Shown here piece by piece: positions 1-64,000 of a DNA stretch of 64,000 nt (within the stretch, counting starts at the first letter, position 1; every line of letters starts with the position of its first letter). Source of the stretch: a virus. The notes under the pieces were generated by a model. That model saw nothing but the letters and a program-made list of their open reading frames with translations. It had not been told where the DNA came from and did no database searches. The stretch lies in the IMG/VR virus record IMGVR_UViG_3300042447_000691; one strand, 5' to 3'. Both the position numbers and the translations under genes were made by a program.

Positions 1-1
1 C

Positions 2-3000
2 ACGTTAGGTCAAGGGCTAGGTAAAGATAATACATTCTATCAAAGTAATGTTTTTGGTATTCAGTTTGATTCAACACAATCAACTAAAAACGACTTTACT
101 AAAGGGTCTATTTTAGATATAACACAAAAATTAGTTGACGCTGGAAATAAATCCAGCATGAAATTAGAACATGTTGGTAATGCAATTAATCAATTATCTA
201 AAGTTTTTAACGACGGATATGTAGAATTAACTAAAGGATCTAGGGTTGTTAGATACACAACAAAGACCTCAAGTCCAGCATCACCAGATGGTAAAGATGT
301 TGTTGGTTATGAGTATTGTCGATTGTTTACCAAAGATAGACCATATATGACTTACGATGAGTTACAAAAAACTGATGGTAATATAAGAAAATACACAAAC
401 TCCGTTTTAGATAAAACGTTTAATTTGAATATCGCACCAATTAGGGGTAACGAGTCAACAAACGTACAAAACGGTAAGGTAAAAAAATATATGTTATCTA
501 TTGAAAATTTATCATGGAGAACATCGAACAAACCGGGATACACCTATGAAGATTTACCTGACTGTGAAAGAGGACCTTTTGGTGGTAGAATCATGTGGTT
601 TCCACCTTATGAGTTAGATTTTGATGAAAGTATACAAGCCGGATGGACAGACCATACGTTTTTAGGTAGACCTGAACCGGTATATACCTACCAAAACACA
701 AGTAGAAGTGGTAATATTGGTTTTAAAATAATTGTAGATAACCCATCAATAACAAATCTTTTAGTTGAAAAAGAATTACAAGAATTATCTAATAATTCTG
801 AAGTATCTAAAGTATTAGATTCGTTTTTTGCTGGATGTTTAAAATATGATATTTACGATTTAGCAAAAAGATATAGACAATTTACACTAAAAGATATTTT
901 TGACACCGTAAGTTATTTAGATGATGAAGAGGTTGATAAATTAACTGAAGTTTTACCTGCTGAGAATGTTGACGGAGACCCTGTTGTCGTTAATGACTAC
1001 AGCGTACCAAGTGCCACAACCAGTGCAACGACTGCAACAACCGCATCAACTGCAACAACCGCATCAACAGTTACGGAATTTAATTTAGTTGAACCTATAG
1101 TGTATTTTAGAAATGACTATCCAGATCCTAAAACAACTAATGAGACAACAACAAAAAATATAAAAGACTTGTTTGACGATTATAAAACAAAAAGAGACTC
1201 ATATAAGAAAAACAGTCTTAAAAAGATTATAAAGTACAACGATGCAACATATAAAGATTATACAAGTACAATCACTTCGTTACCTAATGCATCAACACAA
1301 ACATGGTTAACTGAATATATTGACTGTAGAGAGGAATCGATGGATGCGTTTTTTGATTATGCGGAAACCGAATTTAAACAACTTCAAAATTTCTTAACCG
1401 AATTATCGAAAGCACTAAAATCGGGATCTGAAATTAAATTTAAATTGATTGGATCAGCATCTGCAATTACAACGGATACCTATAATGTGTCACTATCAAA
1501 AAGAAGAATAGATTCTGTTTTAAATTATATAAAACAATTTGCTTATGATGGACAAACTTTAGAAACGTACATTAAAAATAAAAAATTAACTATAGAACAA
1601 GACGCTAAAGGGGAAGAAGAAACGATTCAAGACGCTAAATATAAATCTATAAGTTGTACAAAAGAATTTCTTACAATAGGACAAGAGGGTGTGTTTTCAA
1701 TAAACGCCATGGCTTGTAGAAGAGTTAGGGTTTCAGATATTGTTATTACTAATCCACAACCACAAAAAACTGAAGAGGACAAATCAAAAAATGAAGTACA
1801 AAAAGAAATAGAAAAGGCGGAATTTGTTTTACCAGCAAAAGAAGAAGATGACGAAAAAAAAGATACGCAAAATTTAAAAATAACAGAAAAAAGAAAAGTA
1901 CAAAGAAAAAGAGGAGAACCAAGAAAAGACCTAACAAAAAAATTATTAAGAAAATTACTTACAGAATGTAATTATTTTGATTTGGTGAAACAATCTAATC
2001 CCATGATTTATGATGGGATAAAAGAAAAAATAAAATATTTCCAACCAGCATTCCATTCAATTACTCCTGAAGGTCTTAATTCTCGTTTAGTATTTTTACA
2101 ACAATGTATGAGACCTGGAGACACTATACCTACAGTTAGTGAAGTGAACGGTGGTAGCACCACTTTAGTTTATGATGATGTAATAAATAGTGTATTTGGT
2201 GCCCCTCCTATTTGCGTTTTAAGGGTTGGTGATTTTTGGCATACAAAAGTTGTTTTTGATTCTTTAAGTATAACATACGACGATTCTTTATTAGACTTAA
2301 ACCCTGAAGGTATTGGAGTTCAACCGATGATCGCCACAGTAAAAATGGGATTTAATTTTATTGGTGGACACGGTTTGGCTGAACCTGTTGCAAAACTTCA
2401 AAACGCACTTTCATTTAATTATTATGCGAATACTGAAATGTATGATGAAAGAGCAGAAGCAACTGAAGATGTAACGTCAAAATACGACGCAGAACTTTTA
2501 AAAAGTATTAAAGACGAATTAGGTATTATTGATAACTTTAATAGACCAGCAACTAATGATGGTGGTGTAACTATAGGTGCTATTACTAGTAATTATTTTG
2601 ATCCGGATACGGGAATAATTACTGGAGATATAAACTATAAAGACATTATGAAAGACATAACGGTTAAAACTAAGTCTTATGCTAACACAACCGTTAACTC
2701 TCTTGAGACTTTATATAGTAAACAATTACTTGGCGGTATATCGATCTTAACTGACGAAAGAAAATACTCAAAAGGGTATTTTGATTACTTGAGCGGTAAC
2801 ACGAGTAGTGGAGCAACCATTTTTGGTAAAAGTGAAAAGATACAACCAAAAGTTGATAATCTATTTGAAAAAATAAAACAAGACATTGAAATTGAAACAA
2901 TTCCAATTCTTAGAGGAATGGCAACACAAGGGTTTACAAAAGATGATATTAGAAAAATTAAAAATAAACTTAAGCAAATGGCTGAAGCACTTAAACAATT

Positions 3001-3787
3001 ATATTTGTCAGATCTTGAAACGGCCAACGCCACGATAGTTAAAGATGAACTTCCATTAATACGATTAGTAGATCAAATAAATTATGTTGCTGATACAACA
3101 GACGGATATATTAATAAAATGGGTGGGGTGGTTGTTTATGGTATATCAGGAACATCAAAAGTTAATGTAAGTAGTGTCGGTGTTACGAACACTATTAATG
3201 AACTTAAACAAGACTTCTTTAAGATTTGTTCTGATTTAAACGAATTAGATACAAAACTGAGTGTTAATATAATACCAACAACATCCAAGACAAAATATAA
3301 TGAAAATTTTAGCAACGATATTGGGTTAGAGACAACAGGATTAGTAGGTGTTGAAAACAGATGTTTTATGGTTTTTGGTAAATCAATTTTAGAAGATCCT
3401 GTTAAGTTTATAACTACGGTTACTGAACCAGTTAAAAATACACCAACGGACATTAATTGGCAACCATTTATTTCAAAAAACGTTGGGTGGGTAACGGAGT
3501 TAAATTTGGCGACAGGTCAATTTAAAAATGAACCGGCAACTACCGGATTATACCCTGACTATAAAAAATCAAAAACAAAAACGGACGAGTATTGGAAAAC
3601 GTTTAAAGATAGTTACTACACTAATAAATTTACAAATTATATTCCATATAATTTAGACAAGACAAGACAAATGACATACTCTAAAATACTAAGTCCGGCG
3701 GATGTTCAACAAACTAATTTAAAAGACATCTACTCAACTGTTAACTCAACATGGGATAAATTTAACCTTAAAAATACATTAAACTAA
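2..3787 (+). CDS. Tail tube-initiator/baseplate-hub-like protein (gp48/gp54 or CIS-tube-like) with an inserted OmpA-like domain; 5'-truncated at the window edge
   Basis: The frame is open from base 2 to the listed ATG at 158, so the gene starts upstream of the window. Tube-like segments (RIMWFPPY..W....FLGRPEPVYTYQNTSRSG; FGAPPICVLRVGDFWHTKVVFDSLSITYD) flank an OmpA-like motif set (VYFRND / GSASA....YNVSLSKRRIDSV / RRVRV). It is followed by a LysM/gp53-like gene. Confidence 0.65.
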   Translation, partial: TLGQGLGKDNTFYQSNVFGIQFDSTQSTKNDFTKGSILDITQKLVDAGNKSSMKLEHVGNAINQLSKVFNDGYVELTKGSRVVRYTTKTSSPASPDGKDVVGYEYCRLFTKDRPYMTYDELQKTDGNIRKYTNSVLDKTFNLNIAPIRGNESTNVQNGKVKKYMLSIENLSWRTSNKPGYTYEDLPDCERGPFGGRIMWFPPYELDFDESIQAGWTDHTFLGRPEPVYTYQNTSRSGNIGFKIIVDNPSITNLLVEKELQELSNNSEVSKVLDSFFAGCLKYDIYDLAKRYRQFTLKDIFDTVSYLDDEEVDKLTEVLPAENVDGDPVVVNDYSVPSATTSATTATTASTATTASTVTEFNLVEPIVYFRNDYPDPKTTNETTTKNIKDLFDDYKTKRDSYKKNSLKKIIKYNDATYKDYTSTITSLPNASTQTWLTEYIDCREESMDAFFDYAETEFKQLQNFLTELSKALKSGSEIKFKLIGSASAITTDTYNVSLSKRRIDSVLNYIKQFAYDGQTLETYIKNKKLTIEQDAKGEEETIQDAKYKSISCTKEFLTIGQEGVFSINAMACRRVRVSDIVITNPQPQKTEEDKSKNEVQKEIEKAEFVLPAKEEDDEKKDTQNLKITEKRKVQRKRGEPRKDLTKKLLRKLLTECNYFDLVKQSNPMIYDGIKEKIKYFQPAFHSITPEGLNSRLVFLQQCMRPGDTIPTVSEVNGGSTTLVYDDVINSVFGAPPICVLRVGDFWHTKVVFDSLSITYDDSLLDLNPEGIGVQPMIATVKMGFNFIGGHGLAEPVAKLQNALSFNYYANTEMYDERAEATEDVTSKYDAELLKSIKDELGIIDNFNRPATNDGGVTIGAITSNYFDPDTGIITGDINYKDIMKDITVKTKSYANTTVNSLETLYSKQLLGGISILTDERKYSKGYFDYLSGNTSSGATIFGKSEKIQPKVDNLFEKIKQDIEIETIPILRGMATQGFTKDDIRKIKNKLKQMAEALKQLYLSDLETANATIVKDELPLIRLVDQINYVADTTDGYINKMGGVVVYGISGTSKVNVSSVGVTNTINELKQDFFKICSDLNELDTKLSVNIIPTTSKTKYNENFSNDIGLETTGLVGVENRCFMVFGKSILEDPVKFITTVTEPVKNTPTDINWQPFISKNVGWVTELNLATGQFKNEPATTGLYPDYKKSKTKTDEYWKTFKDSYYTNKFTNYIPYNLDKTRQMTYSKILSPADVQQTNLKDIYSTVNSTWDKFNLKNTLN
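1031..1066 (+). repeat. 18-bp perfect tandem duplication (actgcaacaaccgcatca x2) in a Thr/Ala/Ser-rich linker
   Basis: Read directly from the sequence; encodes part of ATTSATTATTASTATTAST. Confidence 0.9.
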
Positions 3788-3788
3788 T

Positions 3789-4109
3789 ATGTCACAATAT
3801 TATAACAGATACGAAAACTTTTTAATAAACGGACAACAAACGGTTGTGCCTTTTTTACAATTACCACAAAGAGTAAGTGACCAAAAATATATCTATAGAA
3901 CAGGACAAAGTAGGTTAGATAAAATAAGTTATGAGAAATACGGCACACCATATTTTGGATGGTTAATTCAAATGGCTAACCCACTATACGGAGGTTTAGA
4001 GACTGATATTCCTAACGGAACCATTTTAATTATACCTTTTCCATTAATTGCTGCGTTGCAAGACTACAAAAGTGCGTTAGATACACATATTTTTTATTAT
4101 GGCAGGTAA
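3789..4109 (+). CDS. LysM-like / tail protein X / gp53-like baseplate wedge protein
   Basis: RLDKISYEKYGTPYFGWLIQMANP...IPNGTILIIP pattern; located between the tube-initiator and hub genes. Confidence 0.7.
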   Translation: MSQYYNRYENFLINGQQTVVPFLQLPQRVSDQKYIYRTGQSRLDKISYEKYGTPYFGWLIQMANPLYGGLETDIPNGTILIIPFPLIAALQDYKSALDTHIFYYGR

Positions 4110-7100
4110 ACAAACTAAAAACGTTTTTATTGAAACACAATACGACAATATTGTTTTAATAGACCCAAATAAATTGTCGGACACGGAAGGTAAAGGAGTA
4201 TCTCGATTGGTTGACCACGAGGATTTGGTTTATTATGCAAATTTAGAAACGTTTATTATACCAAGAACAAAACTTGCGATAGGTGAAAGTTTTGACAATA
4301 GTGTTGTTAATACAACTATTGCTAGTTTGACCAGTGATACGGATCTTAAAATAAACTTTTTACAACCAAAAGGTAAGAAAGCCTTTGATACAAGTTGGTC
4401 GGATCAATTTACAGGTAAAGAATCAAGACAAGGACAATCATCAAATCAAAAATTTGAAAATAATACAACAAGAAACGGACGACCAACATACGTTAATAGA
4501 GTAGAAAAGTTTGAGGACACTCAAATCTTAGGTATTAAAACAATTAATGTTACTGTTGCTGCTATGGGAGTACCAAAGGTTACCATAGAAATGGTTGACG
4601 TTCAAGGGAAGATGTTATTTGAACAAGGTGAAAATTCAATGTATTCGGTATTTTTTACTTTTCCCTACCCAATTTTTTATTTAACACTTAAAGGGTATTA
4701 TGGTAAGGCTATTAGATATAGGTTATCTTTAGTTAGTTTTAATTCTAAGTATGATAGTGGTAGTGGAAATTTTAATATTACATTAGAACTTATAGGTAAA
4801 TTTACGGCATTGTTGTTTGACACACCATTAAGTTATGGTAGGACGGCACCTAAAATGTTTCCTGCCCAAGTTACTGTAAGAAATAATACACAATCTACCG
4901 ATACAACAATAGTTGAAACAACGAGGGGTCAAATTATTTTAGATGAGGTTTATGACACATATAAAAGAAAAAAATTAATACCTGAAGATTTTCCACCATA
5001 CACAATAGACACATTTATAACTGCGGTATCTAGTTATGAGACTAAACTTTTGGCTAGTATAAAAGAAGGTGATTTTGCGGTTTTAAACGACGTACAAAGA
5101 TTTAGAGAGATATTGACAGACCTTAAAGTGACTGTATATACAAACGCTAAAAAAAATTATTTGGATGGGGGGGCTTTTTATGTGTATGAAAATAAAAAAT
5201 ATTACCCATTTAGGAAGTCAATAAGTTTGGCTGACAGAGAAAAGTATAAAGCATTAACTGAAGAAAGAATTACATATTTTATCGAAGAGTTAAGAAAAAA
5301 CAAAACATTTGGAGAGAACGGGAAATATAAAAAGTCGGACGGGAACTCATTATCAACAGAGATTAATGTTTGGTCTAAAATACGAGGTAAAGGATCGGTA
5401 ATAAAAGTTTTTCCATTGCAACAATGGTTTGAAAGTAAAAACGACATCAATAATACACAATACTATAGGACCGGTAGAAAACTAGATTTAACCACAACTG
5501 AGGGTCAAAACCAATTAACAAAATTTATTAATGACGAAAGAACTATTGCTCCCGGAAAAGTTTTAGATTTAATAACAAATCAATTAGTGGACGAACCGTT
5601 AGACATGTATTATTTTGGAGACAAAAGATTTGATGACGGGGTGTATGAAACTAACAGTTTTTTAGATATAGTAAACGACGCATTAAAACAACTTGAGGTT
5701 AAAGAAACTCAAATCGATGATGATTTATCTAAAATTTTAGCCGATAGAGTAGTTAACAGTAAATCTGGAATAGGGTTTAAACCAACAATAAGAAACATAT
5801 TTGCAATACTTTTTGCGGGTGTTGATACCTTCTATCGACTAATGGAAGAGACACATCAAAATGCGTGGGACGTAAGAACAAATACACAAAGATTGTTATC
5901 TGTAATTCCACCCGAAAAAAACTTCTCAACTGATGGTTTAAATAGTATACAAAAGGAAAGTGGGCAGTTAAATAATGAGAATATTGTTTATCCGTGGCCA
6001 TTATACTTTACAAAAGAAAGAAAAGATAATGGTAGTGAACAATATACACTTCAGTATCCAGGAGACCAAAAAATTATTAATCAAACACAAGGTTGGAATA
6101 CACAGATTTGGCCTGAAGTATATTTTGTTGAGGAATTTATAAAGGCGTCTTTAACTAAAGAAACTTTAACTAAAACGAACATATTTAATAATCCAAAATC
6201 AGATACCACTTTAGCTAGCCCAAATGCGTTATTTTTTCCTTTTTATACTTTACCATATGAGAATGTGGATTCTGTGTCTGTTATGTATGAAATTTTAGAA
6301 AGAGCCATCATAAATTCTGAATATAATCGATTTGATTATGAGGAAGCGGAAAAACAACAAATTGATTTATTATTTGCAAACATTGAAGGACAAAATGTTG
6401 TTACATCAATATCGTCAAGTTTAGAACTTCAAAACTTATTAAGAGAGTATAAATTTAACTATAATAATTTTTTAGAATTTTTAAAAAAAATATCTAATAA
6501 TGGTGTCGGACAAAGTTGGATAAACTACACGAGGAACATTTTTAACAATCAATATATTATAGAATCTTTAAACGAACAAAAAGAAATTTATAGTATAGAA
6601 ACGATCAAACCAACAACATCATTAACAATATCAACCGACGATTTATACTTGTCTAAAAACTTAAAAAACTATTTAGAAAGTACTAAAACTTCTAAGTCTG
6701 ATGTTTTTGATACATTCCCATTTAATAATTTTAATTGGATGAAATCTAATTTATCGAATGGGGCATCTTTAAATGCTAAAGAAGATTTCTACGATACGAC
6801 AAAAACTTTTATCTATTTAGCCGATAAAAAAACCATTGCTAGGTTAGATCAAACAGAAACAAAAACAGGAATACAACCCTTTACGTCAAAATATTCATTT
6901 GGAAATTCACTACAACCTTATTTAAGTAACGTAACAAATGGTATAAAAATATTTGATAAGCAATCATTAAAACAATACTTTACCGATAGGAAACAAAAAG
7001 ATCTTTATTTTACTGAGTCTTACGTTGATTATGGTAACTCATATTCAGGAGGTGTTGGAACACAAATACAAACAACCTCATTATTAAATACACCGTATTT

Positions 7101-10100
7101 TATTAATGCTATTTTACAGGGTGTAGATAAAGAGACTAACGAAGAAGAAGATGCGTACGTACCTTTAGGTTATTTATATTTAAATTCCTTACCTTTAATT
7201 ACAACTAAAGAAAGACTTAAAAGTTTTGATACAAATAACGTAGCGACTGATTTAGATTACTTAGCTGCTACCATTAAAAAATATTCAGCAATACACCAAA
7301 TGCCGTATGCGTGGGTATTGAAATACGGATCAATATGGCACAGATATAAAAAATACACATCGAGCGGTGTGGATATTTTAGATAGTGTGTGGAAAGATTT
7401 TGACTATAAAGTTAATTACGACCCAACAACTTCAGCAACAACAAAACAATATGTGATACCTAATTACACAGGAGGACAAGAAACGATATTTTTAGAAAAA
7501 ACGGAAACAATACCAAATGTTACAGGTAAGACGGTGGATTTTATAAACACAGGTTTTTACCCTAATGTAATTAACAGTGTTTATAAATTTATTACTAAAA
7601 AAGATTTATTTAGTGGATACACTCAGGATGCGTTCTTTAAAACCTATACCGACAATGGATTTAGAATTGGTAAAAATAACCTATCAAAAACATTCTTTAA
7701 TTTTGGATTTGATCCTAATAATCCGAACAGATCTTTATTAAAGACAAACTATTACCAATATTTAGACTCTGAAAATAACTCAGACTTTAAGTCTAAATTA
7801 TATTTTATATTCCCATCAATGGGAGGTATACCATTTGATCAATCAATATATGAAACAACAGATAGTACAAATAAATTAATAAAAGAATTATCAGGTAACA
7901 CTTCAGTATACAATGGATCCGTCAGAACATTATGGGGGGCACCTCATTTTGGTTATTTTGACCACACATTAATTAAAAAACCAAAACCAACCGAATACCT
8001 TAAAACTATTAACACTCAATCTGTTGAACAAAACTCTTTTGATTTAAAGAATGCGACATCAGAATATTCATACATAGATGAAATACTTTCAATCTTTAAC
8101 GTGGATATGTTAAATAAGTTTGAAGAATCGTTTTTAAGTTTTTGTAATTACAAACCTAGTGCTGATAAATTAATACTAAAAGGTGAGGTACAAGCACCAT
8201 CATATACACAATCAAACGTTATTAAAGATTTAAAAAATAGGAGACTATTTAGTCAAATGACTCAACTATTTTTGATAGGTAAAACGAGTGTCACATTGAC
8301 TGATGAAAATACGGATGGTTTATCTTTAGGACAAAAACAAATTGTTAGTTTTACAGAATCCGTTAAAAACTTTTTAAGTTTTGATTGTATTATAAAAAAT
8401 GCTAATCCTGGATTTTTTAGTATGCCGTTGTTTAGTTCGTTCTCATCACTTAAAAACTTTGTTCCAAACAATAAGTTAACTTTTGATCCATACGTTAAAG
8501 GGTCTTTACCTGGTGACGGAACAACAACAACTCTAAGTCAAAGTATATCACAAAATAAAGATGCATGGGAATCTTTAAGAACTTATGTTGGATTCTCATC
8601 AATACCTGGTGTGGATTTCCAAACCCAAGTTCAAACACAGTACCCATCAACAAGTTTATTAACTCCGACACAAACACAAACACAACAACCAATACAAGCA
8701 CCAATACAAAATACGAGTATTATGTCAGGACAAACAATGCAAAACCTTTGTACTGGTGATTATTTTAATGTTGTTGATCCTGACGACGTTAGTGATTTCG
8801 GAATGTATCAAGACGACAAAATTGTATATTTGGAATTAACCGATCAAGGAGGTGTTAATAAAAACTTCTGTGCAAAAAAAGTACCAAATAGTGCTTCAAC
8901 TATAACTTATAATTTATTGTTGGATCATGGATTCTCAAATGACAACTTAGGAGGTTTAAGTGAAGGTTCGTACTGTTTATCATATTTTAGCCAAAACTTA
9001 AATTGCCCACAAAATAACCAATTAAATCAAATTAGTTTAAAGTTTGTTGGTGAGTCTGGAACAATACTACCAACTGAACCAACAGAAACATATAATCAAT
9101 ATATAAATGTGGAAAAACCTGGTGGAGGATATCAAGTATTCAAAATTGAGGATTCAGCATTTAATTATAGTGGAAAAGTGGAATCAATAAAATTCTTTAA
9201 ATCTAATAGTGATATTAATAACCCTGCAAATTTATTAAACACAAGTTGTAATAGTGGTATTTTTTATAACTTTTCTAATTATTGTAAGATAAATCAAAGT
9301 AATTCTGGTAATTACCAAATTGTTGTGACTTACTACCCCGATGGACCAAACAATAAAACAAATAAATTATACCTTACCACTCAAGTAAGTTTAGGATCAC
9401 AACCACAAAATAGCGTACCCGCGGTTACTAATCCACAACCGGCACCACAACCGGCATCTCAGTCAACACAAGCAACGCAAGCAACACCACCACAAACACA
9501 AAGGTCTTATATTACTGATTTCTTTATTGATATGGATATTGACTTTACTTCGGATAACGTTAAAACGTTAGCAACATTAATTAAAATTTACGCAACCAAA
9601 AAACAAGAAACACCAACATATAATAAAGGACAATTTAATCAAACAATAAATGATATTTTAAATAACCAACTATCGTTCAAAGAAAAACTACTAAATAAAA
9701 CGTTCGCGTTTATAAATAAAAATACACCAAAAATAACTGTAGAGACACAAAACCAAATTGATAATTCATCAATTAGTAGTGATCCAACTAAACTTACAAC
9801 ATATAATCTATTAAAAGGGTTTAACGATAAGTGGGTATCTGGTTCTGATTTAAAAACAAGAACGTTGTTTGAAGATTTTTTATTTTTAGATCAAACTAAT
9901 AGTGATATTGGAGATTCGTTTATTGTTGACGTAAACCAAGTTAAAGATAGAATTGAAAAAAATCCAAAACAAAATATGATGCAAATCGTAAGTTGGATAT
10001 TGAACGACAACTATTTCCAATTCTTTGCGATGCCAGCGTATATAAATTTTTATGGAATCCAAAAACAAATAGGTGAAAATGTACCAAAACAAGATATTAC

Positions 10101-11433
10101 GATTGGAAATGATTTATTTGGTACACACCTTAATGTTGATTATTTAGAGTCGTCCGCTAAATTTCTTTGTCTTTATATTGGTAACCCATCTGAATGGCCA
10201 AAATCTGATAAAAATACAAGCGTTAAATATGGTGACGATGGTTTTGATTTAAGAATAACGGACAACCCTTTAAGGGTATCTGACCCAAATTTAGATATAT
10301 CAAAAAGTAATAAAGTTGTTGGGTTTGCGGTTGATTTTGGTATACAAAACCAAAACATGTTTAAAGATTTAGACATTGATATGTCAGAGAAAACCAACAC
10401 CGCCGAAACGTTTAAAATAAATGCTGATTTAGGTAATTCGGTTTCTGGAGATAAAGTGGCTCTACAATCGGATTCCATGTACAGTATCTATAAGTCAAGA
10501 TCATATACTTGCGGCATTACCTCATTAGGTAACGTTATGATACAACCTACAATGTATTTTGCATTAAGACACGTACCACTTTTCTATGGTCCTTATTTAA
10601 TTATGGAAGTTACACACTCTGTTAGTGAGACGGATTTTACAACTAAATTTAAAGGTACTAGACAGAGGACATACTCGCTACCAAAAATTGATAGTTTAGT
10701 TGCGTCGGTTAATAAAAACGTACTTAAAAATTTTAAAGCAACACAACAAAAAACAACGGCAATACCTGAAACTGATAAGGAAAAAGATTTAGAAATTGAT
10801 CCTAAACCGACGTTACAGGCAACTGAAATCGCATGTAGTGGATTAACAGCATTCCCATCATTAGGTTATGTTAACGTAAAACCAACACAAATATCTTATA
10901 ATGATCTTGCGGATTTAGTTAAATCCAAAACTACTTCTAAACTATTACGAGCAATAGTTTATGGTATTGCTCAATCTAGTCCTAATAATATAAAGACTAA
11001 TGAAATAATACAAACAAATAATACTAATTTGTATTTCATTACAACGGTAAAAAGATATAAAGGGTCTATGGATAGTAAAATAAAAAATCAAACATGTATT
11101 AGATTAAACGGAAACCCATTCCCAATTGCTGACTTTTCCACCTTTAGTGAGAGTACTGATTTTGTTTTATCGTATTTTAAAACATTAGAACCCATAATAA
11201 CGGAATTAAATAAAATAAATGTTAATACCAACATTAACCAAAGTTTTGGAGAATCTATAACTCAATTAGTATATACAACGTGGAATACCGATAAAGCGTT
11301 TACAGGGGATAACGGAAATCCATTAACTGCTCAACAAATTAAAGACGTTTCTTTGGCGGATAAAGCTAGTGGTGATTTTCCTTATTATGATGATTATGTT
11401 AAAATATTTAAAGAATCATATGAAAAACTTTAG
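4099..11433 (+). CDS. Giant baseplate hub-like structural protein (gp27/VgrG-like N- and C-terminal parts), 2444 aa
   Basis: N-terminal LGIKTINV...PKVTIEMVDVQGKMLFE...YLTLKGYYG and C-terminal YTCGITSLGNVMIQPTMYF...GPYLIMEVTHSVSETDFTTKFKG resemble the two ends of hub/late-control-D proteins; synteny after the LysM gene. Confidence 0.55.
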   Translation: MAGKQTKNVFIETQYDNIVLIDPNKLSDTEGKGVSRLVDHEDLVYYANLETFIIPRTKLAIGESFDNSVVNTTIASLTSDTDLKINFLQPKGKKAFDTSWSDQFTGKESRQGQSSNQKFENNTTRNGRPTYVNRVEKFEDTQILGIKTINVTVAAMGVPKVTIEMVDVQGKMLFEQGENSMYSVFFTFPYPIFYLTLKGYYGKAIRYRLSLVSFNSKYDSGSGNFNITLELIGKFTALLFDTPLSYGRTAPKMFPAQVTVRNNTQSTDTTIVETTRGQIILDEVYDTYKRKKLIPEDFPPYTIDTFITAVSSYETKLLASIKEGDFAVLNDVQRFREILTDLKVTVYTNAKKNYLDGGAFYVYENKKYYPFRKSISLADREKYKALTEERITYFIEELRKNKTFGENGKYKKSDGNSLSTEINVWSKIRGKGSVIKVFPLQQWFESKNDINNTQYYRTGRKLDLTTTEGQNQLTKFINDERTIAPGKVLDLITNQLVDEPLDMYYFGDKRFDDGVYETNSFLDIVNDALKQLEVKETQIDDDLSKILADRVVNSKSGIGFKPTIRNIFAILFAGVDTFYRLMEETHQNAWDVRTNTQRLLSVIPPEKNFSTDGLNSIQKESGQLNNENIVYPWPLYFTKERKDNGSEQYTLQYPGDQKIINQTQGWNTQIWPEVYFVEEFIKASLTKETLTKTNIFNNPKSDTTLASPNALFFPFYTLPYENVDSVSVMYEILERAIINSEYNRFDYEEAEKQQIDLLFANIEGQNVVTSISSSLELQNLLREYKFNYNNFLEFLKKISNNGVGQSWINYTRNIFNNQYIIESLNEQKEIYSIETIKPTTSLTISTDDLYLSKNLKNYLESTKTSKSDVFDTFPFNNFNWMKSNLSNGASLNAKEDFYDTTKTFIYLADKKTIARLDQTETKTGIQPFTSKYSFGNSLQPYLSNVTNGIKIFDKQSLKQYFTDRKQKDLYFTESYVDYGNSYSGGVGTQIQTTSLLNTPYFINAILQGVDKETNEEEDAYVPLGYLYLNSLPLITTKERLKSFDTNNVATDLDYLAATIKKYSAIHQMPYAWVLKYGSIWHRYKKYTSSGVDILDSVWKDFDYKVNYDPTTSATTKQYVIPNYTGGQETIFLEKTETIPNVTGKTVDFINTGFYPNVINSVYKFITKKDLFSGYTQDAFFKTYTDNGFRIGKNNLSKTFFNFGFDPNNPNRSLLKTNYYQYLDSENNSDFKSKLYFIFPSMGGIPFDQSIYETTDSTNKLIKELSGNTSVYNGSVRTLWGAPHFGYFDHTLIKKPKPTEYLKTINTQSVEQNSFDLKNATSEYSYIDEILSIFNVDMLNKFEESFLSFCNYKPSADKLILKGEVQAPSYTQSNVIKDLKNRRLFSQMTQLFLIGKTSVTLTDENTDGLSLGQKQIVSFTESVKNFLSFDCIIKNANPGFFSMPLFSSFSSLKNFVPNNKLTFDPYVKGSLPGDGTTTTLSQSISQNKDAWESLRTYVGFSSIPGVDFQTQVQTQYPSTSLLTPTQTQTQQPIQAPIQNTSIMSGQTMQNLCTGDYFNVVDPDDVSDFGMYQDDKIVYLELTDQGGVNKNFCAKKVPNSASTITYNLLLDHGFSNDNLGGLSEGSYCLSYFSQNLNCPQNNQLNQISLKFVGESGTILPTEPTETYNQYINVEKPGGGYQVFKIEDSAFNYSGKVESIKFFKSNSDINNPANLLNTSCNSGIFYNFSNYCKINQSNSGNYQIVVTYYPDGPNNKTNKLYLTTQVSLGSQPQNSVPAVTNPQPAPQPASQSTQATQATPPQTQRSYITDFFIDMDIDFTSDNVKTLATLIKIYATKKQETPTYNKGQFNQTINDILNNQLSFKEKLLNKTFAFINKNTPKITVETQNQIDNSSISSDPTKLTTYNLLKGFNDKWVSGSDLKTRTLFEDFLFLDQTNSDIGDSFIVDVNQVKDRIEKNPKQNMMQIVSWILNDNYFQFFAMPAYINFYGIQKQIGENVPKQDITIGNDLFGTHLNVDYLESSAKFLCLYIGNPSEWPKSDKNTSVKYGDDGFDLRITDNPLRVSDPNLDISKSNKVVGFAVDFGIQNQNMFKDLDIDMSEKTNTAETFKINADLGNSVSGDKVALQSDSMYSIYKSRSYTCGITSLGNVMIQPTMYFALRHVPLFYGPYLIMEVTHSVSETDFTTKFKGTRQRTYSLPKIDSLVASVNKNVLKNFKATQQKTTAIPETDKEKDLEIDPKPTLQATEIACSGLTAFPSLGYVNVKPTQISYNDLADLVKSKTTSKLLRAIVYGIAQSSPNNIKTNEIIQTNNTNLYFITTVKRYKGSMDSKIKNQTCIRLNGNPFPIADFSTFSESTDFVLSYFKTLEPIITELNKINVNTNINQSFGESITQLVYTTWNTDKAFTGDNGNPLTAQQIKDVSLADKASGDFPYYDDYVKIFKESYEKL

Positions 11434-11452
11434 AAAATAAAAAAAACCATAA

Positions 11453-11459
11453 TATTTAT
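11453..11459 (+). promoter_or_regulatory. TATTTAT upstream motif (candidate phage late promoter), first of at least 15 copies
   Basis: The same heptamer lies shortly upstream of starts at 11476, 16222, 19576, 20516, 21320, 23700, 32581, 40193, 40502, 46674, 48300, 50784, 53628, 57570 and 62464. Confidence 0.55.
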
Positions 11460-11475
11460 ATATAAAACTAAAAAT

Positions 11476-11700
11476 ATGAGTGTAAAAAAAATACTTGATG
11501 ATTACTTGAGAAAAGACACAAGAATCACAGAAAAACAAATTGATGCGGATCACAAACAAGTTTGTGATTTAGATACTGGGGATTGTTATACTATTAGAAT
11601 GAAAGACGGTTTAATTGAAAGATTCGACAATACGTTACAAAAAAATAGAACATTGAGAGTAGAAACACCGGCAGGAGTTAAAACATTATTAAACGGATAA
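11476..11700 (+). CDS. Hypothetical protein (74 aa)
   Basis: ORF with an A-rich leader and TATTTAT motif; no recognisable family. Confidence 0.75.
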   Translation: MSVKKILDDYLRKDTRITEKQIDADHKQVCDLDTGDCYTIRMKDGLIERFDNTLQKNRTLRVETPAGVKTLLNG

Positions 11701-11711
11701 AAAAAATTGTA

Positions 11712-12422
11712 ATGGAAGTAGAAAGAAGAATATTGGAAGAATTAAAAAGATTTGACCAAATCACAAAATATGTTTTGAATGAACAAGATCCGGCAGCCGG
11801 AATTCCACCACCACCTGCAGATGCGGGAGCGGTACCACCACCTCCGGGTGGAGAAGATCCTGCGGCAGTACCACCACCTCCGGGTGGAGAAGATCCTGCG
11901 GCTGCGGCTGGTGATGTTGCGGGTGGAGCAGCACCAACAGAAGTTCCTGAACCAATTGATGTGGATAAAGATCCTGACGTTGAAGAAGTTGGTGGAGATG
12001 AAGATAAAGAAAAAGAAGGTGATGAAGACACTGAAGAAATTGATATAACGGATTTGGTTAGTGCTCAACAAGACATTAAATCAAAACAAGATGAAATAAT
12101 GGACACGTTATTTTCAAGGTTAGATGATTTACAATCAAAACTTGAAAACATGGATCAAATTATTAACAAAATTGATTCATTAGAAACTAAGTTTGATAAG
12201 TATCGTGAAAAAACACCTGAAGAAAGGTTAGAGTTAAGGTCTTTAGATTCTTATCCGTATAATCAAAAACTAACGGACTTTTTTGATGATAAAAAAATGG
12301 AGATGGATGCTGCAGGAAAAAACGAATATATCCTAACATCCGATGAGGTTGAAAACTTTTCACCTGGTGAAATTAAAAAAACATTTAATAAATACGAAGA
12401 AGACGAAGAGGAAGGTATGTAA
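11712..12422 (+). CDS. Acidic Pro/Gly-rich plus coiled-coil protein (possible scaffold/virion protein)
   Basis: PPPPGGEDPA repeats, an acidic tract, then a heptad-like helical region. Confidence 0.6.
   Translation: MEVERRILEELKRFDQITKYVLNEQDPAAGIPPPPADAGAVPPPPGGEDPAAVPPPPGGEDPAAAAGDVAGGAAPTEVPEPIDVDKDPDVEEVGGDEDKEKEGDEDTEEIDITDLVSAQQDIKSKQDEIMDTLFSRLDDLQSKLENMDQIINKIDSLETKFDKYREKTPEERLELRSLDSYPYNQKLTDFFDDKKMEMDAAGKNEYILTSDEVENFSPGEIKKTFNKYEEDEEEGM
11832..11902 (+). repeat. 36-bp-period tandem repeat (35 identical nt) encoding VPPPPGGEDPAA x2
   Basis: gtaccaccacctccgggtggagaagatcctgcggc at 11832 and 11868. Confidence 0.95.
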
Positions 12423-12454
12423 AAAATACTTCCGAAACAACCATTTTGGAAATG

Positions 12455-12484
12455 AAGGGTTCGATTATTCGGACCCTTTTTTTA
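12455..12484 (+). terminator. Rho-independent terminator
   Basis: AAGGGTTCGA-TTAT-TCGGACCCTT stem followed by a T run, downstream of the 11712-12422 ORF. Confidence 0.85.
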
Positions 12485-12485
12485 T

Positions 12486-12515
12486 TTGACATTTTATAAA
12501 AATCACTTATAATTG
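12486..12515 (+). promoter_or_regulatory. Host-type promoter for the replication operon
   Basis: TTGACA-N16-TATAAT; also reads TTG-N19-TATAATTG, one mismatch from the Bacteroidota TTG-N19-TAnnTTTG consensus. Confidence 0.75.
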
Positions 12516-12552
12516 TTATAGATAAAAGAGTTAAAAATTAAAAAACAAATCT

Positions 12553-13407
12553 ATGGCAAATTCAATTGACGCGGTACTCGCACAGTACGAAAAGAACTCA
12601 ACACCGAGTTCACAAAAACAAAGTATTTCACAAGAAGACAGGTTGAAAAAATACTTTTCAGCAATTCTTCAAAAGAATGAAAAATCAGCACAACGAAGAG
12701 TTCGTATCCTACCTACAAAAGATGGTTCATCTCCATTTGTGGAAGTTTGGTATCACGAAATTCAAGTTAACGGACAATGGGTAAAATTGTATGATCCTGA
12801 AAAAAACAACAACGAACGTTCACCACTTACAGAAGTTTATAACGAATTAATGGCGACAGGTAAAAAAGAAGACAAAGATTTGGCATCACAATACCGTTCA
12901 CGTTTATTTTATATCGTTAAAGTTATTGATCGTGACAACGAACAAGACGGAGTTAAATTTTGGAGATTTAAACACAACTACAAACAAGAAGGTGTGTTGG
13001 ATAAAATCTTACCAATATGGAAAGCGAAAGGTGACCTTACAGATTCTGAAAAAGGACGTGACTTAATCATTGAACTCATCAAAGCAAAAACACCACAAGG
13101 AAAAGAATATACTGTAGTTCAAACTATTATGTATGATGATCCTGCTCCGATACATACCGATAAAGGAATTATGGAAGGATGGATGACAGACGAACTTACT
13201 TGGAATGATGCTTACTCTAAAAAACCTGTTGAATATTTGGAAGCGGTTGCAGTTGGAGAAACGCCAATGTGGAGTTCTGAACTTAAAAAATATGTTTACG
13301 GTGAAGAAGCTGAGATCTCTCTTGGTGGTGGAACTGAAACAAAAGTAGAAAAACCAATCGTTGATCCACAAGCAAACGATGAAGTCGATGAAAACTTACC
13401 ATTCTAA
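12553..13407 (+). CDS. T4 gp32-like single-stranded DNA-binding protein
   Basis: RVRILP...PFVEVWYH, YIVKVIDRD, GVKFWRF, GRDLII and an acidic C-terminal tail ending ENLPF; heads the recombination/replication operon. Confidence 0.8.
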   Translation: MANSIDAVLAQYEKNSTPSSQKQSISQEDRLKKYFSAILQKNEKSAQRRVRILPTKDGSSPFVEVWYHEIQVNGQWVKLYDPEKNNNERSPLTEVYNELMATGKKEDKDLASQYRSRLFYIVKVIDRDNEQDGVKFWRFKHNYKQEGVLDKILPIWKAKGDLTDSEKGRDLIIELIKAKTPQGKEYTVVQTIMYDDPAPIHTDKGIMEGWMTDELTWNDAYSKKPVEYLEAVAVGETPMWSSELKKYVYGEEAEISLGGGTETKVEKPIVDPQANDEVDENLPF

Positions 13408-13417
13408 TTTATAATAT

Positions 13418-13705
13418 ATGAGTAAAATAACAGAAAAAATGTATGAAGCTCTGACCTTGAGATATAGGTCAGAGATGGCAGAATCCGAGGCGACTCTCCT
13501 AATTTATTTTAACAATCCTGTTGGTATTGGTGAACATCCACAACACTTAGAGGAAATGGACCGGTTTGTTGATAAGATGGCAAACGCAAAGGGTAAACTT
13601 GAAATGTTGGAAACCATTTATAAGTATAATGTTAAACGAGATGAAAAGTTTGAAGTAACGGAAGACATGCTAAAAATAATTAAAGAACAAGAAAATGGCA
13701 ATTAA
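13418..13705 (+). CDS. Hypothetical protein (95 aa)
   Basis: In-operon ORF (NPVGIGEHP motif); overlaps the recA start. Confidence 0.75.
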   Translation: MSKITEKMYEALTLRYRSEMAESEATLLIYFNNPVGIGEHPQHLEEMDRFVDKMANAKGKLEMLETIYKYNVKRDEKFEVTEDMLKIIKEQENGN

Positions 13706-14687
13706 GAAGAAAGTAATATCGTTAGATAGTATTAAAGGTAAGTTTTCGACTAAAACAAAATATAAACCCGAAAGTTTTTATAACTGTGGAGATGCGTTTA
13801 TGGAAGCGTGTGGATTACCTGGACCTGTGATGGGAGGGATCAATATGTTTTTAGGACACTCTAACACATCAAAAACAACGGCAATGATACTTGCGGCTGC
13901 GGACGCACAAAGAAGAGGTCACCTACCTGTTTTAATCATAACTGAGAAAAAATGGAGTTGGGAACATGCTATCGAATTGGGACTACAAGCAGAAAAAAAT
14001 GAAGACGGTGAATATGACGGTATGTTTATATTTAACGATTCATTTGATGTGATAGAACAAGCGACCGAATTTATTAACGACATATTGGATGCACAAGAAA
14101 ATGGAGACATCCCTTATAATATTTTATTTCTTTGGGATTCAATCGGATCCATTCCATGTCAGATGACATTTGATGGTAAAGGTGGTGGAATGCATAACGC
14201 GAAAGTATTAGCTGATAAAATTGGAATGGGTATCCACTCAAGAATTTCTAAATCAAAAAAAGAAGATTACCCATACTATAATACTTTAGTGATATTAAAT
14301 CAGCCTTGGGTCTTACTTCCTGATAACCCATTTGGACAACCTGAGATTCAAGCAAAAGGTGGTACGGCAATATGGTTGGCGAGTAGTTTAGTGTTTCTTT
14401 TTGGTAATCAGAAAAAAGCAGGAATTAGTCACATAGACGCAACTAAAAACGGTAGAAAAGTATCGTTCGCTATTAGGACTAAGGTATCTATTTTAAAAAA
14501 TCACGTTAATGGTATTGGTTATAAGGATGGTAAGATCGTTGCGGTACCTCATGGATATATTTCCGACACAAAAGATGCGTTGGATAAATACAAAAAAGAA
14601 TACTCAGATTATTGGGTTACAAAAATGGGAGACGCAAACTATTCTTTAGATGAGTCTGCAGGATATGATGATGAGACGGTAGATTAG
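13695..14687 (+). CDS. recA: RecA/UvsX-like recombinase
   Basis: Variant Walker A GHSNTSKTT, Walker B LFLWDSIGS, ILNQ, KGG motif, KNH near the C-terminus. Confidence 0.85.
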   Translation: MAIKKKVISLDSIKGKFSTKTKYKPESFYNCGDAFMEACGLPGPVMGGINMFLGHSNTSKTTAMILAAADAQRRGHLPVLIITEKKWSWEHAIELGLQAEKNEDGEYDGMFIFNDSFDVIEQATEFINDILDAQENGDIPYNILFLWDSIGSIPCQMTFDGKGGGMHNAKVLADKIGMGIHSRISKSKKEDYPYYNTLVILNQPWVLLPDNPFGQPEIQAKGGTAIWLASSLVFLFGNQKKAGISHIDATKNGRKVSFAIRTKVSILKNHVNGIGYKDGKIVAVPHGYISDTKDALDKYKKEYSDYWVTKMGDANYSLDESAGYDDETVD

Positions 14688-14718
14688 AAAAAAAGTAGTA
14701 TCAGTAAATAAAATACAA

Positions 14719-15726
14719 ATGATTAAAACCCTATTAATTGACGGGAATAATTTATTAAAAATTGGGTTTCACGGAGTTAAAGGATATTTTAATGGTGTTG
14801 AACATGTGGGTGGTATTTGGCATTTCTTAAATACCACTCGCAGATTCATCGAAGAAGGTAATTTTGATAAAGTGATTGTTGCTTGGGACGGAGTAACAAG
14901 CACCTCACAAAGGAGGTTATTCTACCCCAACTATAAATTAAATAGAAAGGCACCAACGGATGAGAACTTAGAGTTGTCATTTAACAAACAAAAACTAAGA
15001 GTAAAACAATACTTAGAGGAAATGTTTGTTAGACAGATTGAGTTTGAAAATTCAGAAGCGGATGATTTAATTGCTTACTATTGTCAAATATCTAAAGGAG
15101 AACAAAAGACTATCTTTAGTGGTGATAGAGACCTAACACAACTTATCTCGGAAGATGTGACCATATACTCACCTAATACCAAAAAGTATTATAAGAATGG
15201 AGATAACATCAAACTACACGAAATTGAGATACCTCACTATAATGTAAAAACATTTAAGATAGTTTCTGGTGATAAATCAGATAATATTGATGGTATATAT
15301 TACTTAGGTGAAAAAACTTTTGTGAAGTTATTTCCTGAGATACTTGAAAGAGAGGTTTCTTTTACCGATATTTTAACAAGAGGTGAAGAACTTCTAAAAG
15401 AACAAAAAGAAAATACAGTCCTAAAAAATTTACTGACGGGTAAAACAAAGGGTGGTATATTTGGTGACGAGTTTTTTAAGGTCAATAAAATGATCGTGGA
15501 TTTATCGGAACCGTTGATTAGTAAAGAAGGAAAAGAATTGGTTGAACTATATTACTCTGAGTCGTTGGATCCTGACGGAAGAGGGTATAAGAATCTAATT
15601 CGGATGATGATGGATGATGGATTATTTAAATACCTACCGAAAGGTGACGATCAGTGGGTATATTTTTTAAAACCATTTTTAAAGTTAACAAGAAAAGAAA
15701 AAACAAAATTCAAAACAAAAAAGTAA
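14719..15726 (+). CDS. 5'-3' exonuclease / flap endonuclease (PolA N-terminal or T4 RNase H-like)
   Basis: LLIDGNN, YKLNR, EADDLIA, SGDRDLTQL, GDKSDNIDG, GEKT motifs. Confidence 0.92.
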   Translation: MIKTLLIDGNNLLKIGFHGVKGYFNGVEHVGGIWHFLNTTRRFIEEGNFDKVIVAWDGVTSTSQRRLFYPNYKLNRKAPTDENLELSFNKQKLRVKQYLEEMFVRQIEFENSEADDLIAYYCQISKGEQKTIFSGDRDLTQLISEDVTIYSPNTKKYYKNGDNIKLHEIEIPHYNVKTFKIVSGDKSDNIDGIYYLGEKTFVKLFPEILEREVSFTDILTRGEELLKEQKENTVLKNLLTGKTKGGIFGDEFFKVNKMIVDLSEPLISKEGKELVELYYSESLDPDGRGYKNLIRMMMDDGLFKYLPKGDDQWVYFLKPFLKLTRKEKTKFKTKK

Positions 15727-15730
15727 AATT

Positions 15731-16183
15731 ATGAAAGAGCAGAATGATGTAACAAAGGTTGAATTCCTAATGACACTTAATAATAATTTTGTGGTACAAA
15801 GGTTTTTTAATGTGAAAGGTTTTAACGAAAAGGCTAAAAATAGCGTTGAGTTAACCGATTATATTAAAGATTTATCTGACTACTTAAAAACAAAATTAAG
15901 AAACAAGTGTGTGGTTTATATGTTGGAAAACAGATACCAAATTGAGGAAGACCCAAGCATTTTAGAAACATCAAACACAGACGGACCTGAAACATTTAAC
16001 ATTATTTTAAAGGTAGGTAATGAGACAATTTGTCATAGAATCATTGACGCGAAATTATACCCACCAAAGGTAAGATACACCCTGGATATACGTCCAGACA
16101 TAAAAAACATTTTAAGAGAATTGACTGACATTTTATCAGACAAAAATTTATCTTTTGAGATGATGAATTATTCGTTGGCGTAA
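15731..16183 (+). CDS. Hypothetical protein (150 aa)
   Basis: Tightly coupled in-operon ORF; no recognisable motif. Confidence 0.75.
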   Translation: MKEQNDVTKVEFLMTLNNNFVVQRFFNVKGFNEKAKNSVELTDYIKDLSDYLKTKLRNKCVVYMLENRYQIEEDPSILETSNTDGPETFNIILKVGNETICHRIIDAKLYPPKVRYTLDIRPDIKNILRELTDILSDKNLSFEMMNYSLA

Positions 16184-16221
16184 TAGTATTTATTAAAACA
16201 CAGAACAAAAATCTATAAAAT

Positions 16222-17604
16222 ATGTCAGACAAAAAGAACTTCGGATACTTAGGAAATACTTTTCAAATACAACTTTTAAATAATATAGTAACATACAAAG
16301 ATTTCGCTAATTCCATAATTGAAGTTATTGACCCACACTATTTTGATAACCAATATTTTAGAATCATTTGTCAAATGATTAGAGAGTATTATACAAAATA
16401 TGAACACACTCCGACATTTGATACTCTTGAACAACTAACAAAATCAGAAATTAGTTCACCTATGGCTCAAAAGAGCATTTTAGATACAATAGAACAGGTT
16501 AAGAACGTTGCTGACGAAGGATCTGTATTTGTTCAAGAAAAGTCCTTAAAATTCTGTAAACAACAAGAGCTCCAAAAAGTAATGGTAAAAACTCAGTCAA
16601 TCATTGATAAAGGTGATTTTGAGAGTTACGATAAGTTAGAGGAAATGGTGAGAGGAGCACTACAAGTTGGTGAAGTAGATAAAGGAACTGCAGATGTGTT
16701 TTTTAACCTTGATGAGGTATTAAATGATGATTACAGACACCCAATTCCTATTGGGGTCCCCGGTATAGATAATTTATTAAAAGGAGGATTAGCCAAAGGA
16801 GAAATTGGTGTTATTTTAGCCCCTACCGGAGTTGGTAAATCAACTTTCACAACCAAAATTGCAAACCACGCATTCAACTTAGGGTATAACGTCCTTCAGA
16901 TATTTTTTGAAGACAACCCTAAAATCATTCAAAGAAAACACATAACACTTTGGACTGGAATACACCCTGACGATTTAACTGAAAGAAGAGTAGAGGTAAT
17001 GGAAAAAGTTAAACAAATTCAATCAACAAGAAAAAATAAGTTGATTATGAAAAAGTTGTCTTCCGATACCGTAACTATGAATCAGATTAAAAATCAAGTT
17101 AGAAAAATGATTGCTGAAGGGACAAAAATTGATATGGTAATTTTAGATTATATTGATTGTGTCGTACCAGACAAAAATTTGGGTGACGAATGGAAAAGTG
17201 AAGGTTCAGTTATGAGAGGATTTGAGGCGATGTGTCACGAATTAGACATCGCCGGATGGACAGCAACACAAGGGAATAGAAGCTCAATATCATCAGAGGT
17301 TGTAACAACAGATCAAATGGGTGGATCAATTAAAAAAGCACAAGTTGGTCACGTAATTATTACGGTGGCTAAGAGTCTACAACAAAAAGAGATGAATTTA
17401 GCAACCATCGCAATCACCAAATCAAGAATTGGTAAAGATGGTGTTATCTTTGAAAACTGTAAATTTGATAACGGTATGTTAGAAATCGACACTGAACAAA
17501 GTGTTACGTTTCTTGGACACGAGGAACAAAAAGAAGAAAGAAACCGTAGTCGAATCAAAGAACTTTTAGAAAAGAAAAAACAAAAAGAACAACAAGAATC
17601 TTAA
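16222..17604 (+). CDS. dnaB: Replicative DnaB/gp41-like helicase
   Basis: Walker A APTGVGKST, Walker B VILDYID, ATQGNR, KSRIG arginine finger. Confidence 0.92.
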   Translation: MSDKKNFGYLGNTFQIQLLNNIVTYKDFANSIIEVIDPHYFDNQYFRIICQMIREYYTKYEHTPTFDTLEQLTKSEISSPMAQKSILDTIEQVKNVADEGSVFVQEKSLKFCKQQELQKVMVKTQSIIDKGDFESYDKLEEMVRGALQVGEVDKGTADVFFNLDEVLNDDYRHPIPIGVPGIDNLLKGGLAKGEIGVILAPTGVGKSTFTTKIANHAFNLGYNVLQIFFEDNPKIIQRKHITLWTGIHPDDLTERRVEVMEKVKQIQSTRKNKLIMKKLSSDTVTMNQIKNQVRKMIAEGTKIDMVILDYIDCVVPDKNLGDEWKSEGSVMRGFEAMCHELDIAGWTATQGNRSSISSEVVTTDQMGGSIKKAQVGHVIITVAKSLQQKEMNLATIAITKSRIGKDGVIFENCKFDNGMLEIDTEQSVTFLGHEEQKEERNRSRIKELLEKKKQKEQQES

Positions 17605-17628
17605 AATAAATTATTAAATTAAATTAAA

Positions 17629-19488
17629 ATGGATATTTCGCAAAAAATATTAAGTGACATTACTGTCTTTATGAAATACGCTAAGTTTCAACCCGAAAAG
17701 AATCGGAGAGAGACTTGGGAAGAGTTGGTAACTCGTAACAAAGAGATGCACCAACGTAAGTACCCCCACATTAAAGATGAGATAGAGGAGGTATATAAAA
17801 TGGTATACGACAAGAAAGTATTACCATCAATGAGATCATTACAATTTGGAGGTAAACCAATTGAGATTTCACCAAACAGAGTTTACAACTGCGCATATAT
17901 GCCAATTGACCACGTTGACTCATTCTCTGAAACAATGTTTTTACTTTTAGGTGGAACAGGTGTTGGATACTCAGTTCAAAAACATCACGTTGAAAAATTA
18001 CCTGATGTTAAAAAACCAAATCCTGATAGAACAAGAAGATACCTAATTGGTGATTCTATTGAAGGATGGGCAGATGCCATTAAAGTATTGATGGAATCAT
18101 ATTTAGGTTACAAATCGTCAACACCTGTATTTGACTTTTCAGATATCAGACAAAAAGGTGCGATGCTTGTAACATCAGGAGGAAAGGCACCAGGACCTCA
18201 ACCATTAAAAGATTGTATTCACCACATAACAAAAGTGTTGGATAACAAAAAAGATGGTGAAAAATTAACACCGATCGAAACTCACGATATTGTATGTCAT
18301 ATTGCAGATGCAGTACTTGCAGGTGGTATTAGAAGAGCAGCACTTATCTCATTATTCTCGGCTGATGATGAAGAAATGATTTCTTGTAAATCAGGAAGTT
18401 GGTGGGAACAAAACGCACAAAGAGGTAGAGCAAATAACTCAGCAGTACTTCTTCGTCACAAAATTACAAAAGAATTCTTTATGGATTTATGGAAACGTAT
18501 TGAGTTATCAGGAGCAGGAGAACCAGGAATCTACTTATCTAACGATAAAGATTGGGGAACTAATCCATGTTGTGAAATCGCACTACGACCTTTTCAATTC
18601 TGTAACTTATGTGAAGTAAATGCGTCTGATATTGAATCACAAGAGGACTTCGATAAAAGAGTTAGAGCGGCGGCGTTCATTGGAACATTACAAGCCGGAT
18701 ACACTGACTTTCATTACCTAAGAGATATTTGGAAAAGAACGACTGAAAAAGATGCACTTATTGGTGTTGGGATGACAGGTATTGGTTCAGGGGTTGTTTT
18801 AGGGTATGATATGAAAAAAGCCGCTAAGGCGGTTAAAGAAGAAAACGAAAGAGTTGCAACACTTATTGGGATTAATAAATCAGCAAGAACGACAACTGTT
18901 AAGCCATCAGGTACCTCATCATTGGTATTGGGGACATCATCAGGTATTCACGCTTGGCATAATGACTTCTATTTAAGAAGAATCCGTGTAGGTAAAAACG
19001 AATCAATCTATTCTTATTTAGCGATTAATCACCCTGAGTTGATTGAAGATGAGTTTTTCCGTCCTCACGATACTGCAGTTATTGGTATACCACAAAAAGC
19101 ACCCGAAGGAGCAATTATAAGACACGAGTCTGTATTCCAAATGTTAGAAAGAGTTAAAAAAGTATCTCAAGAATGGATTAAACCTGGACATAGAAACGGA
19201 CAAAATTCTCACAACGTATCTGCAACCGTTTCAATTAAAGAAGATGAGTGGGACTTGGTAGGTGAATGGATGTGGAATAACAGAGATTTTTATAATGGAC
19301 TTTCTGTATTACCATACAACGGAGGTTCGTATACCCAGGCCCCGTTTTCCGATTGTACAAAAGAAGAATACGAAAACTTAGTAAAAACATTAACTAATAT
19401 TGATCTTACTAAAGTAATTGAGTTACAAGATAACACCGACCTACGAGGAGAATTGGCTTGTGCGAACGGATCTTGCGAGATAATTTAA
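17629..19488 (+). CDS. nrdJ: Class II (adenosylcobalamin-dependent, monomeric RTPR-type) ribonucleotide reductase
   Basis: PSMRSLQ, YNCAY, TNPCCEIAL-CNLCEVN, TTTVKPSGT, C-terminal CANGSCEII redox pair; no beta-subunit gene nearby. Confidence 0.93.
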   Translation: MDISQKILSDITVFMKYAKFQPEKNRRETWEELVTRNKEMHQRKYPHIKDEIEEVYKMVYDKKVLPSMRSLQFGGKPIEISPNRVYNCAYMPIDHVDSFSETMFLLLGGTGVGYSVQKHHVEKLPDVKKPNPDRTRRYLIGDSIEGWADAIKVLMESYLGYKSSTPVFDFSDIRQKGAMLVTSGGKAPGPQPLKDCIHHITKVLDNKKDGEKLTPIETHDIVCHIADAVLAGGIRRAALISLFSADDEEMISCKSGSWWEQNAQRGRANNSAVLLRHKITKEFFMDLWKRIELSGAGEPGIYLSNDKDWGTNPCCEIALRPFQFCNLCEVNASDIESQEDFDKRVRAAAFIGTLQAGYTDFHYLRDIWKRTTEKDALIGVGMTGIGSGVVLGYDMKKAAKAVKEENERVATLIGINKSARTTTVKPSGTSSLVLGTSSGIHAWHNDFYLRRIRVGKNESIYSYLAINHPELIEDEFFRPHDTAVIGIPQKAPEGAIIRHESVFQMLERVKKVSQEWIKPGHRNGQNSHNVSATVSIKEDEWDLVGEWMWNNRDFYNGLSVLPYNGGSYTQAPFSDCTKEEYENLVKTLTNIDLTKVIELQDNTDLRGELACANGSCEII

Positions 19489-19494
19489 CATTAG

Positions 19495-19532
19495 AAAAGT
19501 AAGGAATTTATTAAAAGTTCCTTACTTTTTTT
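19495..19532 (+). terminator. Rho-independent terminator after nrdJ
   Basis: AAAAGTAAGGAATTT-ATTAA-AAGTTCCTTACTTTT plus T run; could act in both directions. Confidence 0.85.
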
Positions 19533-19575
19533 ATTTCACAATATATTTATATATAATAACAAATACTTGTGAAAT

Positions 19576-20187
19576 ATGAAAAAAATTGAAATGATTGGTA
19601 AAGTTTTTGGAAAACTTAAAGTAGTTGAAGAACTAAAAAAGAATAAAAATGGACACATAAGATATGGATGTGAATGTGAATGTGGTAATATAACAGAAGT
19701 TTTTGGGACTCACCTACGTAGCGGTAGTATAATTTCTTGTGGTTGTAAAAATAGAATAAATAAAGAGGGAGGTATTAATGGTGATTTATGGTATAACATA
19801 ACTAATTATAAAACATCTAAAAGAGCAAACAGAAGAAATTTAGATTTTAATTTAACCAAAGAATATATTTATGACTTATTTAAAAAACAAAGTGGTAAAT
19901 GTAATTTATCTGGAATTAATATCAAATTACCTATTAGTTGGAATGATAAATCATATACTGCATCATTAGATAGAATAGATAGTAAAAATGGTTATGTTAT
20001 TGGAAATGTACAATGGGTTCATAAACACATAAATGTAATGAAAAATATTTTCAATCAAGATATGTTTATTTTTCTATGTAATCAAGTAACAAAAAATAAC
20101 AAATTAGTTGATTTTGATATTAAAAAAATTGATGAATTTAAATGGGGTTTAAATACAAAATATTATGAAAGCACAATGGGGAAATAA
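19576..20187 (+). CDS. Free-standing HNH-like (His-Me finger) homing endonuclease
   Basis: N-terminal GKVFGKLKV..CECECG..SCGC DNA-binding module; C-terminal SLDRIDSKNGYVIGNVQWVHKHINVMK; adjacent to nrdJ. Confidence 0.75.
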   Translation: MKKIEMIGKVFGKLKVVEELKKNKNGHIRYGCECECGNITEVFGTHLRSGSIISCGCKNRINKEGGINGDLWYNITNYKTSKRANRRNLDFNLTKEYIYDLFKKQSGKCNLSGINIKLPISWNDKSYTASLDRIDSKNGYVIGNVQWVHKHINVMKNIFNQDMFIFLCNQVTKNNKLVDFDIKKIDEFKWGLNTKYYESTMGK

Positions 20188-20245
20188 TATAACGCTAACA
20201 TACCAAGTATTGTTGGCGTTTTATAATCAAAGAAAAACTAACTAA
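20165..20245 (+). CDS. Small ORF absent from the track, 26 aa (MKAQWGNNITLTYQVLLAFYNQRKTN)
   Basis: ATG at 20165 in aaatattATG context; stop TAA at 20243-20245, 1 nt before the next ATG; overlaps the end of the endonuclease gene. Confidence 0.4.
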   Translation: MKAQWGNNITLTYQVLLAFYNQRKTN

Positions 20246-20246
20246 A

Positions 20247-20471
20247 ATGAATGTAGGAGCATCTAAAGATTGGATACAACAACAATACGTTAGAGAGTTT
20301 GGGCCAAAACTACAATCAAACGAGTACTATTACGATAAAGAAGGTAGAATGGTTATGACTGAAGAATATCATACACGTAGAGGTAGTTGTTGTGGTAACG
20401 GATGTTTAAAATGTCCGTACGAACCCATACACGAAAAAGGAAATAAAGTTTTACAAGAATCCCGACATTAA
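20247..20471 (+). CDS. Small Cys-rich protein, DUF5522-like
   Basis: RRGSCCGNGCLKCPY motif. Confidence 0.7.
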   Translation: MNVGASKDWIQQQYVREFGPKLQSNEYYYDKEGRMVMTEEYHTRRGSCCGNGCLKCPYEPIHEKGNKVLQESRH

Positions 20472-20487
20472 GTTGGGATTTTTTTTT
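20458..20487 (+). terminator. Rho-independent terminator
   Basis: AATCCCGAC-ATTAA-GTTGGGATT plus T run overlapping the stop codon. Confidence 0.8.
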
Positions 20488-20515
20488 ACAGTATATTTAT
20501 ATATAAAATATTATA

Positions 20516-21280
20516 ATGAGAAAAATTATTAAACTCACAGAGGATGATTTAACAACAATTATTAAAAGAGTCTTAAAAGAAGGTCCTTTTGAAGAAATAG
20601 GGAGGTTAGGGTCTGAAGCCGCTAAGAAAATCGCTGACCAACTAACTAAAAGTGTACAACAAAAAAAAGACGGTCCAATTAATACCAGTAAATCAACATA
20701 CGATAAAAGTACTGACGTAATCAATAAAGACTTACCTGAGTTTACAATAACAGCAAAAAAACCACAAACAGTAAGTGGAGGATCATATATATTAGACATG
20801 AATAACCCCAACTCAAAAGATATTACAGTAATATGGGGAGGGATGCCAAGTTCACAATACGGAGCTAAATTTATGAAAAAAGAAGGTAAGGGACTTTTTA
20901 CTAATAAAAATGTTATATATAGTAATTACGAAAATTCTCTTAGCACATTAAAAGGTATCCTTAAAAATAATGGTGTTAAAGATTTTAGAATTAAATCTGT
21001 TAGTGGATTCTCAAGAGGAGGAATCAATGTGTGGGGAGAACTTAAAGGTGGATATGACTTTGTGGGGTTAATTGACCCATCAACACCAACACTATATAAA
21101 AGTTTACCTAACAACGCTAAAATGATATCTAGATGGGAAAATTGGGGTTGTTGTCCGTCGTATAGAGCTTATCTTAAACAAATGGAAAAAAGCGGATTAT
21201 CAAAAAGAATTGAAGCATCATATTATAACCATTTAGAAATGCCAAAAATATTTTTTCAAAAATATTCTAGTTCAATGTAA
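20516..21280 (+). CDS. Putative alpha/beta-hydrolase with an N-terminal LT/SE.DL..I.KRV leader motif
   Basis: GFSRGG nucleophile elbow (21005-21022), downstream D (LIDPS) and C-terminal H (NHLEMP); N-terminus resembles that of the 53628 ORF. Confidence 0.55.
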   Translation: MRKIIKLTEDDLTTIIKRVLKEGPFEEIGRLGSEAAKKIADQLTKSVQQKKDGPINTSKSTYDKSTDVINKDLPEFTITAKKPQTVSGGSYILDMNNPNSKDITVIWGGMPSSQYGAKFMKKEGKGLFTNKNVIYSNYENSLSTLKGILKNNGVKDFRIKSVSGFSRGGINVWGELKGGYDFVGLIDPSTPTLYKSLPNNAKMISRWENWGCCPSYRAYLKQMEKSGLSKRIEASYYNHLEMPKIFFQKYSSSM

Positions 21281-21319
21281 CTCTTTATTCAAAATTGACT
21301 TCCTCTATATTTATTTTAT

Positions 21320-21784
21320 ATGGCAGACGGAATTACTTATGGTATAAATTTTCCCTTTAGACAAAGTGAAAAAGGTTTTTATTTGTCTATTTCTGAAGAA
21401 TCTTCAGAAGAGATAAGAAGTAACCTATTACATTTAATATTAACAAAAAAAGGGACTAGATATTATTTACCTGATTTTGGTACAAGAATCTATGAATTTA
21501 TTTTTGAACCATTAGATGGTGAGACGTTCGATAGTATTAGATCCGACATTGAGCAACAGGTTGCAAAATACATACCTAACCTAACTATAAATAATATCAC
21601 CATTGAACCATATTTAGAAAGCGATGAGGCTCCCGGTGATTTAAATTATGAACTTTTAGGTCAGGCTAGTATATATAGAATACCCGGACAAAACACTGGT
21701 GAATACACCGCTAAACTTAAAATAGACTACACTGACGAAGCTAAGGCTTTTGGAAGTCGAGAGTTCGTTATAATTAATTTATAA
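21320..21784 (+). CDS. gp25/GpW-like baseplate wedge protein
   Basis: YGINFPF, IRSNLLHLILTKKGTRYYLPDFGTRIYEFIFEP. Confidence 0.9.
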   Translation: MADGITYGINFPFRQSEKGFYLSISEESSEEIRSNLLHLILTKKGTRYYLPDFGTRIYEFIFEPLDGETFDSIRSDIEQQVAKYIPNLTINNITIEPYLESDEAPGDLNYELLGQASIYRIPGQNTGEYTAKLKIDYTDEAKAFGSREFVIINL

Positions 21785-21785
21785 A

Positions 21786-23627
21786 ATGGCAAATAATAGG
21801 ATAAACTATACGGAGAGAGATTTTGAGGGGTTAAGACAAGACCTTATTAATTACACAAAACAGTATTATCCGGAACTGATACAGAATTTTAATGACGCAT
21901 CAGTTTATTCTGTATTAATGGATTTAAATGCGGCAATTGCTGACAACTTACATTTCCACATAGATAGGAGTATACAAGAAACTGTATTACAATATGCACA
22001 ACAAAGATCATCGATTTATAATATAGCAAGAACATATGGTTTAAAAATCCCCGGATATAGACCATCGGTTGCTCTTGTTGACGTGTCAATCACGGTACCA
22101 CCATTAGGGGATTCGGAAGATACAAGATATTTAGGAATTTTAAGGGCAGGAGCACAAATCAATGGGGGAGGTACGACGTTTGAAACCGTATATGATATTG
22201 ACTTCTCAACACAATACAACCAAGAAGGGTTTGTTAACAGAACTAAAATACCAACGTTTGATGCCAATAACAAAATCATAAATTATGTTATCACAAAAAG
22301 AGAAGTGGTTGTTAATGGATTTACTAAGGTGTTTAAAAAAGTTATTAACCCTGTAGATGCGGTTCCATTCTTTAACTTATTTTTACCTGAAAGGAATGTT
22401 TTAGGTGTTGCTACAGTAATACAAAAAGATGGAACATCATATCCTGGTACCCCCACGTTTCAAGATTTTTTAAATGCGACAGATAATAAGTGGTATGAGG
22501 TTGATGCCTTGGCTGAGGACACTATCTTCATTGAAGATCAAACAAAACCGGTGGATAATGCGGGTGTTAAGGTAGGTAGGTATTTAAAAACAGATCAAAG
22601 ATTTATAACTGAATACACACCTGAAGGGTTTATGAAGGTACAGTTTGGTGGAGGAACGACAACACCAAACGAACAATTAAAAAACTTTACTAACACTGGA
22701 GTTCCATTAGATATAAACAACTATCAAAATAACATTGGATTGGGGTTAACTGTTAGACCTAACACTACAATATTTATACAGTATCGAGTTGGTGGAGGTT
22801 TAGCGACAAATGTGGGGGTTGGTGTTATAAACCAAATTGGGTCTGTAGAATTGTCGGTTACAGGACCATCAGATTCAATAAATAGAAATGTTGTTCAGTC
22901 ACTCACTTGTAATAATGTTACTGCAGCAATTGGAGGAGCAAACCCACCATCTACCGAAGAAGTTAGAAATATGGTTTCATTTAATTTTTCGTCACAAAAA
23001 AGGGCGGTAACAATAAACGATTATAAATCTATTATTGATACAATGCCTGGTAGGTTTGGTGCACCAGCTAAAGTTTCTATAACAGAAAAGAATAATAAAA
23101 TTAACGTACAAATACTATCTTACGACACAATAGGTAAACTAACACAGGTTGTTTCAAACAACTTAAAAACAAATTTAGCAACCTACCTATCAAAATATAG
23201 AATGATAAACGACTACGTTGCTCTTGACGTTGCTAAGGTTGTGGATTTGGAGTTTGAGATATTTGTTGTTTTAGATTCCTCACAGAATCAAGGACAGACA
23301 GTTACGCAAATAATTGATCAAGTATCAAACTATATGAATCCAAAAAATCGAGAACTTGGTCAAAATGTGAACGTATCGGACGTTAGACGATTAATCCAAA
23401 ATAGTGCGGGGGTGATATCACTATCCGAACTTAAAGTTTATAACAAGGTTGGGGGACAATACTCATCGTCTCAAACGTCCCAAAGATTTATTGATACGGC
23501 AACCAAACAAATTGAATTAATAGACGACACAGTATTTGCTGAGCCGGATCAAATATACCAAATAAGATTCGACAATAAAGACATTAAAGTAAGGGTTAAA
23601 AACCTTAAATCGGTAGACTTCTCATAA
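21786..23627 (+). CDS. gp6 / baseplate J-like wedge protein
   Basis: INYTERDFEGLRQDL..Y, YRVGGG..TNV, RAVTINDY; follows gp25. Confidence 0.85.
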   Translation: MANNRINYTERDFEGLRQDLINYTKQYYPELIQNFNDASVYSVLMDLNAAIADNLHFHIDRSIQETVLQYAQQRSSIYNIARTYGLKIPGYRPSVALVDVSITVPPLGDSEDTRYLGILRAGAQINGGGTTFETVYDIDFSTQYNQEGFVNRTKIPTFDANNKIINYVITKREVVVNGFTKVFKKVINPVDAVPFFNLFLPERNVLGVATVIQKDGTSYPGTPTFQDFLNATDNKWYEVDALAEDTIFIEDQTKPVDNAGVKVGRYLKTDQRFITEYTPEGFMKVQFGGGTTTPNEQLKNFTNTGVPLDINNYQNNIGLGLTVRPNTTIFIQYRVGGGLATNVGVGVINQIGSVELSVTGPSDSINRNVVQSLTCNNVTAAIGGANPPSTEEVRNMVSFNFSSQKRAVTINDYKSIIDTMPGRFGAPAKVSITEKNNKINVQILSYDTIGKLTQVVSNNLKTNLATYLSKYRMINDYVALDVAKVVDLEFEIFVVLDSSQNQGQTVTQIIDQVSNYMNPKNRELGQNVNVSDVRRLIQNSAGVISLSELKVYNKVGGQYSSSQTSQRFIDTATKQIELIDDTVFAEPDQIYQIRFDNKDIKVRVKNLKSVDFS

Positions 23628-23699
23628 GAATGTTTATTTTGTTTTTATCTAACCTACCTTTAAAAATACATACATAACTATTTATTTTTAAAAGAAAAG

Positions 23700-26600
23700 A
23701 TGACCAAAAGCTATAGGTTAAGAACTGAAATTGGTACCGATAAAAATATCAGAATAAATATAAACCAAGACTTTGATTTTTTAGAGATACTTTCTTTAAA
23801 ATTAAGACAGGGTGATGTTTATACTCGATTTTGTGCAGACTACGGTGTAGTTGCCGGTAGAGTAATCGTTAATGGGGGTTACGGAGTACCAAACGCTAGC
23901 GTTTCTATTTTTATACCATTAGATCAGATTGACGAAACCGATCCCGTTATTTCCTCATTATATCCATATAAAAAACCCGCAGATAAAAACGAGGACGGGT
24001 ATAGGTATAATTTATTACCATACAAACAAACATTCGGAGGACACACACCGACAGGGACATTTCCCGAAAAAGACGATGTATTAACTAGGTCTGAGGTTTT
24101 GGAGGTGTATGAAAAATACTATAAGTACACAACAAAGACTAACGATAGTGGTGATTTTATGATTATTGGTGTACCTTTAGGTGTACAAACAATAGTTATG
24201 GATCTCGATTTATCCGATATGGGGTGTTTTTCGTTAAGACCAAAAGACTTAATACGGGTGGGTCTTGGTGCTGAAGAACAATTTAACGGTGAAAAATTTA
24301 AATCATCTGAGGATTTATCTTCACTACCACAAATTGTGAATTTTGTAAGAAACATAGACGTAACACCATTTTGGGGTGAAGAAGATTTATGTAATATTGG
24401 AATAACAAGAACTGACTTTGACCTTAGAGATTTAGGTGTTGAAGTTAAACCACAAGCAATTTTTATGGGATCTTTGTTTTCAACATCTAACGAAGATTTT
24501 TTAAGAAGTAATTGTAAACCAAAAAAAGATGTTGGTAACCTTTGTAATTTAGAAACAGGACCAGGTAAAATATTATCAATAAGACAGACAATAGATTATG
24601 ATAGTAGTGGACAACCAATATTAGAACAACACAGTTTACCTAATGGTGGTAAAATTATAGATGAAGACGGTACATGGTTAGTGGAAGTGCCGATGAACCT
24701 TGATTACGTAACCACTAACGAGTTTGGTGAACAAGTAATATCTAACGACCCATCTGTCGGAATACCAACAAAAGGTAAATACAGATTTAGAGTACAGTAC
24801 CAAAACGAAGATCCGGAAAATACAACTGTAGAAAGAGGTGATTATTTGGTACCAAACATTAGAGAGTATGGTTGGACTAACACCGGTAAATATGAAGATG
24901 TTGATACATCATTACAACTAAAATCTTATGCGTTTAGTTTAGATTGGAACGACTATGCTGATCCACAAGCAGCGATTAATTGTGAAGATTACTTTTATGA
25001 GTTTAATTTTAATAAAGTTTATACTGTAGCAAATTTTATCGATAGATTTAAGTGGGGATATAATAGATCAAGACATTTAGGGATAAAAGAGATTGATAGT
25101 AAAGATTGTAATCAGATAAATAAATTACCAGTTAATGACGGGGTAAGAAATTTTGATTCTATATTTTTCTTAATGATGTTTTTAATAACCATCGTTTCTT
25201 TATTAGTGCCGACTATTTTAACTATATTACACGTATTAGCCCTTTTATATCCAATATTTAGAGTGATTATTAATTTATTTATATGGTTAATTAATACGTT
25301 TATTTATTCAATATGTATTGTGGTTGCAATACTATCCCCTCGATTAAGGAAAGATGACTGTAAAAAACAAAACATTAAACCATTATCAAAAACAAACCCA
25401 TTTAAAAGAATCTCATTACCAATGATGTCTTATCCTGATTGTGAGTCTTGCCCATGTACCGAACAAGATCTTGATACGTCTAGTGATACTGAAAATGATA
25501 TTTACACAATAACTGTTGGTAATTACAGTATTTTGTCGAATTTAACTAGTGTTGACACTTACTCAAAATTAAATACAAGTATAGATCCTGATAATGAAAA
25601 TTTAAACATAGCATTTAGACAGTTCCTTTCTGGATATCAACCACAGGGAGACGCATTCGACCGATTAAATAAAGTACCTTTCGCTTCTCACGATTTTACA
25701 CCAGGTTGGGGTAAAGCACCTTACGATGTGTCGTTAGCTCAATCGATAAACATGGCAAACATGAGAGAGAGATATTTTCAGGGTGAAAACATAATTCAAA
25801 CCACAGTATATAACACACCACCTAATAGTAATGTACCACAACCCTCAACACCATTTACTGATAATGTATTGGTTTTATTATGTGATTCTCAAACAATATC
25901 AAACATAAATCCGGGACAATTATTAACATTTAATAGTCTTGATAATATAAACGACCCAAATACAACCGGATTAACTAGTGGAAATCAATTTAATACAACT
26001 GCGATTACAGGATCCACACCATATAATGCTAATAACTTGGTGAATAAACCCGTTACTTATATTAAACAAGATGGGACGGTGGACACCGTCAACTTAAAAC
26101 TATTAATCACATCTGACGGTAAAGAATATAATTTTAAATCAGGAACAGAGTACTTTCAACTAATAACTGGTGGAACCGTATCACAAATGTCTGGGTTAAC
26201 CGTGTCTTCAAATAGTGGACTACTTAGAAAGTATATTTTTAATAAAACTCAAAGATTAGAAGACTGGCCAACATTTGGAACTCAACAAACTTCTTATTTA
26301 TTTGTAAAAGACCAAGTAGACGGTTTTAATGATTTGGAGGTTCTGATACTAGTCAAAGGTGTTGATCCCTATACCGATAAACAAAACATAAGATATGATT
26401 TATCAAAATTATTTGGTTATAGTAATTTTGGTTTAGGACCGGTAATTGAAGGTCAATACTACTTAAATATTCCAATCCAACCAAATACGGTAACAACACC
26501 GGTCGGAGCACCTTCATGGTGGAATGATTTTAAAACTCCCGAATCGCACTTAGTTACTAACAATAGTAACGTGGCACTATACCACCAACCGTTTGGTTTT

Positions 26601-28874
26601 AATGTTGACCCTATTCAGTTTTCAAGTTTCACTAATAACTCACCATATTACTATAACTCAACAGATAAATCAACGTTAACACAAAAAGCGTTCTCAAATG
26701 ACCTTCACGATTTATCATATTACACACAAGGGTCTATTTATTCGCAAGTATTTCAGTTATCGAACTTAGCAGCAACGAATTATATGGGATTTCAATGGGG
26801 TCAGGGAGTATCAACTCTTGACCAATATGTTTGGTATACTAACGGTGAGTCTTACAACAACTTACAAGATGCTATTGATCAAACAAATGGTACGTCTGGT
26901 GTTCCATTAACGTTATATAGACCTAACCCATCTTTACCTGAAGGAGCAAAATTCTATACTGATCCAGCATTTTTAAATGTGTTTACTGTTGGTAATGATT
27001 TAATTAGAGTACAACTGATAGGGTCCACAACCGTTTATGTTGTTTCAATTTTCTTTACGGGTCAAATAATAGGTAACCCATATAACATTAATAGTGGTAT
27101 TAGTGCTCAATTACAAAACATAGACCAAGGCAGTATAGAAGGGGGTACGTTAATAGGTGTTAAATCGTATCAACAACCAGGAGTGTTTGACTCAAGGGTT
27201 TATTCATTTGCATACCACACAAACAACACTAACCCGAATATAACTATTACTAATAATAATAGATTGGTGTTTAGGTCTGATAGGTTACCTACATCAGATG
27301 TTACGGAAGTTTCGGGTAATACATCATATTCGTTACATTTTAATAATAATTTTGAAATGTATTTGGTTGATGATAGTGGTTCCGCAACCGCAATACCATC
27401 AAATGATTTTGAAGGAACCGATAACACGTTTAACGCTCAAGATTTAACGGGAGATACTAGTAATGCGTATACAGATGCAATACTAAATACATTAACCTGT
27501 GAAGGTATGGTACCCATCACTTGTTACTCAGGTAGTGGTAATAATTTTGGAGTTGAAACACCATGTACAGACCCACTTGATACCATTTCCTTACAAAACA
27601 CTGGTAGTCGTGTTGTTGGTGGTTGTTACTTTTTTGTTGATAAACCACTAATAGTTTCTATACCTAACGATATAAGGTACTTTAGAGAATGGAGATCTAG
27701 ATTTAGAGTAACATATGCTGCATGTCGAGGTATCTTTTCACAGGTATTCCAAAATAATTGGTTGAACGGATCACTTTACATGTTTTCGTTTAAAAAACAA
27801 ACCATCTATAATGTTGTTGGTGAACCAAAAAAATATAAATTCTGTGGAACGGTCGATAGTCTTTATAGGGAAGGCCAAGGGACTATGTTCTACGCTGAAG
27901 GGACATCCAACGGCATATTTTACAGGTCGACGCCGTACAATGGTAGTTCTTCGACGTTTGTTGGTCAGATACCTCAAAATAAACCTTTTATATTTGGGCC
28001 GGCACAAGAGGTACCATTCTCCGCAAAAAACGAAAGGAATTTATTTTTCCCCACAACAATTATGGATTTAGGGCCAAGAGATCTTTACACGAAAGAAATT
28101 TGTGCTAATCCAAGTTTTGAAGGATATCTTATGAACGGATTACAAAGTACATCATATAACGATCAAGGAGATGTCTTACAATTGGCGATTATATCAAGAT
28201 TCGTGAATAAAAACTTTTGGTTACAGGCGGTCGGTTTAGGCGATAAATCGGTAAATAGATTCTTCTCAAGAAGCGGCGATAGAATAGATGGGGACATTGC
28301 TCAAATGTTTAGTATAAATTCAGAATTTGGTGTTATACCTTTTGGTGATGAAGAATATGACGACACGGATTTATATGTTCAAGGTGGAGGATTAAATAGT
28401 TTGGTTGGTATCTTTTTCTCGTCCGACACTGTTAGTAGAAACATACTAACACCCGGAGTTCAAACATTTTCTTTAACACCACCATTATTAAATTATTTCG
28501 GTTATTCAAAAACACAAGAAGTACCGATGTATAAATGGAGATCGGATAGTGTAACTACCGGACAACAAACAATCTTTGGTACGGATAATAATGAGTGGGA
28601 TACTGACGTGACTAACAATAAATTCTACTCACAAAAATACCAATCAATGAGTTTTCAATACGCACCAACAACGGATTACTTTAATGTGACACCAACAGGA
28701 CAAAAGGGGTATATTTTTAATTCCGATAACAACGGTAATAACGACCCTAACTGGACTGGTACTATTAATACCCCACAATCTTTTGTGGTTGGAGCACCAT
28801 TCCATTTTTACTTTGGTTTAAATAAAGGTAAAACTGCACTTAATAAATTTATAACAAACTATATAGGTAATTAA
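23700..28874 (+). CDS. Giant baseplate-region protein (1724 aa) with a long internal hydrophobic (transmembrane-like) segment
   Basis: N-terminal GRVIVNGGYGVPNASVSIF / TTKTNDSGDFMIIGVPLG (carboxypeptidase-regulatory-like beta sandwich); about 59 hydrophobic residues at 25158-25335. Confidence 0.6.
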   Translation: MTKSYRLRTEIGTDKNIRININQDFDFLEILSLKLRQGDVYTRFCADYGVVAGRVIVNGGYGVPNASVSIFIPLDQIDETDPVISSLYPYKKPADKNEDGYRYNLLPYKQTFGGHTPTGTFPEKDDVLTRSEVLEVYEKYYKYTTKTNDSGDFMIIGVPLGVQTIVMDLDLSDMGCFSLRPKDLIRVGLGAEEQFNGEKFKSSEDLSSLPQIVNFVRNIDVTPFWGEEDLCNIGITRTDFDLRDLGVEVKPQAIFMGSLFSTSNEDFLRSNCKPKKDVGNLCNLETGPGKILSIRQTIDYDSSGQPILEQHSLPNGGKIIDEDGTWLVEVPMNLDYVTTNEFGEQVISNDPSVGIPTKGKYRFRVQYQNEDPENTTVERGDYLVPNIREYGWTNTGKYEDVDTSLQLKSYAFSLDWNDYADPQAAINCEDYFYEFNFNKVYTVANFIDRFKWGYNRSRHLGIKEIDSKDCNQINKLPVNDGVRNFDSIFFLMMFLITIVSLLVPTILTILHVLALLYPIFRVIINLFIWLINTFIYSICIVVAILSPRLRKDDCKKQNIKPLSKTNPFKRISLPMMSYPDCESCPCTEQDLDTSSDTENDIYTITVGNYSILSNLTSVDTYSKLNTSIDPDNENLNIAFRQFLSGYQPQGDAFDRLNKVPFASHDFTPGWGKAPYDVSLAQSINMANMRERYFQGENIIQTTVYNTPPNSNVPQPSTPFTDNVLVLLCDSQTISNINPGQLLTFNSLDNINDPNTTGLTSGNQFNTTAITGSTPYNANNLVNKPVTYIKQDGTVDTVNLKLLITSDGKEYNFKSGTEYFQLITGGTVSQMSGLTVSSNSGLLRKYIFNKTQRLEDWPTFGTQQTSYLFVKDQVDGFNDLEVLILVKGVDPYTDKQNIRYDLSKLFGYSNFGLGPVIEGQYYLNIPIQPNTVTTPVGAPSWWNDFKTPESHLVTNNSNVALYHQPFGFNVDPIQFSSFTNNSPYYYNSTDKSTLTQKAFSNDLHDLSYYTQGSIYSQVFQLSNLAATNYMGFQWGQGVSTLDQYVWYTNGESYNNLQDAIDQTNGTSGVPLTLYRPNPSLPEGAKFYTDPAFLNVFTVGNDLIRVQLIGSTTVYVVSIFFTGQIIGNPYNINSGISAQLQNIDQGSIEGGTLIGVKSYQQPGVFDSRVYSFAYHTNNTNPNITITNNNRLVFRSDRLPTSDVTEVSGNTSYSLHFNNNFEMYLVDDSGSATAIPSNDFEGTDNTFNAQDLTGDTSNAYTDAILNTLTCEGMVPITCYSGSGNNFGVETPCTDPLDTISLQNTGSRVVGGCYFFVDKPLIVSIPNDIRYFREWRSRFRVTYAACRGIFSQVFQNNWLNGSLYMFSFKKQTIYNVVGEPKKYKFCGTVDSLYREGQGTMFYAEGTSNGIFYRSTPYNGSSSTFVGQIPQNKPFIFGPAQEVPFSAKNERNLFFPTTIMDLGPRDLYTKEICANPSFEGYLMNGLQSTSYNDQGDVLQLAIISRFVNKNFWLQAVGLGDKSVNRFFSRSGDRIDGDIAQMFSINSEFGVIPFGDEEYDDTDLYVQGGGLNSLVGIFFSSDTVSRNILTPGVQTFSLTPPLLNYFGYSKTQEVPMYKWRSDSVTTGQQTIFGTDNNEWDTDVTNNKFYSQKYQSMSFQYAPTTDYFNVTPTGQKGYIFNSDNNGNNDPNWTGTINTPQSFVVGAPFHFYFGLNKGKTALNKFITNYIGN

Positions 28875-28875
28875 A

Positions 28876-30618
28876 ATGTCTAGAGACGATGAAAAAAGAA
28901 TAGTTTTAGGATCTAAAAGATATGCGTCTAGTACGGATAAACCGGTATGGATCCAATTACCACTTGCCGGTGAAAGAAGAACTATGGTTGAGGGGGAACG
29001 AAATGTTTTTATTAACCAAGCAACTCAGTTTAATGATGAAAGACAAAGTAGTGGTAAATTTAGATTATCAGGGAAACTTGTTAATTTATTTCAAAATCAG
29101 TTAAGTGGTTCTACACAATACGCACCATATAAAAATTTCCTATATTATACTAACGGTATTAGTAATGCGATTTCTAATGTGTCAAACCCTAATGCCCCTT
29201 GGGAAGGGTATCCACAATTTTATGAGTTTACGTTTTTTAGAGAACAAGGAATACCTGGTCACGTACCGTTTGTTGCTAAAAGTGCATCTTCATATAATTG
29301 GATGGTTTATGTTTCCTATCCGTTTAGTAGTGATACCACACAAAAAATGTCGTGGACAAGTGAAAAGTTTAATATAACTAATGCAAACTTTTCGGTATCC
29401 GACGGGATCCCTTTTGTTATGGAATCAGGGACACTCAATGGAAAACAATTAATTTATTTTTATTGCGGAACCAATCATAATTTAAATATCGGTGACTTTT
29501 TAGAGATAAAGTTACCACAACAACCTTTAGGTATTGACGGTAAAAAAGTATTTCAAGTCTTTTCGATTGGTGACGGTAGTTATGGATCTGAAAGATATGT
29601 ATTCACAATATTCAATCAAAAGTTTAACTCAAACCAAATACAAACCGGTACTTACGGTAATTTTAAAAGAATTTTAACTAATACGAATAGTGCCGAAACC
29701 AAATCAAGATACTACATAAGATTACATAAGACATTAACTGAGACTAAAGATTTGGATATATTTAAATCTGGATTCGATAGGAATGCGTTCAGAACACAAT
29801 CTAAAATTGAATATTCGGCAATTACACCAAACAACGTTCAAAGAGTGTCTTTTAAAGACGACAATCAAAACTATTCCTTTTCTTTTTCCAAAGATGTGGT
29901 GATTGATGGTTTATTAGATAACAATGGAAAACCATTGACAAGTTTATATTTAACTGCAGTCCAAAGAGGGTATATGGGATACTTCAACCCACCAACACTA
30001 ACCGCAGATGGTACGCCGACAGCGATAGATATTGGATGGGAATTTAACTTTTTAAAGAATAGTGTTGATACTTGGTGGGATCATTCGGGCACCGTAAATA
30101 AAGACAACATACCACTTACCAGTTATAACTACAATTCGTTAAATTTTTATTATAACGAATTATTACCTTTAGGATCTACATTGAAGGGTGATTTTTGTGA
30201 GTATAACGATTTTGAACAACAAGAATATGTTTTATCACCCATAACACACAAATACTCTTTTAACCCATCTTTATTGTGGGACAGTTCACCTGTAACATAT
30301 CCAAGTGGATATTTTTATAAACCTCACCATGAAATCACAATAAGAGTTTTTAGTGGGGATATTGAAACGGGTAAAAAAGGTGAAGTGGATAACGTACCAA
30401 GTTACTCTTGGTTTTCAGAAATAGAACAAACATTCTTTTGGCGTGATATATATACATATGGGTTTATTGATGGTGACGGTAGGGGGGTAAACTACCCGTT
30501 TTTGAATGGGGCTCATTACCCGTTTTCAAACATACTATTTAACCAATACCCACAAAAACGAGATATGTTTGTTCAAACAAACCAAATAAACACAATACAA
30601 ACTGACGATTGTGAGTAA
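28876..30618 (+). CDS. Putative structural (baseplate region) protein
   Basis: 580-aa ORF tightly coupled within the structural operon. Confidence 0.55.
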   Translation: MSRDDEKRIVLGSKRYASSTDKPVWIQLPLAGERRTMVEGERNVFINQATQFNDERQSSGKFRLSGKLVNLFQNQLSGSTQYAPYKNFLYYTNGISNAISNVSNPNAPWEGYPQFYEFTFFREQGIPGHVPFVAKSASSYNWMVYVSYPFSSDTTQKMSWTSEKFNITNANFSVSDGIPFVMESGTLNGKQLIYFYCGTNHNLNIGDFLEIKLPQQPLGIDGKKVFQVFSIGDGSYGSERYVFTIFNQKFNSNQIQTGTYGNFKRILTNTNSAETKSRYYIRLHKTLTETKDLDIFKSGFDRNAFRTQSKIEYSAITPNNVQRVSFKDDNQNYSFSFSKDVVIDGLLDNNGKPLTSLYLTAVQRGYMGYFNPPTLTADGTPTAIDIGWEFNFLKNSVDTWWDHSGTVNKDNIPLTSYNYNSLNFYYNELLPLGSTLKGDFCEYNDFEQQEYVLSPITHKYSFNPSLLWDSSPVTYPSGYFYKPHHEITIRVFSGDIETGKKGEVDNVPSYSWFSEIEQTFFWRDIYTYGFIDGDGRGVNYPFLNGAHYPFSNILFNQYPQKRDMFVQTNQINTIQTDDCE

Positions 30619-31462
30619 TTATAGATTTTCATTTAACGCGGACGATAAAAGTATTAATATACCAATCCAAATCAATTTTGATATGGAGGGTAGAGATGAT
30701 GCTATCGACATCTTACAAAATCAGATCAAAGAAGAGGTGTTAAACCCGATTAGTGATTTTGAACTAACAAGATTTAGTCATGCCACTTGGGATGTAGATA
30801 CCACAAAAACAGAAATAAATTATAAATTTAATTTTTACAACTCACAAGGACAAACCGATTTTTTAAATAACCCACCAAACATAAACCAATGGTTGGATGA
30901 TTACCAAAATGCTGGATTCTTAGATGAAGAAATATATTATTTTGCAAATTCATTTAAGAAAAGTTTTTTTAAGTTGGATTTTTATGATAGGAACACGACC
31001 GAAAATCAAAAAATATTGTTTTCTGTTGTTTTACCAACACAACAAGGGTTAAAAGAACCGGGAATATTATTTGCAAACCCTAACTTACAAGTGTTAGTTA
31101 AAAAACCATTAATGGTTTTAGATTCTATTGGTGCAGATAAAGAGGGGTTCTTTCTTTATTGGTTAAAAAACCAAACGTATTTATCACAAACCGAAATGTA
31201 TATGAGTTGTAAATTTTACAACGCAAAAAAAGGACAGTTTGTTAGAATGATGAATACACCACAAAGTAATTTTGTTGGTCCAAATGTGTACGATTTTAAT
31301 AAAAGTCAATATTTTTACTATAAAGTCTTTATAGATTACACTAATTACGAATATAGTGTTTATAGGGAAGTCCCTTCAGGTCAATCAAACTTTATTTATG
31401 TTAGAGTTGGTGAAGGACAAACAACACCAATAAACTGGTATGAATATGTTAACCCACTATGA
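30611..31462 (+). CDS. Putative structural protein (GTG start)
   Basis: Overlaps the upstream stop; aromatic/beta-rich composition. Confidence 0.55.
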   Translation: MSNYRFSFNADDKSINIPIQINFDMEGRDDAIDILQNQIKEEVLNPISDFELTRFSHATWDVDTTKTEINYKFNFYNSQGQTDFLNNPPNINQWLDDYQNAGFLDEEIYYFANSFKKSFFKLDFYDRNTTENQKILFSVVLPTQQGLKEPGILFANPNLQVLVKKPLMVLDSIGADKEGFFLYWLKNQTYLSQTEMYMSCKFYNAKKGQFVRMMNTPQSNFVGPNVYDFNKSQYFYYKVFIDYTNYEYSVYREVPSGQSNFIYVRVGEGQTTPINWYEYVNPL

Positions 31463-32547
31463 TAGAGAATAAAATATATTATAGAATCTCACCTGAAGTA
31501 TTAAAGGATGATATTTTTTCTGAAAGTTATTCAGGAGATAGTGGACTGAATAATTTTGGTCTATATAGTGGTATGTCTTACGTTTTAAGTGGGGGTACAG
31601 GTGGTACGTCACTACTTAGTGGTCTGACCATACCAATCTTCCTTACACAAACTTATAATGATGTTGGATTTTATTCTGAGTTTGACGGATTAATGGAACA
31701 AAAAGATGTAATAACCAATTTCCTTTATTCGGGATACAACCAATTTAATTTATACCAAGTACAGTTATATAACACATCTGAAAAGTTTACAAAAACATTT
31801 TTAAACTTCTCAACATATAATATTGATTGGGGTGATGGGTCACCTGCGGATCCAATGATATCTGATAGTATTAACCACACATATAATGTTAGTGGTACTT
31901 ATACCATCACTATGTCGGGATCTAACTCGTTTGGCCTAACTATCATACAAAAACCAATCACAATACCACTATCAGGGGTAACAATAGATAATCCAAACGG
32001 TACAGTTACCTACACACCACAAGGAGGTAGTTGGCCGACAAATACAATAACATTGGACACAATATTCCAAGGTGATAGTAATAACCAAGTATCGGGACAA
32101 ACTTCAGATAATTTTACAACGATCCCGTTTATTCTTTCGGGATATACAAAATCTAAATTAAACGAACTTAGAAGATATGGTACCCAATCATATACGGTTG
32201 GTTATCAGTTTTTTAAAAATAACGACATTTTAGGTCAAATAGACTTGATCACTAGTGATTACACGGCATACACAATTAATAATATAAGTTATTTTGACTT
32301 TCCTGACGGTAAAACATTCTTTATTTTAAATTCTTCCGGTATAACTGACAATATGATTGTTGCTTCAGCGATTACAAAAAATGAATATTTGTTAGATTTT
32401 GTTATGAGTCCTGAAATACAGGCCGATGTTTTCATCGAAAGAGGTAAATATTCCGCTTTTGAGTCGTTAGAAAGGTTAGGTGAAATTGATAATACGGGAG
32501 ATATGGTTAGGTATGGTTACGGTTTTTTCAAGATTAATACTACATAA
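31459..32547 (+). CDS. Putative structural protein with a PKD-like domain
   Basis: IDWGDGS...HTYNVSGTYTITMSG PKD signature. Confidence 0.6.
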   Translation: MIENKIYYRISPEVLKDDIFSESYSGDSGLNNFGLYSGMSYVLSGGTGGTSLLSGLTIPIFLTQTYNDVGFYSEFDGLMEQKDVITNFLYSGYNQFNLYQVQLYNTSEKFTKTFLNFSTYNIDWGDGSPADPMISDSINHTYNVSGTYTITMSGSNSFGLTIIQKPITIPLSGVTIDNPNGTVTYTPQGGSWPTNTITLDTIFQGDSNNQVSGQTSDNFTTIPFILSGYTKSKLNELRRYGTQSYTVGYQFFKNNDILGQIDLITSDYTAYTINNISYFDFPDGKTFFILNSSGITDNMIVASAITKNEYLLDFVMSPEIQADVFIERGKYSAFESLERLGEIDNTGDMVRYGYGFFKINTT

Positions 32548-32580
32548 AAAATGAAGATAAACTATTTATAAATAAAAAAA

Positions 32581-33489
32581 ATGGCATTAGGAACATACGG
32601 AACAGTAAGACCGGCAGACGTATCACCTGAAGATGTTGATATAATTTTACATTATACCGAATCTAGGGATGTGACAACCAACTTCACATTAAAAAAGTTA
32701 AACGCAAGAACAATTTTAACACCTTACTTTAATAATACAGATACCGGAGGAAATGATGGTGTTGAGATTTTAGGTGGGTTATATAATTTAAAATTACCCG
32801 CATCCGAATTTAATAAAATTGGAATTTACACACTTTATATTAGACCTGCAGAAGTTAGGACAGTTATTACTGATTGTGGGGTTTTATCGTCTTTACCAAA
32901 TGTTAAAGGTATAGTAATAGATTTAAACAACGTACCAAATTTATATAGGAATAAATTTACTAATCAAGGGTTGGTTGGGTATAGAATTGAATATTTAAAC
33001 TCCGATGGTAGTAAAATACAAAATTTCTATAGAATAGTGACCTCATCGTTTTATTGTGAACCTGTCTTGAGTGATCAAACAAATAGCACACAAAAAACAA
33101 TAAGATATAGGTATGTTGACGGAGGAAGCGATTTAATTTTTTGTACACTATCACCATCAACCGCACCAACAAACAAACCAACTGCAACACCATATATTGG
33201 ACAACCAAATCAAAATATTATAGTAACTAACACATTTTTTAATCCGTTAACTATCGATATACAAATGGCTGAACATGATTTAGATACTATAGCGATAGCC
33301 CTTTACGGGAATCAAACTAAGAGTATTGAAGATGGTATTTACACGTTATACGATAGTGCTGGTAACATATATAAACAATACAACTTGTTTGAGATTAGAG
33401 ATAACTTTAATGAATTACTTTATGAAGTTAGACAAGATAGGGGATCTAACGTAGATTTTAGTAAGAATTTTACAAATATTATTAGTTAA
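32581..33489 (+). CDS. Putative structural protein
   Basis: TATTTAT motif upstream; TAATG coupling to the next gene. Confidence 0.55.
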   Translation: MALGTYGTVRPADVSPEDVDIILHYTESRDVTTNFTLKKLNARTILTPYFNNTDTGGNDGVEILGGLYNLKLPASEFNKIGIYTLYIRPAEVRTVITDCGVLSSLPNVKGIVIDLNNVPNLYRNKFTNQGLVGYRIEYLNSDGSKIQNFYRIVTSSFYCEPVLSDQTNSTQKTIRYRYVDGGSDLIFCTLSPSTAPTNKPTATPYIGQPNQNIIVTNTFFNPLTIDIQMAEHDLDTIAIALYGNQTKSIEDGIYTLYDSAGNIYKQYNLFEIRDNFNELLYEVRQDRGSNVDFSKNFTNIIS

Positions 33490-36464
33490 TGGCAAAAACA
33501 AAATACTTTTACCCTCCTGCCCCATCCGTTGGGTCACAAACGTTTTCGGACAACATAGTTGGTTTACAATTAGTTGCGGGTGGAGGTCTAACGCAAGGTA
33601 ATTTTGAGTTTACTTCGGCGATATATGAAAAGGTAAATCGAAAGTTTGATACTGGCGTTTTTTCAGAGCCATTTACTTTAGAGAATTTAAATATTGAAAA
33701 TATTGAAGAGACTAAAAAAATTATTGAAAAAAACTTTAAGGTTTACCCTAATTTTGATATCTCACAAATAACAAGTTTTTCACTATATGGGTCACTACAG
33801 AAACGGTTATTAGCATCTATCACTAAGGTTATTAACTTTTTCCCTGCAGCCATTGAGATATATAGTAACCAATCATCAGGTATCGGAACCTATCCAACAG
33901 CAACCAACATTGTTTATGATAGTGTTGATGATGAGACTACTTTCGATATTAACGTCTTTTTATTTAACAACCCATTTGGTATTGACTATTCGACAAACGC
34001 CAAAAGAAATTTAGAAACAAGACCTTTAGCGGTATCTAAATATAGAAATATAACGGATAACTTTACGAGTTATTCTCTTTATTTTAAAACCTTAGATGTA
34101 GAATATAATTTACTTGATTTGGTGCCAACAACGTCTTTGACTGGTGGTACGGTTAATGTTACGGTTAAGGGTGATCCGTTTAATAATAAAACATCTACAA
34201 TTACACAATCAAACGAAACGTTAATAATAAAACCAAATAACTTAGTTACTGAACAAATTTTTTCAGATAGTTTTGATGAGGTCGAGGACTTTTTACTTAA
34301 TAGAAAAAGTATACCCCTTTATACCTCAACCTTTAAATATCCCGATTATGATGGTGACGGCAATTATGTTATGTACAACGAAAAGGTGACTTGGAAATTG
34401 GATGTTTATTGGAATTTAGATATCACTTCGCCAAATTTTGACAACTACCTAACTAAAGTACAAAAAATTGCAGAAGCGTTAGACCTTTATAAAACCAATT
34501 TGATTAGTCGGTTTTTAATTACTGGTTCGTTTATCGAGTTTGATACTGCAGATCAAAAAATTGAAAAGGTACTTCAAATATATGGTAGAAGTTTTGATGA
34601 GGTTAAAAAATTTATCGACGCGTTGGCTAATATGAACTCAGTTAACTATGTTGTGGGGAACGACATACCGTCGCAACTATTGGTTAATTTGGCTCAAACT
34701 TTAGGGATCAGTACCAATATTTCACCAATAACTAATGAAAACTTTTTAACGTCGGTATTTAATCCAAACGCCACACAAACATATCCGGGACAATCAAAAC
34801 CGGACACACCAACCGAACTTAATTATCAATATTATAGAAATTTAATATTGAATGCGTCTTATATGTTTAAGTCTAAAGGTACGAGAAAATCGATAGAATA
34901 TATCTTGAGATTTATTGGTGCTCCTGATGCTTTGATTGAACTAAATGAAATTGTTTATTTGGCCGACTCTAAGATAAACATAAATAGATTTTACGAACTT
35001 TATGATAACGTGTCTGGAGGTACTTACTTAAACGTATCACCAACATTAGACCCAACCAACACTTTTAGTGTTTTAGGAACAACATACACGGGGTATACAA
35101 CGTCTGCTAGTATAGAATTAACAACTTCTACGTTAGCTGATTATCCGGTTGACCCTTATGGTTATCCAAAACCACCAACAAACAACGACAGTTATTATTA
35201 CCAACTTGGAAGTGGATGGTTTGAACAGACACCTGAACATAGATCTGATGAGGTTGCTGATTTAGCAAATTCTTCATTTGATCCAGCAAACCCGTATTTA
35301 ATATCATCCTTAAAACCGTTCACTTATGGTCAAGAATATTTAGATAAGTATAGAAACTTTCCATCTATGGGTACTTTTGGTTTTGAAATAACAAAGACAA
35401 TTGACAACCAAAAATCGTGGGAGATAAATACAGAAACAAGAAAAAATAATAGTGACTTCAATGGTGTTGATTATACGACGGAAAGTGATAATTTGGTTTT
35501 AAATACTAAAATGGTTGAGGTTTATTTGAACATGGGTCAAGGTATCACTTACGATGTATGGGATATGTCAGCACAATACGATTACCCTATACCTAATACG
35601 GGGTTAACCGCACCATACCCATCGCCAGGATTAATAGATTGGACATTCATAAATCCAAAACCAAAAGAGAAATCGTTTTTTGAGTTTGCTCAAAGTTTTT
35701 ATAATAATTTTATTAATGTAAGAAATCGGTGGACAATATCTGACGGTAAAACCGGAGGATATCCAACACTACAATCTGTTTTTTGGAATTATTTACAATC
35801 TGAAGAAACGGTTGGAATACCATCTAATAAATTCACCTATCAAAAAATGATAGATTTTACGTTAGGGTTAGGTGATTATTGGCAAAGACTTTTAGAGCAA
35901 GTTGTTCCAGCAACAACAATATGGATGACAGGGCAAAAAATGGATAACTCGGCATTTCATAGACAAAAAATAGTTTGGAGAAGACAAAGGGGTTGTATAT
36001 TTATTCCTGTTAGTTGTATTCCTTGTGCATATAACGGTCAGTTATTTACATATGATTGTATTGATCAAACATTAACTTGTTCTTTAACTAATCTAAGTAA
36101 CCCATTATTTCCAAGTCAAGTACTGAGCGATAGTGTGAATAACCTAATAGCGTCTAGTGGGTATACACAAACACAGTGTGACGAAACTAGTGTTGTTAGT
36201 ACTTGGTATATCGATTGTCGTTTAGATAGTGACATATTAATACAAGGTTCGTTCTTTACAGGGTATGGAGATCAGACACCAACAACAACTCAAATTTTAA
36301 CGGCGATTGAAACTGAATTAGATACTTTATACAGTTTTGGTTTAAATTATTATTTGGCGGGTAATAATTTAATAGTGAGTAACACTACTTGCTACGATAA
36401 CTTTACTAATAAAACTTTCCACATAAATATCGGTGTGGATATAGATATAAATTGTACGAACTAA
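33489..36464 (+). CDS. Baseplate wedge protein with a P2 gpI / T4 gp7-like core
   Basis: LLVNLAQTLG...YMFKSKGTRKSIEYILRFIG motif typical of the gpI/gp7 family. Confidence 0.65.
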   Translation: MAKTKYFYPPAPSVGSQTFSDNIVGLQLVAGGGLTQGNFEFTSAIYEKVNRKFDTGVFSEPFTLENLNIENIEETKKIIEKNFKVYPNFDISQITSFSLYGSLQKRLLASITKVINFFPAAIEIYSNQSSGIGTYPTATNIVYDSVDDETTFDINVFLFNNPFGIDYSTNAKRNLETRPLAVSKYRNITDNFTSYSLYFKTLDVEYNLLDLVPTTSLTGGTVNVTVKGDPFNNKTSTITQSNETLIIKPNNLVTEQIFSDSFDEVEDFLLNRKSIPLYTSTFKYPDYDGDGNYVMYNEKVTWKLDVYWNLDITSPNFDNYLTKVQKIAEALDLYKTNLISRFLITGSFIEFDTADQKIEKVLQIYGRSFDEVKKFIDALANMNSVNYVVGNDIPSQLLVNLAQTLGISTNISPITNENFLTSVFNPNATQTYPGQSKPDTPTELNYQYYRNLILNASYMFKSKGTRKSIEYILRFIGAPDALIELNEIVYLADSKININRFYELYDNVSGGTYLNVSPTLDPTNTFSVLGTTYTGYTTSASIELTTSTLADYPVDPYGYPKPPTNNDSYYYQLGSGWFEQTPEHRSDEVADLANSSFDPANPYLISSLKPFTYGQEYLDKYRNFPSMGTFGFEITKTIDNQKSWEINTETRKNNSDFNGVDYTTESDNLVLNTKMVEVYLNMGQGITYDVWDMSAQYDYPIPNTGLTAPYPSPGLIDWTFINPKPKEKSFFEFAQSFYNNFINVRNRWTISDGKTGGYPTLQSVFWNYLQSEETVGIPSNKFTYQKMIDFTLGLGDYWQRLLEQVVPATTIWMTGQKMDNSAFHRQKIVWRRQRGCIFIPVSCIPCAYNGQLFTYDCIDQTLTCSLTNLSNPLFPSQVLSDSVNNLIASSGYTQTQCDETSVVSTWYIDCRLDSDILIQGSFFTGYGDQTPTTTQILTAIETELDTLYSFGLNYYLAGNNLIVSNTTCYDNFTNKTFHINIGVDIDINCTN

Positions 36465-36473
36465 TTATAGATT

Positions 36474-39400
36474 ATGGCATGTGTTTCAGGATTAACAAAT
36501 GGGGTATATAGTTATGTAGATTGTTGTGGTAATTTACAGGCGGGAGTTTCATTAGGTGTGGGTATTTGTATTGATGATACGTACTCTGGTAGTGCGTCTG
36601 GCGTTTACATTGCGACAGGACAAACCTGTACACAAAATTGTAATACAGGAATTTTAACATACACTTTCACCGTAACAGGTGTTTGTGATTCTTCTTCGGG
36701 TACCACAGTAATTACACCGTTTGGTGGTGTTTTACCATATACGATAGATAATATCATACCAGGGACTATAAGTGCTCAGACCAGTAACGGGCCTTTCACT
36801 TATACAGGTTTAACGGGGGGTACTTATGTTTTTAGACTTAACGATTTTTTAGGGTTACAAAACAACGAGGCGTTTATAAACGTATTTGTTTCTGAATGTT
36901 TTATTGCTAATATAACAGATACAACAACAACATGTGGGTTGGATAATGGATTTGTATCTGTTAGTGCAACATCAACCAATAGTCCATATAATATTATTCT
37001 TTATAAAGACGATGTGTTATATGATGTCCAACAAACAATAACATTACCTTACATTTTTCCTAGTTTAGGTGCCGGTGAGTACTATGCGACTGTGTTTGAT
37101 TACGGAGCGGTAAGTGCAAATACACCGAACATTTTAATATATAGTTCAACAAGTGTTAACTTTGGTTTATGGAAAGTGAACACATCGACATGTGTGATCA
37201 ACACGGGTAAACTCGCCGTAACAGGATTAACAGGAACCGGACCATTCACGTACTTATGGAGTAACGGAGATACAACACAATTAGTTACGGGATTAACTCA
37301 AGGAACATATAGTTGTACAGTAACCGATAGTATTGGTTGCTCAACCACAGTTTCAGAAACCATAGGACAAGCATTACCTTTAGGAATATTAGGGACAAGT
37401 AGTGTTAGTCCGAGTTGTTTTGCGTCTGATGGTAGTTTAACATATACTGTTTCAGGTGGAACCGCACCGTTTTTCTATTCTGCTAATACGGGACAAGTTG
37501 GGTACACTTTATCTGACACGTTTACATTGACTAATTTAGGAAGTGGTAATTACAACGTATTAATACGAGATGCTAATTTTTGTGAAATAAACGTTTCAGG
37601 ATCACTCAACACTCAAAATGGGTTTTCATTATCTAGTTTAAACATAACCAACTCAATATGTAGTCAAAACAATGGTGAGATATCGGTTTCAATAAACGGA
37701 ACGGGTAGTCAAGATTACCTTTATGTGTTAAGTGCACAGACAGGAGGAACCGTCTATAGTTATTTTGGTACTAACCAAACATTCCAACAAGCGGGGTTAA
37801 CTAATGGTATTTATGATTTAATTATTTCGGGGACGGGATCACCTTGTGCTTATACCACAACCGCAACAATAAACTCACAACAAAAATTCACAATAACGGC
37901 AACCACTTCAGGATCTACTTGTGGACAACCGAACGGTGAAGTCACGGTGACGGTGGGTACGGGATATACTGGATTTATTACTTACGTATTGGAAAACCTC
38001 GATACACCATTAGTTAATGATAGTGTAGTACCATCAACATCATCAAGTGCTGAAACATTCACAAGTTTAATACCAGGAAATTATAGAATAAATGTTATAG
38101 ATATTCAAGGATGTGTTGTTAGTGAGGACTTCTCAATCACGACAACCAACTTTGTTAGTTTTGCGATAAACCCCGTTAATTGTCTTCTTGGTGTTCCGGG
38201 ATATGCAACCGCATCGATATATCAAGGAGAACCACCATTCATGTATTTATGGTCTGACGGGCAAACAGGAACGACGGCAACAGGATTAACCGCAGGTACT
38301 TATAGTTTGGTTGTTACTGATAGTAATACTTGTTCTGACACCAATTATTTTAATATAACGTGTGTTGGTAATAGTATAGAAGGTTACGAACTTTACAACC
38401 TTTGTTCGAATAACTTTAATACCACATCGGGAAATCGTCGAGGAATTTCCGAGATGTTCTTTGAAGGGTTTATGGATGCAACATCAGGATATACTGGGTG
38501 TACGATAGACAATGCTGATTTAACCTGTACAATAACGATAAACGGTAGTGCTTTTACACAGACGTTTGCAAATATCACAAACATTGATGATATTCCTTCA
38601 GACGACTTATGGGTACAATCGATAGAATACTTACTATCATCAACAAGTGCCGTTGGTAGTTATACTATCAACCAATTGAATAACACAATACATATTGAAT
38701 CTAATTGTAGTGGAGACCAAGACCCTATTGGTAATTCTGAATTTAAGTTAGAATTAACCATAGATTATGACTCTACTTGTGCGGGAAGCGCAACAACAAC
38801 ACCTATCGTTGTGTGTTGTGCACCAACTATTGTTGACGTAAACGACCTTGGAAGTGGACTTTACGGGATATACTTCAATTTAAATTGTGGTTCATGTACT
38901 TTAACATCAATACAATACTCAACAGACAGTGGATCAACATGGAGTACTAGTAATACGTCAAGTTGTAGTACATATAGAACAATAGCAACAACGGCAACAA
39001 CGACAGGAACAACATATTTTAGAATGACCAAAAATTGTGGATCAACTATTAGTAACGACTCAAACTCATACATTTACACAACACCAACACCTACCCCTAC
39101 TCCAACACCTACCCCTACTCCAACACCAACACCTACCCCAACACCTGGATTTAGGGCGACTGTGGATACTAGAATTGTTTATGGTTCATTATATGATCCA
39201 TATACTGGTTTGTTTTTACCGGCATCAACCGGAAATAATGTTATAAGATTACCATTTAATGTTATCGGACAAACTAATATCACAAACGGAACTATTTATT
39301 GGGGGGATGGGACAACCTCAACACTATCTTACGCTAACAGAACCCATACATATACAACCGGCCCAGGAATATATCAGATTACTATTACAGTGAATTCTGG

Positions 39401-39890
39401 AGGAGCCTTTAATGGTATAGGAGCTAACCCAATTGCTAATGATAGATTAAAATTTTTATCAATAGATGAGTGGGGAGATTTACAATTTGATGGGGGTTAT
39501 ACAAATTCTTTCTTTGGATTCCACAACCTATCATTGTCAGCAACAACAGATAGTCCACAACTTTATGATGGCACTCCTGATGATTCATTAGCTTTGTTAT
39601 TTGAGAACACATTTACAGGATTTACAAATATTAATAATATTGGATCTTGGAATGTTAGGGATATTACCAACATGGGGGCATTTTTAGCTAATGGAGGTGT
39701 TTACGTATCGGGGTTAAACAGTACAAATTATGATAGTTTATTAAACGGATGGGCATCATATGGGTCATCTTTACAAAATGGTGTTATTTGTGACTTTGGT
39801 TCTTCTAAATATGGACTATCGGCAGCAGCATCAAGAACGTACCTAACAGGTACCAAAGGTTGGCTAATAAACGATGGTGGTCCTGTATAA
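36474..39890 (+). CDS. Fibre/adhesin-like virion protein: Cys-rich N-terminus, SprB-like repeats, (TP)11 linker, PKD-like and DUF285/BspA-like C-terminus
   Basis: GTGPFTYLWSNGDTTQLVTGLTQGTYSCTVTDSIGC and GEPPFMYLWSDGQTGTTATGLTAGTYSLVVTD repeats; IYWGDG..HTY; IGSWNVRDITNMG. Confidence 0.75.
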   Translation: MACVSGLTNGVYSYVDCCGNLQAGVSLGVGICIDDTYSGSASGVYIATGQTCTQNCNTGILTYTFTVTGVCDSSSGTTVITPFGGVLPYTIDNIIPGTISAQTSNGPFTYTGLTGGTYVFRLNDFLGLQNNEAFINVFVSECFIANITDTTTTCGLDNGFVSVSATSTNSPYNIILYKDDVLYDVQQTITLPYIFPSLGAGEYYATVFDYGAVSANTPNILIYSSTSVNFGLWKVNTSTCVINTGKLAVTGLTGTGPFTYLWSNGDTTQLVTGLTQGTYSCTVTDSIGCSTTVSETIGQALPLGILGTSSVSPSCFASDGSLTYTVSGGTAPFFYSANTGQVGYTLSDTFTLTNLGSGNYNVLIRDANFCEINVSGSLNTQNGFSLSSLNITNSICSQNNGEISVSINGTGSQDYLYVLSAQTGGTVYSYFGTNQTFQQAGLTNGIYDLIISGTGSPCAYTTTATINSQQKFTITATTSGSTCGQPNGEVTVTVGTGYTGFITYVLENLDTPLVNDSVVPSTSSSAETFTSLIPGNYRINVIDIQGCVVSEDFSITTTNFVSFAINPVNCLLGVPGYATASIYQGEPPFMYLWSDGQTGTTATGLTAGTYSLVVTDSNTCSDTNYFNITCVGNSIEGYELYNLCSNNFNTTSGNRRGISEMFFEGFMDATSGYTGCTIDNADLTCTITINGSAFTQTFANITNIDDIPSDDLWVQSIEYLLSSTSAVGSYTINQLNNTIHIESNCSGDQDPIGNSEFKLELTIDYDSTCAGSATTTPIVVCCAPTIVDVNDLGSGLYGIYFNLNCGSCTLTSIQYSTDSGSTWSTSNTSSCSTYRTIATTATTTGTTYFRMTKNCGSTISNDSNSYIYTTPTPTPTPTPTPTPTPTPTPTPGFRATVDTRIVYGSLYDPYTGLFLPASTGNNVIRLPFNVIGQTNITNGTIYWGDGTTSTLSYANRTHTYTTGPGIYQITITVNSGGAFNGIGANPIANDRLKFLSIDEWGDLQFDGGYTNSFFGFHNLSLSATTDSPQLYDGTPDDSLALLFENTFTGFTNINNIGSWNVRDITNMGAFLANGGVYVSGLNSTNYDSLLNGWASYGSSLQNGVICDFGSSKYGLSAAASRTYLTGTKGWLINDGGPV
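39081..39146 (+). repeat. (Thr-Pro)11 coding microsatellite
   Basis: Degenerate ACN-CCN hexamer repeat. Confidence 0.95.
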
Positions 39891-40177
39891 TGGCATATTC
39901 AATAGACATAACAGGCGTTTCAGGTGGTACCGCACCGATTAGTTTCTACGCTTGTGACGAATATGGGAACAATTGTTCATTTTTAGGGATTGCTCCTGGT
40001 GTTTATATATTACCGGCATTATTACAAACGGCAACAACCATTATGATAAAATCTATTGATAGTGGCGGGTGTACGTTCTTTAAAATAATATCTTGTGACG
40101 TTGAGACTTTCTTAATTTTAACAGAACTTGGAGATTCTTTAACCACAGAAGATGGTGACACTTTAGTTTTTGAATAA
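39890..40177 (+). CDS. Small Cys-containing Ig/SprB-like protein (paralogue family A); probable start at 39890
   Basis: TAATG coupling to the upstream stop; shares I.....G..P....C and KxIDxxxC with 40193 and 48300. Confidence 0.7.
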   Translation: MAYSIDITGVSGGTAPISFYACDEYGNNCSFLGIAPGVYILPALLQTATTIMIKSIDSGGCTFFKIISCDVETFLILTELGDSLTTEDGDTLVFE

Positions 40178-40192
40178 AAAGTATTTATCTAT

Positions 40193-40480
40193 ATGATAGT
40201 TAATATAACAGGAGACACAGGAGGGTTAGAACCATACGACATTTTTTTATGTGATCCAACAAATACGGGTTGTTTCTACGTTTCAGGATTAACAAACATA
40301 CCTGCAACGGTTGTTATTAATACGGAAAGTTATTTTCCAAACGAAAATTACCTTTATTTAAGAATTATTGATACAAATGGATGTGTTTACTCGACAGTTA
40401 TTGATTGTGCGGGTCAAAAGGCGTTCCAAAATGATATATACTTTAATTTTATGGACGGGTTTGGTTATATTTTCCAATAA
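40193..40480 (+). CDS. Small Cys-containing protein (paralogue family A)
   Basis: GLEPYDIFLC...RIIDTNGC; aromatic/acidic C-terminal tail. Confidence 0.7.
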   Translation: MIVNITGDTGGLEPYDIFLCDPTNTGCFYVSGLTNIPATVVINTESYFPNENYLYLRIIDTNGCVYSTVIDCAGQKAFQNDIYFNFMDGFGYIFQ

Positions 40481-40501
40481 ATAATATTTATTAAATAAAC
40501 T

Positions 40502-43500
40502 ATGCCAACATATCAATTATTAACAGACAGGTCTTTAGCCCAATCATCGGCAATAACGCCGACGACACTCATACATATTGTTTATACTGGTGACCCATCT
40601 CAAAATATTGCGGGATCATCATATAAGGCCGAACTTGGACAACTTGCCGGATTATTTAGTGGTACGTCAGATACTTTTGTTACAGGAGGAACCTATTCTG
40701 CTGGTACAATAACATTTATAAACAGTAGCGGCGGAACTTTTGATGTAACCGGATTAACTACAGGTGACACAACGACAATTACAGGAGCAACTAGTGTTGG
40801 TACGGGTGTTACAATATTTGATAGTGTAATTGATAGGGATATAAAAATAAATTCTATCACGGGAGACACTTTAGAAAAGATAACTACCACATTATTTTCT
40901 AACACTATTGAGGTCGGAATTAATGAACAAAATTTAGATTTGTGGTCTTTAGTTGTACAAGGTAATCGATTAATAAGTGGAGGTGTCTCGTATGTTAGTG
41001 GATTAACTTTCGAAACGAGTGCTTTGGAATACATTATTGGTGGTACAATATACGACATACCACTACCAACCACACTTGTTTTGAGTAGTGGTGATCCTGT
41101 TTTTAATAGAATCGATGTTATTGTTGCTGATGTGAGTGGAAATACTTCGGTAGTGGGGGGTACTCCGTCCGCAAATCCAGAAAAACCTGATATTGACGAA
41201 GAAACTCAAGTTGAAGTGACGTTTGTATCAATACCTGCAAATGGTACGACACCAGATATAGATTTATTATTATTATATAACGAAAATGTGGGGCCACCAA
41301 CTGAATGGTCATTTGGTGCAGTTGGTTTACAACCAACAAGAATAAGTGGATCATCAACTGACCAAACATATAGTGGTTTAACAGCTATTAGAGTTAGTGG
41401 GGTTACCGGAACATTTACTACGTCGTTCAGATTGACAGGATCAACAACGGTAGACACAAACCAATTCGCAACATTACAGTTTGCGATAAGAAATTTATCA
41501 GCAAACACAACATCAAGTCAAATACGGTTGGGTTTTAGAACCACTGGAAACACACAGAACGGTAATTATGTTTATATGAATGCTGCTGGTTCTTCGGGGT
41601 ATGTTCAATATAGTAGTACGAATACGTCCTCTTGGCAGTTAATATCAATACCTTTATGGAGATTTTACTTAACTAACACAAACGTTCAAGTTTTAGATGT
41701 TTCATTTAATAGTCCGAACGCTAGGTACTATTTTGATATGATACAATTAGTTGAGGGATTAGCCTCGTCTCCACCTACTAACGCATGGACAACAATTAAA
41801 GGTGATGGATCGACGACGATTATCGCCCCTAACCCTAACGCCACTTTAACTATATCAGGTGGTACAAACATCGGTTCTTTTATATCTGGAGCCTCAACAG
41901 TTGTTTTAAACTTGGACAATAATATTAATTTAAATGGTGTTACAGCGTCAACAATATCCGCAACCACATATCAAAATTTACCTTCAAGTACCTTTACTGG
42001 TGGAACTGTAAGTGGCACAACTAACTTTACAAATGGGTTAAGTGCAAACACAATATCAGCAACAACATATCAGAATTTACCAACAGATATTAGAGTTACA
42101 GGTGGAACATACTCCGCCGGAACTATCTCATTCACTAACAACACCGGTGGGACTTTTAATGTAACCGGATTAACCACAGGATCAACATCAACCGTAAGTG
42201 GTAATTTTTTACCATTAAGTGGTGGGACAGTAACAGGAGGAACCATTTTCCAAAGCGGATTAACCGCAACAACAATATCCGCAACAACATATTTAAACTT
42301 ACCATTAGACATAAGAGTGACTGGTGGAACGTATTCTGCAGGTACAACAACATTTACTAACAACACGGGAGGCACATTTAACGTAACGGGTTTTACTACC
42401 GGATCAACATCATCAGTAAGTGGGGAGTATTTACCTTTAAGTGGTGGGACCGTAAGTGGAGCAACAAACTTCACAAATGGGTTAACTGCAAACACAATGT
42501 CCGCTAGTACTTTATTTGTAAATGGAGTAAAAATTACCGGAGATACATATGTTACAGGACTAACATTCAATACATTAAATTATAATTTAACGTTAGGAAG
42601 AAACGATGGTGTTACATTTACTGATAATTTAGGTGTTTTAGCTTCAGATAATACAATAACAGGAGGAACGTATAACTCATTAACAGGTGTCGGTACGTTT
42701 ACTAATAACACTGGAGGAACATTTGATGTTTCAGGGTTTTTAGTTGGATACACAGATGTTGAAGTTACGGGATCAACATACAACAATAACACCTTTACGT
42801 TTACAAATTCAACGGGAGGTACTTTTGATGTATTATTCAATACTGTCACAGGATTAACGTCAACAGGATTGGTTTCATCTAATACTATATCTGCAACAAC
42901 ATATTTAAACTTACCATTAGACATAAGGGTGACTGGTGGAACGTATTCTGCAGGTACAACAACATTTACGAACAACACAGGAGGAACTTTTAACGTAACA
43001 GGATTCACTACAGGTACTACCTCATCAGTAAGTGGGGATTATTTACCTTTAAGTGGGGGGACTGTAAGTGGGTCAACAACCTTCACTAACGGGTTAACGG
43101 CAAATACAATAAGTGCTACAACATATTTAAACATATCCGTACCAACACTGAACCAAGTTCTAATTGAAGGTAATCAAACTTTAGGTGAAGATATCGTTTT
43201 AAATGATATGGATAGTATTATCAATACCGGTAATACTATCGGAATACAATTTAAAACCGGTGCGACGATGTACCAATATGCTACGGATAATATAGATAAA
43301 ACAACTGAAATAAGTTTAGATAAAGAATTTATAACATTAAACGCTACAAATAATGATGATGGATATTATGCTACAATTCAACTTGATGTAAGTAATAACG
43401 TGATGTTTGAAATTGTTGGAGACCCCGCTTTAAATAATTTTAGTAGAACGACAAGACAACTTGGTGTTATAAATGATTATGTTGGTAATTCAACAAATAC

Positions 43501-45376
43501 AGACTATTCAAGTGTAAATCAAAAGGATGATCAAATATCTAGTATAATCGTTTCAGGTAGTAGTGAAGTAACTAAATGGAAATTAAACAATAATCAAATA
43601 TCAGGTTCAACAACAAATGGTGTAAATACAACCCTTATTTCTTTAACCCCTAATAATTTTAGAGTAGAAACGGATAATAATCAAAATATATTTTTTGTTG
43701 ATGGTACAAATAACAGGGTAGGTATATCTACAAACACACCGACAGAAAAATTAACAGTTAGTGGTAATACAAATATTACAGGAACATTAAACATTGGTAC
43801 AATTGGGGCTGGAACACCTTTAATTAATTTAGGGTTGGATTCTAGTGGGAATGTCGTTACAGGTACAACAGGTGGAGGAACTTTTACCGGAGGAACAGTT
43901 AATGGGGCGACAAATTTTACAAATGGATTAACCGCGAATACAATTTCTGCTACCACATATCAAAACCTACCATTAGATATCCGTATAACAGGAGCAACAT
44001 ATTCTAACAACACTTTCACACATAGAAATAACACCGGAGGAACGTACACCGTTTTATTTAACACGGTTACGGGTTTGACGGTAAACGGTCAGTTATCTGT
44101 TACAGGTAATACTTCTTTACGAGGGTTAACTGCAACAACAATATCCGCTACAACATACCAAAATCTACCAACGGATATTCGTATAACAGGTGCTACTTAT
44201 TCTAACAACACTTTTACACATAGAAATAATACAGGTGGCACATACACGGTTTTATTTAATACGGTTACAGGGTTAACAATTAATGGTAATTTAACAGTTA
44301 CTGGTAGTACTAATCTAAAAACATTAACGGCAACAACGACAACAATTAATGGTAACTTAACTGTTACTGGTAGTACTTTTAATTTTGACGGAACTACCTT
44401 AGACCTGAAAAAAAATAGTACAAACCCAAATCTAATTATAAGTGACACGGGCAATACTTTAAACGACCCGTATATTAGGTTTGTTGCTACATCCGCAGGA
44501 ACACCAACATATTCGATGGGTGTTGATAAATCGGCGTCAAACTCATTTAATGTGTCATATAGAACAGACACATCAGCATCACCAAGTAATACGGGTTTAT
44601 ATTTACAATTCACAACAGGGTTTACTCTTAACTTACCTACCATTAGTAATAGCCCTACCCTTGCTTTAGGTCTTAGTGGAATGACATTTATTATTGCTAG
44701 TAATGCGGCACAACTTAAAATATTCGATGGGTCGAGTCGAAATAGAAATATAGAGTTTACTCAATATGCGACATATGGTACTTGGCTTGCTAACAATGGT
44801 GGATCTGCTGGTAGTCAACACTTTATTTTAAATAATGTGACTTCAGGTGAGACATTATTTGGTGGATTACAAAAATCAGATGAAGTATCCATTTTTCACA
44901 GTGGTAGAACGGAAGTAGACGGTGGATTTGGAGTTTTAGTTAGAGGTAATTTAAAGGTAACCGGTACTACAAGTGTTGGTACTGTTATTGGCACGGGAGC
45001 GGCATTAAGTAGAGATGCAACAACCGGTATTTTGGCTGTGGTAGTATCAGATGAAAGATTAAAACAAAACGTTGAGCAAATACCAAATGCATTAAATATA
45101 GTTAATAATTTACGTGGAGTTTACTATAATTGGAAAGATAATGAAGACTTCCAATCAGGTGATAGTTCAAGACAATTTGGTTTTATTGCACAAGAAGTGG
45201 AAACTTATTTACCTGAGGCGGTAATCTTAAGCGGTAGTAAAGATTATAAAACTGTTAAGTATTCTGAAATAACTTCAGTTTTAGTTGAAGCTATTAAAGA
45301 ACAACAACAAATGATAGAAGATCTAAAAGTGGAAATTACAAATTTAAAACTAAGGGTTACTAATTTAGAATCTTAA
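40502..45376 (+). CDS. Long tail fibre/spike with a CBM-like domain, Thr/Gly-rich repeats and a C-terminal intramolecular chaperone (peptidase S74)
   Basis: SDERLKQNV...LRGVYYNW...GFIAQEVE.YLPEAV...VKYSEI..LVEAIKEQQ coiled coil; WQLISIPLWRF..YYFDMIQL resembles a galactose-binding/CBM11-like fold. Confidence 0.88.
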   Translation: MPTYQLLTDRSLAQSSAITPTTLIHIVYTGDPSQNIAGSSYKAELGQLAGLFSGTSDTFVTGGTYSAGTITFINSSGGTFDVTGLTTGDTTTITGATSVGTGVTIFDSVIDRDIKINSITGDTLEKITTTLFSNTIEVGINEQNLDLWSLVVQGNRLISGGVSYVSGLTFETSALEYIIGGTIYDIPLPTTLVLSSGDPVFNRIDVIVADVSGNTSVVGGTPSANPEKPDIDEETQVEVTFVSIPANGTTPDIDLLLLYNENVGPPTEWSFGAVGLQPTRISGSSTDQTYSGLTAIRVSGVTGTFTTSFRLTGSTTVDTNQFATLQFAIRNLSANTTSSQIRLGFRTTGNTQNGNYVYMNAAGSSGYVQYSSTNTSSWQLISIPLWRFYLTNTNVQVLDVSFNSPNARYYFDMIQLVEGLASSPPTNAWTTIKGDGSTTIIAPNPNATLTISGGTNIGSFISGASTVVLNLDNNINLNGVTASTISATTYQNLPSSTFTGGTVSGTTNFTNGLSANTISATTYQNLPTDIRVTGGTYSAGTISFTNNTGGTFNVTGLTTGSTSTVSGNFLPLSGGTVTGGTIFQSGLTATTISATTYLNLPLDIRVTGGTYSAGTTTFTNNTGGTFNVTGFTTGSTSSVSGEYLPLSGGTVSGATNFTNGLTANTMSASTLFVNGVKITGDTYVTGLTFNTLNYNLTLGRNDGVTFTDNLGVLASDNTITGGTYNSLTGVGTFTNNTGGTFDVSGFLVGYTDVEVTGSTYNNNTFTFTNSTGGTFDVLFNTVTGLTSTGLVSSNTISATTYLNLPLDIRVTGGTYSAGTTTFTNNTGGTFNVTGFTTGTTSSVSGDYLPLSGGTVSGSTTFTNGLTANTISATTYLNISVPTLNQVLIEGNQTLGEDIVLNDMDSIINTGNTIGIQFKTGATMYQYATDNIDKTTEISLDKEFITLNATNNDDGYYATIQLDVSNNVMFEIVGDPALNNFSRTTRQLGVINDYVGNSTNTDYSSVNQKDDQISSIIVSGSSEVTKWKLNNNQISGSTTNGVNTTLISLTPNNFRVETDNNQNIFFVDGTNNRVGISTNTPTEKLTVSGNTNITGTLNIGTIGAGTPLINLGLDSSGNVVTGTTGGGTFTGGTVNGATNFTNGLTANTISATTYQNLPLDIRITGATYSNNTFTHRNNTGGTYTVLFNTVTGLTVNGQLSVTGNTSLRGLTATTISATTYQNLPTDIRITGATYSNNTFTHRNNTGGTYTVLFNTVTGLTINGNLTVTGSTNLKTLTATTTTINGNLTVTGSTFNFDGTTLDLKKNSTNPNLIISDTGNTLNDPYIRFVATSAGTPTYSMGVDKSASNSFNVSYRTDTSASPSNTGLYLQFTTGFTLNLPTISNSPTLALGLSGMTFIIASNAAQLKIFDGSSRNRNIEFTQYATYGTWLANNGGSAGSQHFILNNVTSGETLFGGLQKSDEVSIFHSGRTEVDGGFGVLVRGNLKVTGTTSVGTVIGTGAALSRDATTGILAVVVSDERLKQNVEQIPNALNIVNNLRGVYYNWKDNEDFQSGDSSRQFGFIAQEVETYLPEAVILSGSKDYKTVKYSEITSVLVEAIKEQQQMIEDLKVEITNLKLRVTNLES
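41945..44290 (+). repeat. Intragenic repeats in the tail fibre: seven TISATTY[QL]N units; long pairs at 42281/42893 (612-nt period) and 43940/44138 (198-nt period)
   Basis: Direct comparison of the protein and DNA sequence. Confidence 0.9.
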
Positions 45377-45416
45377 ATTTTGTTTACAAAAGACCATAAG
45401 AGACTATTTTTAGTCT

Positions 45417-46616
45417 ATGAAAATTTTTGTACAAATAGCGTCATACAGAGATCCCGAACTATTACCAACCATTAGAGATTGTATTAATAAAGCAAAATAC
45501 CCCGAAAATATAACATTTGGAATTTGTTGGCAACATGATGATACCGAATCAATGGAGGAATTTGCAAATGACCCAAGATTTAAAATATTAGATTACCATT
45601 GGAGTTGGAGTAAAGGTCTTTGTTGGGCTCGTAGTGAAATTCAAAAACTATGGGATGGTGAAGAATACACTATGCAATTAGATTCACATATGCGTTTTGA
45701 AAAACAATGGGATGTAGAATTGATTGAAATGATGAATATGGTTGACTCAGAAAAACCAATAATTTCTTCATACCCTGGTATGTATAGACCAAGTGATAAT
45801 CAATTACTAAATGTTGAACCATATAAAATGGTTGCGAATAATTTCACACCAAGCGGAACTATAATGTTTTTTCCAACCCCAATCGAGAATTGGCAAGATT
45901 TAAAAAAACCGATTAGGTCTAGATTTGTTGCGGGTGGTTATTTTTTTACAATAGGAAAACACTGTGAAGAATATAAGTATGATCCTAATTTATACTTTGC
46001 TGGCGATGAGATTAGTTTAGCAATTAGATCATACACTTTAGGTTATGATTTTTTTCACCCACATAAAACAATTATTTGGCACGAATATACAAGAGAGGGT
46101 AAAACAAAACATTGGACCGATTTTAATGAAGATAACAAAAAATCTGGTGTTGTTGAAAAACAATGGTCAGAAATGGACAACGAGGCAAAAAAAAGACTCA
46201 GACATATGTTACAAGAAGAGGATAACAATATTGATTTAGGTGAATATGGTTTAGGAAGTGTAAGAACACATAAAGAGTATGAAGATTATGCTGGAATAAA
46301 CTTTAAATATAAAAAACTACACCCGAAAACATTAAAAGGTATTGAGCCCCCCATTAATGATTACAGCGAGTGGTACCTAAAAGACGAAAAAGAATATGAA
46401 TATGAATTTGACATTCCATACACGGAAGACTTTAAATTCATTTACATCGCTATTGAAAATGAAAATGGTGACGTGTTATATAGAAAAGATTTATTAGAAT
46501 ACCAAGAAAAATTAAAAATACAATTTAAAACCTTAGAGATACCATACAAATGGGTTTATTGGGTTTACAATAATACAGATAATTGGATAAATAGAAAAGA
46601 TTTCATAATCAATTGA
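45417..46616 (+). CDS. Glycosyltransferase, GT60 / Pfam GlcNAc-like (polypeptide or Skp1 GlcNAc-transferase-like, GT-A fold)
   Basis: IFVQIASYRD, GICWQ, GLCWARS, MQLDSHMRF (DxH), YFAGDEISLAIRSYTLGYDFFHP, WHEY. Confidence 0.85.
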   Translation: MKIFVQIASYRDPELLPTIRDCINKAKYPENITFGICWQHDDTESMEEFANDPRFKILDYHWSWSKGLCWARSEIQKLWDGEEYTMQLDSHMRFEKQWDVELIEMMNMVDSEKPIISSYPGMYRPSDNQLLNVEPYKMVANNFTPSGTIMFFPTPIENWQDLKKPIRSRFVAGGYFFTIGKHCEEYKYDPNLYFAGDEISLAIRSYTLGYDFFHPHKTIIWHEYTREGKTKHWTDFNEDNKKSGVVEKQWSEMDNEAKKRLRHMLQEEDNNIDLGEYGLGSVRTHKEYEDYAGINFKYKKLHPKTLKGIEPPINDYSEWYLKDEKEYEYEFDIPYTEDFKFIYIAIENENGDVLYRKDLLEYQEKLKIQFKTLEIPYKWVYWVYNNTDNWINRKDFIIN

Positions 46617-46673
46617 TAAAAACAATTAATAAAATGAAATTCCTGTTATTTATATAAAAAACTTAAAAATTGA

Positions 46674-48284
46674 ATGGCTGACATAATATTAAGTAGTTGT
46701 TGTTACAATCAAATATCATATAGTGCAACGAGTTGGCTTGGGTTACAAACTTTAGGTACTGTTTTTAATGTGACCGGAGATACGGTTATAGTTGAAGGGT
46801 GCTATACTGTTGTTACCGCAACAACACCAACAATAGTAACAACATCGTTAGTTGGTACCGCAACTGTGGTTACAGGGTGTACCGATCCGTCATGTTATTC
46901 GTGTTGTGACGACACTATATGTATCGAACTATTGGGTAGTACGTATTCGGCAATAACCGGAACATACCAAATTGACGGTAGTTATAATGGTCATATATAT
47001 TTTACAGGAGGAACAAATCCTGGATACGTTTATTTTGACACAACAAAATGGTGCTTAAGTTCATCTTTAGGTGGTGTTTGTGAGTTTTACGGATCAAGCC
47101 CAACGACAAGTGAATGTCCTGATTTTGCTCCAAGCATTCAATCTTCAGGTATTTGTCCAACTCCGACACCCACACCAACAGACCCTTGTTCTATTTTAGA
47201 TTTTGATATTTTATTGGAGTGTGATATACCAACCCCAACTCCGACCCCTACGCCAACTCCAACACCTACACCTACACCCACACCAACCCCTACGGTTGAC
47301 CCTTGTTCTGGGTTTAGTGCTAATTTATCATACAGTGAGGTTACACCGACCCCTACACCAACTCCGACTCCTACACCAACACCGACACCGACAGGAATAC
47401 CTGTTACGGGAGAAAGTGTTACATTTGTTGTTGATCAGGGTTATTTTGTTTGTCCTACCGTTAAGAAATTAGTCGACTGTCAGACGACCGATATATATTA
47501 CGTATCTGACAATTTATTATTTAGTGGATCACAAATAACCACAGGAACGACGTTTGTTGTTACGTTAAGTGATTTTAATTCTGACCAAATACAGTGTGTT
47601 ACATACACCGAAAATGTTGGAGGATCACCAAATAGGGTTGTGGTTGAAATAATAGAGTTGATATCAGGTTGTACTGGATGTAATTTACCGACACCAACCC
47701 CTACACCAACACCAACCCCTACACCAACACCAACGGCAACCCCCACACCAACATCATATCCAGTCAACACTTCTTTTGTGTTCACGTCGTGTACAAACAA
47801 TAGTATGATAATACAAGTAGCATACCCACCATCAAATGTGGTGGTTGACGATATACTAAAAACTACTGGTGGAACTTGTTATCGATATATTGGTAATTTT
47901 GTTGGTTATGCACCACCAAGTGGATTTATAATTGCAAACACAAATATATTTACATCATCAGCACAGACGGTTTACGATTCTTGTGTTGAGTGTAATACGC
48001 CTGTAATAACAGGAACCACATATAAAACGTGGGAAGCTAAAGGGGAATATTCTGTTTCTTGCCCTGTCTGTCAATTAACTAACTTCGGGGCAGCAATCAC
48101 ATTCTACACTTCATCTGCCAACACAATAATGCAAACGGGAGTTTATATTTATAAAGATATTAATTTAACAAAACCAGTAACTATTGATTATGTACAATAC
48201 GGAACTAAAATCTATAGGGTAGATACATATGGTATGGTAACAGAATATTGTACATTAAACGGAAATTGTAAAAAAATAACATAA
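46674..48284 (+). CDS. Cys-rich virion/fibre protein with four Pro-Thr tracts
   Basis: Many Cys pairs and PT runs; no catalytic motif seen; TATTTAT upstream. Confidence 0.7.
47157..47753 (+). repeat. Four (Pro-Thr)n coding tracts (starting near 47157, 47229, 47343 and 47688)
   Basis: Degenerate CCN-ACN hexamer runs of about 4 to 11 units. Confidence 0.95.
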
Positions 48285-48299
48285 AATATTTATTAAATT

Positions 48300-48584
48300 A
48301 TGTCATATCAGATAACAATAAACTCAATAACTAGCGGAACGTCACCATACGATGTATGGATATGTAATAGTTGTTCAGGTACATGTGTTTATGTTGCAAC
48401 AACAAATACGGTACCATACACCTTTACGTTACCCACAGTATACGAAACATATCCAACATATGTTGTAAAAATTATTGATAATAATAATTGTGTTTTTTGT
48501 GAGGTTGCATCGACAACATATAAACAATTTGAAGACGGGGAATATTTTGAATTCCAAGACGGAGAAGAATACCAATTTGAATAA
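48300..48584 (+). CDS. Small Cys-containing protein (paralogue family A)
   Basis: GTSPYDVWIC...KIIDNNNC; tail KQFEDGEYFEFQDGEEYQFE resembles the tail of 40193. Confidence 0.7.
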   Translation: MSYQITINSITSGTSPYDVWICNSCSGTCVYVATTNTVPYTFTLPTVYETYPTYVVKIIDNNNCVFCEVASTTYKQFEDGEYFEFQDGEEYQFE

Positions 48585-48603
48585 TATTTAAAAAAATATA
48601 AAA

Positions 48604-49125
48604 ATGGCAAGATTAACAGATAAAACATTCGCCCAATCAACGGCAATTACACCAACAACCCTTATACATATTGTGTATACGGGAGATCCGTCACAGAATC
48701 CGGCTGGATCATCATATAAAGTAGAGTTAAATCAAATTGCACCAACTATTGGTGGATATCAATATTATAGTGAAATTACGGTATCTGATTCTGAAATTCT
48801 CACTTTAAATAGTTTACCCGTTAATATCCTACCAGCACCAGGATCTAATAAATATTATGATTTTAAGGTATATTTTGAATATGTGTACGGAACATCAAGT
48901 TACTCAGCAAATCCAATTTTTCTTATTGATAATGCATCAAATACTGTTACCAAACAGTTCGACATACAGGGAACGGCAGATGTGATAATGGTGAGTTCTA
49001 TGGATATATTGAATTATATGCCAGTTAACTCTAATTTACGATTGGCCGATCTTGTATCTAACCCAACTGCAGGTGATGGAACTATGAAAATAAAAATATA
49101 CTATAATATAGTTGATTTTGGATAA
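48604..49125 (+). CDS. Short fibre-like protein sharing its N-terminal anchor with the 40502 tail fibre
   Basis: 33/39 identical residues to 40520-40636. Confidence 0.75.
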   Translation: MARLTDKTFAQSTAITPTTLIHIVYTGDPSQNPAGSSYKVELNQIAPTIGGYQYYSEITVSDSEILTLNSLPVNILPAPGSNKYYDFKVYFEYVYGTSSYSANPIFLIDNASNTVTKQFDIQGTADVIMVSSMDILNYMPVNSNLRLADLVSNPTAGDGTMKIKIYYNIVDFG

Positions 49126-49128
49126 AAT

Positions 49129-50763
49129 ATGGCAGATTTAAGTGGAAATAGTTGTAATATAATAACACTCTTACCTTTAGGTATAGATTGTGATACCATA
49201 AATGCGTCAACACCTGACTCATCAAATGGTTATATGGCCATTTTAATAACAGGTGGGACACCACCTTATAATGTATCTTGGAGTAACGGAGCACAAGGTA
49301 CTTACATAACCAATTTAATTCCTGGTAATTACACGGCAACAGTTGTTGATTATTATGGTGATTTTAGTGCGACAACAACATGTGAGGTCGGATATGAAAG
49401 TTTTTATTTAGAAAAATTTGAAAAATGTGTATTAATATCCGCAGTAACACCACAATACATATATTATATCGCATCAACACCATCATTGTTTACCCCTAAT
49501 AAAGTGTACAAATTAACAACACAAACGGGATGTTGGACAAGTTTAGGTTTGGAGTTAAATACGGGTCAAACGTATAGTAATTCAGTTGCCGTTAAATCTT
49601 CAGGACCATATAACTCATGTTTTGCTTGTATCGCAAATATACCTGCACCACAACCATATTCCGGACCACTTTGTTTAACAAGATACATACAACCGACAGC
49701 CAGTCTGACGACGTTCTATAGTGGTGATACTATAAATAATTACCCTTCTTGGACAAGTAGTACACAAACAATCTATTACGATAACACAAATACAAGATGG
49801 ACTGTTAGTGGTTGGACAACACCTAACGTACCATACTTACAAAATCCTAATATACCACCTGTTGGGTCTTGGACACTACCAGGGTCATTCATATCTAACG
49901 TTATTGTTGCTACGGGAGTTTGTACGACATCACCTTTACAGATAACAGTTCAAACACAAAATCCGGCATGTTCAACAAGTTTAGGATCGGCAACTATTAA
50001 TGTAGTTGGAGGAACACCACCTTACATATATTCGTTAGACAATATTAATTTCACATCAACTAACCTTTTAACGGGTCTGGCTGCAGGACCAAAAACTGTG
50101 TATGTTAAAGATTCTTCACCATTACAAAATGTAGGGAATCAAGGGTTTTCAATAATCCCAGTTCAAAATTACACGAACTATCAGATAAATGTTAACTTTA
50201 CCACTCCAGGACTACAATCAACCACCACAACGAATCAAACCGCCAATTCCACCACATTATCACAAGACACTAATTTCAATATAAGTCTAACACCAAACAC
50301 CCCGTTTAATCAACCTTCAACAGTTAAGTTTGATTTAATTTTTAATGTTGCTACTACCGCATATACAAATTCCACGGACGCTCCGATAATTGCAAACACG
50401 ATAAATGCGAGTGGAAGTGTTGGATCAACTTTACCTGGCGGTATATCATCAATACCTGTTACACAAACAGTAAGTAGACCGTTGTGTATTGCCGGTGACA
50501 TAATTACAACAACATATACGATCTCATACTTAAATTGTTTATTGACGGACACAACATCAAATATTACAGGAACGATAAACCAATATATAAGTGAAATATG
50601 CGCAACTAGTAATTTTTGTATATTAAAGGCGTATTCCGATGTTACATTAACCGTTAAAAAAATATCATTAACCCCGTTAAATTGTCAGGGTATTGATTCG
50701 ACAATAATTAATAGAACCGCAAGTGCGGTAAAATTTGGACCAATTTGTCCGTTACTTTCTTAA
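49129..50763 (+). CDS. SprB-repeat-containing Cys-rich virion protein
   Basis: ITGGTPPYNVSWSNG....NLIPGNYTATVVD and VGGTPPYIYSLDN....TGLAAG..TVYVKD. Confidence 0.7.
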   Translation: MADLSGNSCNIITLLPLGIDCDTINASTPDSSNGYMAILITGGTPPYNVSWSNGAQGTYITNLIPGNYTATVVDYYGDFSATTTCEVGYESFYLEKFEKCVLISAVTPQYIYYIASTPSLFTPNKVYKLTTQTGCWTSLGLELNTGQTYSNSVAVKSSGPYNSCFACIANIPAPQPYSGPLCLTRYIQPTASLTTFYSGDTINNYPSWTSSTQTIYYDNTNTRWTVSGWTTPNVPYLQNPNIPPVGSWTLPGSFISNVIVATGVCTTSPLQITVQTQNPACSTSLGSATINVVGGTPPYIYSLDNINFTSTNLLTGLAAGPKTVYVKDSSPLQNVGNQGFSIIPVQNYTNYQINVNFTTPGLQSTTTTNQTANSTTLSQDTNFNISLTPNTPFNQPSTVKFDLIFNVATTAYTNSTDAPIIANTINASGSVGSTLPGGISSIPVTQTVSRPLCIAGDIITTTYTISYLNCLLTDTTSNITGTINQYISEICATSNFCILKAYSDVTLTVKKISLTPLNCQGIDSTIINRTASAVKFGPICPLLS

Positions 50764-50783
50764 ACCATGAATATTTATAAAAT

Positions 50784-52976
50784 ATGTCTTACATAATTAA
50801 AAATACCTCAGCACTCATTAATACACAATTAACCGATGCTGCAAGAAAAAGGTTATCGCAAGGTAAATTCGATATCGCGTATTTCCAAGTTGGAGATAGT
50901 GAGGTTTGTTATAACTGTGTTAATGGAATGAATTTGGTTGAGTCCAACGTTCTAAGTCCTCAGTATAACTCTCAAAATACGGCACCGATTCCTGACAGAA
51001 ATAGAATGAACATCAAATATCCACTTTTTGTGGACTCAACATCTGGTAGTACTTTTGGTATTCCGTATGATGATTCTTATATTGATGATGTTTTTAATAG
51101 TGCGGCACCAAGGGGATTCTTTACTGGTAGTACGGTATTCACTTCTTCGGCATACACTTTAAATCCTAACTTTATAATTGATAATACGACCTTATCATCA
51201 GGAACTACAATAACGCTGTCTTCATCTTCTGTTAATTTAACCGTATCTGGTACCGTAAGTGAGGGTGACTTTATCACTATATTTACAAACGGAAACATAT
51301 CACCAATATCAGGTAACTCACCTATGTTTACCTATAAGATAGTTGGAATAACCGGAGACACCTCAACAGCAACGACGGTAACAATACAAGTCGATAGGCA
51401 GGTGCCTGATTTTAGTAATATGGGTATTACGGGTAATTCGTCTTGTTTATTTTATCCGCAAAAAATGACGGATTTATACGATACGTTCACACCACAACCA
51501 TATTGGGCAACTGACGTGTTTAATTTTGAAACAAATTGTGACGTATCACAACGTAACGTGGCGATATGGAATATGAATTCACCTTGGACCGAATCACCGG
51601 CTGGTGTTTTTAACAACTTAAATCAAGATTATAACTTATATGAGTCAACAGGGTATACAGGATCTAAAGAGTATTTTGGATATAACCTAAATGGTGGTCA
51701 AACTGATACCGACTCAACATATTATTACAACTCACTATCCGATAAGATTACTGTTAATCCTATTGATCAAAAAGCGATTGGAATCGTACACTACACAAAT
51801 CAGGCGATAGATAATTTTTATGGTGAAAAATTTGCCTTTCAAGAATACGATCCGACAAATCCCGGAAATACAGGACAAGCAAGAAACTTCAAAATCAACC
51901 TTCCTTGGTTGATGTGGCACAAAAATCAAAATGCGACCATAGGTGAGGAGTTCTATGTTGACCCATCAGGATTTACTTCATTAAACCTTTTTGAACCACA
52001 TTATATGGAATCAACTAGGGATTTAAACTTTAACGCACCTGGTCTTAGATATTACCATTTGTGGGATACACATGCAAACACTAACGGAATTCCAAATAGA
52101 GTAGGTAAGGTATATCCTGACCAAAAAATGGTTATATTTGATGATGATGAGATTGTTGCAACACTAAACAACAAATCTAATAGGTCGTGGACTTTACCGG
52201 CACCACAATTAGGTCTGATTTTACCAAACACCTTATGTGGTGGTGATGGTGGAACAACCGGATTATTATCGGGTAATAGTGAAAGTCTTTTCGTTACTTA
52301 TAGATTTAACAATAGTGCCTTTACCAATTCGTTACATTGTAATTACTACTCAAGAATAAGTGGTTACGATCAAACAATGGTACAAGGATCTACAGACGTA
52401 TTAGTTAGGTTTGGAAACGAATTTCCATTTTTAAGTCCTCAAGTGGGGACCTCACTAAGTGGGTTTAGTGCAAATAACATAAAAATATTAGCACAAAAGG
52501 TTAGTAGTGGAACAACAAGACCTAACCCTATTGCATGGAAAGAAATAGATATTTCCTCACAATTATCGGCAACGACAGTTGGTGGGTATTTAACGTCAAC
52601 AGGATTAACTGCAACCACAATACAATTAACTGAGACAATGTATAATTCTGCGCCTACATATAGATTGGACAATTACATTAATTTACCATCATTAAATCAA
52701 ACAGGAACTACGTTTAATTTTGGTGGAGAGTTTTATTTTTATGGAACGATACAAACAGACATTCAAGCAACAATATACGTTATGAACTATCTTTGTAATT
52801 TAGGACAAACACAGTTCTTCGACTCATCGAACCCTACTTGGAGTAAAACTAAGACGCCACACGTCACGGAAGTTGCTCTTTACAACGCGGATAAAGAACT
52901 TATGGTTATTTCTAAGATACAATCACCCGAAAAAAGACAGGGAATACAACAGTATCCTATTAAATTAGATTTTTAA
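50784..52976 (+). CDS. Putative baseplate / fibre-attachment structural protein
   Basis: N-terminal LTDAARKRL..G.FDIAYFQVGDSE and C-terminal VTEVALYN...ELMVISK, a split fold reminiscent of tail-fibre/baseplate attachment domains. Confidence 0.45.
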   Translation: MSYIIKNTSALINTQLTDAARKRLSQGKFDIAYFQVGDSEVCYNCVNGMNLVESNVLSPQYNSQNTAPIPDRNRMNIKYPLFVDSTSGSTFGIPYDDSYIDDVFNSAAPRGFFTGSTVFTSSAYTLNPNFIIDNTTLSSGTTITLSSSSVNLTVSGTVSEGDFITIFTNGNISPISGNSPMFTYKIVGITGDTSTATTVTIQVDRQVPDFSNMGITGNSSCLFYPQKMTDLYDTFTPQPYWATDVFNFETNCDVSQRNVAIWNMNSPWTESPAGVFNNLNQDYNLYESTGYTGSKEYFGYNLNGGQTDTDSTYYYNSLSDKITVNPIDQKAIGIVHYTNQAIDNFYGEKFAFQEYDPTNPGNTGQARNFKINLPWLMWHKNQNATIGEEFYVDPSGFTSLNLFEPHYMESTRDLNFNAPGLRYYHLWDTHANTNGIPNRVGKVYPDQKMVIFDDDEIVATLNNKSNRSWTLPAPQLGLILPNTLCGGDGGTTGLLSGNSESLFVTYRFNNSAFTNSLHCNYYSRISGYDQTMVQGSTDVLVRFGNEFPFLSPQVGTSLSGFSANNIKILAQKVSSGTTRPNPIAWKEIDISSQLSATTVGGYLTSTGLTATTIQLTETMYNSAPTYRLDNYINLPSLNQTGTTFNFGGEFYFYGTIQTDIQATIYVMNYLCNLGQTQFFDSSNPTWSKTKTPHVTEVALYNADKELMVISKIQSPEKRQGIQQYPIKLDF

Positions 52977-52981
52977 TTTTT

Positions 52982-53587
52982 ATGGCAAACAAAACTGATT
53001 TTAAAAACTCACCAAAGGTGTTAGGGTTAGATATTTCAACAAAAACTATAGGTTGGTGCCTATTTGATATTCAAACACGAGAATTGTTAGAACTAACACA
53101 TTTCTCACCCGTTATCAAACCAAAAGTTGAGGATAAAATACAAGAATTATTGATGAAAGTGACCATGTTTGAAGAAAAATTGGTTAATTATAAAAATCTT
53201 GGAATAACTAGTGTTATAATAGAAGAACCATTATTAAACTCAAACAATGTTTGGACAGTAGGTACTTTATTACGGTATAACTCAATGATTACGAAGTCAA
53301 TTTACGACACTTTAGGTATCGTACCATCATACATATCAACATACAACTCAAGAAAATATGCTTGGCCTGATTTAGTTATGCCAAACGATAAAGGTAAACA
53401 CGTATTGTTTGGTGGACTACCAAAAGACATAGATAAAAAAGATTTAATTTGGAGGAAAGTTTCAGATAAAGAACCACAAATAACTTGGTTATATACACGG
53501 AACAATACACTTAAAAAAGAGTGTTATGATATGTCCGATTCATATACTTGTGTTCTTGGTTATATGAATCAAGAAAAGATTTGGTAA
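52982..53587 (+). CDS. ruvC: RuvC-like Holliday junction resolvase
   Basis: VLGLDISTKTIG, VIIEE, DMSDS acidic catalytic set. Confidence 0.8.
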   Translation: MANKTDFKNSPKVLGLDISTKTIGWCLFDIQTRELLELTHFSPVIKPKVEDKIQELLMKVTMFEEKLVNYKNLGITSVIIEEPLLNSNNVWTVGTLLRYNSMITKSIYDTLGIVPSYISTYNSRKYAWPDLVMPNDKGKHVLFGGLPKDIDKKDLIWRKVSDKEPQITWLYTRNNTLKKECYDMSDSYTCVLGYMNQEKIW

Positions 53588-53627
53588 CTTTTTTTAATTA
53601 GGTGATATTTATATATAAATTAAAAAT

Positions 53628-54071
53628 ATGAAAAGACTTGTAAGATTATCCGAATCGGATTTAGCGAGAATAGTTAAAAGAGTTATTAAAGAGTCTAAAA
53701 TCGAAACACAAGCCGAAGGTATTTTCGATTACTTCAGTAAAGGAAATGAAGATGATGAAGTTGGTAATGAATTACTATCTGCTATTAAAAATGGTGAAGC
53801 GGAAAACATTGAAGAACTAAAACCTACTGGTGATTATGCTAAATTTATTGGGTTTAAATTTGATATTGATGACCATAAATTTATTGTGAAAAATATACTT
53901 AACCATTTTGATTTTATTAATGAATATTTTTTATCTATTGATGGACAAGAATTAAAGGTAAGTAAAGGTACAATAAAAAAAATAATCAGAGAATTAGAAC
54001 CAATTACGGGTAAATACAAATCTGATGTAAAATCGTCAATCATATCATCATTTAAAGGACGAAAAATATAA
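53628..54071 (+). CDS. Hypothetical protein with an N-terminal LSESDL..IVKRV motif
   Basis: Own TATTTAT motif and downstream terminator; N-terminus resembles that of 20516. Confidence 0.7.
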   Translation: MKRLVRLSESDLARIVKRVIKESKIETQAEGIFDYFSKGNEDDEVGNELLSAIKNGEAENIEELKPTGDYAKFIGFKFDIDDHKFIVKNILNHFDFINEYFLSIDGQELKVSKGTIKKIIRELEPITGKYKSDVKSSIISSFKGRKI

Positions 54072-54096
54072 AATAAATTCTATATTAGATCAATAT

Positions 54097-54124
54097 AAAC
54101 CCACCCCATAAAGGTGGGTTTTTT
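54097..54124 (+). terminator. Rho-independent terminator
   Basis: AAACCCACC-CCATAAA-GGTGGGTTT plus T run. Confidence 0.88.
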
Positions 54125-54129
54125 ATTGT

Positions 54130-54160
54130 TTGACAAAACCGATTCATATACTTATCTTAT
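54130..54160 (+). promoter_or_regulatory. Host-type promoter for the primase operon
   Basis: TTGACA-N17-TATCTT directly after a terminator, the same arrangement as 12455-12515. Confidence 0.65.
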
Positions 54161-54164
54161 GTTT

Positions 54165-55085
54165 ATGGATGATGAATCACTTTTGATAGATTTAATAATG
54201 ACGATGTTTGGTGAACCAAAAAGCATCAACGAATATTCAGGACAAATATCCGTTGATTGTCCGGTTTGTTCGTATGATATTAAAGCGTTATCAAAAACTG
54301 ACGGAAAGGGTAATCTTGAAATAAATTACCAAAACCACGTTTATAAATGTTGGGCATGTTCAGAAACTCACGACACTCACGGACACTTAGGTAAGTTAAT
54401 TGATAAATACGGATCAAAAAAAGACAAAAAAACCTACAAGTTAATCAGACCAGATAAGTTTGAAAAGAAAGAAAAGGTATTTAAAGAGTTAGAACTACCA
54501 AAAGAGTATAAGAAGTTTGAAGAAATCCACCCCCTACATATACCAAGAAAAGAAGCTTTTAACTACCTCAAAAAACGAGGAATAACACAAGAAATAATAG
54601 ATAAATACCAAATCGGAATTTGTATTGAAGGAGAATACTCCGGAAGAATAATAGTCCCATCGTTTAATAAAAAAGGTGATCTAAACTTCTTCGTTTCTAG
54701 ATCTTGGGATCCCAAATCAAGACTTAAATATAAAAACCCCGAAGCTGCGAAGGACTTTTTGATTTTTAATGAAAGTTTGGTTGATTTTAAAAAAGACATC
54801 TATATTGTTGAAGGTGTTTTTGACTCATTCTTTTTGGATAACTCAATAGCATTACTTGGAAAGTACATCAACGACAATATGTGGGAAAAACTATATACCA
54901 AAGCAAAAAAAGATATTATTATCTGTTTGGATGGTGATGCTTATGATGACGCAAAAAAACTATACGATAAACTAAACGGAGGTGCTCTCTACAATAGAAT
55001 AAAACTTGTCAAACTACCAAAAGATAAAGATGTTTGTGATTTAAGAGGTGATATTACTCCGTATTATATACAAGAAAAAAAATGA
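54165..55085 (+). CDS. DNA primase (Zn-binding plus TOPRIM); probable start at 54165
   Basis: CPVC...YKCWAC, YLKKRGI, GRIIVP, IVEGVFD, ICLDGDA, KDVCD. The track start at 54114 lies inside the terminator. Confidence 0.88.
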   Translation: MDDESLLIDLIMTMFGEPKSINEYSGQISVDCPVCSYDIKALSKTDGKGNLEINYQNHVYKCWACSETHDTHGHLGKLIDKYGSKKDKKTYKLIRPDKFEKKEKVFKELELPKEYKKFEEIHPLHIPRKEAFNYLKKRGITQEIIDKYQIGICIEGEYSGRIIVPSFNKKGDLNFFVSRSWDPKSRLKYKNPEAAKDFLIFNESLVDFKKDIYIVEGVFDSFFLDNSIALLGKYINDNMWEKLYTKAKKDIIICLDGDAYDDAKKLYDKLNGGALYNRIKLVKLPKDKDVCDLRGDITPYYIQEKK

Positions 55086-55957
55086 ATTTAAAAGAAATAG
55101 CAAAAGTTGCGGAAGATATAAGGAATGTCTTATCAATAAGACGAAATGAGTTAAATTTATCTTTTGAAGAAGAAGGTCACGAATATACTATGATGGATGT
55201 TGATGGAAAAATTAAAAAAGATTTTCCATCGGTTTCAAAAGTAATGAAATTATTTTATGATGAATTTCCTACTGAGGAGGCGGCAAGAGCAAAGGCGAAG
55301 GGAGATCCTTATGTGATGCAAACATTACTAGCTGAATGGGAAGAGATGGGTAAGATATCCACAAATATGGGTAGCCGGGTTCACTACGAATTAGAGATTG
55401 AAACCTTAAAAAGGTGTGGACTTAATAAAGAGGTAAGGCAACCGATATATGAGTGCGATATGGAAATGATTATGAAAGGTGATCGTATGATTAGGGCTGG
55501 ATATAATTTTTTAAAACTAATGGAAGAAAGGGGTGCGGTGTTAATTGATACGGAAATAGTATTAGGAGACCCCGAACTGGGTTATGTTGGTCAGGGAGAT
55601 ACTTGTTGGTTAATTATGAATAAAAGTAAAACCGGATATGGATTTATTATTACTGACTATAAATCAAACAAAAAGAAAAATATGGAAACCAATAACTACA
55701 CAAAACCAATGAGAGAACCATTCAAACACTTACCAAACAACGCTCTTGGACACTATAACACACAGTTACCATTATATGGTAAATTATTATTAAAAATGTT
55801 AAGAGGTACAAAGTACGAAAACTTACCGCTTTTAGGTTGTATTATTGTCCACCTTACAGACGAACAAGAATTTATAGAATACCGAGTATCAAAAGAAGAT
55901 ATTGACACAATATTGAAAATGGACATAAAACCAAAGTTGACAACATTAAAAAAATAA
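55082..55957 (+). CDS. Solo Cas4/RecB-like PD-(D/E)xK exonuclease
   Basis: GSRVH, E....GQGD...ITDYKS, HYNTQLPLY. Confidence 0.8.
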   Translation: MNLKEIAKVAEDIRNVLSIRRNELNLSFEEEGHEYTMMDVDGKIKKDFPSVSKVMKLFYDEFPTEEAARAKAKGDPYVMQTLLAEWEEMGKISTNMGSRVHYELEIETLKRCGLNKEVRQPIYECDMEMIMKGDRMIRAGYNFLKLMEERGAVLIDTEIVLGDPELGYVGQGDTCWLIMNKSKTGYGFIITDYKSNKKKNMETNNYTKPMREPFKHLPNNALGHYNTQLPLYGKLLLKMLRGTKYENLPLLGCIIVHLTDEQEFIEYRVSKEDIDTILKMDIKPKLTTLKK

Positions 55958-55965
55958 ATTATATT
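55937..55965 (+). promoter_or_regulatory. Host-type promoter
   Basis: TTGACA-N17-TATATT, 5 nt before the ATG at 55971. Confidence 0.6.
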
Positions 55966-55970
55966 AAACT

Positions 55971-56060
55971 ATGGAAAGTACAATAACACCTATATGGTAC
56001 ACCAACACAAGTTGGGACAATACAACAATTAAAATAAACATAAATTATATTATAAAATAA
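55971..56060 (+). CDS. Small ORF absent from the track, 29 aa (MESTITPIWYTNTSWDNTTIKININYIIK)
   Basis: Begins just after the promoter; TAATG coupling to 56060. Confidence 0.45.
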   Translation: MESTITPIWYTNTSWDNTTIKININYIIK

Positions 56061-56272
56061 TGGACGAAATAATCAAACCAAAAATCAATCTAAAAGATCA
56101 ACCAACCGTTGAGTGTGAGAAATGTAAATCAATTTACTTTAAAGAAGTAACGATTTTGAAAAAAGTACCAAAGTTATTGACTGGTAGTCACGAAGATACG
56201 ATAGTACCCTTCCCAACTTATATGTGTAATGATTGTGGTAATATAAACGAAGACTTTAAATTATTTGATTAA
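56060..56272 (+). CDS. Zinc-ribbon protein
   Basis: CEKC...CNDC. Confidence 0.75.
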   Translation: MDEIIKPKINLKDQPTVECEKCKSIYFKEVTILKKVPKLLTGSHEDTIVPFPTYMCNDCGNINEDFKLFD

Positions 56273-56273
56273 T

Positions 56274-56498
56274 ATGGGAAAAAAATTAGTATGGTTTGAA
56301 TCTTACACAACAATTTGTAAGTATTCTGCCGAGTTAACAGATGAAGAAGCGAAACTGTTTGAAGAAGATGAAGACAAGTTTTATGAAGAAGTTGATTTCA
56401 GAGGAGATCAAGAATTGGAGTGGGATAAAATTGAAAATGAGGATGAATACGATTTTAGTATAGAGGAGGATTTTAGTATTGAGGGGGGTTTACTATGA
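56274..56498 (+). CDS. Small acidic hypothetical protein; probable ATG at 56274
   Basis: Very Asp/Glu-rich; coupled to both neighbours. Confidence 0.65.
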   Translation: MGKKLVWFESYTTICKYSAELTDEEAKLFEEDEDKFYEEVDFRGDQELEWDKIENEDEYDFSIEEDFSIEGGLL

Positions 56499-56728
56499 CA
56501 CACAAAGAATTTTATATTTGGTTGGAGGGGTTTATGACTAATAGATCTTGGGTAACATTTAAAGAAACGGATGTTGAAAGTATTAAAGAAAAAATGAATG
56601 AAGTTAAAGATGTTGATCCATTTTTTCCTAATCCAAGAACGACAGTTCCTTCACCATTTAATCCGGTTATTATGCCGTTAAAAAATAATGATGACCCACA
56701 TAAACCACCTTTTGATATTACTTGTTAA
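56495..56728 (+). CDS. Hypothetical protein (77 aa)
   Basis: ATGA overlap with the upstream stop. Confidence 0.65.
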   Translation: MTHKEFYIWLEGFMTNRSWVTFKETDVESIKEKMNEVKDVDPFFPNPRTTVPSPFNPVIMPLKNNDDPHKPPFDITC

Positions 56729-56744
56729 ACAAAATAAAAATTAA

Positions 56745-57524
56745 ATGATAAAAAAACTAGTACATTTTTCGGATCTTCACGTAAAATTATTTAAAGATCA
56801 CGACCAATACAGAAAGATATTGGAGAACGCGATCGACCAATGGAGAGAATTAGAACCTGATAGAATTGTTTTTACTGGTGATTTAGTTCACTCTAAAAAT
56901 CAAATGACACCTGAACTTATTGAGTTTGTTGCTTGGATATTAACTGAATGTGTAAATATTGCAAAAACAATCATTATACCTGGTAATCACGACTTTCTCA
57001 CCGGTAATATTGAAAGATTGGACGCATTAACACCTATCATTAATTCGTTAAATGACCGAAACATTCATTATTACAGGGATCGTGGTGTTTATGAAGACGA
57101 TAATATTAGTTGGTGTGTGTATTCTCAATATCAAGGAAATATCCCCCCCGACATTACCGAGGCGAAAGGAAAAAGAATTGGTTTATTTCACGGACCAATA
57201 CAAGGGATGAAAACAGATTTAGGTTTTGACTTTGGAGAAGAAGCATATGACATTGAAAAATTTAATGGACTTGAAGTCGTTTTATGTGGGGATATCCACA
57301 AAAGACAAGAATTTAAGTTCAAAACGGGGAAGGGTCATATGGTAGGATCAACAATCCAAAACAACCTTGGTGAAAGTATTACAAAACATGGGTATGGTAT
57401 TTATGATGTTGAAACAAAGGAATATAATTATGTTGATTTATTCAACCCAAAACCGTTCTTAAAATTTTCAATAAAATCTTTTGAGGATATTGAAAACGGA
57501 ACTGAAAAATTATTAAATATTTAA
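56745..57524 (+). CDS. sbcD: SbcD/Mre11/gp47-like metallophosphoesterase nuclease
   Basis: HFSDLH, TGDLVH, PGNHD, FHG, GDIH motifs; an SbcC gene lies downstream. Confidence 0.85.
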   Translation: MIKKLVHFSDLHVKLFKDHDQYRKILENAIDQWRELEPDRIVFTGDLVHSKNQMTPELIEFVAWILTECVNIAKTIIIPGNHDFLTGNIERLDALTPIINSLNDRNIHYYRDRGVYEDDNISWCVYSQYQGNIPPDITEAKGKRIGLFHGPIQGMKTDLGFDFGEEAYDIEKFNGLEVVLCGDIHKRQEFKFKTGKGHMVGSTIQNNLGESITKHGYGIYDVETKEYNYVDLFNPKPFLKFSIKSFEDIENGTEKLLNI

Positions 57525-57569
57525 TTGATATTATTCACACTTTTTAATTTATTAGGATATTTATATTAT

Positions 57570-57731
57570 ATGGGAAGATTAAAAATAAAAGATGACGATA
57601 AAAAAACTAAAGTATCTGTCGCACTTGAACCGGAATTACTAAAATTTTATCGGTCATTACATATTAATTTATCTTCTTTGGTTAATAAATTACTTAAAGA
57701 TTATAAAGATGAAAAATACAAAAATTTGTAA
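57570..57731 (+). CDS. Small ribbon-helix-helix-like DNA-binding protein; probable start at 57570
   Basis: KTKVSVALEPELL...NLSSLVNKLL pattern; TATTTAT at 57558; overlaps the HNH gene. Confidence 0.55.
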   Translation: MGRLKIKDDDKKTKVSVALEPELLKFYRSLHINLSSLVNKLLKDYKDEKYKNL

Positions 57732-58335
57732 TGTTTGTGGAAATCAAAAAATGTTAAATGAATTTCATTTAAGACCCGATTCAAAAGACGGTTTAAGAAA
57801 TGAATGTAAAAGTTGTACTAGAAATCGGGTTAACAATTACCGAAAGATAAATAAAGAAAAAACCAATAATTGGAATAAATCAACTTATCACAGAAACATT
57901 GAAAAACACAAAGAAACTAAAAAAAAATATAGAGATAAAACCAAAGAAGAACAAAAAAAACGAGCTAAAAAATATAGAGAAAATAATAAAGAAAAAATAA
58001 ACAATTACTCTAAAAATAGAAAAAAATACGACATTGAATTTAAAATAAGATGTAATGTTAGGAGTAGGGTGAAAAATTTTTTAAAAAGTAAAAATATAAA
58101 AAATAATAATACAACTTTTAAAATTGTTGGATGTGAACCATCAAAATTGAAAGAACATCTTGAAAAACAATTTAAGGATGGGATGAGTTGGGAAAATTAC
58201 GGATTGAACGGGTGGCATATTGACCATATAATACCATTAATAAGTGGTATTACCGAAAATGAAATATATCAATTATGTCATTTTACAAACTTACAACCTT
58301 TATGGTGGTATGAAAATTTAGAAAAAAGATATTGA
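57709..58335 (+). CDS. HNH homing endonuclease
   Basis: CNVC..CKSC zinc ribbon, basic helical linker, WHIDHIIPL...CHFTNLQPLWWYENLEK. Confidence 0.85.
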   Translation: MKNTKICNVCGNQKMLNEFHLRPDSKDGLRNECKSCTRNRVNNYRKINKEKTNNWNKSTYHRNIEKHKETKKKYRDKTKEEQKKRAKKYRENNKEKINNYSKNRKKYDIEFKIRCNVRSRVKNFLKSKNIKNNNTTFKIVGCEPSKLKEHLEKQFKDGMSWENYGLNGWHIDHIIPLISGITENEIYQLCHFTNLQPLWWYENLEKRY

Positions 58336-58337
58336 AA

Positions 58338-58913
58338 ATGGAACCGAAGTACTCAGAAATATTTAATAAAACCATTTTAAAATCGGTATCTGAATATTGT
58401 AAACTAAACAGTGTTGAAGATGTTGATGGGTTTATTAAAAAATGTTTTGACACCGGATTTAATATTCAGAAATACGGACTTTTAGGAAAAACGGGTATTG
58501 TTGGTGAAAAACAGGTAGAAATTGAGGTAATCCGTGAAATACGGGTGGAAGTACCGGTTGAAGTGATTAAAGAAGTTGAAAAAATTGTCACAAAAATAGA
58601 ATATATTAGTGACAAAACAGGTGAAAACGAACTGTTAAGTAAAATTGAACAGTTGGAAGACGAAATGTCTAAAAAGGATAAAGAATTAGACGAAGTTAGA
58701 CGTAATTTAGACGTAAACTTAGACATTACCGTAACAAATGATAAGGTAAAAATGTTACAAACAACCATTCAAAACCTTACTTCGGAGGTTAGAGAATTAA
58801 AAAAGAAAAACGAAGAATTAGAAAAACAATTGTTAGACATACCAAAACAACTTGGCGATATTCCCGCCAAGTTCCACGGTAGTTCTAACCTAAACGATGA
58901 TTTATACAAATAA
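58338..58913 (+). CDS. Coiled-coil hypothetical protein
   Basis: VEVIKEVEKIV repeat-like segment and a heptad-rich C-terminal half. Confidence 0.65.
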   Translation: MEPKYSEIFNKTILKSVSEYCKLNSVEDVDGFIKKCFDTGFNIQKYGLLGKTGIVGEKQVEIEVIREIRVEVPVEVIKEVEKIVTKIEYISDKTGENELLSKIEQLEDEMSKKDKELDEVRRNLDVNLDITVTNDKVKMLQTTIQNLTSEVRELKKKNEELEKQLLDIPKQLGDIPAKFHGSSNLNDDLYK

Positions 58914-58914
58914 T

Positions 58915-59265
58915 ATGAACTTAGTAATTTGGGCAATGGTTGCCTACGGAATGACAAACATTTTGGTCTACGGATCAATTTTTAACGGATTTAGACAATC
59001 CATTCACAATTGGGGTAACGACCCATTATCCCCCTTCAACTTCTTAGGTAAGTTCTTATCAGGACTAATCTCTTGTGTTTTATGTACTGGAACGTGGATT
59101 GGTTTTTTCCTATCATTAACTTATTTCTCACCAAATGTTGATATTATTGGACTTAACAAATTTTTATCAGTATTCTTTGATGGTATGTTATCTGCCGGTT
59201 TAGTATGGGCGATAAATGCGGTGATAGAATGGTTTGAAGAAAATAGACCGAGTAATAATAAATAA
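58915..59265 (+). CDS. DUF1360-like small membrane protein; probable start at 58915
   Basis: Three hydrophobic segments; LISCVLCTGTWIG (CxxC...W) motif. Confidence 0.65.
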   Translation: MNLVIWAMVAYGMTNILVYGSIFNGFRQSIHNWGNDPLSPFNFLGKFLSGLISCVLCTGTWIGFFLSLTYFSPNVDIIGLNKFLSVFFDGMLSAGLVWAINAVIEWFEENRPSNNK

Positions 59266-59279
59266 AACAAAACAAAAAA

Positions 59280-59534
59280 ATGGGAAAAGCAGCAAAGGCT
59301 CATAGAGCGAAAGTGGCGAAAAGAAACGTCAATGTTAAAGTACAAGAAAAGAGAATGCAAAAAGTTTGGCAAGAGGCTTTTGAAGAACAAATGAATGTTA
59401 TGAAAGAGAAATTTGCAGCAATGTCGGGCGATACGATGTCAGGATTAACAGGATTATTTGGAGATGAGCAAGAAGAAACAATACAGGAAGAATCCGAACC
59501 AGCAGAACCTATTTCAGGAGATCAAACCGTTTAA
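59280..59534 (+). CDS. Hypothetical protein with a basic N-terminus and acidic C-terminus
   Basis: A-rich leader; MGKAAKAHRAKVAKRN. Confidence 0.65.
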   Translation: MGKAAKAHRAKVAKRNVNVKVQEKRMQKVWQEAFEEQMNVMKEKFAAMSGDTMSGLTGLFGDEQEETIQEESEPAEPISGDQTV

Positions 59535-59544
59535 TTATACAACA

Positions 59545-61878
59545 ATGACAAAAGAAATAGACTTTTCAAAGTTTGAAAACCCCAACATCCAAGTTGTGTG
59601 GGAAGATTACAATGAAAATTTTACTCAAGACAGGATCAAAAGTGTTAAACACTATTTTCAAAAAAAATATAACACAACTAATGTAAACGTCATAACAAAG
59701 GCTAAAGTTCAGAAAGAAGACGGAGAACAAACGGTAGATGTGTCTGTAAATATTATGGACACAAACTACCAAGTAGAACTACTTAAACAGTTTCTAACAA
59801 GTAAAAATTACGACAAACACTTGGATGAGATTTTGAATCATAATAAAATGGTTGAAAATAAAATGCAAGAAACTGAAACGGATAGTGCGGTGTTTAAAAA
59901 GTGGTATATTAAAAATATTGAGTTTTCAAACTTCCTTTCATATGGAGAGAACCAAGTCGTTGATTTTGAAAAAAGTAATGGACTAACGGTTATTGAGTCT
60001 AATCCACCAAACTTCGGTGGTAAAACTGTATTGTCAGTGGATCTATTATTGTTTTTATTCTTTAACGAAACAACAAAAACAACAAAAGCGGAAGAGATAT
60101 TTAACCGGTTTACAGATAAAGATAAAGTGACTGTTAAGGGTGAAATCATCATCGACGGTGAGGAATACATCATCGTAAGAAACATTGAAAGAAAGTTATC
60201 CAAAAAAGGTGAATGGAACGTTAAAACGGAATTGGACTTCTTTAAAAAAATGGCTGATGGAACCTTACAAAACTTTACCGGAGAACAAAGAAGAGAAACG
60301 GAAAAATTCATTAAAGATTCGATCGGAACAAAAGAAGACTTCTTAATGACAATCCTTACAACGGCAACGAACCTTGAAGAATTAATAGACTCCAAACCAA
60401 CGGCAAGAGGTCAGGTACTTTCGCGTTTTATGGGTCTTGATTTTTTAAGAAGAAAAGAGGACGCAGCAAAGTCAATCTATTCTGATTTTTCAAAATCAAT
60501 GTTATCAAACATCTATAACACAGAACAGTTAAAAACGGATAACGAAAATAACGAAACAAAAATCACCGAATTGAGAGATAATCTCAAAACGTACAAAGAT
60601 GATCTTAAAACCATCGAAGAAAACATCGTAAAGGGTAAGGACTATCGAGACGATATGTTAAGAAAAAAACATACCGACATTGATGTTGAAATAAGTAGAT
60701 TAAACCCAAGTCAAGTTAGACAAGAAATTGAAAATCACGAGTACCAGGTTGAACAAACAAAAACGAAACTTAATGAACTTAACGTCGTTGAACCAAAAGA
60801 GTACTACAAAGAGGATGAGCACGATAAGGTAAAAGAAGAATATAATGTTGCGTTTAAAGAGAAAGTTCAGTTGGATACAAAAATCTCTGAGATTGAGAAA
60901 TTAAGATCTTCTGTTAAAGACGGGATCAAATGTGAGCACTGCGGAATTGACTTGATGAATGCTAGTATTACACAACAAAAAATATCTGAACTTGATGGTT
61001 ATATTAGTCAAAAAGGGGAAAAAGAGGGGTTAATGACTGTTTTAACAAGCAAAGAAAAAAGATTTGTTGATATTAAAAGACAATTTGATGAGTATGAGAA
61101 AAACAAACTAATCAAAGAAAAACACGAAGCAACAATTGAGAACTATCAGTTGAAAATAGGTGGACTTCAGACAAAACTTACAGAATATGATAAGATGTTG
61201 GATAAAATCAAGGCTAACGAACATATCGATACGATGTTGATCAAAGCGAATATGAGGTTGGAAGATTTGGATAGACAAAAAACTCAAAAACAAAATCAGA
61301 TTAATAATGATGAGTATTCAATTAAAACGTTAGAAGAAAAAATCAAAACAAACCTGAATAACATTATTAAAATTGCTGAAGAACAAGAAAAAGAAAAAAT
61401 ATATAAGATTTTCTTGGAAGCATACGGTAAAAACGGAATCTCAAAGATCATTATGAAAACAATGATTCCACTTATTAATTCGGAACTTCAAAGATTGATG
61501 GAGGAGAGTGCGTATTTCAAACTACAAATACAAATCAACGATAAAAATGAGGTTGAGTTTAATATGATTGATAACGGAACGGGTATTGAAAAACTTATGG
61601 CTTCGGGATCAGGGTATGAAAGAACAATAGCGTCATTGGCATTAAGATCGGTATTAAGTAAGATATGTAGTTTGCCAAAACCAAATATTGTAGTTTTTGA
61701 TGAAATATTTGGTAAGATCTCAAATGATAATTTGGAGATGGTGCATAGTTTCTTTGTTGCCATTAAAGACTTCTTTCCTACCATTTTACTTATCAGTCAT
61801 AACCCGATAGTGAATAATTGGGGGGATAACACAATAAAAATCGTAAAAGAGGACAATATTTCAAAAGTTTTTCAGTAA
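59545..61878 (+). CDS. sbcC: SbcC/Rad50/gp46-like SMC ATPase with an N-terminal extension; probable start at 59545
   Basis: IEFSNFLSYG, Walker A NFGGKT, coiled coils, zinc hook CEHC, signature ASGSGYE, Walker B VVFDEIFG, H-loop LISH. Confidence 0.9.
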   Translation: MTKEIDFSKFENPNIQVVWEDYNENFTQDRIKSVKHYFQKKYNTTNVNVITKAKVQKEDGEQTVDVSVNIMDTNYQVELLKQFLTSKNYDKHLDEILNHNKMVENKMQETETDSAVFKKWYIKNIEFSNFLSYGENQVVDFEKSNGLTVIESNPPNFGGKTVLSVDLLLFLFFNETTKTTKAEEIFNRFTDKDKVTVKGEIIIDGEEYIIVRNIERKLSKKGEWNVKTELDFFKKMADGTLQNFTGEQRRETEKFIKDSIGTKEDFLMTILTTATNLEELIDSKPTARGQVLSRFMGLDFLRRKEDAAKSIYSDFSKSMLSNIYNTEQLKTDNENNETKITELRDNLKTYKDDLKTIEENIVKGKDYRDDMLRKKHTDIDVEISRLNPSQVRQEIENHEYQVEQTKTKLNELNVVEPKEYYKEDEHDKVKEEYNVAFKEKVQLDTKISEIEKLRSSVKDGIKCEHCGIDLMNASITQQKISELDGYISQKGEKEGLMTVLTSKEKRFVDIKRQFDEYEKNKLIKEKHEATIENYQLKIGGLQTKLTEYDKMLDKIKANEHIDTMLIKANMRLEDLDRQKTQKQNQINNDEYSIKTLEEKIKTNLNNIIKIAEEQEKEKIYKIFLEAYGKNGISKIIMKTMIPLINSELQRLMEESAYFKLQIQINDKNEVEFNMIDNGTGIEKLMASGSGYERTIASLALRSVLSKICSLPKPNIVVFDEIFGKISNDNLEMVHSFFVAIKDFFPTILLISHNPIVNNWGDNTIKIVKEDNISKVFQ

Positions 61879-61905
61879 AAGTGAAACCAATTTGAATTTT
61901 ATACG

Positions 61906-61913
61906 TATCTTTG
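61906..61913 (+). promoter_or_regulatory. Bacteroidota-type -7 promoter element
   Basis: TATCTTTG exactly matches TAnnTTTG, 4 nt before the ATG at 61918; no correctly spaced -33 element seen. Confidence 0.5.
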
Positions 61914-61917
61914 TAAT

Positions 61918-62451
61918 ATGAGAACAAAAGAAGAGTGGGAAAACAGATATCAGTGCGTTAAAAGACTTATGTCTGTTATGGATACACTTTCTGAAGATTT
62001 TGAAGGTAACGATAGAATTTTAGAAACATGTGCAACCATGTTAAGAAATCCCGTTATATTTGATAATAATGTTAAGGTAGTCAAAACAAGGCTACCTTAT
62101 TCTATTGAAAATATGAATCAAGAAACTGAGGACCATTTAATTGGTATTAGTAACATTGTATTATACATATACAAAAGAAAGTTACATAATAAGTGGAATA
62201 ATGTTGAAGACTTTAAAAAAACATTAAAGGCGTTGAATGTATTATTACCGATAGAAAAAAGTTTGAATAATAGTAAAGTTTTTAAACACCAGTGGAGTTT
62301 TAGTTATGATGATATTGAATCATGTATTATGTGGGACAAAAAATTGGAGTCCGTAGGTATAACAGAATTGATATGTGACGAAACAAATGAAAAGGTTTCT
62401 GTAACAAAAATTAGAGAGACTTGGTATAAAGAAAACGAAGAATATTTATAA
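61918..62451 (+). CDS. Hypothetical protein, possibly HNH-like (EDH...LN)
   Basis: Clean ORF upstream of the methyltransferase; the nuclease hint is weak. Confidence 0.55.
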   Translation: MRTKEEWENRYQCVKRLMSVMDTLSEDFEGNDRILETCATMLRNPVIFDNNVKVVKTRLPYSIENMNQETEDHLIGISNIVLYIYKRKLHNKWNNVEDFKKTLKALNVLLPIEKSLNNSKVFKHQWSFSYDDIESCIMWDKKLESVGITELICDETNEKVSVTKIRETWYKENEEYL

Positions 62452-62463
62452 AAAATAATTAGA

Positions 62464-63954
62464 ATGAAAAAATTAACACTAACAGGACAAACGTTAAATC
62501 AATTGTACAAATCTGTAGTTGAAAAAGACGTTGAAAACAGTTATAGACAATTTTTATCTACAAGAATTTCAGATATGGTTTTTACGTCTCCATATTTGTG
62601 TGATGGTTTTGGTGTTTCAGAAAAGTATAAAATAAGAATACTTTGTGAATTTAAAAAAGACGCCGATTTTAGGAAAAAAATAGACAGAGTACAGGCACTA
62701 TGTCAAGTTGTTGGTTACATAAAAAAATTCACAATAGATGCTATAAAAATACCTAATGTTGTTTTAATTGGTGATAGAAATGAATGGTTTGTTTTACACG
62801 TCAATGAAATATTTAATTACTTAAACTTAGATATTGATTGGAAAATTGCACCATCAGACGCTTACAAAAATCAAGTTTTGTTTAATGCTTTAATGGAAGA
62901 CGATAAAATTAATCCATTTGTTTTTGATGTTACTGAAATAGATCAAGTGGTTGATAAAATAAAAGACTTAGCAAAAAACGTTACAAGATTAATACCTATT
63001 ACTCCACAAAATATTACTGAAGTATTTTTGTATTTTGAAAAAAACGTCTTAGGAAAAAATAAACTTACAACAAATGAACTTGCTAATTTATTTGTTCAGA
63101 TTTTAATTAATCCTGACGATAATTACTTACATCCGGTTAAAAAAAGGAAGACTATTGTCACAAAATCGTTTAATGAAGTTCCGGTAAAAACAAGGGACTC
63201 GTTTAGTTCGTTTTTTAGTCACTTCGCTAATGAGTATAGTCCTACACAAAAAGAAGGTCTTACTGCGGTTGTTGACAGATTAATACAAGACGTTACAAGA
63301 CGTAAACAAGGTGAATTTTTTACACCGACAATATGGGTAGATAAAGCACACGAATATATAGCATCTGTTTATGGTGACGATTGGAAAGAAAAATATGTAG
63401 TTTGGGATCCAGCTTGGGGTACCGGTAATCTTACTCGTGATTATAAATTTAAGGAGTTATATGTATCGACATTAAATTATTCTGACATTCAGACTGCGGA
63501 CCAAATGAGTTATAATATGGGAGCAACAAAGTTTCAATATGATTTTTTGAATGATGATTATGATTTCTTGCCAAAGGGTTTGAGGGGGGCTATTGAGAGT
63601 GGAAAAGAGATTATTGCGTTGATGAATCCACCATATAAATTTTCGGGTAATGGTACGGGTAAAGGAGGGGTATTTGAATTACAAAATGTGACCCAAAAAG
63701 AAATGAAAGATAAAAATTTTGGAAAATCAGCAAATCAAATGTATCTCCAATTTTTATATAGGTTAAGTAATATGGGTAAAATACATTTATTATTTTTTTC
63801 AAATCCCACATTTTTAACTGGTTCAGGGTATTCTGTGTTTCGGGGGTTTTTTTTAAATAAATACGAATTTAAAAAAGGATTTATGATGAATGCTAAAGAA
63901 TTTGAAGGAACTAAAGAATGGGGTTTAACTTTTTCAATTTTTAATAAAAAATAA
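62464..63954 (+). CDS. Type IIG/IIC-like nuclease plus N6-adenine methyltransferase fusion
   Basis: N-terminal CDGF...CEFKK PD-(D/E)xK-like motif; GEFFTP, motif I WDPAWGTGNL, motif IV NPPY (gamma-class order). Confidence 0.8.
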   Translation: MKKLTLTGQTLNQLYKSVVEKDVENSYRQFLSTRISDMVFTSPYLCDGFGVSEKYKIRILCEFKKDADFRKKIDRVQALCQVVGYIKKFTIDAIKIPNVVLIGDRNEWFVLHVNEIFNYLNLDIDWKIAPSDAYKNQVLFNALMEDDKINPFVFDVTEIDQVVDKIKDLAKNVTRLIPITPQNITEVFLYFEKNVLGKNKLTTNELANLFVQILINPDDNYLHPVKKRKTIVTKSFNEVPVKTRDSFSSFFSHFANEYSPTQKEGLTAVVDRLIQDVTRRKQGEFFTPTIWVDKAHEYIASVYGDDWKEKYVVWDPAWGTGNLTRDYKFKELYVSTLNYSDIQTADQMSYNMGATKFQYDFLNDDYDFLPKGLRGAIESGKEIIALMNPPYKFSGNGTGKGGVFELQNVTQKEMKDKNFGKSANQMYLQFLYRLSNMGKIHLLFFSNPTFLTGSGYSVFRGFFLNKYEFKKGFMMNAKEFEGTKEWGLTFSIFNKK

Positions 63955-63955
63955 T

Positions 63956-64000
63956 ATGATAAATTTTGATATCTTGAAATCAAACGATAAGTTTGAAATT
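63956..64000 (+). CDS. Start of the next ORF (MINFDILKSNDKFEI...), truncated by the window edge
   Basis: ATG 1 nt after the methyltransferase stop; open to the end of the window. Confidence 0.4.
   Translation, partial: MINFDILKSNDKFEI

Follow-up and report, generated by a model that had tools for sequence, protein, structure and literature searches.

A GT60-type glycosyltransferase among Pro-Thr-linker fibre genes of a large freshwater phage: a candidate system for O-glycosylation of its own fibres

We analysed a 64-kb stretch of DNA (the window) from a large, low-GC freshwater phage (IMGVR_UViG_3300042447_000691), in which a glycosyltransferase (GT) gene lies within a module of fibre and other structural genes (Table 1). 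A sequence-only reading of this DNA had placed the GT between a Thr-rich S74 tail fibre and a Cys-rich protein with four Pro-Thr (PT) tracts; this order and its coordinates were confirmed by the ORFs, Pfam and a six-frame scan, and so was the fibre with a (TP)11 linker further upstream, which turned out to be a SprB-repeat fibre. The S74 fibre contains 18.2% Thr and matches PHROG tail-fibre families, the three genes behind the PT protein, with a match to phrog_26672 (virion structural protein) among them, are syntenic in relatives, and the pair of small ORFs between the two fibres keeps its position in related loci, with zero matches in Pfam and PHROG profile searches.

Table 1. Features of the fibre module in the window
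Feature	Position	Strand	Basis
SprB-repeat fibre, 1138 aa	36474..39890	+	translation; Pfam SprB E 2.7e-7; 15.5% Thr, 2.9% Cys
(TP)11 tract inside the SprB-repeat fibre	39081..39146	+	six-frame scan
Small conserved ORF pair between the two fibres (105 aa and 95 aa)	39860..40480	+	ORF list
Thr-rich tail fibre, 1624 aa, with C-terminal Peptidase_S74 (intramolecular chaperone)	40502..45376	+	Pfam E 7e-18
Predicted GT60-type (PF11397) GT-A glycosyltransferase, 399 aa	45417..46616	+	Pfam E 7.9e-67
Cys-rich PT protein, 536 aa	46674..48284	+	translation; 5.2% Cys, 18.7% Thr
Four PT tracts of the 536-aa protein	47157-47180, 47229-47294, 47343-47393, 47688-47735	+	six-frame scan
Three module genes: 94 aa, 173 aa and a 544-aa SprB-repeat protein	48300..50763	+	Pfam SprB E 4e-7; phrog_26672
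Conserved 730-aa protein, last of the module	50784..52976	+	18 related IMG/VR loci, 63-98% identity

The GT gene begins 40 bp 3' of the S74 fibre gene and ends 57 bp 5' of the gene for the PT protein, all on the same strand. A promoter/terminator scan gave no excess over shuffled sequence (89 vs 79.5 +/- 8.7), so that the presumed co-transcription of the GT with the fibre genes is read only from strand and spacing. By Pfam and PHROG, the GT is indeed the sole recognisable enzyme of the cluster, as had been proposed, apart from the self-cleaving S74 chaperone domain.

Beyond the (TP)11 tract and the four tracts of the 536-aa protein, no further run of three or more PT dipeptides was found in a six-frame scan of the 64-kb window. 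Within the tracts, Pro and Thr are each encoded by 3-4 synonymous codons (for instance, ACA/ACC/ACT and CCA/CCT are mixed in the (TP)11 tract), and therefore they are not simple DNA microsatellites. The SprB-repeat fibre retains a PT tract in its orthologues from related phages, while the 536-aa protein has 41 orthologues that adjoin a GT60 gene. Across orthologues of the latter that are only about 50% identical, the PT columns are invariant, against a mean column identity of 53%. In its AF2 model the PT tracts form low-pLDDT coil joining beta domains. We regard the 536-aa Cys-rich protein as the most likely acceptor of the GT and the SprB-repeat fibre as another candidate, while a predicted complex between the GT and residues 150-262 of the 536-aa protein scored 0.00, which speaks neither for nor against binding. 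There is a parallel in secreted bacterial and fungal glycoside hydrolases (Cellulomonas fimi, Trichoderma), in which (PT)n linkers also join folded domains and are O-glycosylated, extending the linker and protecting it from proteases. However, the linkers of these hydrolases receive mannose outside the cytoplasm, from membrane enzymes of the PMT type, whereas a soluble cytoplasmic GT-A enzyme is proposed for the phage.

The motifs IASYRD, DSHMRF, GDEISL and WHEY, from which the first reading had recognised a GT60-like enzyme, are all present in the GT translation, and the family assignment held. The Pfam profile PF11397 'GlcNAc' matched with 226.6 bits (cut-off 21; E-value in Table 1) in two stretches, profile positions 2-46 and 98-350, with about 47-97 skipped, and phrog_24687 'glycosyltransferase' matched with E 6e-98. 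Judged by these profiles, the GT is clearly assignable to PF11397 / CAZy GT60. Other searches gave little: NCBIfam had zero matches for the GT and its neighbours, PDB sequence searches with the GT alone and with a 36-sequence profile returned nothing meaningful, and the GT had no GT27-type or Glycos_transf_2 match in Pfam. It turned out that D89, H91 and H222 are invariant across 36 homologues, which fits a metal site of the GT27 type made of DxH plus His. The protein consists of a catalytic domain (~1-320) and a C-terminal six-strand beta domain (~322-399), and neither signal peptide nor membrane segment can be seen in it.

The AF2 model of the GT (pLDDT 94.2) has a Rossmann-like beta/alpha/beta core. 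In a Foldseek search of the PDB, the best ~50 matches were all ppGalNAc-Ts (E 1e-11), and a VIA structure search against representatives gave Z 22.1 (273 aa, 3.3 A) for GalNAc-T1 and 20.3 for TgGalNAc-T3, with the next family, of GT2 type, at 16.0 or less; the VIA alignments end at GT residue ~321. The predicted fold is thus nearer to polypeptide GalNAc-transferases than to any other solved glycosyltransferase. The GT60 suggestion of the first reading is borne out by the PF11397 profile, with a predicted fold closest to GT27, and a GT27 relationship in sequence does not appear in Pfam or the PDB. Both the GT and the GT27 enzymes have the DxH metal motif and carry an accessory domain C-terminal to the catalytic one, but they are only 12-16% identical, the phage protein carries a six-strand unit of ~80 aa and not a ricin-type lectin domain (no Ricin_B_lectin Pfam match), and it is not a Golgi type II membrane protein as the GT27 enzymes are.

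The characterised members of CAZy GT60 are polypeptide alpha-GlcNAc transferases. Dictyostelium Gnt1 targets a hydroxyproline of Skp1 (Hyp143), Gnt2/modB is likewise a GT60 enzyme, and the OGNTs of T. cruzi target mucin Thr. The PF11397 family, a soluble GT-A domain and the DxH motif are common to these protist enzymes and the phage GT, and the acceptors proposed for the latter would again be Pro/Thr-rich mucin-like repeats. Unlike them, the phage GT is encoded by a virus among tail-fibre genes and has an extra ~80-aa C-terminal beta domain, which it has in common with bacterial homologues; its kinship to eukaryotic GT60 is judged through the Pfam profile only.

To sample the phage clade, the 730-aa protein was used as the anchor, which gave 18 IMG/VR loci. 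A GT60 gene lies inside the fibre module in 16 of the 18 clade members, and two clade fragments (G127 and G128) keep PT tracts on a contig without GT60. Two deeply diverged GT60 lineages occupy the slot in the module, with 76-95% and 36-40% identity to the window GT. On a FastTree tree of phage and bacterial members only, bacterial clades stand between the two lineages; the placement of L312, L314 and L316, which have long branches, is unreliable in this tree. The two lineages suggest that the slot was refilled or kept under selection.

Homologues from many phage lineages adjoin unrelated PT-tract proteins, so that the co-occurrence test proposed in the first reading comes out positive. Among about 50 phage loci with a homologue, the only ones lacking a PT-tract ORF within 10 kb are L050, a pair of short contigs and two loci that had been cut out around distant copies. 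In at least 5 arrangements, the PT ORF next to the GT (43-116 bp off) is from a different family without BLAST similarity to the others, and there are at least 18 such families overall. In a 229-kb close relative (G016), none of the 26 (PT)4 windows is more than 3.5 kb away from the GT. In the reverse direction, PF11397 was found in 10 of 57 IMG/VR records chosen solely for a PT-coding (PT)6 tract vs 0 of 78 control-repeat records, where the records are phylogenetically non-independent and the control sets are of differing phage type. GT60 is absent from the other 47 of the 57. Because (VG)n coded on the opposite strand fits the PT pattern CCNACN as well, 68 records had been reclassified by reading frame into 57 true PT, 3 VG and 8 other; before that, the numbers were 11 of 68 vs 0 of 57 (Fisher p = 0.0009). 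The P[KE]6 control pattern is largely the reverse complement of (GS)6 and brought only 21 new records. Reading frame also removed one candidate (G027), whose 'PT' tract beside a GT-like gene is really (VG)n.

As for whether the homologues occur independently of PT genes, the answer is divided: a PT ORF within 10 kb is nearly universal, but several phage homologues lie far from any PT gene, at ~9 kb (L006 and XacN1), 30 kb (G008) and 73 kb (G056), and L050 has none. Since the fibre module is where PT genes cluster, finding one right next to the GT exceeds the chance expectation only modestly. This leaves some room for a rather improbable alternative, in which the GT glycosylates virion proteins elsewhere than at PT-tract Thr, at hydroxyproline formed by a prolyl hydroxylase, as in the Skp1-Gnt1 route, or at other Ser/Thr, for example in the S74 fibre, and the PT tracts are merely common linkers of the same module. 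Alternative sites are many, both in the S74 fibre (18% Thr) and in other module proteins (10-15% Thr), and prolyl-4-hydroxylase (P4H)-type fusions exist in bacterial relatives (see below). However, no columns of the neighbouring protein are better conserved than its PT tracts, and GT60 is enriched in viral records picked by the PT tract alone. The hydroxyproline route is kept as a minor rival only, since the P4H-type domain PF13640 occurs in just 1 of 5 GT60-bearing phage records and is absent from the 229-kb G016 and from the window ORFs scanned.

The family is large, with 4474 clusters at 50% identity and at least 585 bacterial loci in the species genomes scanned. Among 80 bacterial loci with 10-kb flanks, 15 PT-tract ORFs were found, all within 5 kb of the GT, and 65 of the 80 loci have no PT tract nearby. 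The five top-scoring family representatives are bacterial proteins in which 3-4 GT60 domains are fused to prolyl-4-hydroxylase-type 2OG-Fe(II) domains (PF13640), and this fusion, which echoes the PhyA-Gnt1 pair of protists, points to a polypeptide acceptor. Acidobacteriaceae homologues (35-40% identity, full length) adjoin genes for a GT9 heptosyltransferase, an HldE-like kinase/adenylyltransferase, an epimerase and DUF4254, while verrucomicrobial homologues (51% identity, sister to the phage clade) adjoin GT32-like, sulfotransferase and GT25 genes; by gene content, these neighbourhoods look like oligosaccharide or LPS-core clusters.

Such surroundings raise another explanation, that during infection the GT adds HexNAc to an acceptor other than protein: the LPS core of the host, a lipid-linked oligosaccharide or some further glycan of the envelope. 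This could serve, for instance, to prevent superinfection or to keep progeny off debris, and the gene would then stand among fibre genes on account of receptor-related biology and not for modifying the fibres. Not only the bacterial neighbours agree with this explanation: other phage homologues adjoin HtrL_YibB, GT32-like, weak GT8-like and dTDP-sugar isomerase genes, the XacN1 homologue is near GT9 and carbamoyltransferase genes, as is typical of glycan-building sets, and L050 carries two tandem GT60 copies in an enzyme-rich cluster. We nevertheless consider an envelope acceptor unlikely. We know of no characterised GT60 enzyme that uses a lipid or LPS acceptor, the predicted fold resembles the polypeptide GalNAc-Ts distinctly more than it does GT-A enzymes of the GT2 or LPS type, and companion GTs beside GT60 fit the elongation of a protein O-glycan equally well. 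What's more, Pfam and PHROG found no second glycan-building gene, flippase or membrane protein in the window module, and an envelope acceptor leaves the enrichment of PT tracts across unrelated contexts unexplained. A grouping with LPS-modifying GTs thus has some basis in the LPS-core-like setting of the Acidobacteriaceae homologues, while no genes of an LPS-core/envelope sugar cluster were found at 21-53 kb of the window.

Phage DNA is a further conceivable acceptor, as the T-even glucosyltransferases glycosylate it and so evade restriction. According to PMC12619734, phage GTs often target DNA, and the XacN1 homologue is near DNA polymerase and RNase H genes. Glycosylation of hydroxymethylated bases by the window GT is, however, very improbable: the thymidylate-synthase-family pyrimidine hydroxymethylase (PF00303) is absent from all 5 phage records with GT60 in which it was sought, including one that is 100% complete, the window GT lies among late fibre genes and not replication genes, and its fold and family indicate polypeptide transferases.

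With family, fold, gene position and co-occurrence with PT genes established here, we favour a protein acceptor. An enzyme of a mucin-initiator family beside fibre proteins with long Pro-Thr linkers suggests that the phage probably sugar-coats its own fibres. More specifically, the GT may put the first sugar on Thr in the PT linkers of the phage's own fibre/baseplate-appendage proteins, which is the best-supported reading of the indirect evidence and about as likely as not. The GT would be a soluble, cytoplasmic, Mn-dependent GT-A enzyme produced together with the late fibre genes, which would take host UDP-HexNAc, most likely UDP-GlcNAc, and transfer the sugar onto Thr hydroxyls of exposed Pro-Thr linkers before or during assembly, with the 536-aa Cys-rich protein as the first acceptor and the SprB-repeat fibre next. 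Folded domains would thereby be joined by short glycosylated stalks of mucin-like character. Along with acceptor, sugar and linkage we infer the benefit, a linker that is extended, protease-resistant or shielded, and glycosylated fibres might accordingly gain stiffness, resistance to proteases or antigenic masking.

Two phage systems can be compared with this proposal. ORF334 of the cultured Xanthomonas jumbo phage XacN1 is a homologue of the GT with 36% identity over 98% of the length. Like the window phage, XacN1 combines a GT60 homologue with PT tracts in a protein of the structural region (the 3313-aa ORF325, after baseplate wedge genes), but its GT is surrounded by replication, carbamoyltransferase and GT9 genes, at a distance of ~9 kb from the gene for the PT protein. 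At least two Schiff-positive (PAS-positive) glycoprotein bands were reported in XacN1 virions (PMC5852040), which speaks for the proposal; the bands are not assigned to any protein or to ORF334. In mycobacteriophages, as Freeman et al. 2023 is cited in PMC12619734, phage GTs adjoin structural genes and modify the virion proteins of their own phage, the glycans being attached to extensions at the C-termini of capsid and tail-tube subunits. The window GT adjoins structural (fibre) genes in the same way, here and in 16 of 18 clade members, but, as far as that summary goes, it differs in that the candidate sites are internal PT linkers of fibres, the phage is a low-GC freshwater one and not an actinophage, and the GT family is GT60. 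A full-text literature search found no earlier description of a phage GT60 / PT-linker O-glycosylation system.

More broadly, we tentatively propose that cytoplasmic mucin-type O-glycosylation could be widespread in bacterial viruses and some bacteria, that GT60 enzymes could read (PT)n as a portable acceptor tag, and that large aquatic phages could in this way make glycan-sheathed fibre stalks, sometimes with elongation by companion GT32-, GT8- or HtrL-type enzymes. If so, any structural protein gaining a PT linker would become glycosylated. To our knowledge, experimental proof of virion self-glycosylation in phages has so far come mainly from actinophages; confirmation of the present proposal would extend it to abundant large freshwater phages and would give a first function to thousands of prokaryotic and viral GT60 members. 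It would also make (PT)n a simple acceptor tag for cytoplasmic O-glycosylation, with potential use in bacterial glyco-engineering, and would matter for the mechanics of fibres, for their resistance to proteases and for how grazers or host defences recognise phages.

The window belongs to a large low-GC (~32%) phage genome, in which a structural block, beginning with gp25- and gp6-like baseplate wedge genes (21.3-23.6 kb) and ending at ~53 kb, is flanked by replication genes (SSB, UvsX-like recombinase, exonuclease, DnaB-like helicase, RNR, primase and SbcC-like protein). All genes of 36474-52976 are on the + strand with short gaps, and they make up a fibre module containing the glycosyltransferase (GT) P0001. 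The sequence-only reading described this GT as lying amid fibre genes with Pro-Thr dipeptide runs (PT tracts). The observation was confirmed as written by the module gene content and by a scan of all frames of the 64 kb, in which no further runs of three or more PT dipeptides were found. The PT-protein gene is preceded by a 57-bp gap (region 46640-46673) in which AT-rich TTATTTATATAAAAAAC is, by resemblance, a candidate T4-type late promoter.

Genes of the fibre module in order, and loci compared with it
Feature	Position	Strand	Context
SprB-repeat fibre, 1138 aa, with (TP)11 tract	from 36474	+	first in module
Two small ORFs		+	second in module order
Thr-rich fibre, 1624 aa, S74 chaperone domain		+	before the glycosyltransferase
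Glycosyltransferase P0001, 399 aa	45417-46616	+	between S74 fibre and PT protein
Cys-rich PT protein, 536 aa, four PT tracts	46674-48284	+	after the glycosyltransferase
Three further genes, one with SprB repeat		+	after the PT protein
Conserved 730-aa protein (anchor)	50784-52976	+	module end
GT60-family gene flanked by epimerase, HldE-like PfkB + cytidylyltransferase protein, GT9 heptosyltransferase and DUF4254	L340:6270-11957		Tunturiibacter lichenicola chromosome and other Acidobacteriaceae loci
735-aa fibre-like protein with long (VG)n tracts	L312:10333-12540	-	viral record G027
GT60 beside dTDP-sugar isomerase (RmlC-like) gene	L006:11403-11954	-	215-kb phage
Two tandem GT60 paralogues	L050:9992-12476		among 260-330-aa enzyme-sized ORFs
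GT60-hydroxylase giant P0125	L462:10001-17386		among housekeeping genes

In profile searches, P0001 matched Pfam PF11397 ("GlcNAc", the GT60 family) with E 7.9e-67 and a PHROG glycosyltransferase family with E 6e-98. GT60 comprises 4474 clusters at 50% identity and is present in bacteria (at least 585 loci among the species genomes scanned), other uncultured tailed phages and giant viruses. The AlphaFold model, with 36 homologues in the alignment, is confident (pLDDT 94.2) and consists of a GT-A catalytic domain (residues 1 to ~320) followed by a six-strand C-terminal beta domain; D89, H91 and H222 are invariant. No solved structure was matched by sequence, and the best ~50 Foldseek matches of the model are all polypeptide GalNAc-transferases. 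In an independent all-against-representatives structure search, GalNAc-T1 scored Z 22.1 and Toxoplasma GalNAc-T3 scored Z 20.3, with the next GT-A enzymes clearly below (Z 16.0 or less). These profile and structure searches thus bear out the proposed GT60-like assignment: P0001 is a GT60 member (PF11397), its fold is nearest to the polypeptide GalNAc-transferases, and it looks most like the enzymes that start O-glycans on polypeptides.

Co-occurrence of the GT with PT-repeat genes across related phages, a check suggested earlier, holds for most phage loci but not for every copy. Phage contigs of up to ~290 kb, from freshwater and other environments, carry close homologues (66-96% identity) and keep the order fibre, GT, PT protein. 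Generally, PT-tract ORFs lie within 10 kb of the homologue in nearly all phage loci carrying one, while for several phage GT60 copies the nearest PT gene is 9-73 kb off or there is none in the flank. The directly adjoining ORF is PT-rich in at least five arrangements (window clade, L029, L044, L048 and L313), whose ORFs are mutually unrelated, and BLAST separates the PT-tract proteins near GT60 into at least 18 unrelated groups. In a 229-kb relative (G016), none of the 26 (PT)4 windows is more than 3.5 kb from the GT. Given the module location, direct adjacency exceeds chance by only a modest margin, since PT genes are concentrated in fibre modules.

For the reverse test, viral records were chosen by a (PT)6 DNA pattern alone, and tracts truly encoding other frames or (VG)n, the other-strand reading, were removed, leaving 57 PT records. 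PF11397 was found in 10 of them versus 0 of 78 records chosen by control repeats, a comparison whose p-values overstate independence since the sampled records are interrelated and the control sets are different phage kinds. Most of the 57 lack GT60, and all five PT-pattern records of at least 100 kb matched PF11397, one of which (G027) is truly a (VG)n record. Of the 80 bacterial loci, only 15 contain a PT-tract ORF within the 10-kb flanks, all 15 being within 5 kb of the GT.

Several loci show other arrangements. In G027 the (VG)n gene, whose product has a C-terminal Hint/intein-like segment judged by eye only, directly adjoins a divergent GT60-like gene (339 aa, E 1e-21). The 215-kb phage has its GT60 (68% identity) outside the fibre genes, and its PT-rich ORF is 9 kb away, after a 1506-aa VWA protein. 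The tandem pair of L050 has no PT-tract gene in 19 kb and could mark an island for glycan synthesis, not a fibre module.

A second sampling of the clade took the 730-aa anchor, not the GT, as its query. Of the 18 loci so obtained, 16 carry GT60 within the module, and the remaining two are fragments (10-18% complete) whose contigs lack it. The slot holds two kinds of GT (76-95% or 36-40% identity to P0001), which are separated by bacterial clades in the family tree. Two kinds so distantly placed in one slot indicate that it was refilled or maintained, which argues for a GT function tied to the module. In L404, L406-L413, L415 and L417, whose anchor is 66-70% identical to that of the window, the GT upstream of the anchor is only 36-40% identical to P0001 and comes from a different deep branch of the family, in contrast to L400, L401, L405 and L416; it looks like replacement of one lineage by another inside a conserved fibre module. 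Besides, four short low-GC (29-39%) contigs in bacterial MAGs labelled Melainabacteria, Alphaproteobacteria, Saprospiraceae and "bacterium" (L345, L353, L385 and L399) have GT60 genes nested in or beside the phage clade, and are probably mis-binned phage contigs.

As for the putative acceptor, PT columns are invariant among PT-protein orthologues ~50% identical and are encoded by mixed codons, and the tracts are modelled as coil between beta domains, in a model of low overall confidence (pLDDT 57). Some orthologues (L030, L011, L012, L015 and L017; alignment A3, columns 209-315 and 469-530) have additional Cys-rich domains placed precisely inside PT tracts or immediately behind them, so that the tracts look like module boundaries at which new domains are taken up. 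Family, fold, position and co-occurrence are all consistent with a phage enzyme O-glycosylating the PT linkers of its own fibre proteins, a reading to which we give an even chance. Protein glycosylation at sites other than PT tracts is a slim possibility.

An envelope glycan as acceptor is a somewhat better but still doubtful alternative, for which the settings of homologues speak. Acidobacteriaceae homologues lie beside GT9 heptosyltransferase, HldE-like enzyme, epimerase and DUF4254 genes, and those of Verrucomicrobia, which form the sister group to the GT clade of the window, have GT32-like, sulfotransferase and GT25 genes as neighbours. Other phage copies adjoin HtrL_YibB, GT32-like, weak GT8-like, carbamoyltransferase, GT9 or dTDP-sugar isomerase genes. 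Such settings fit glycan/LPS-core synthesis and protein O-glycan elongation alike. Among 105 neighbour ORFs at the bacterial loci, Ferritin_2 is the commonest immediate neighbour, with 10. Glycosylation of phage DNA is unlikely, since PF00303 is absent from all five GT60-bearing phage records searched and the GT gene is in a late-gene position.

What's more, a homologue of P0001 (ORF334, 36% identity) is present in Xanthomonas phage XacN1, whose PT tracts are in the giant ORF325, downstream of baseplate wedge genes, and in whose virions Schiff staining shows at least two glycoprotein bands (PMC5852040). XacN1 virion proteomics are deposited as PXD008065. The five top-scoring GT60 representatives are bacterial, with 3-4 GT60 domains fused to prolyl-4-hydroxylase (P4H)-type domains, an architecture that recalls the PhyA-Gnt1 pair and, from domain content, points to polypeptide substrates. 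The giants P0125, P0126, P0127, P0132 and P0134 (1641-2461 aa) carry the GT60 domains as a tandem array fused to one or two P4H-type 2OG-Fe(II) domains, and P0125 and P0127 have an AhpC/TSA domain as well. As only 1 of 5 phage records has a P4H domain and none was seen in the window ORFs scanned, direct Thr modification would be more likely in this phage than a hydroxyproline route.

In conclusion, literature searches found no published description of a phage GT60/PT-fibre glycosylation system. The proposed system is best seen as a combination of two known kinds, phage virion glycosylation and GT60 polypeptide transferases.
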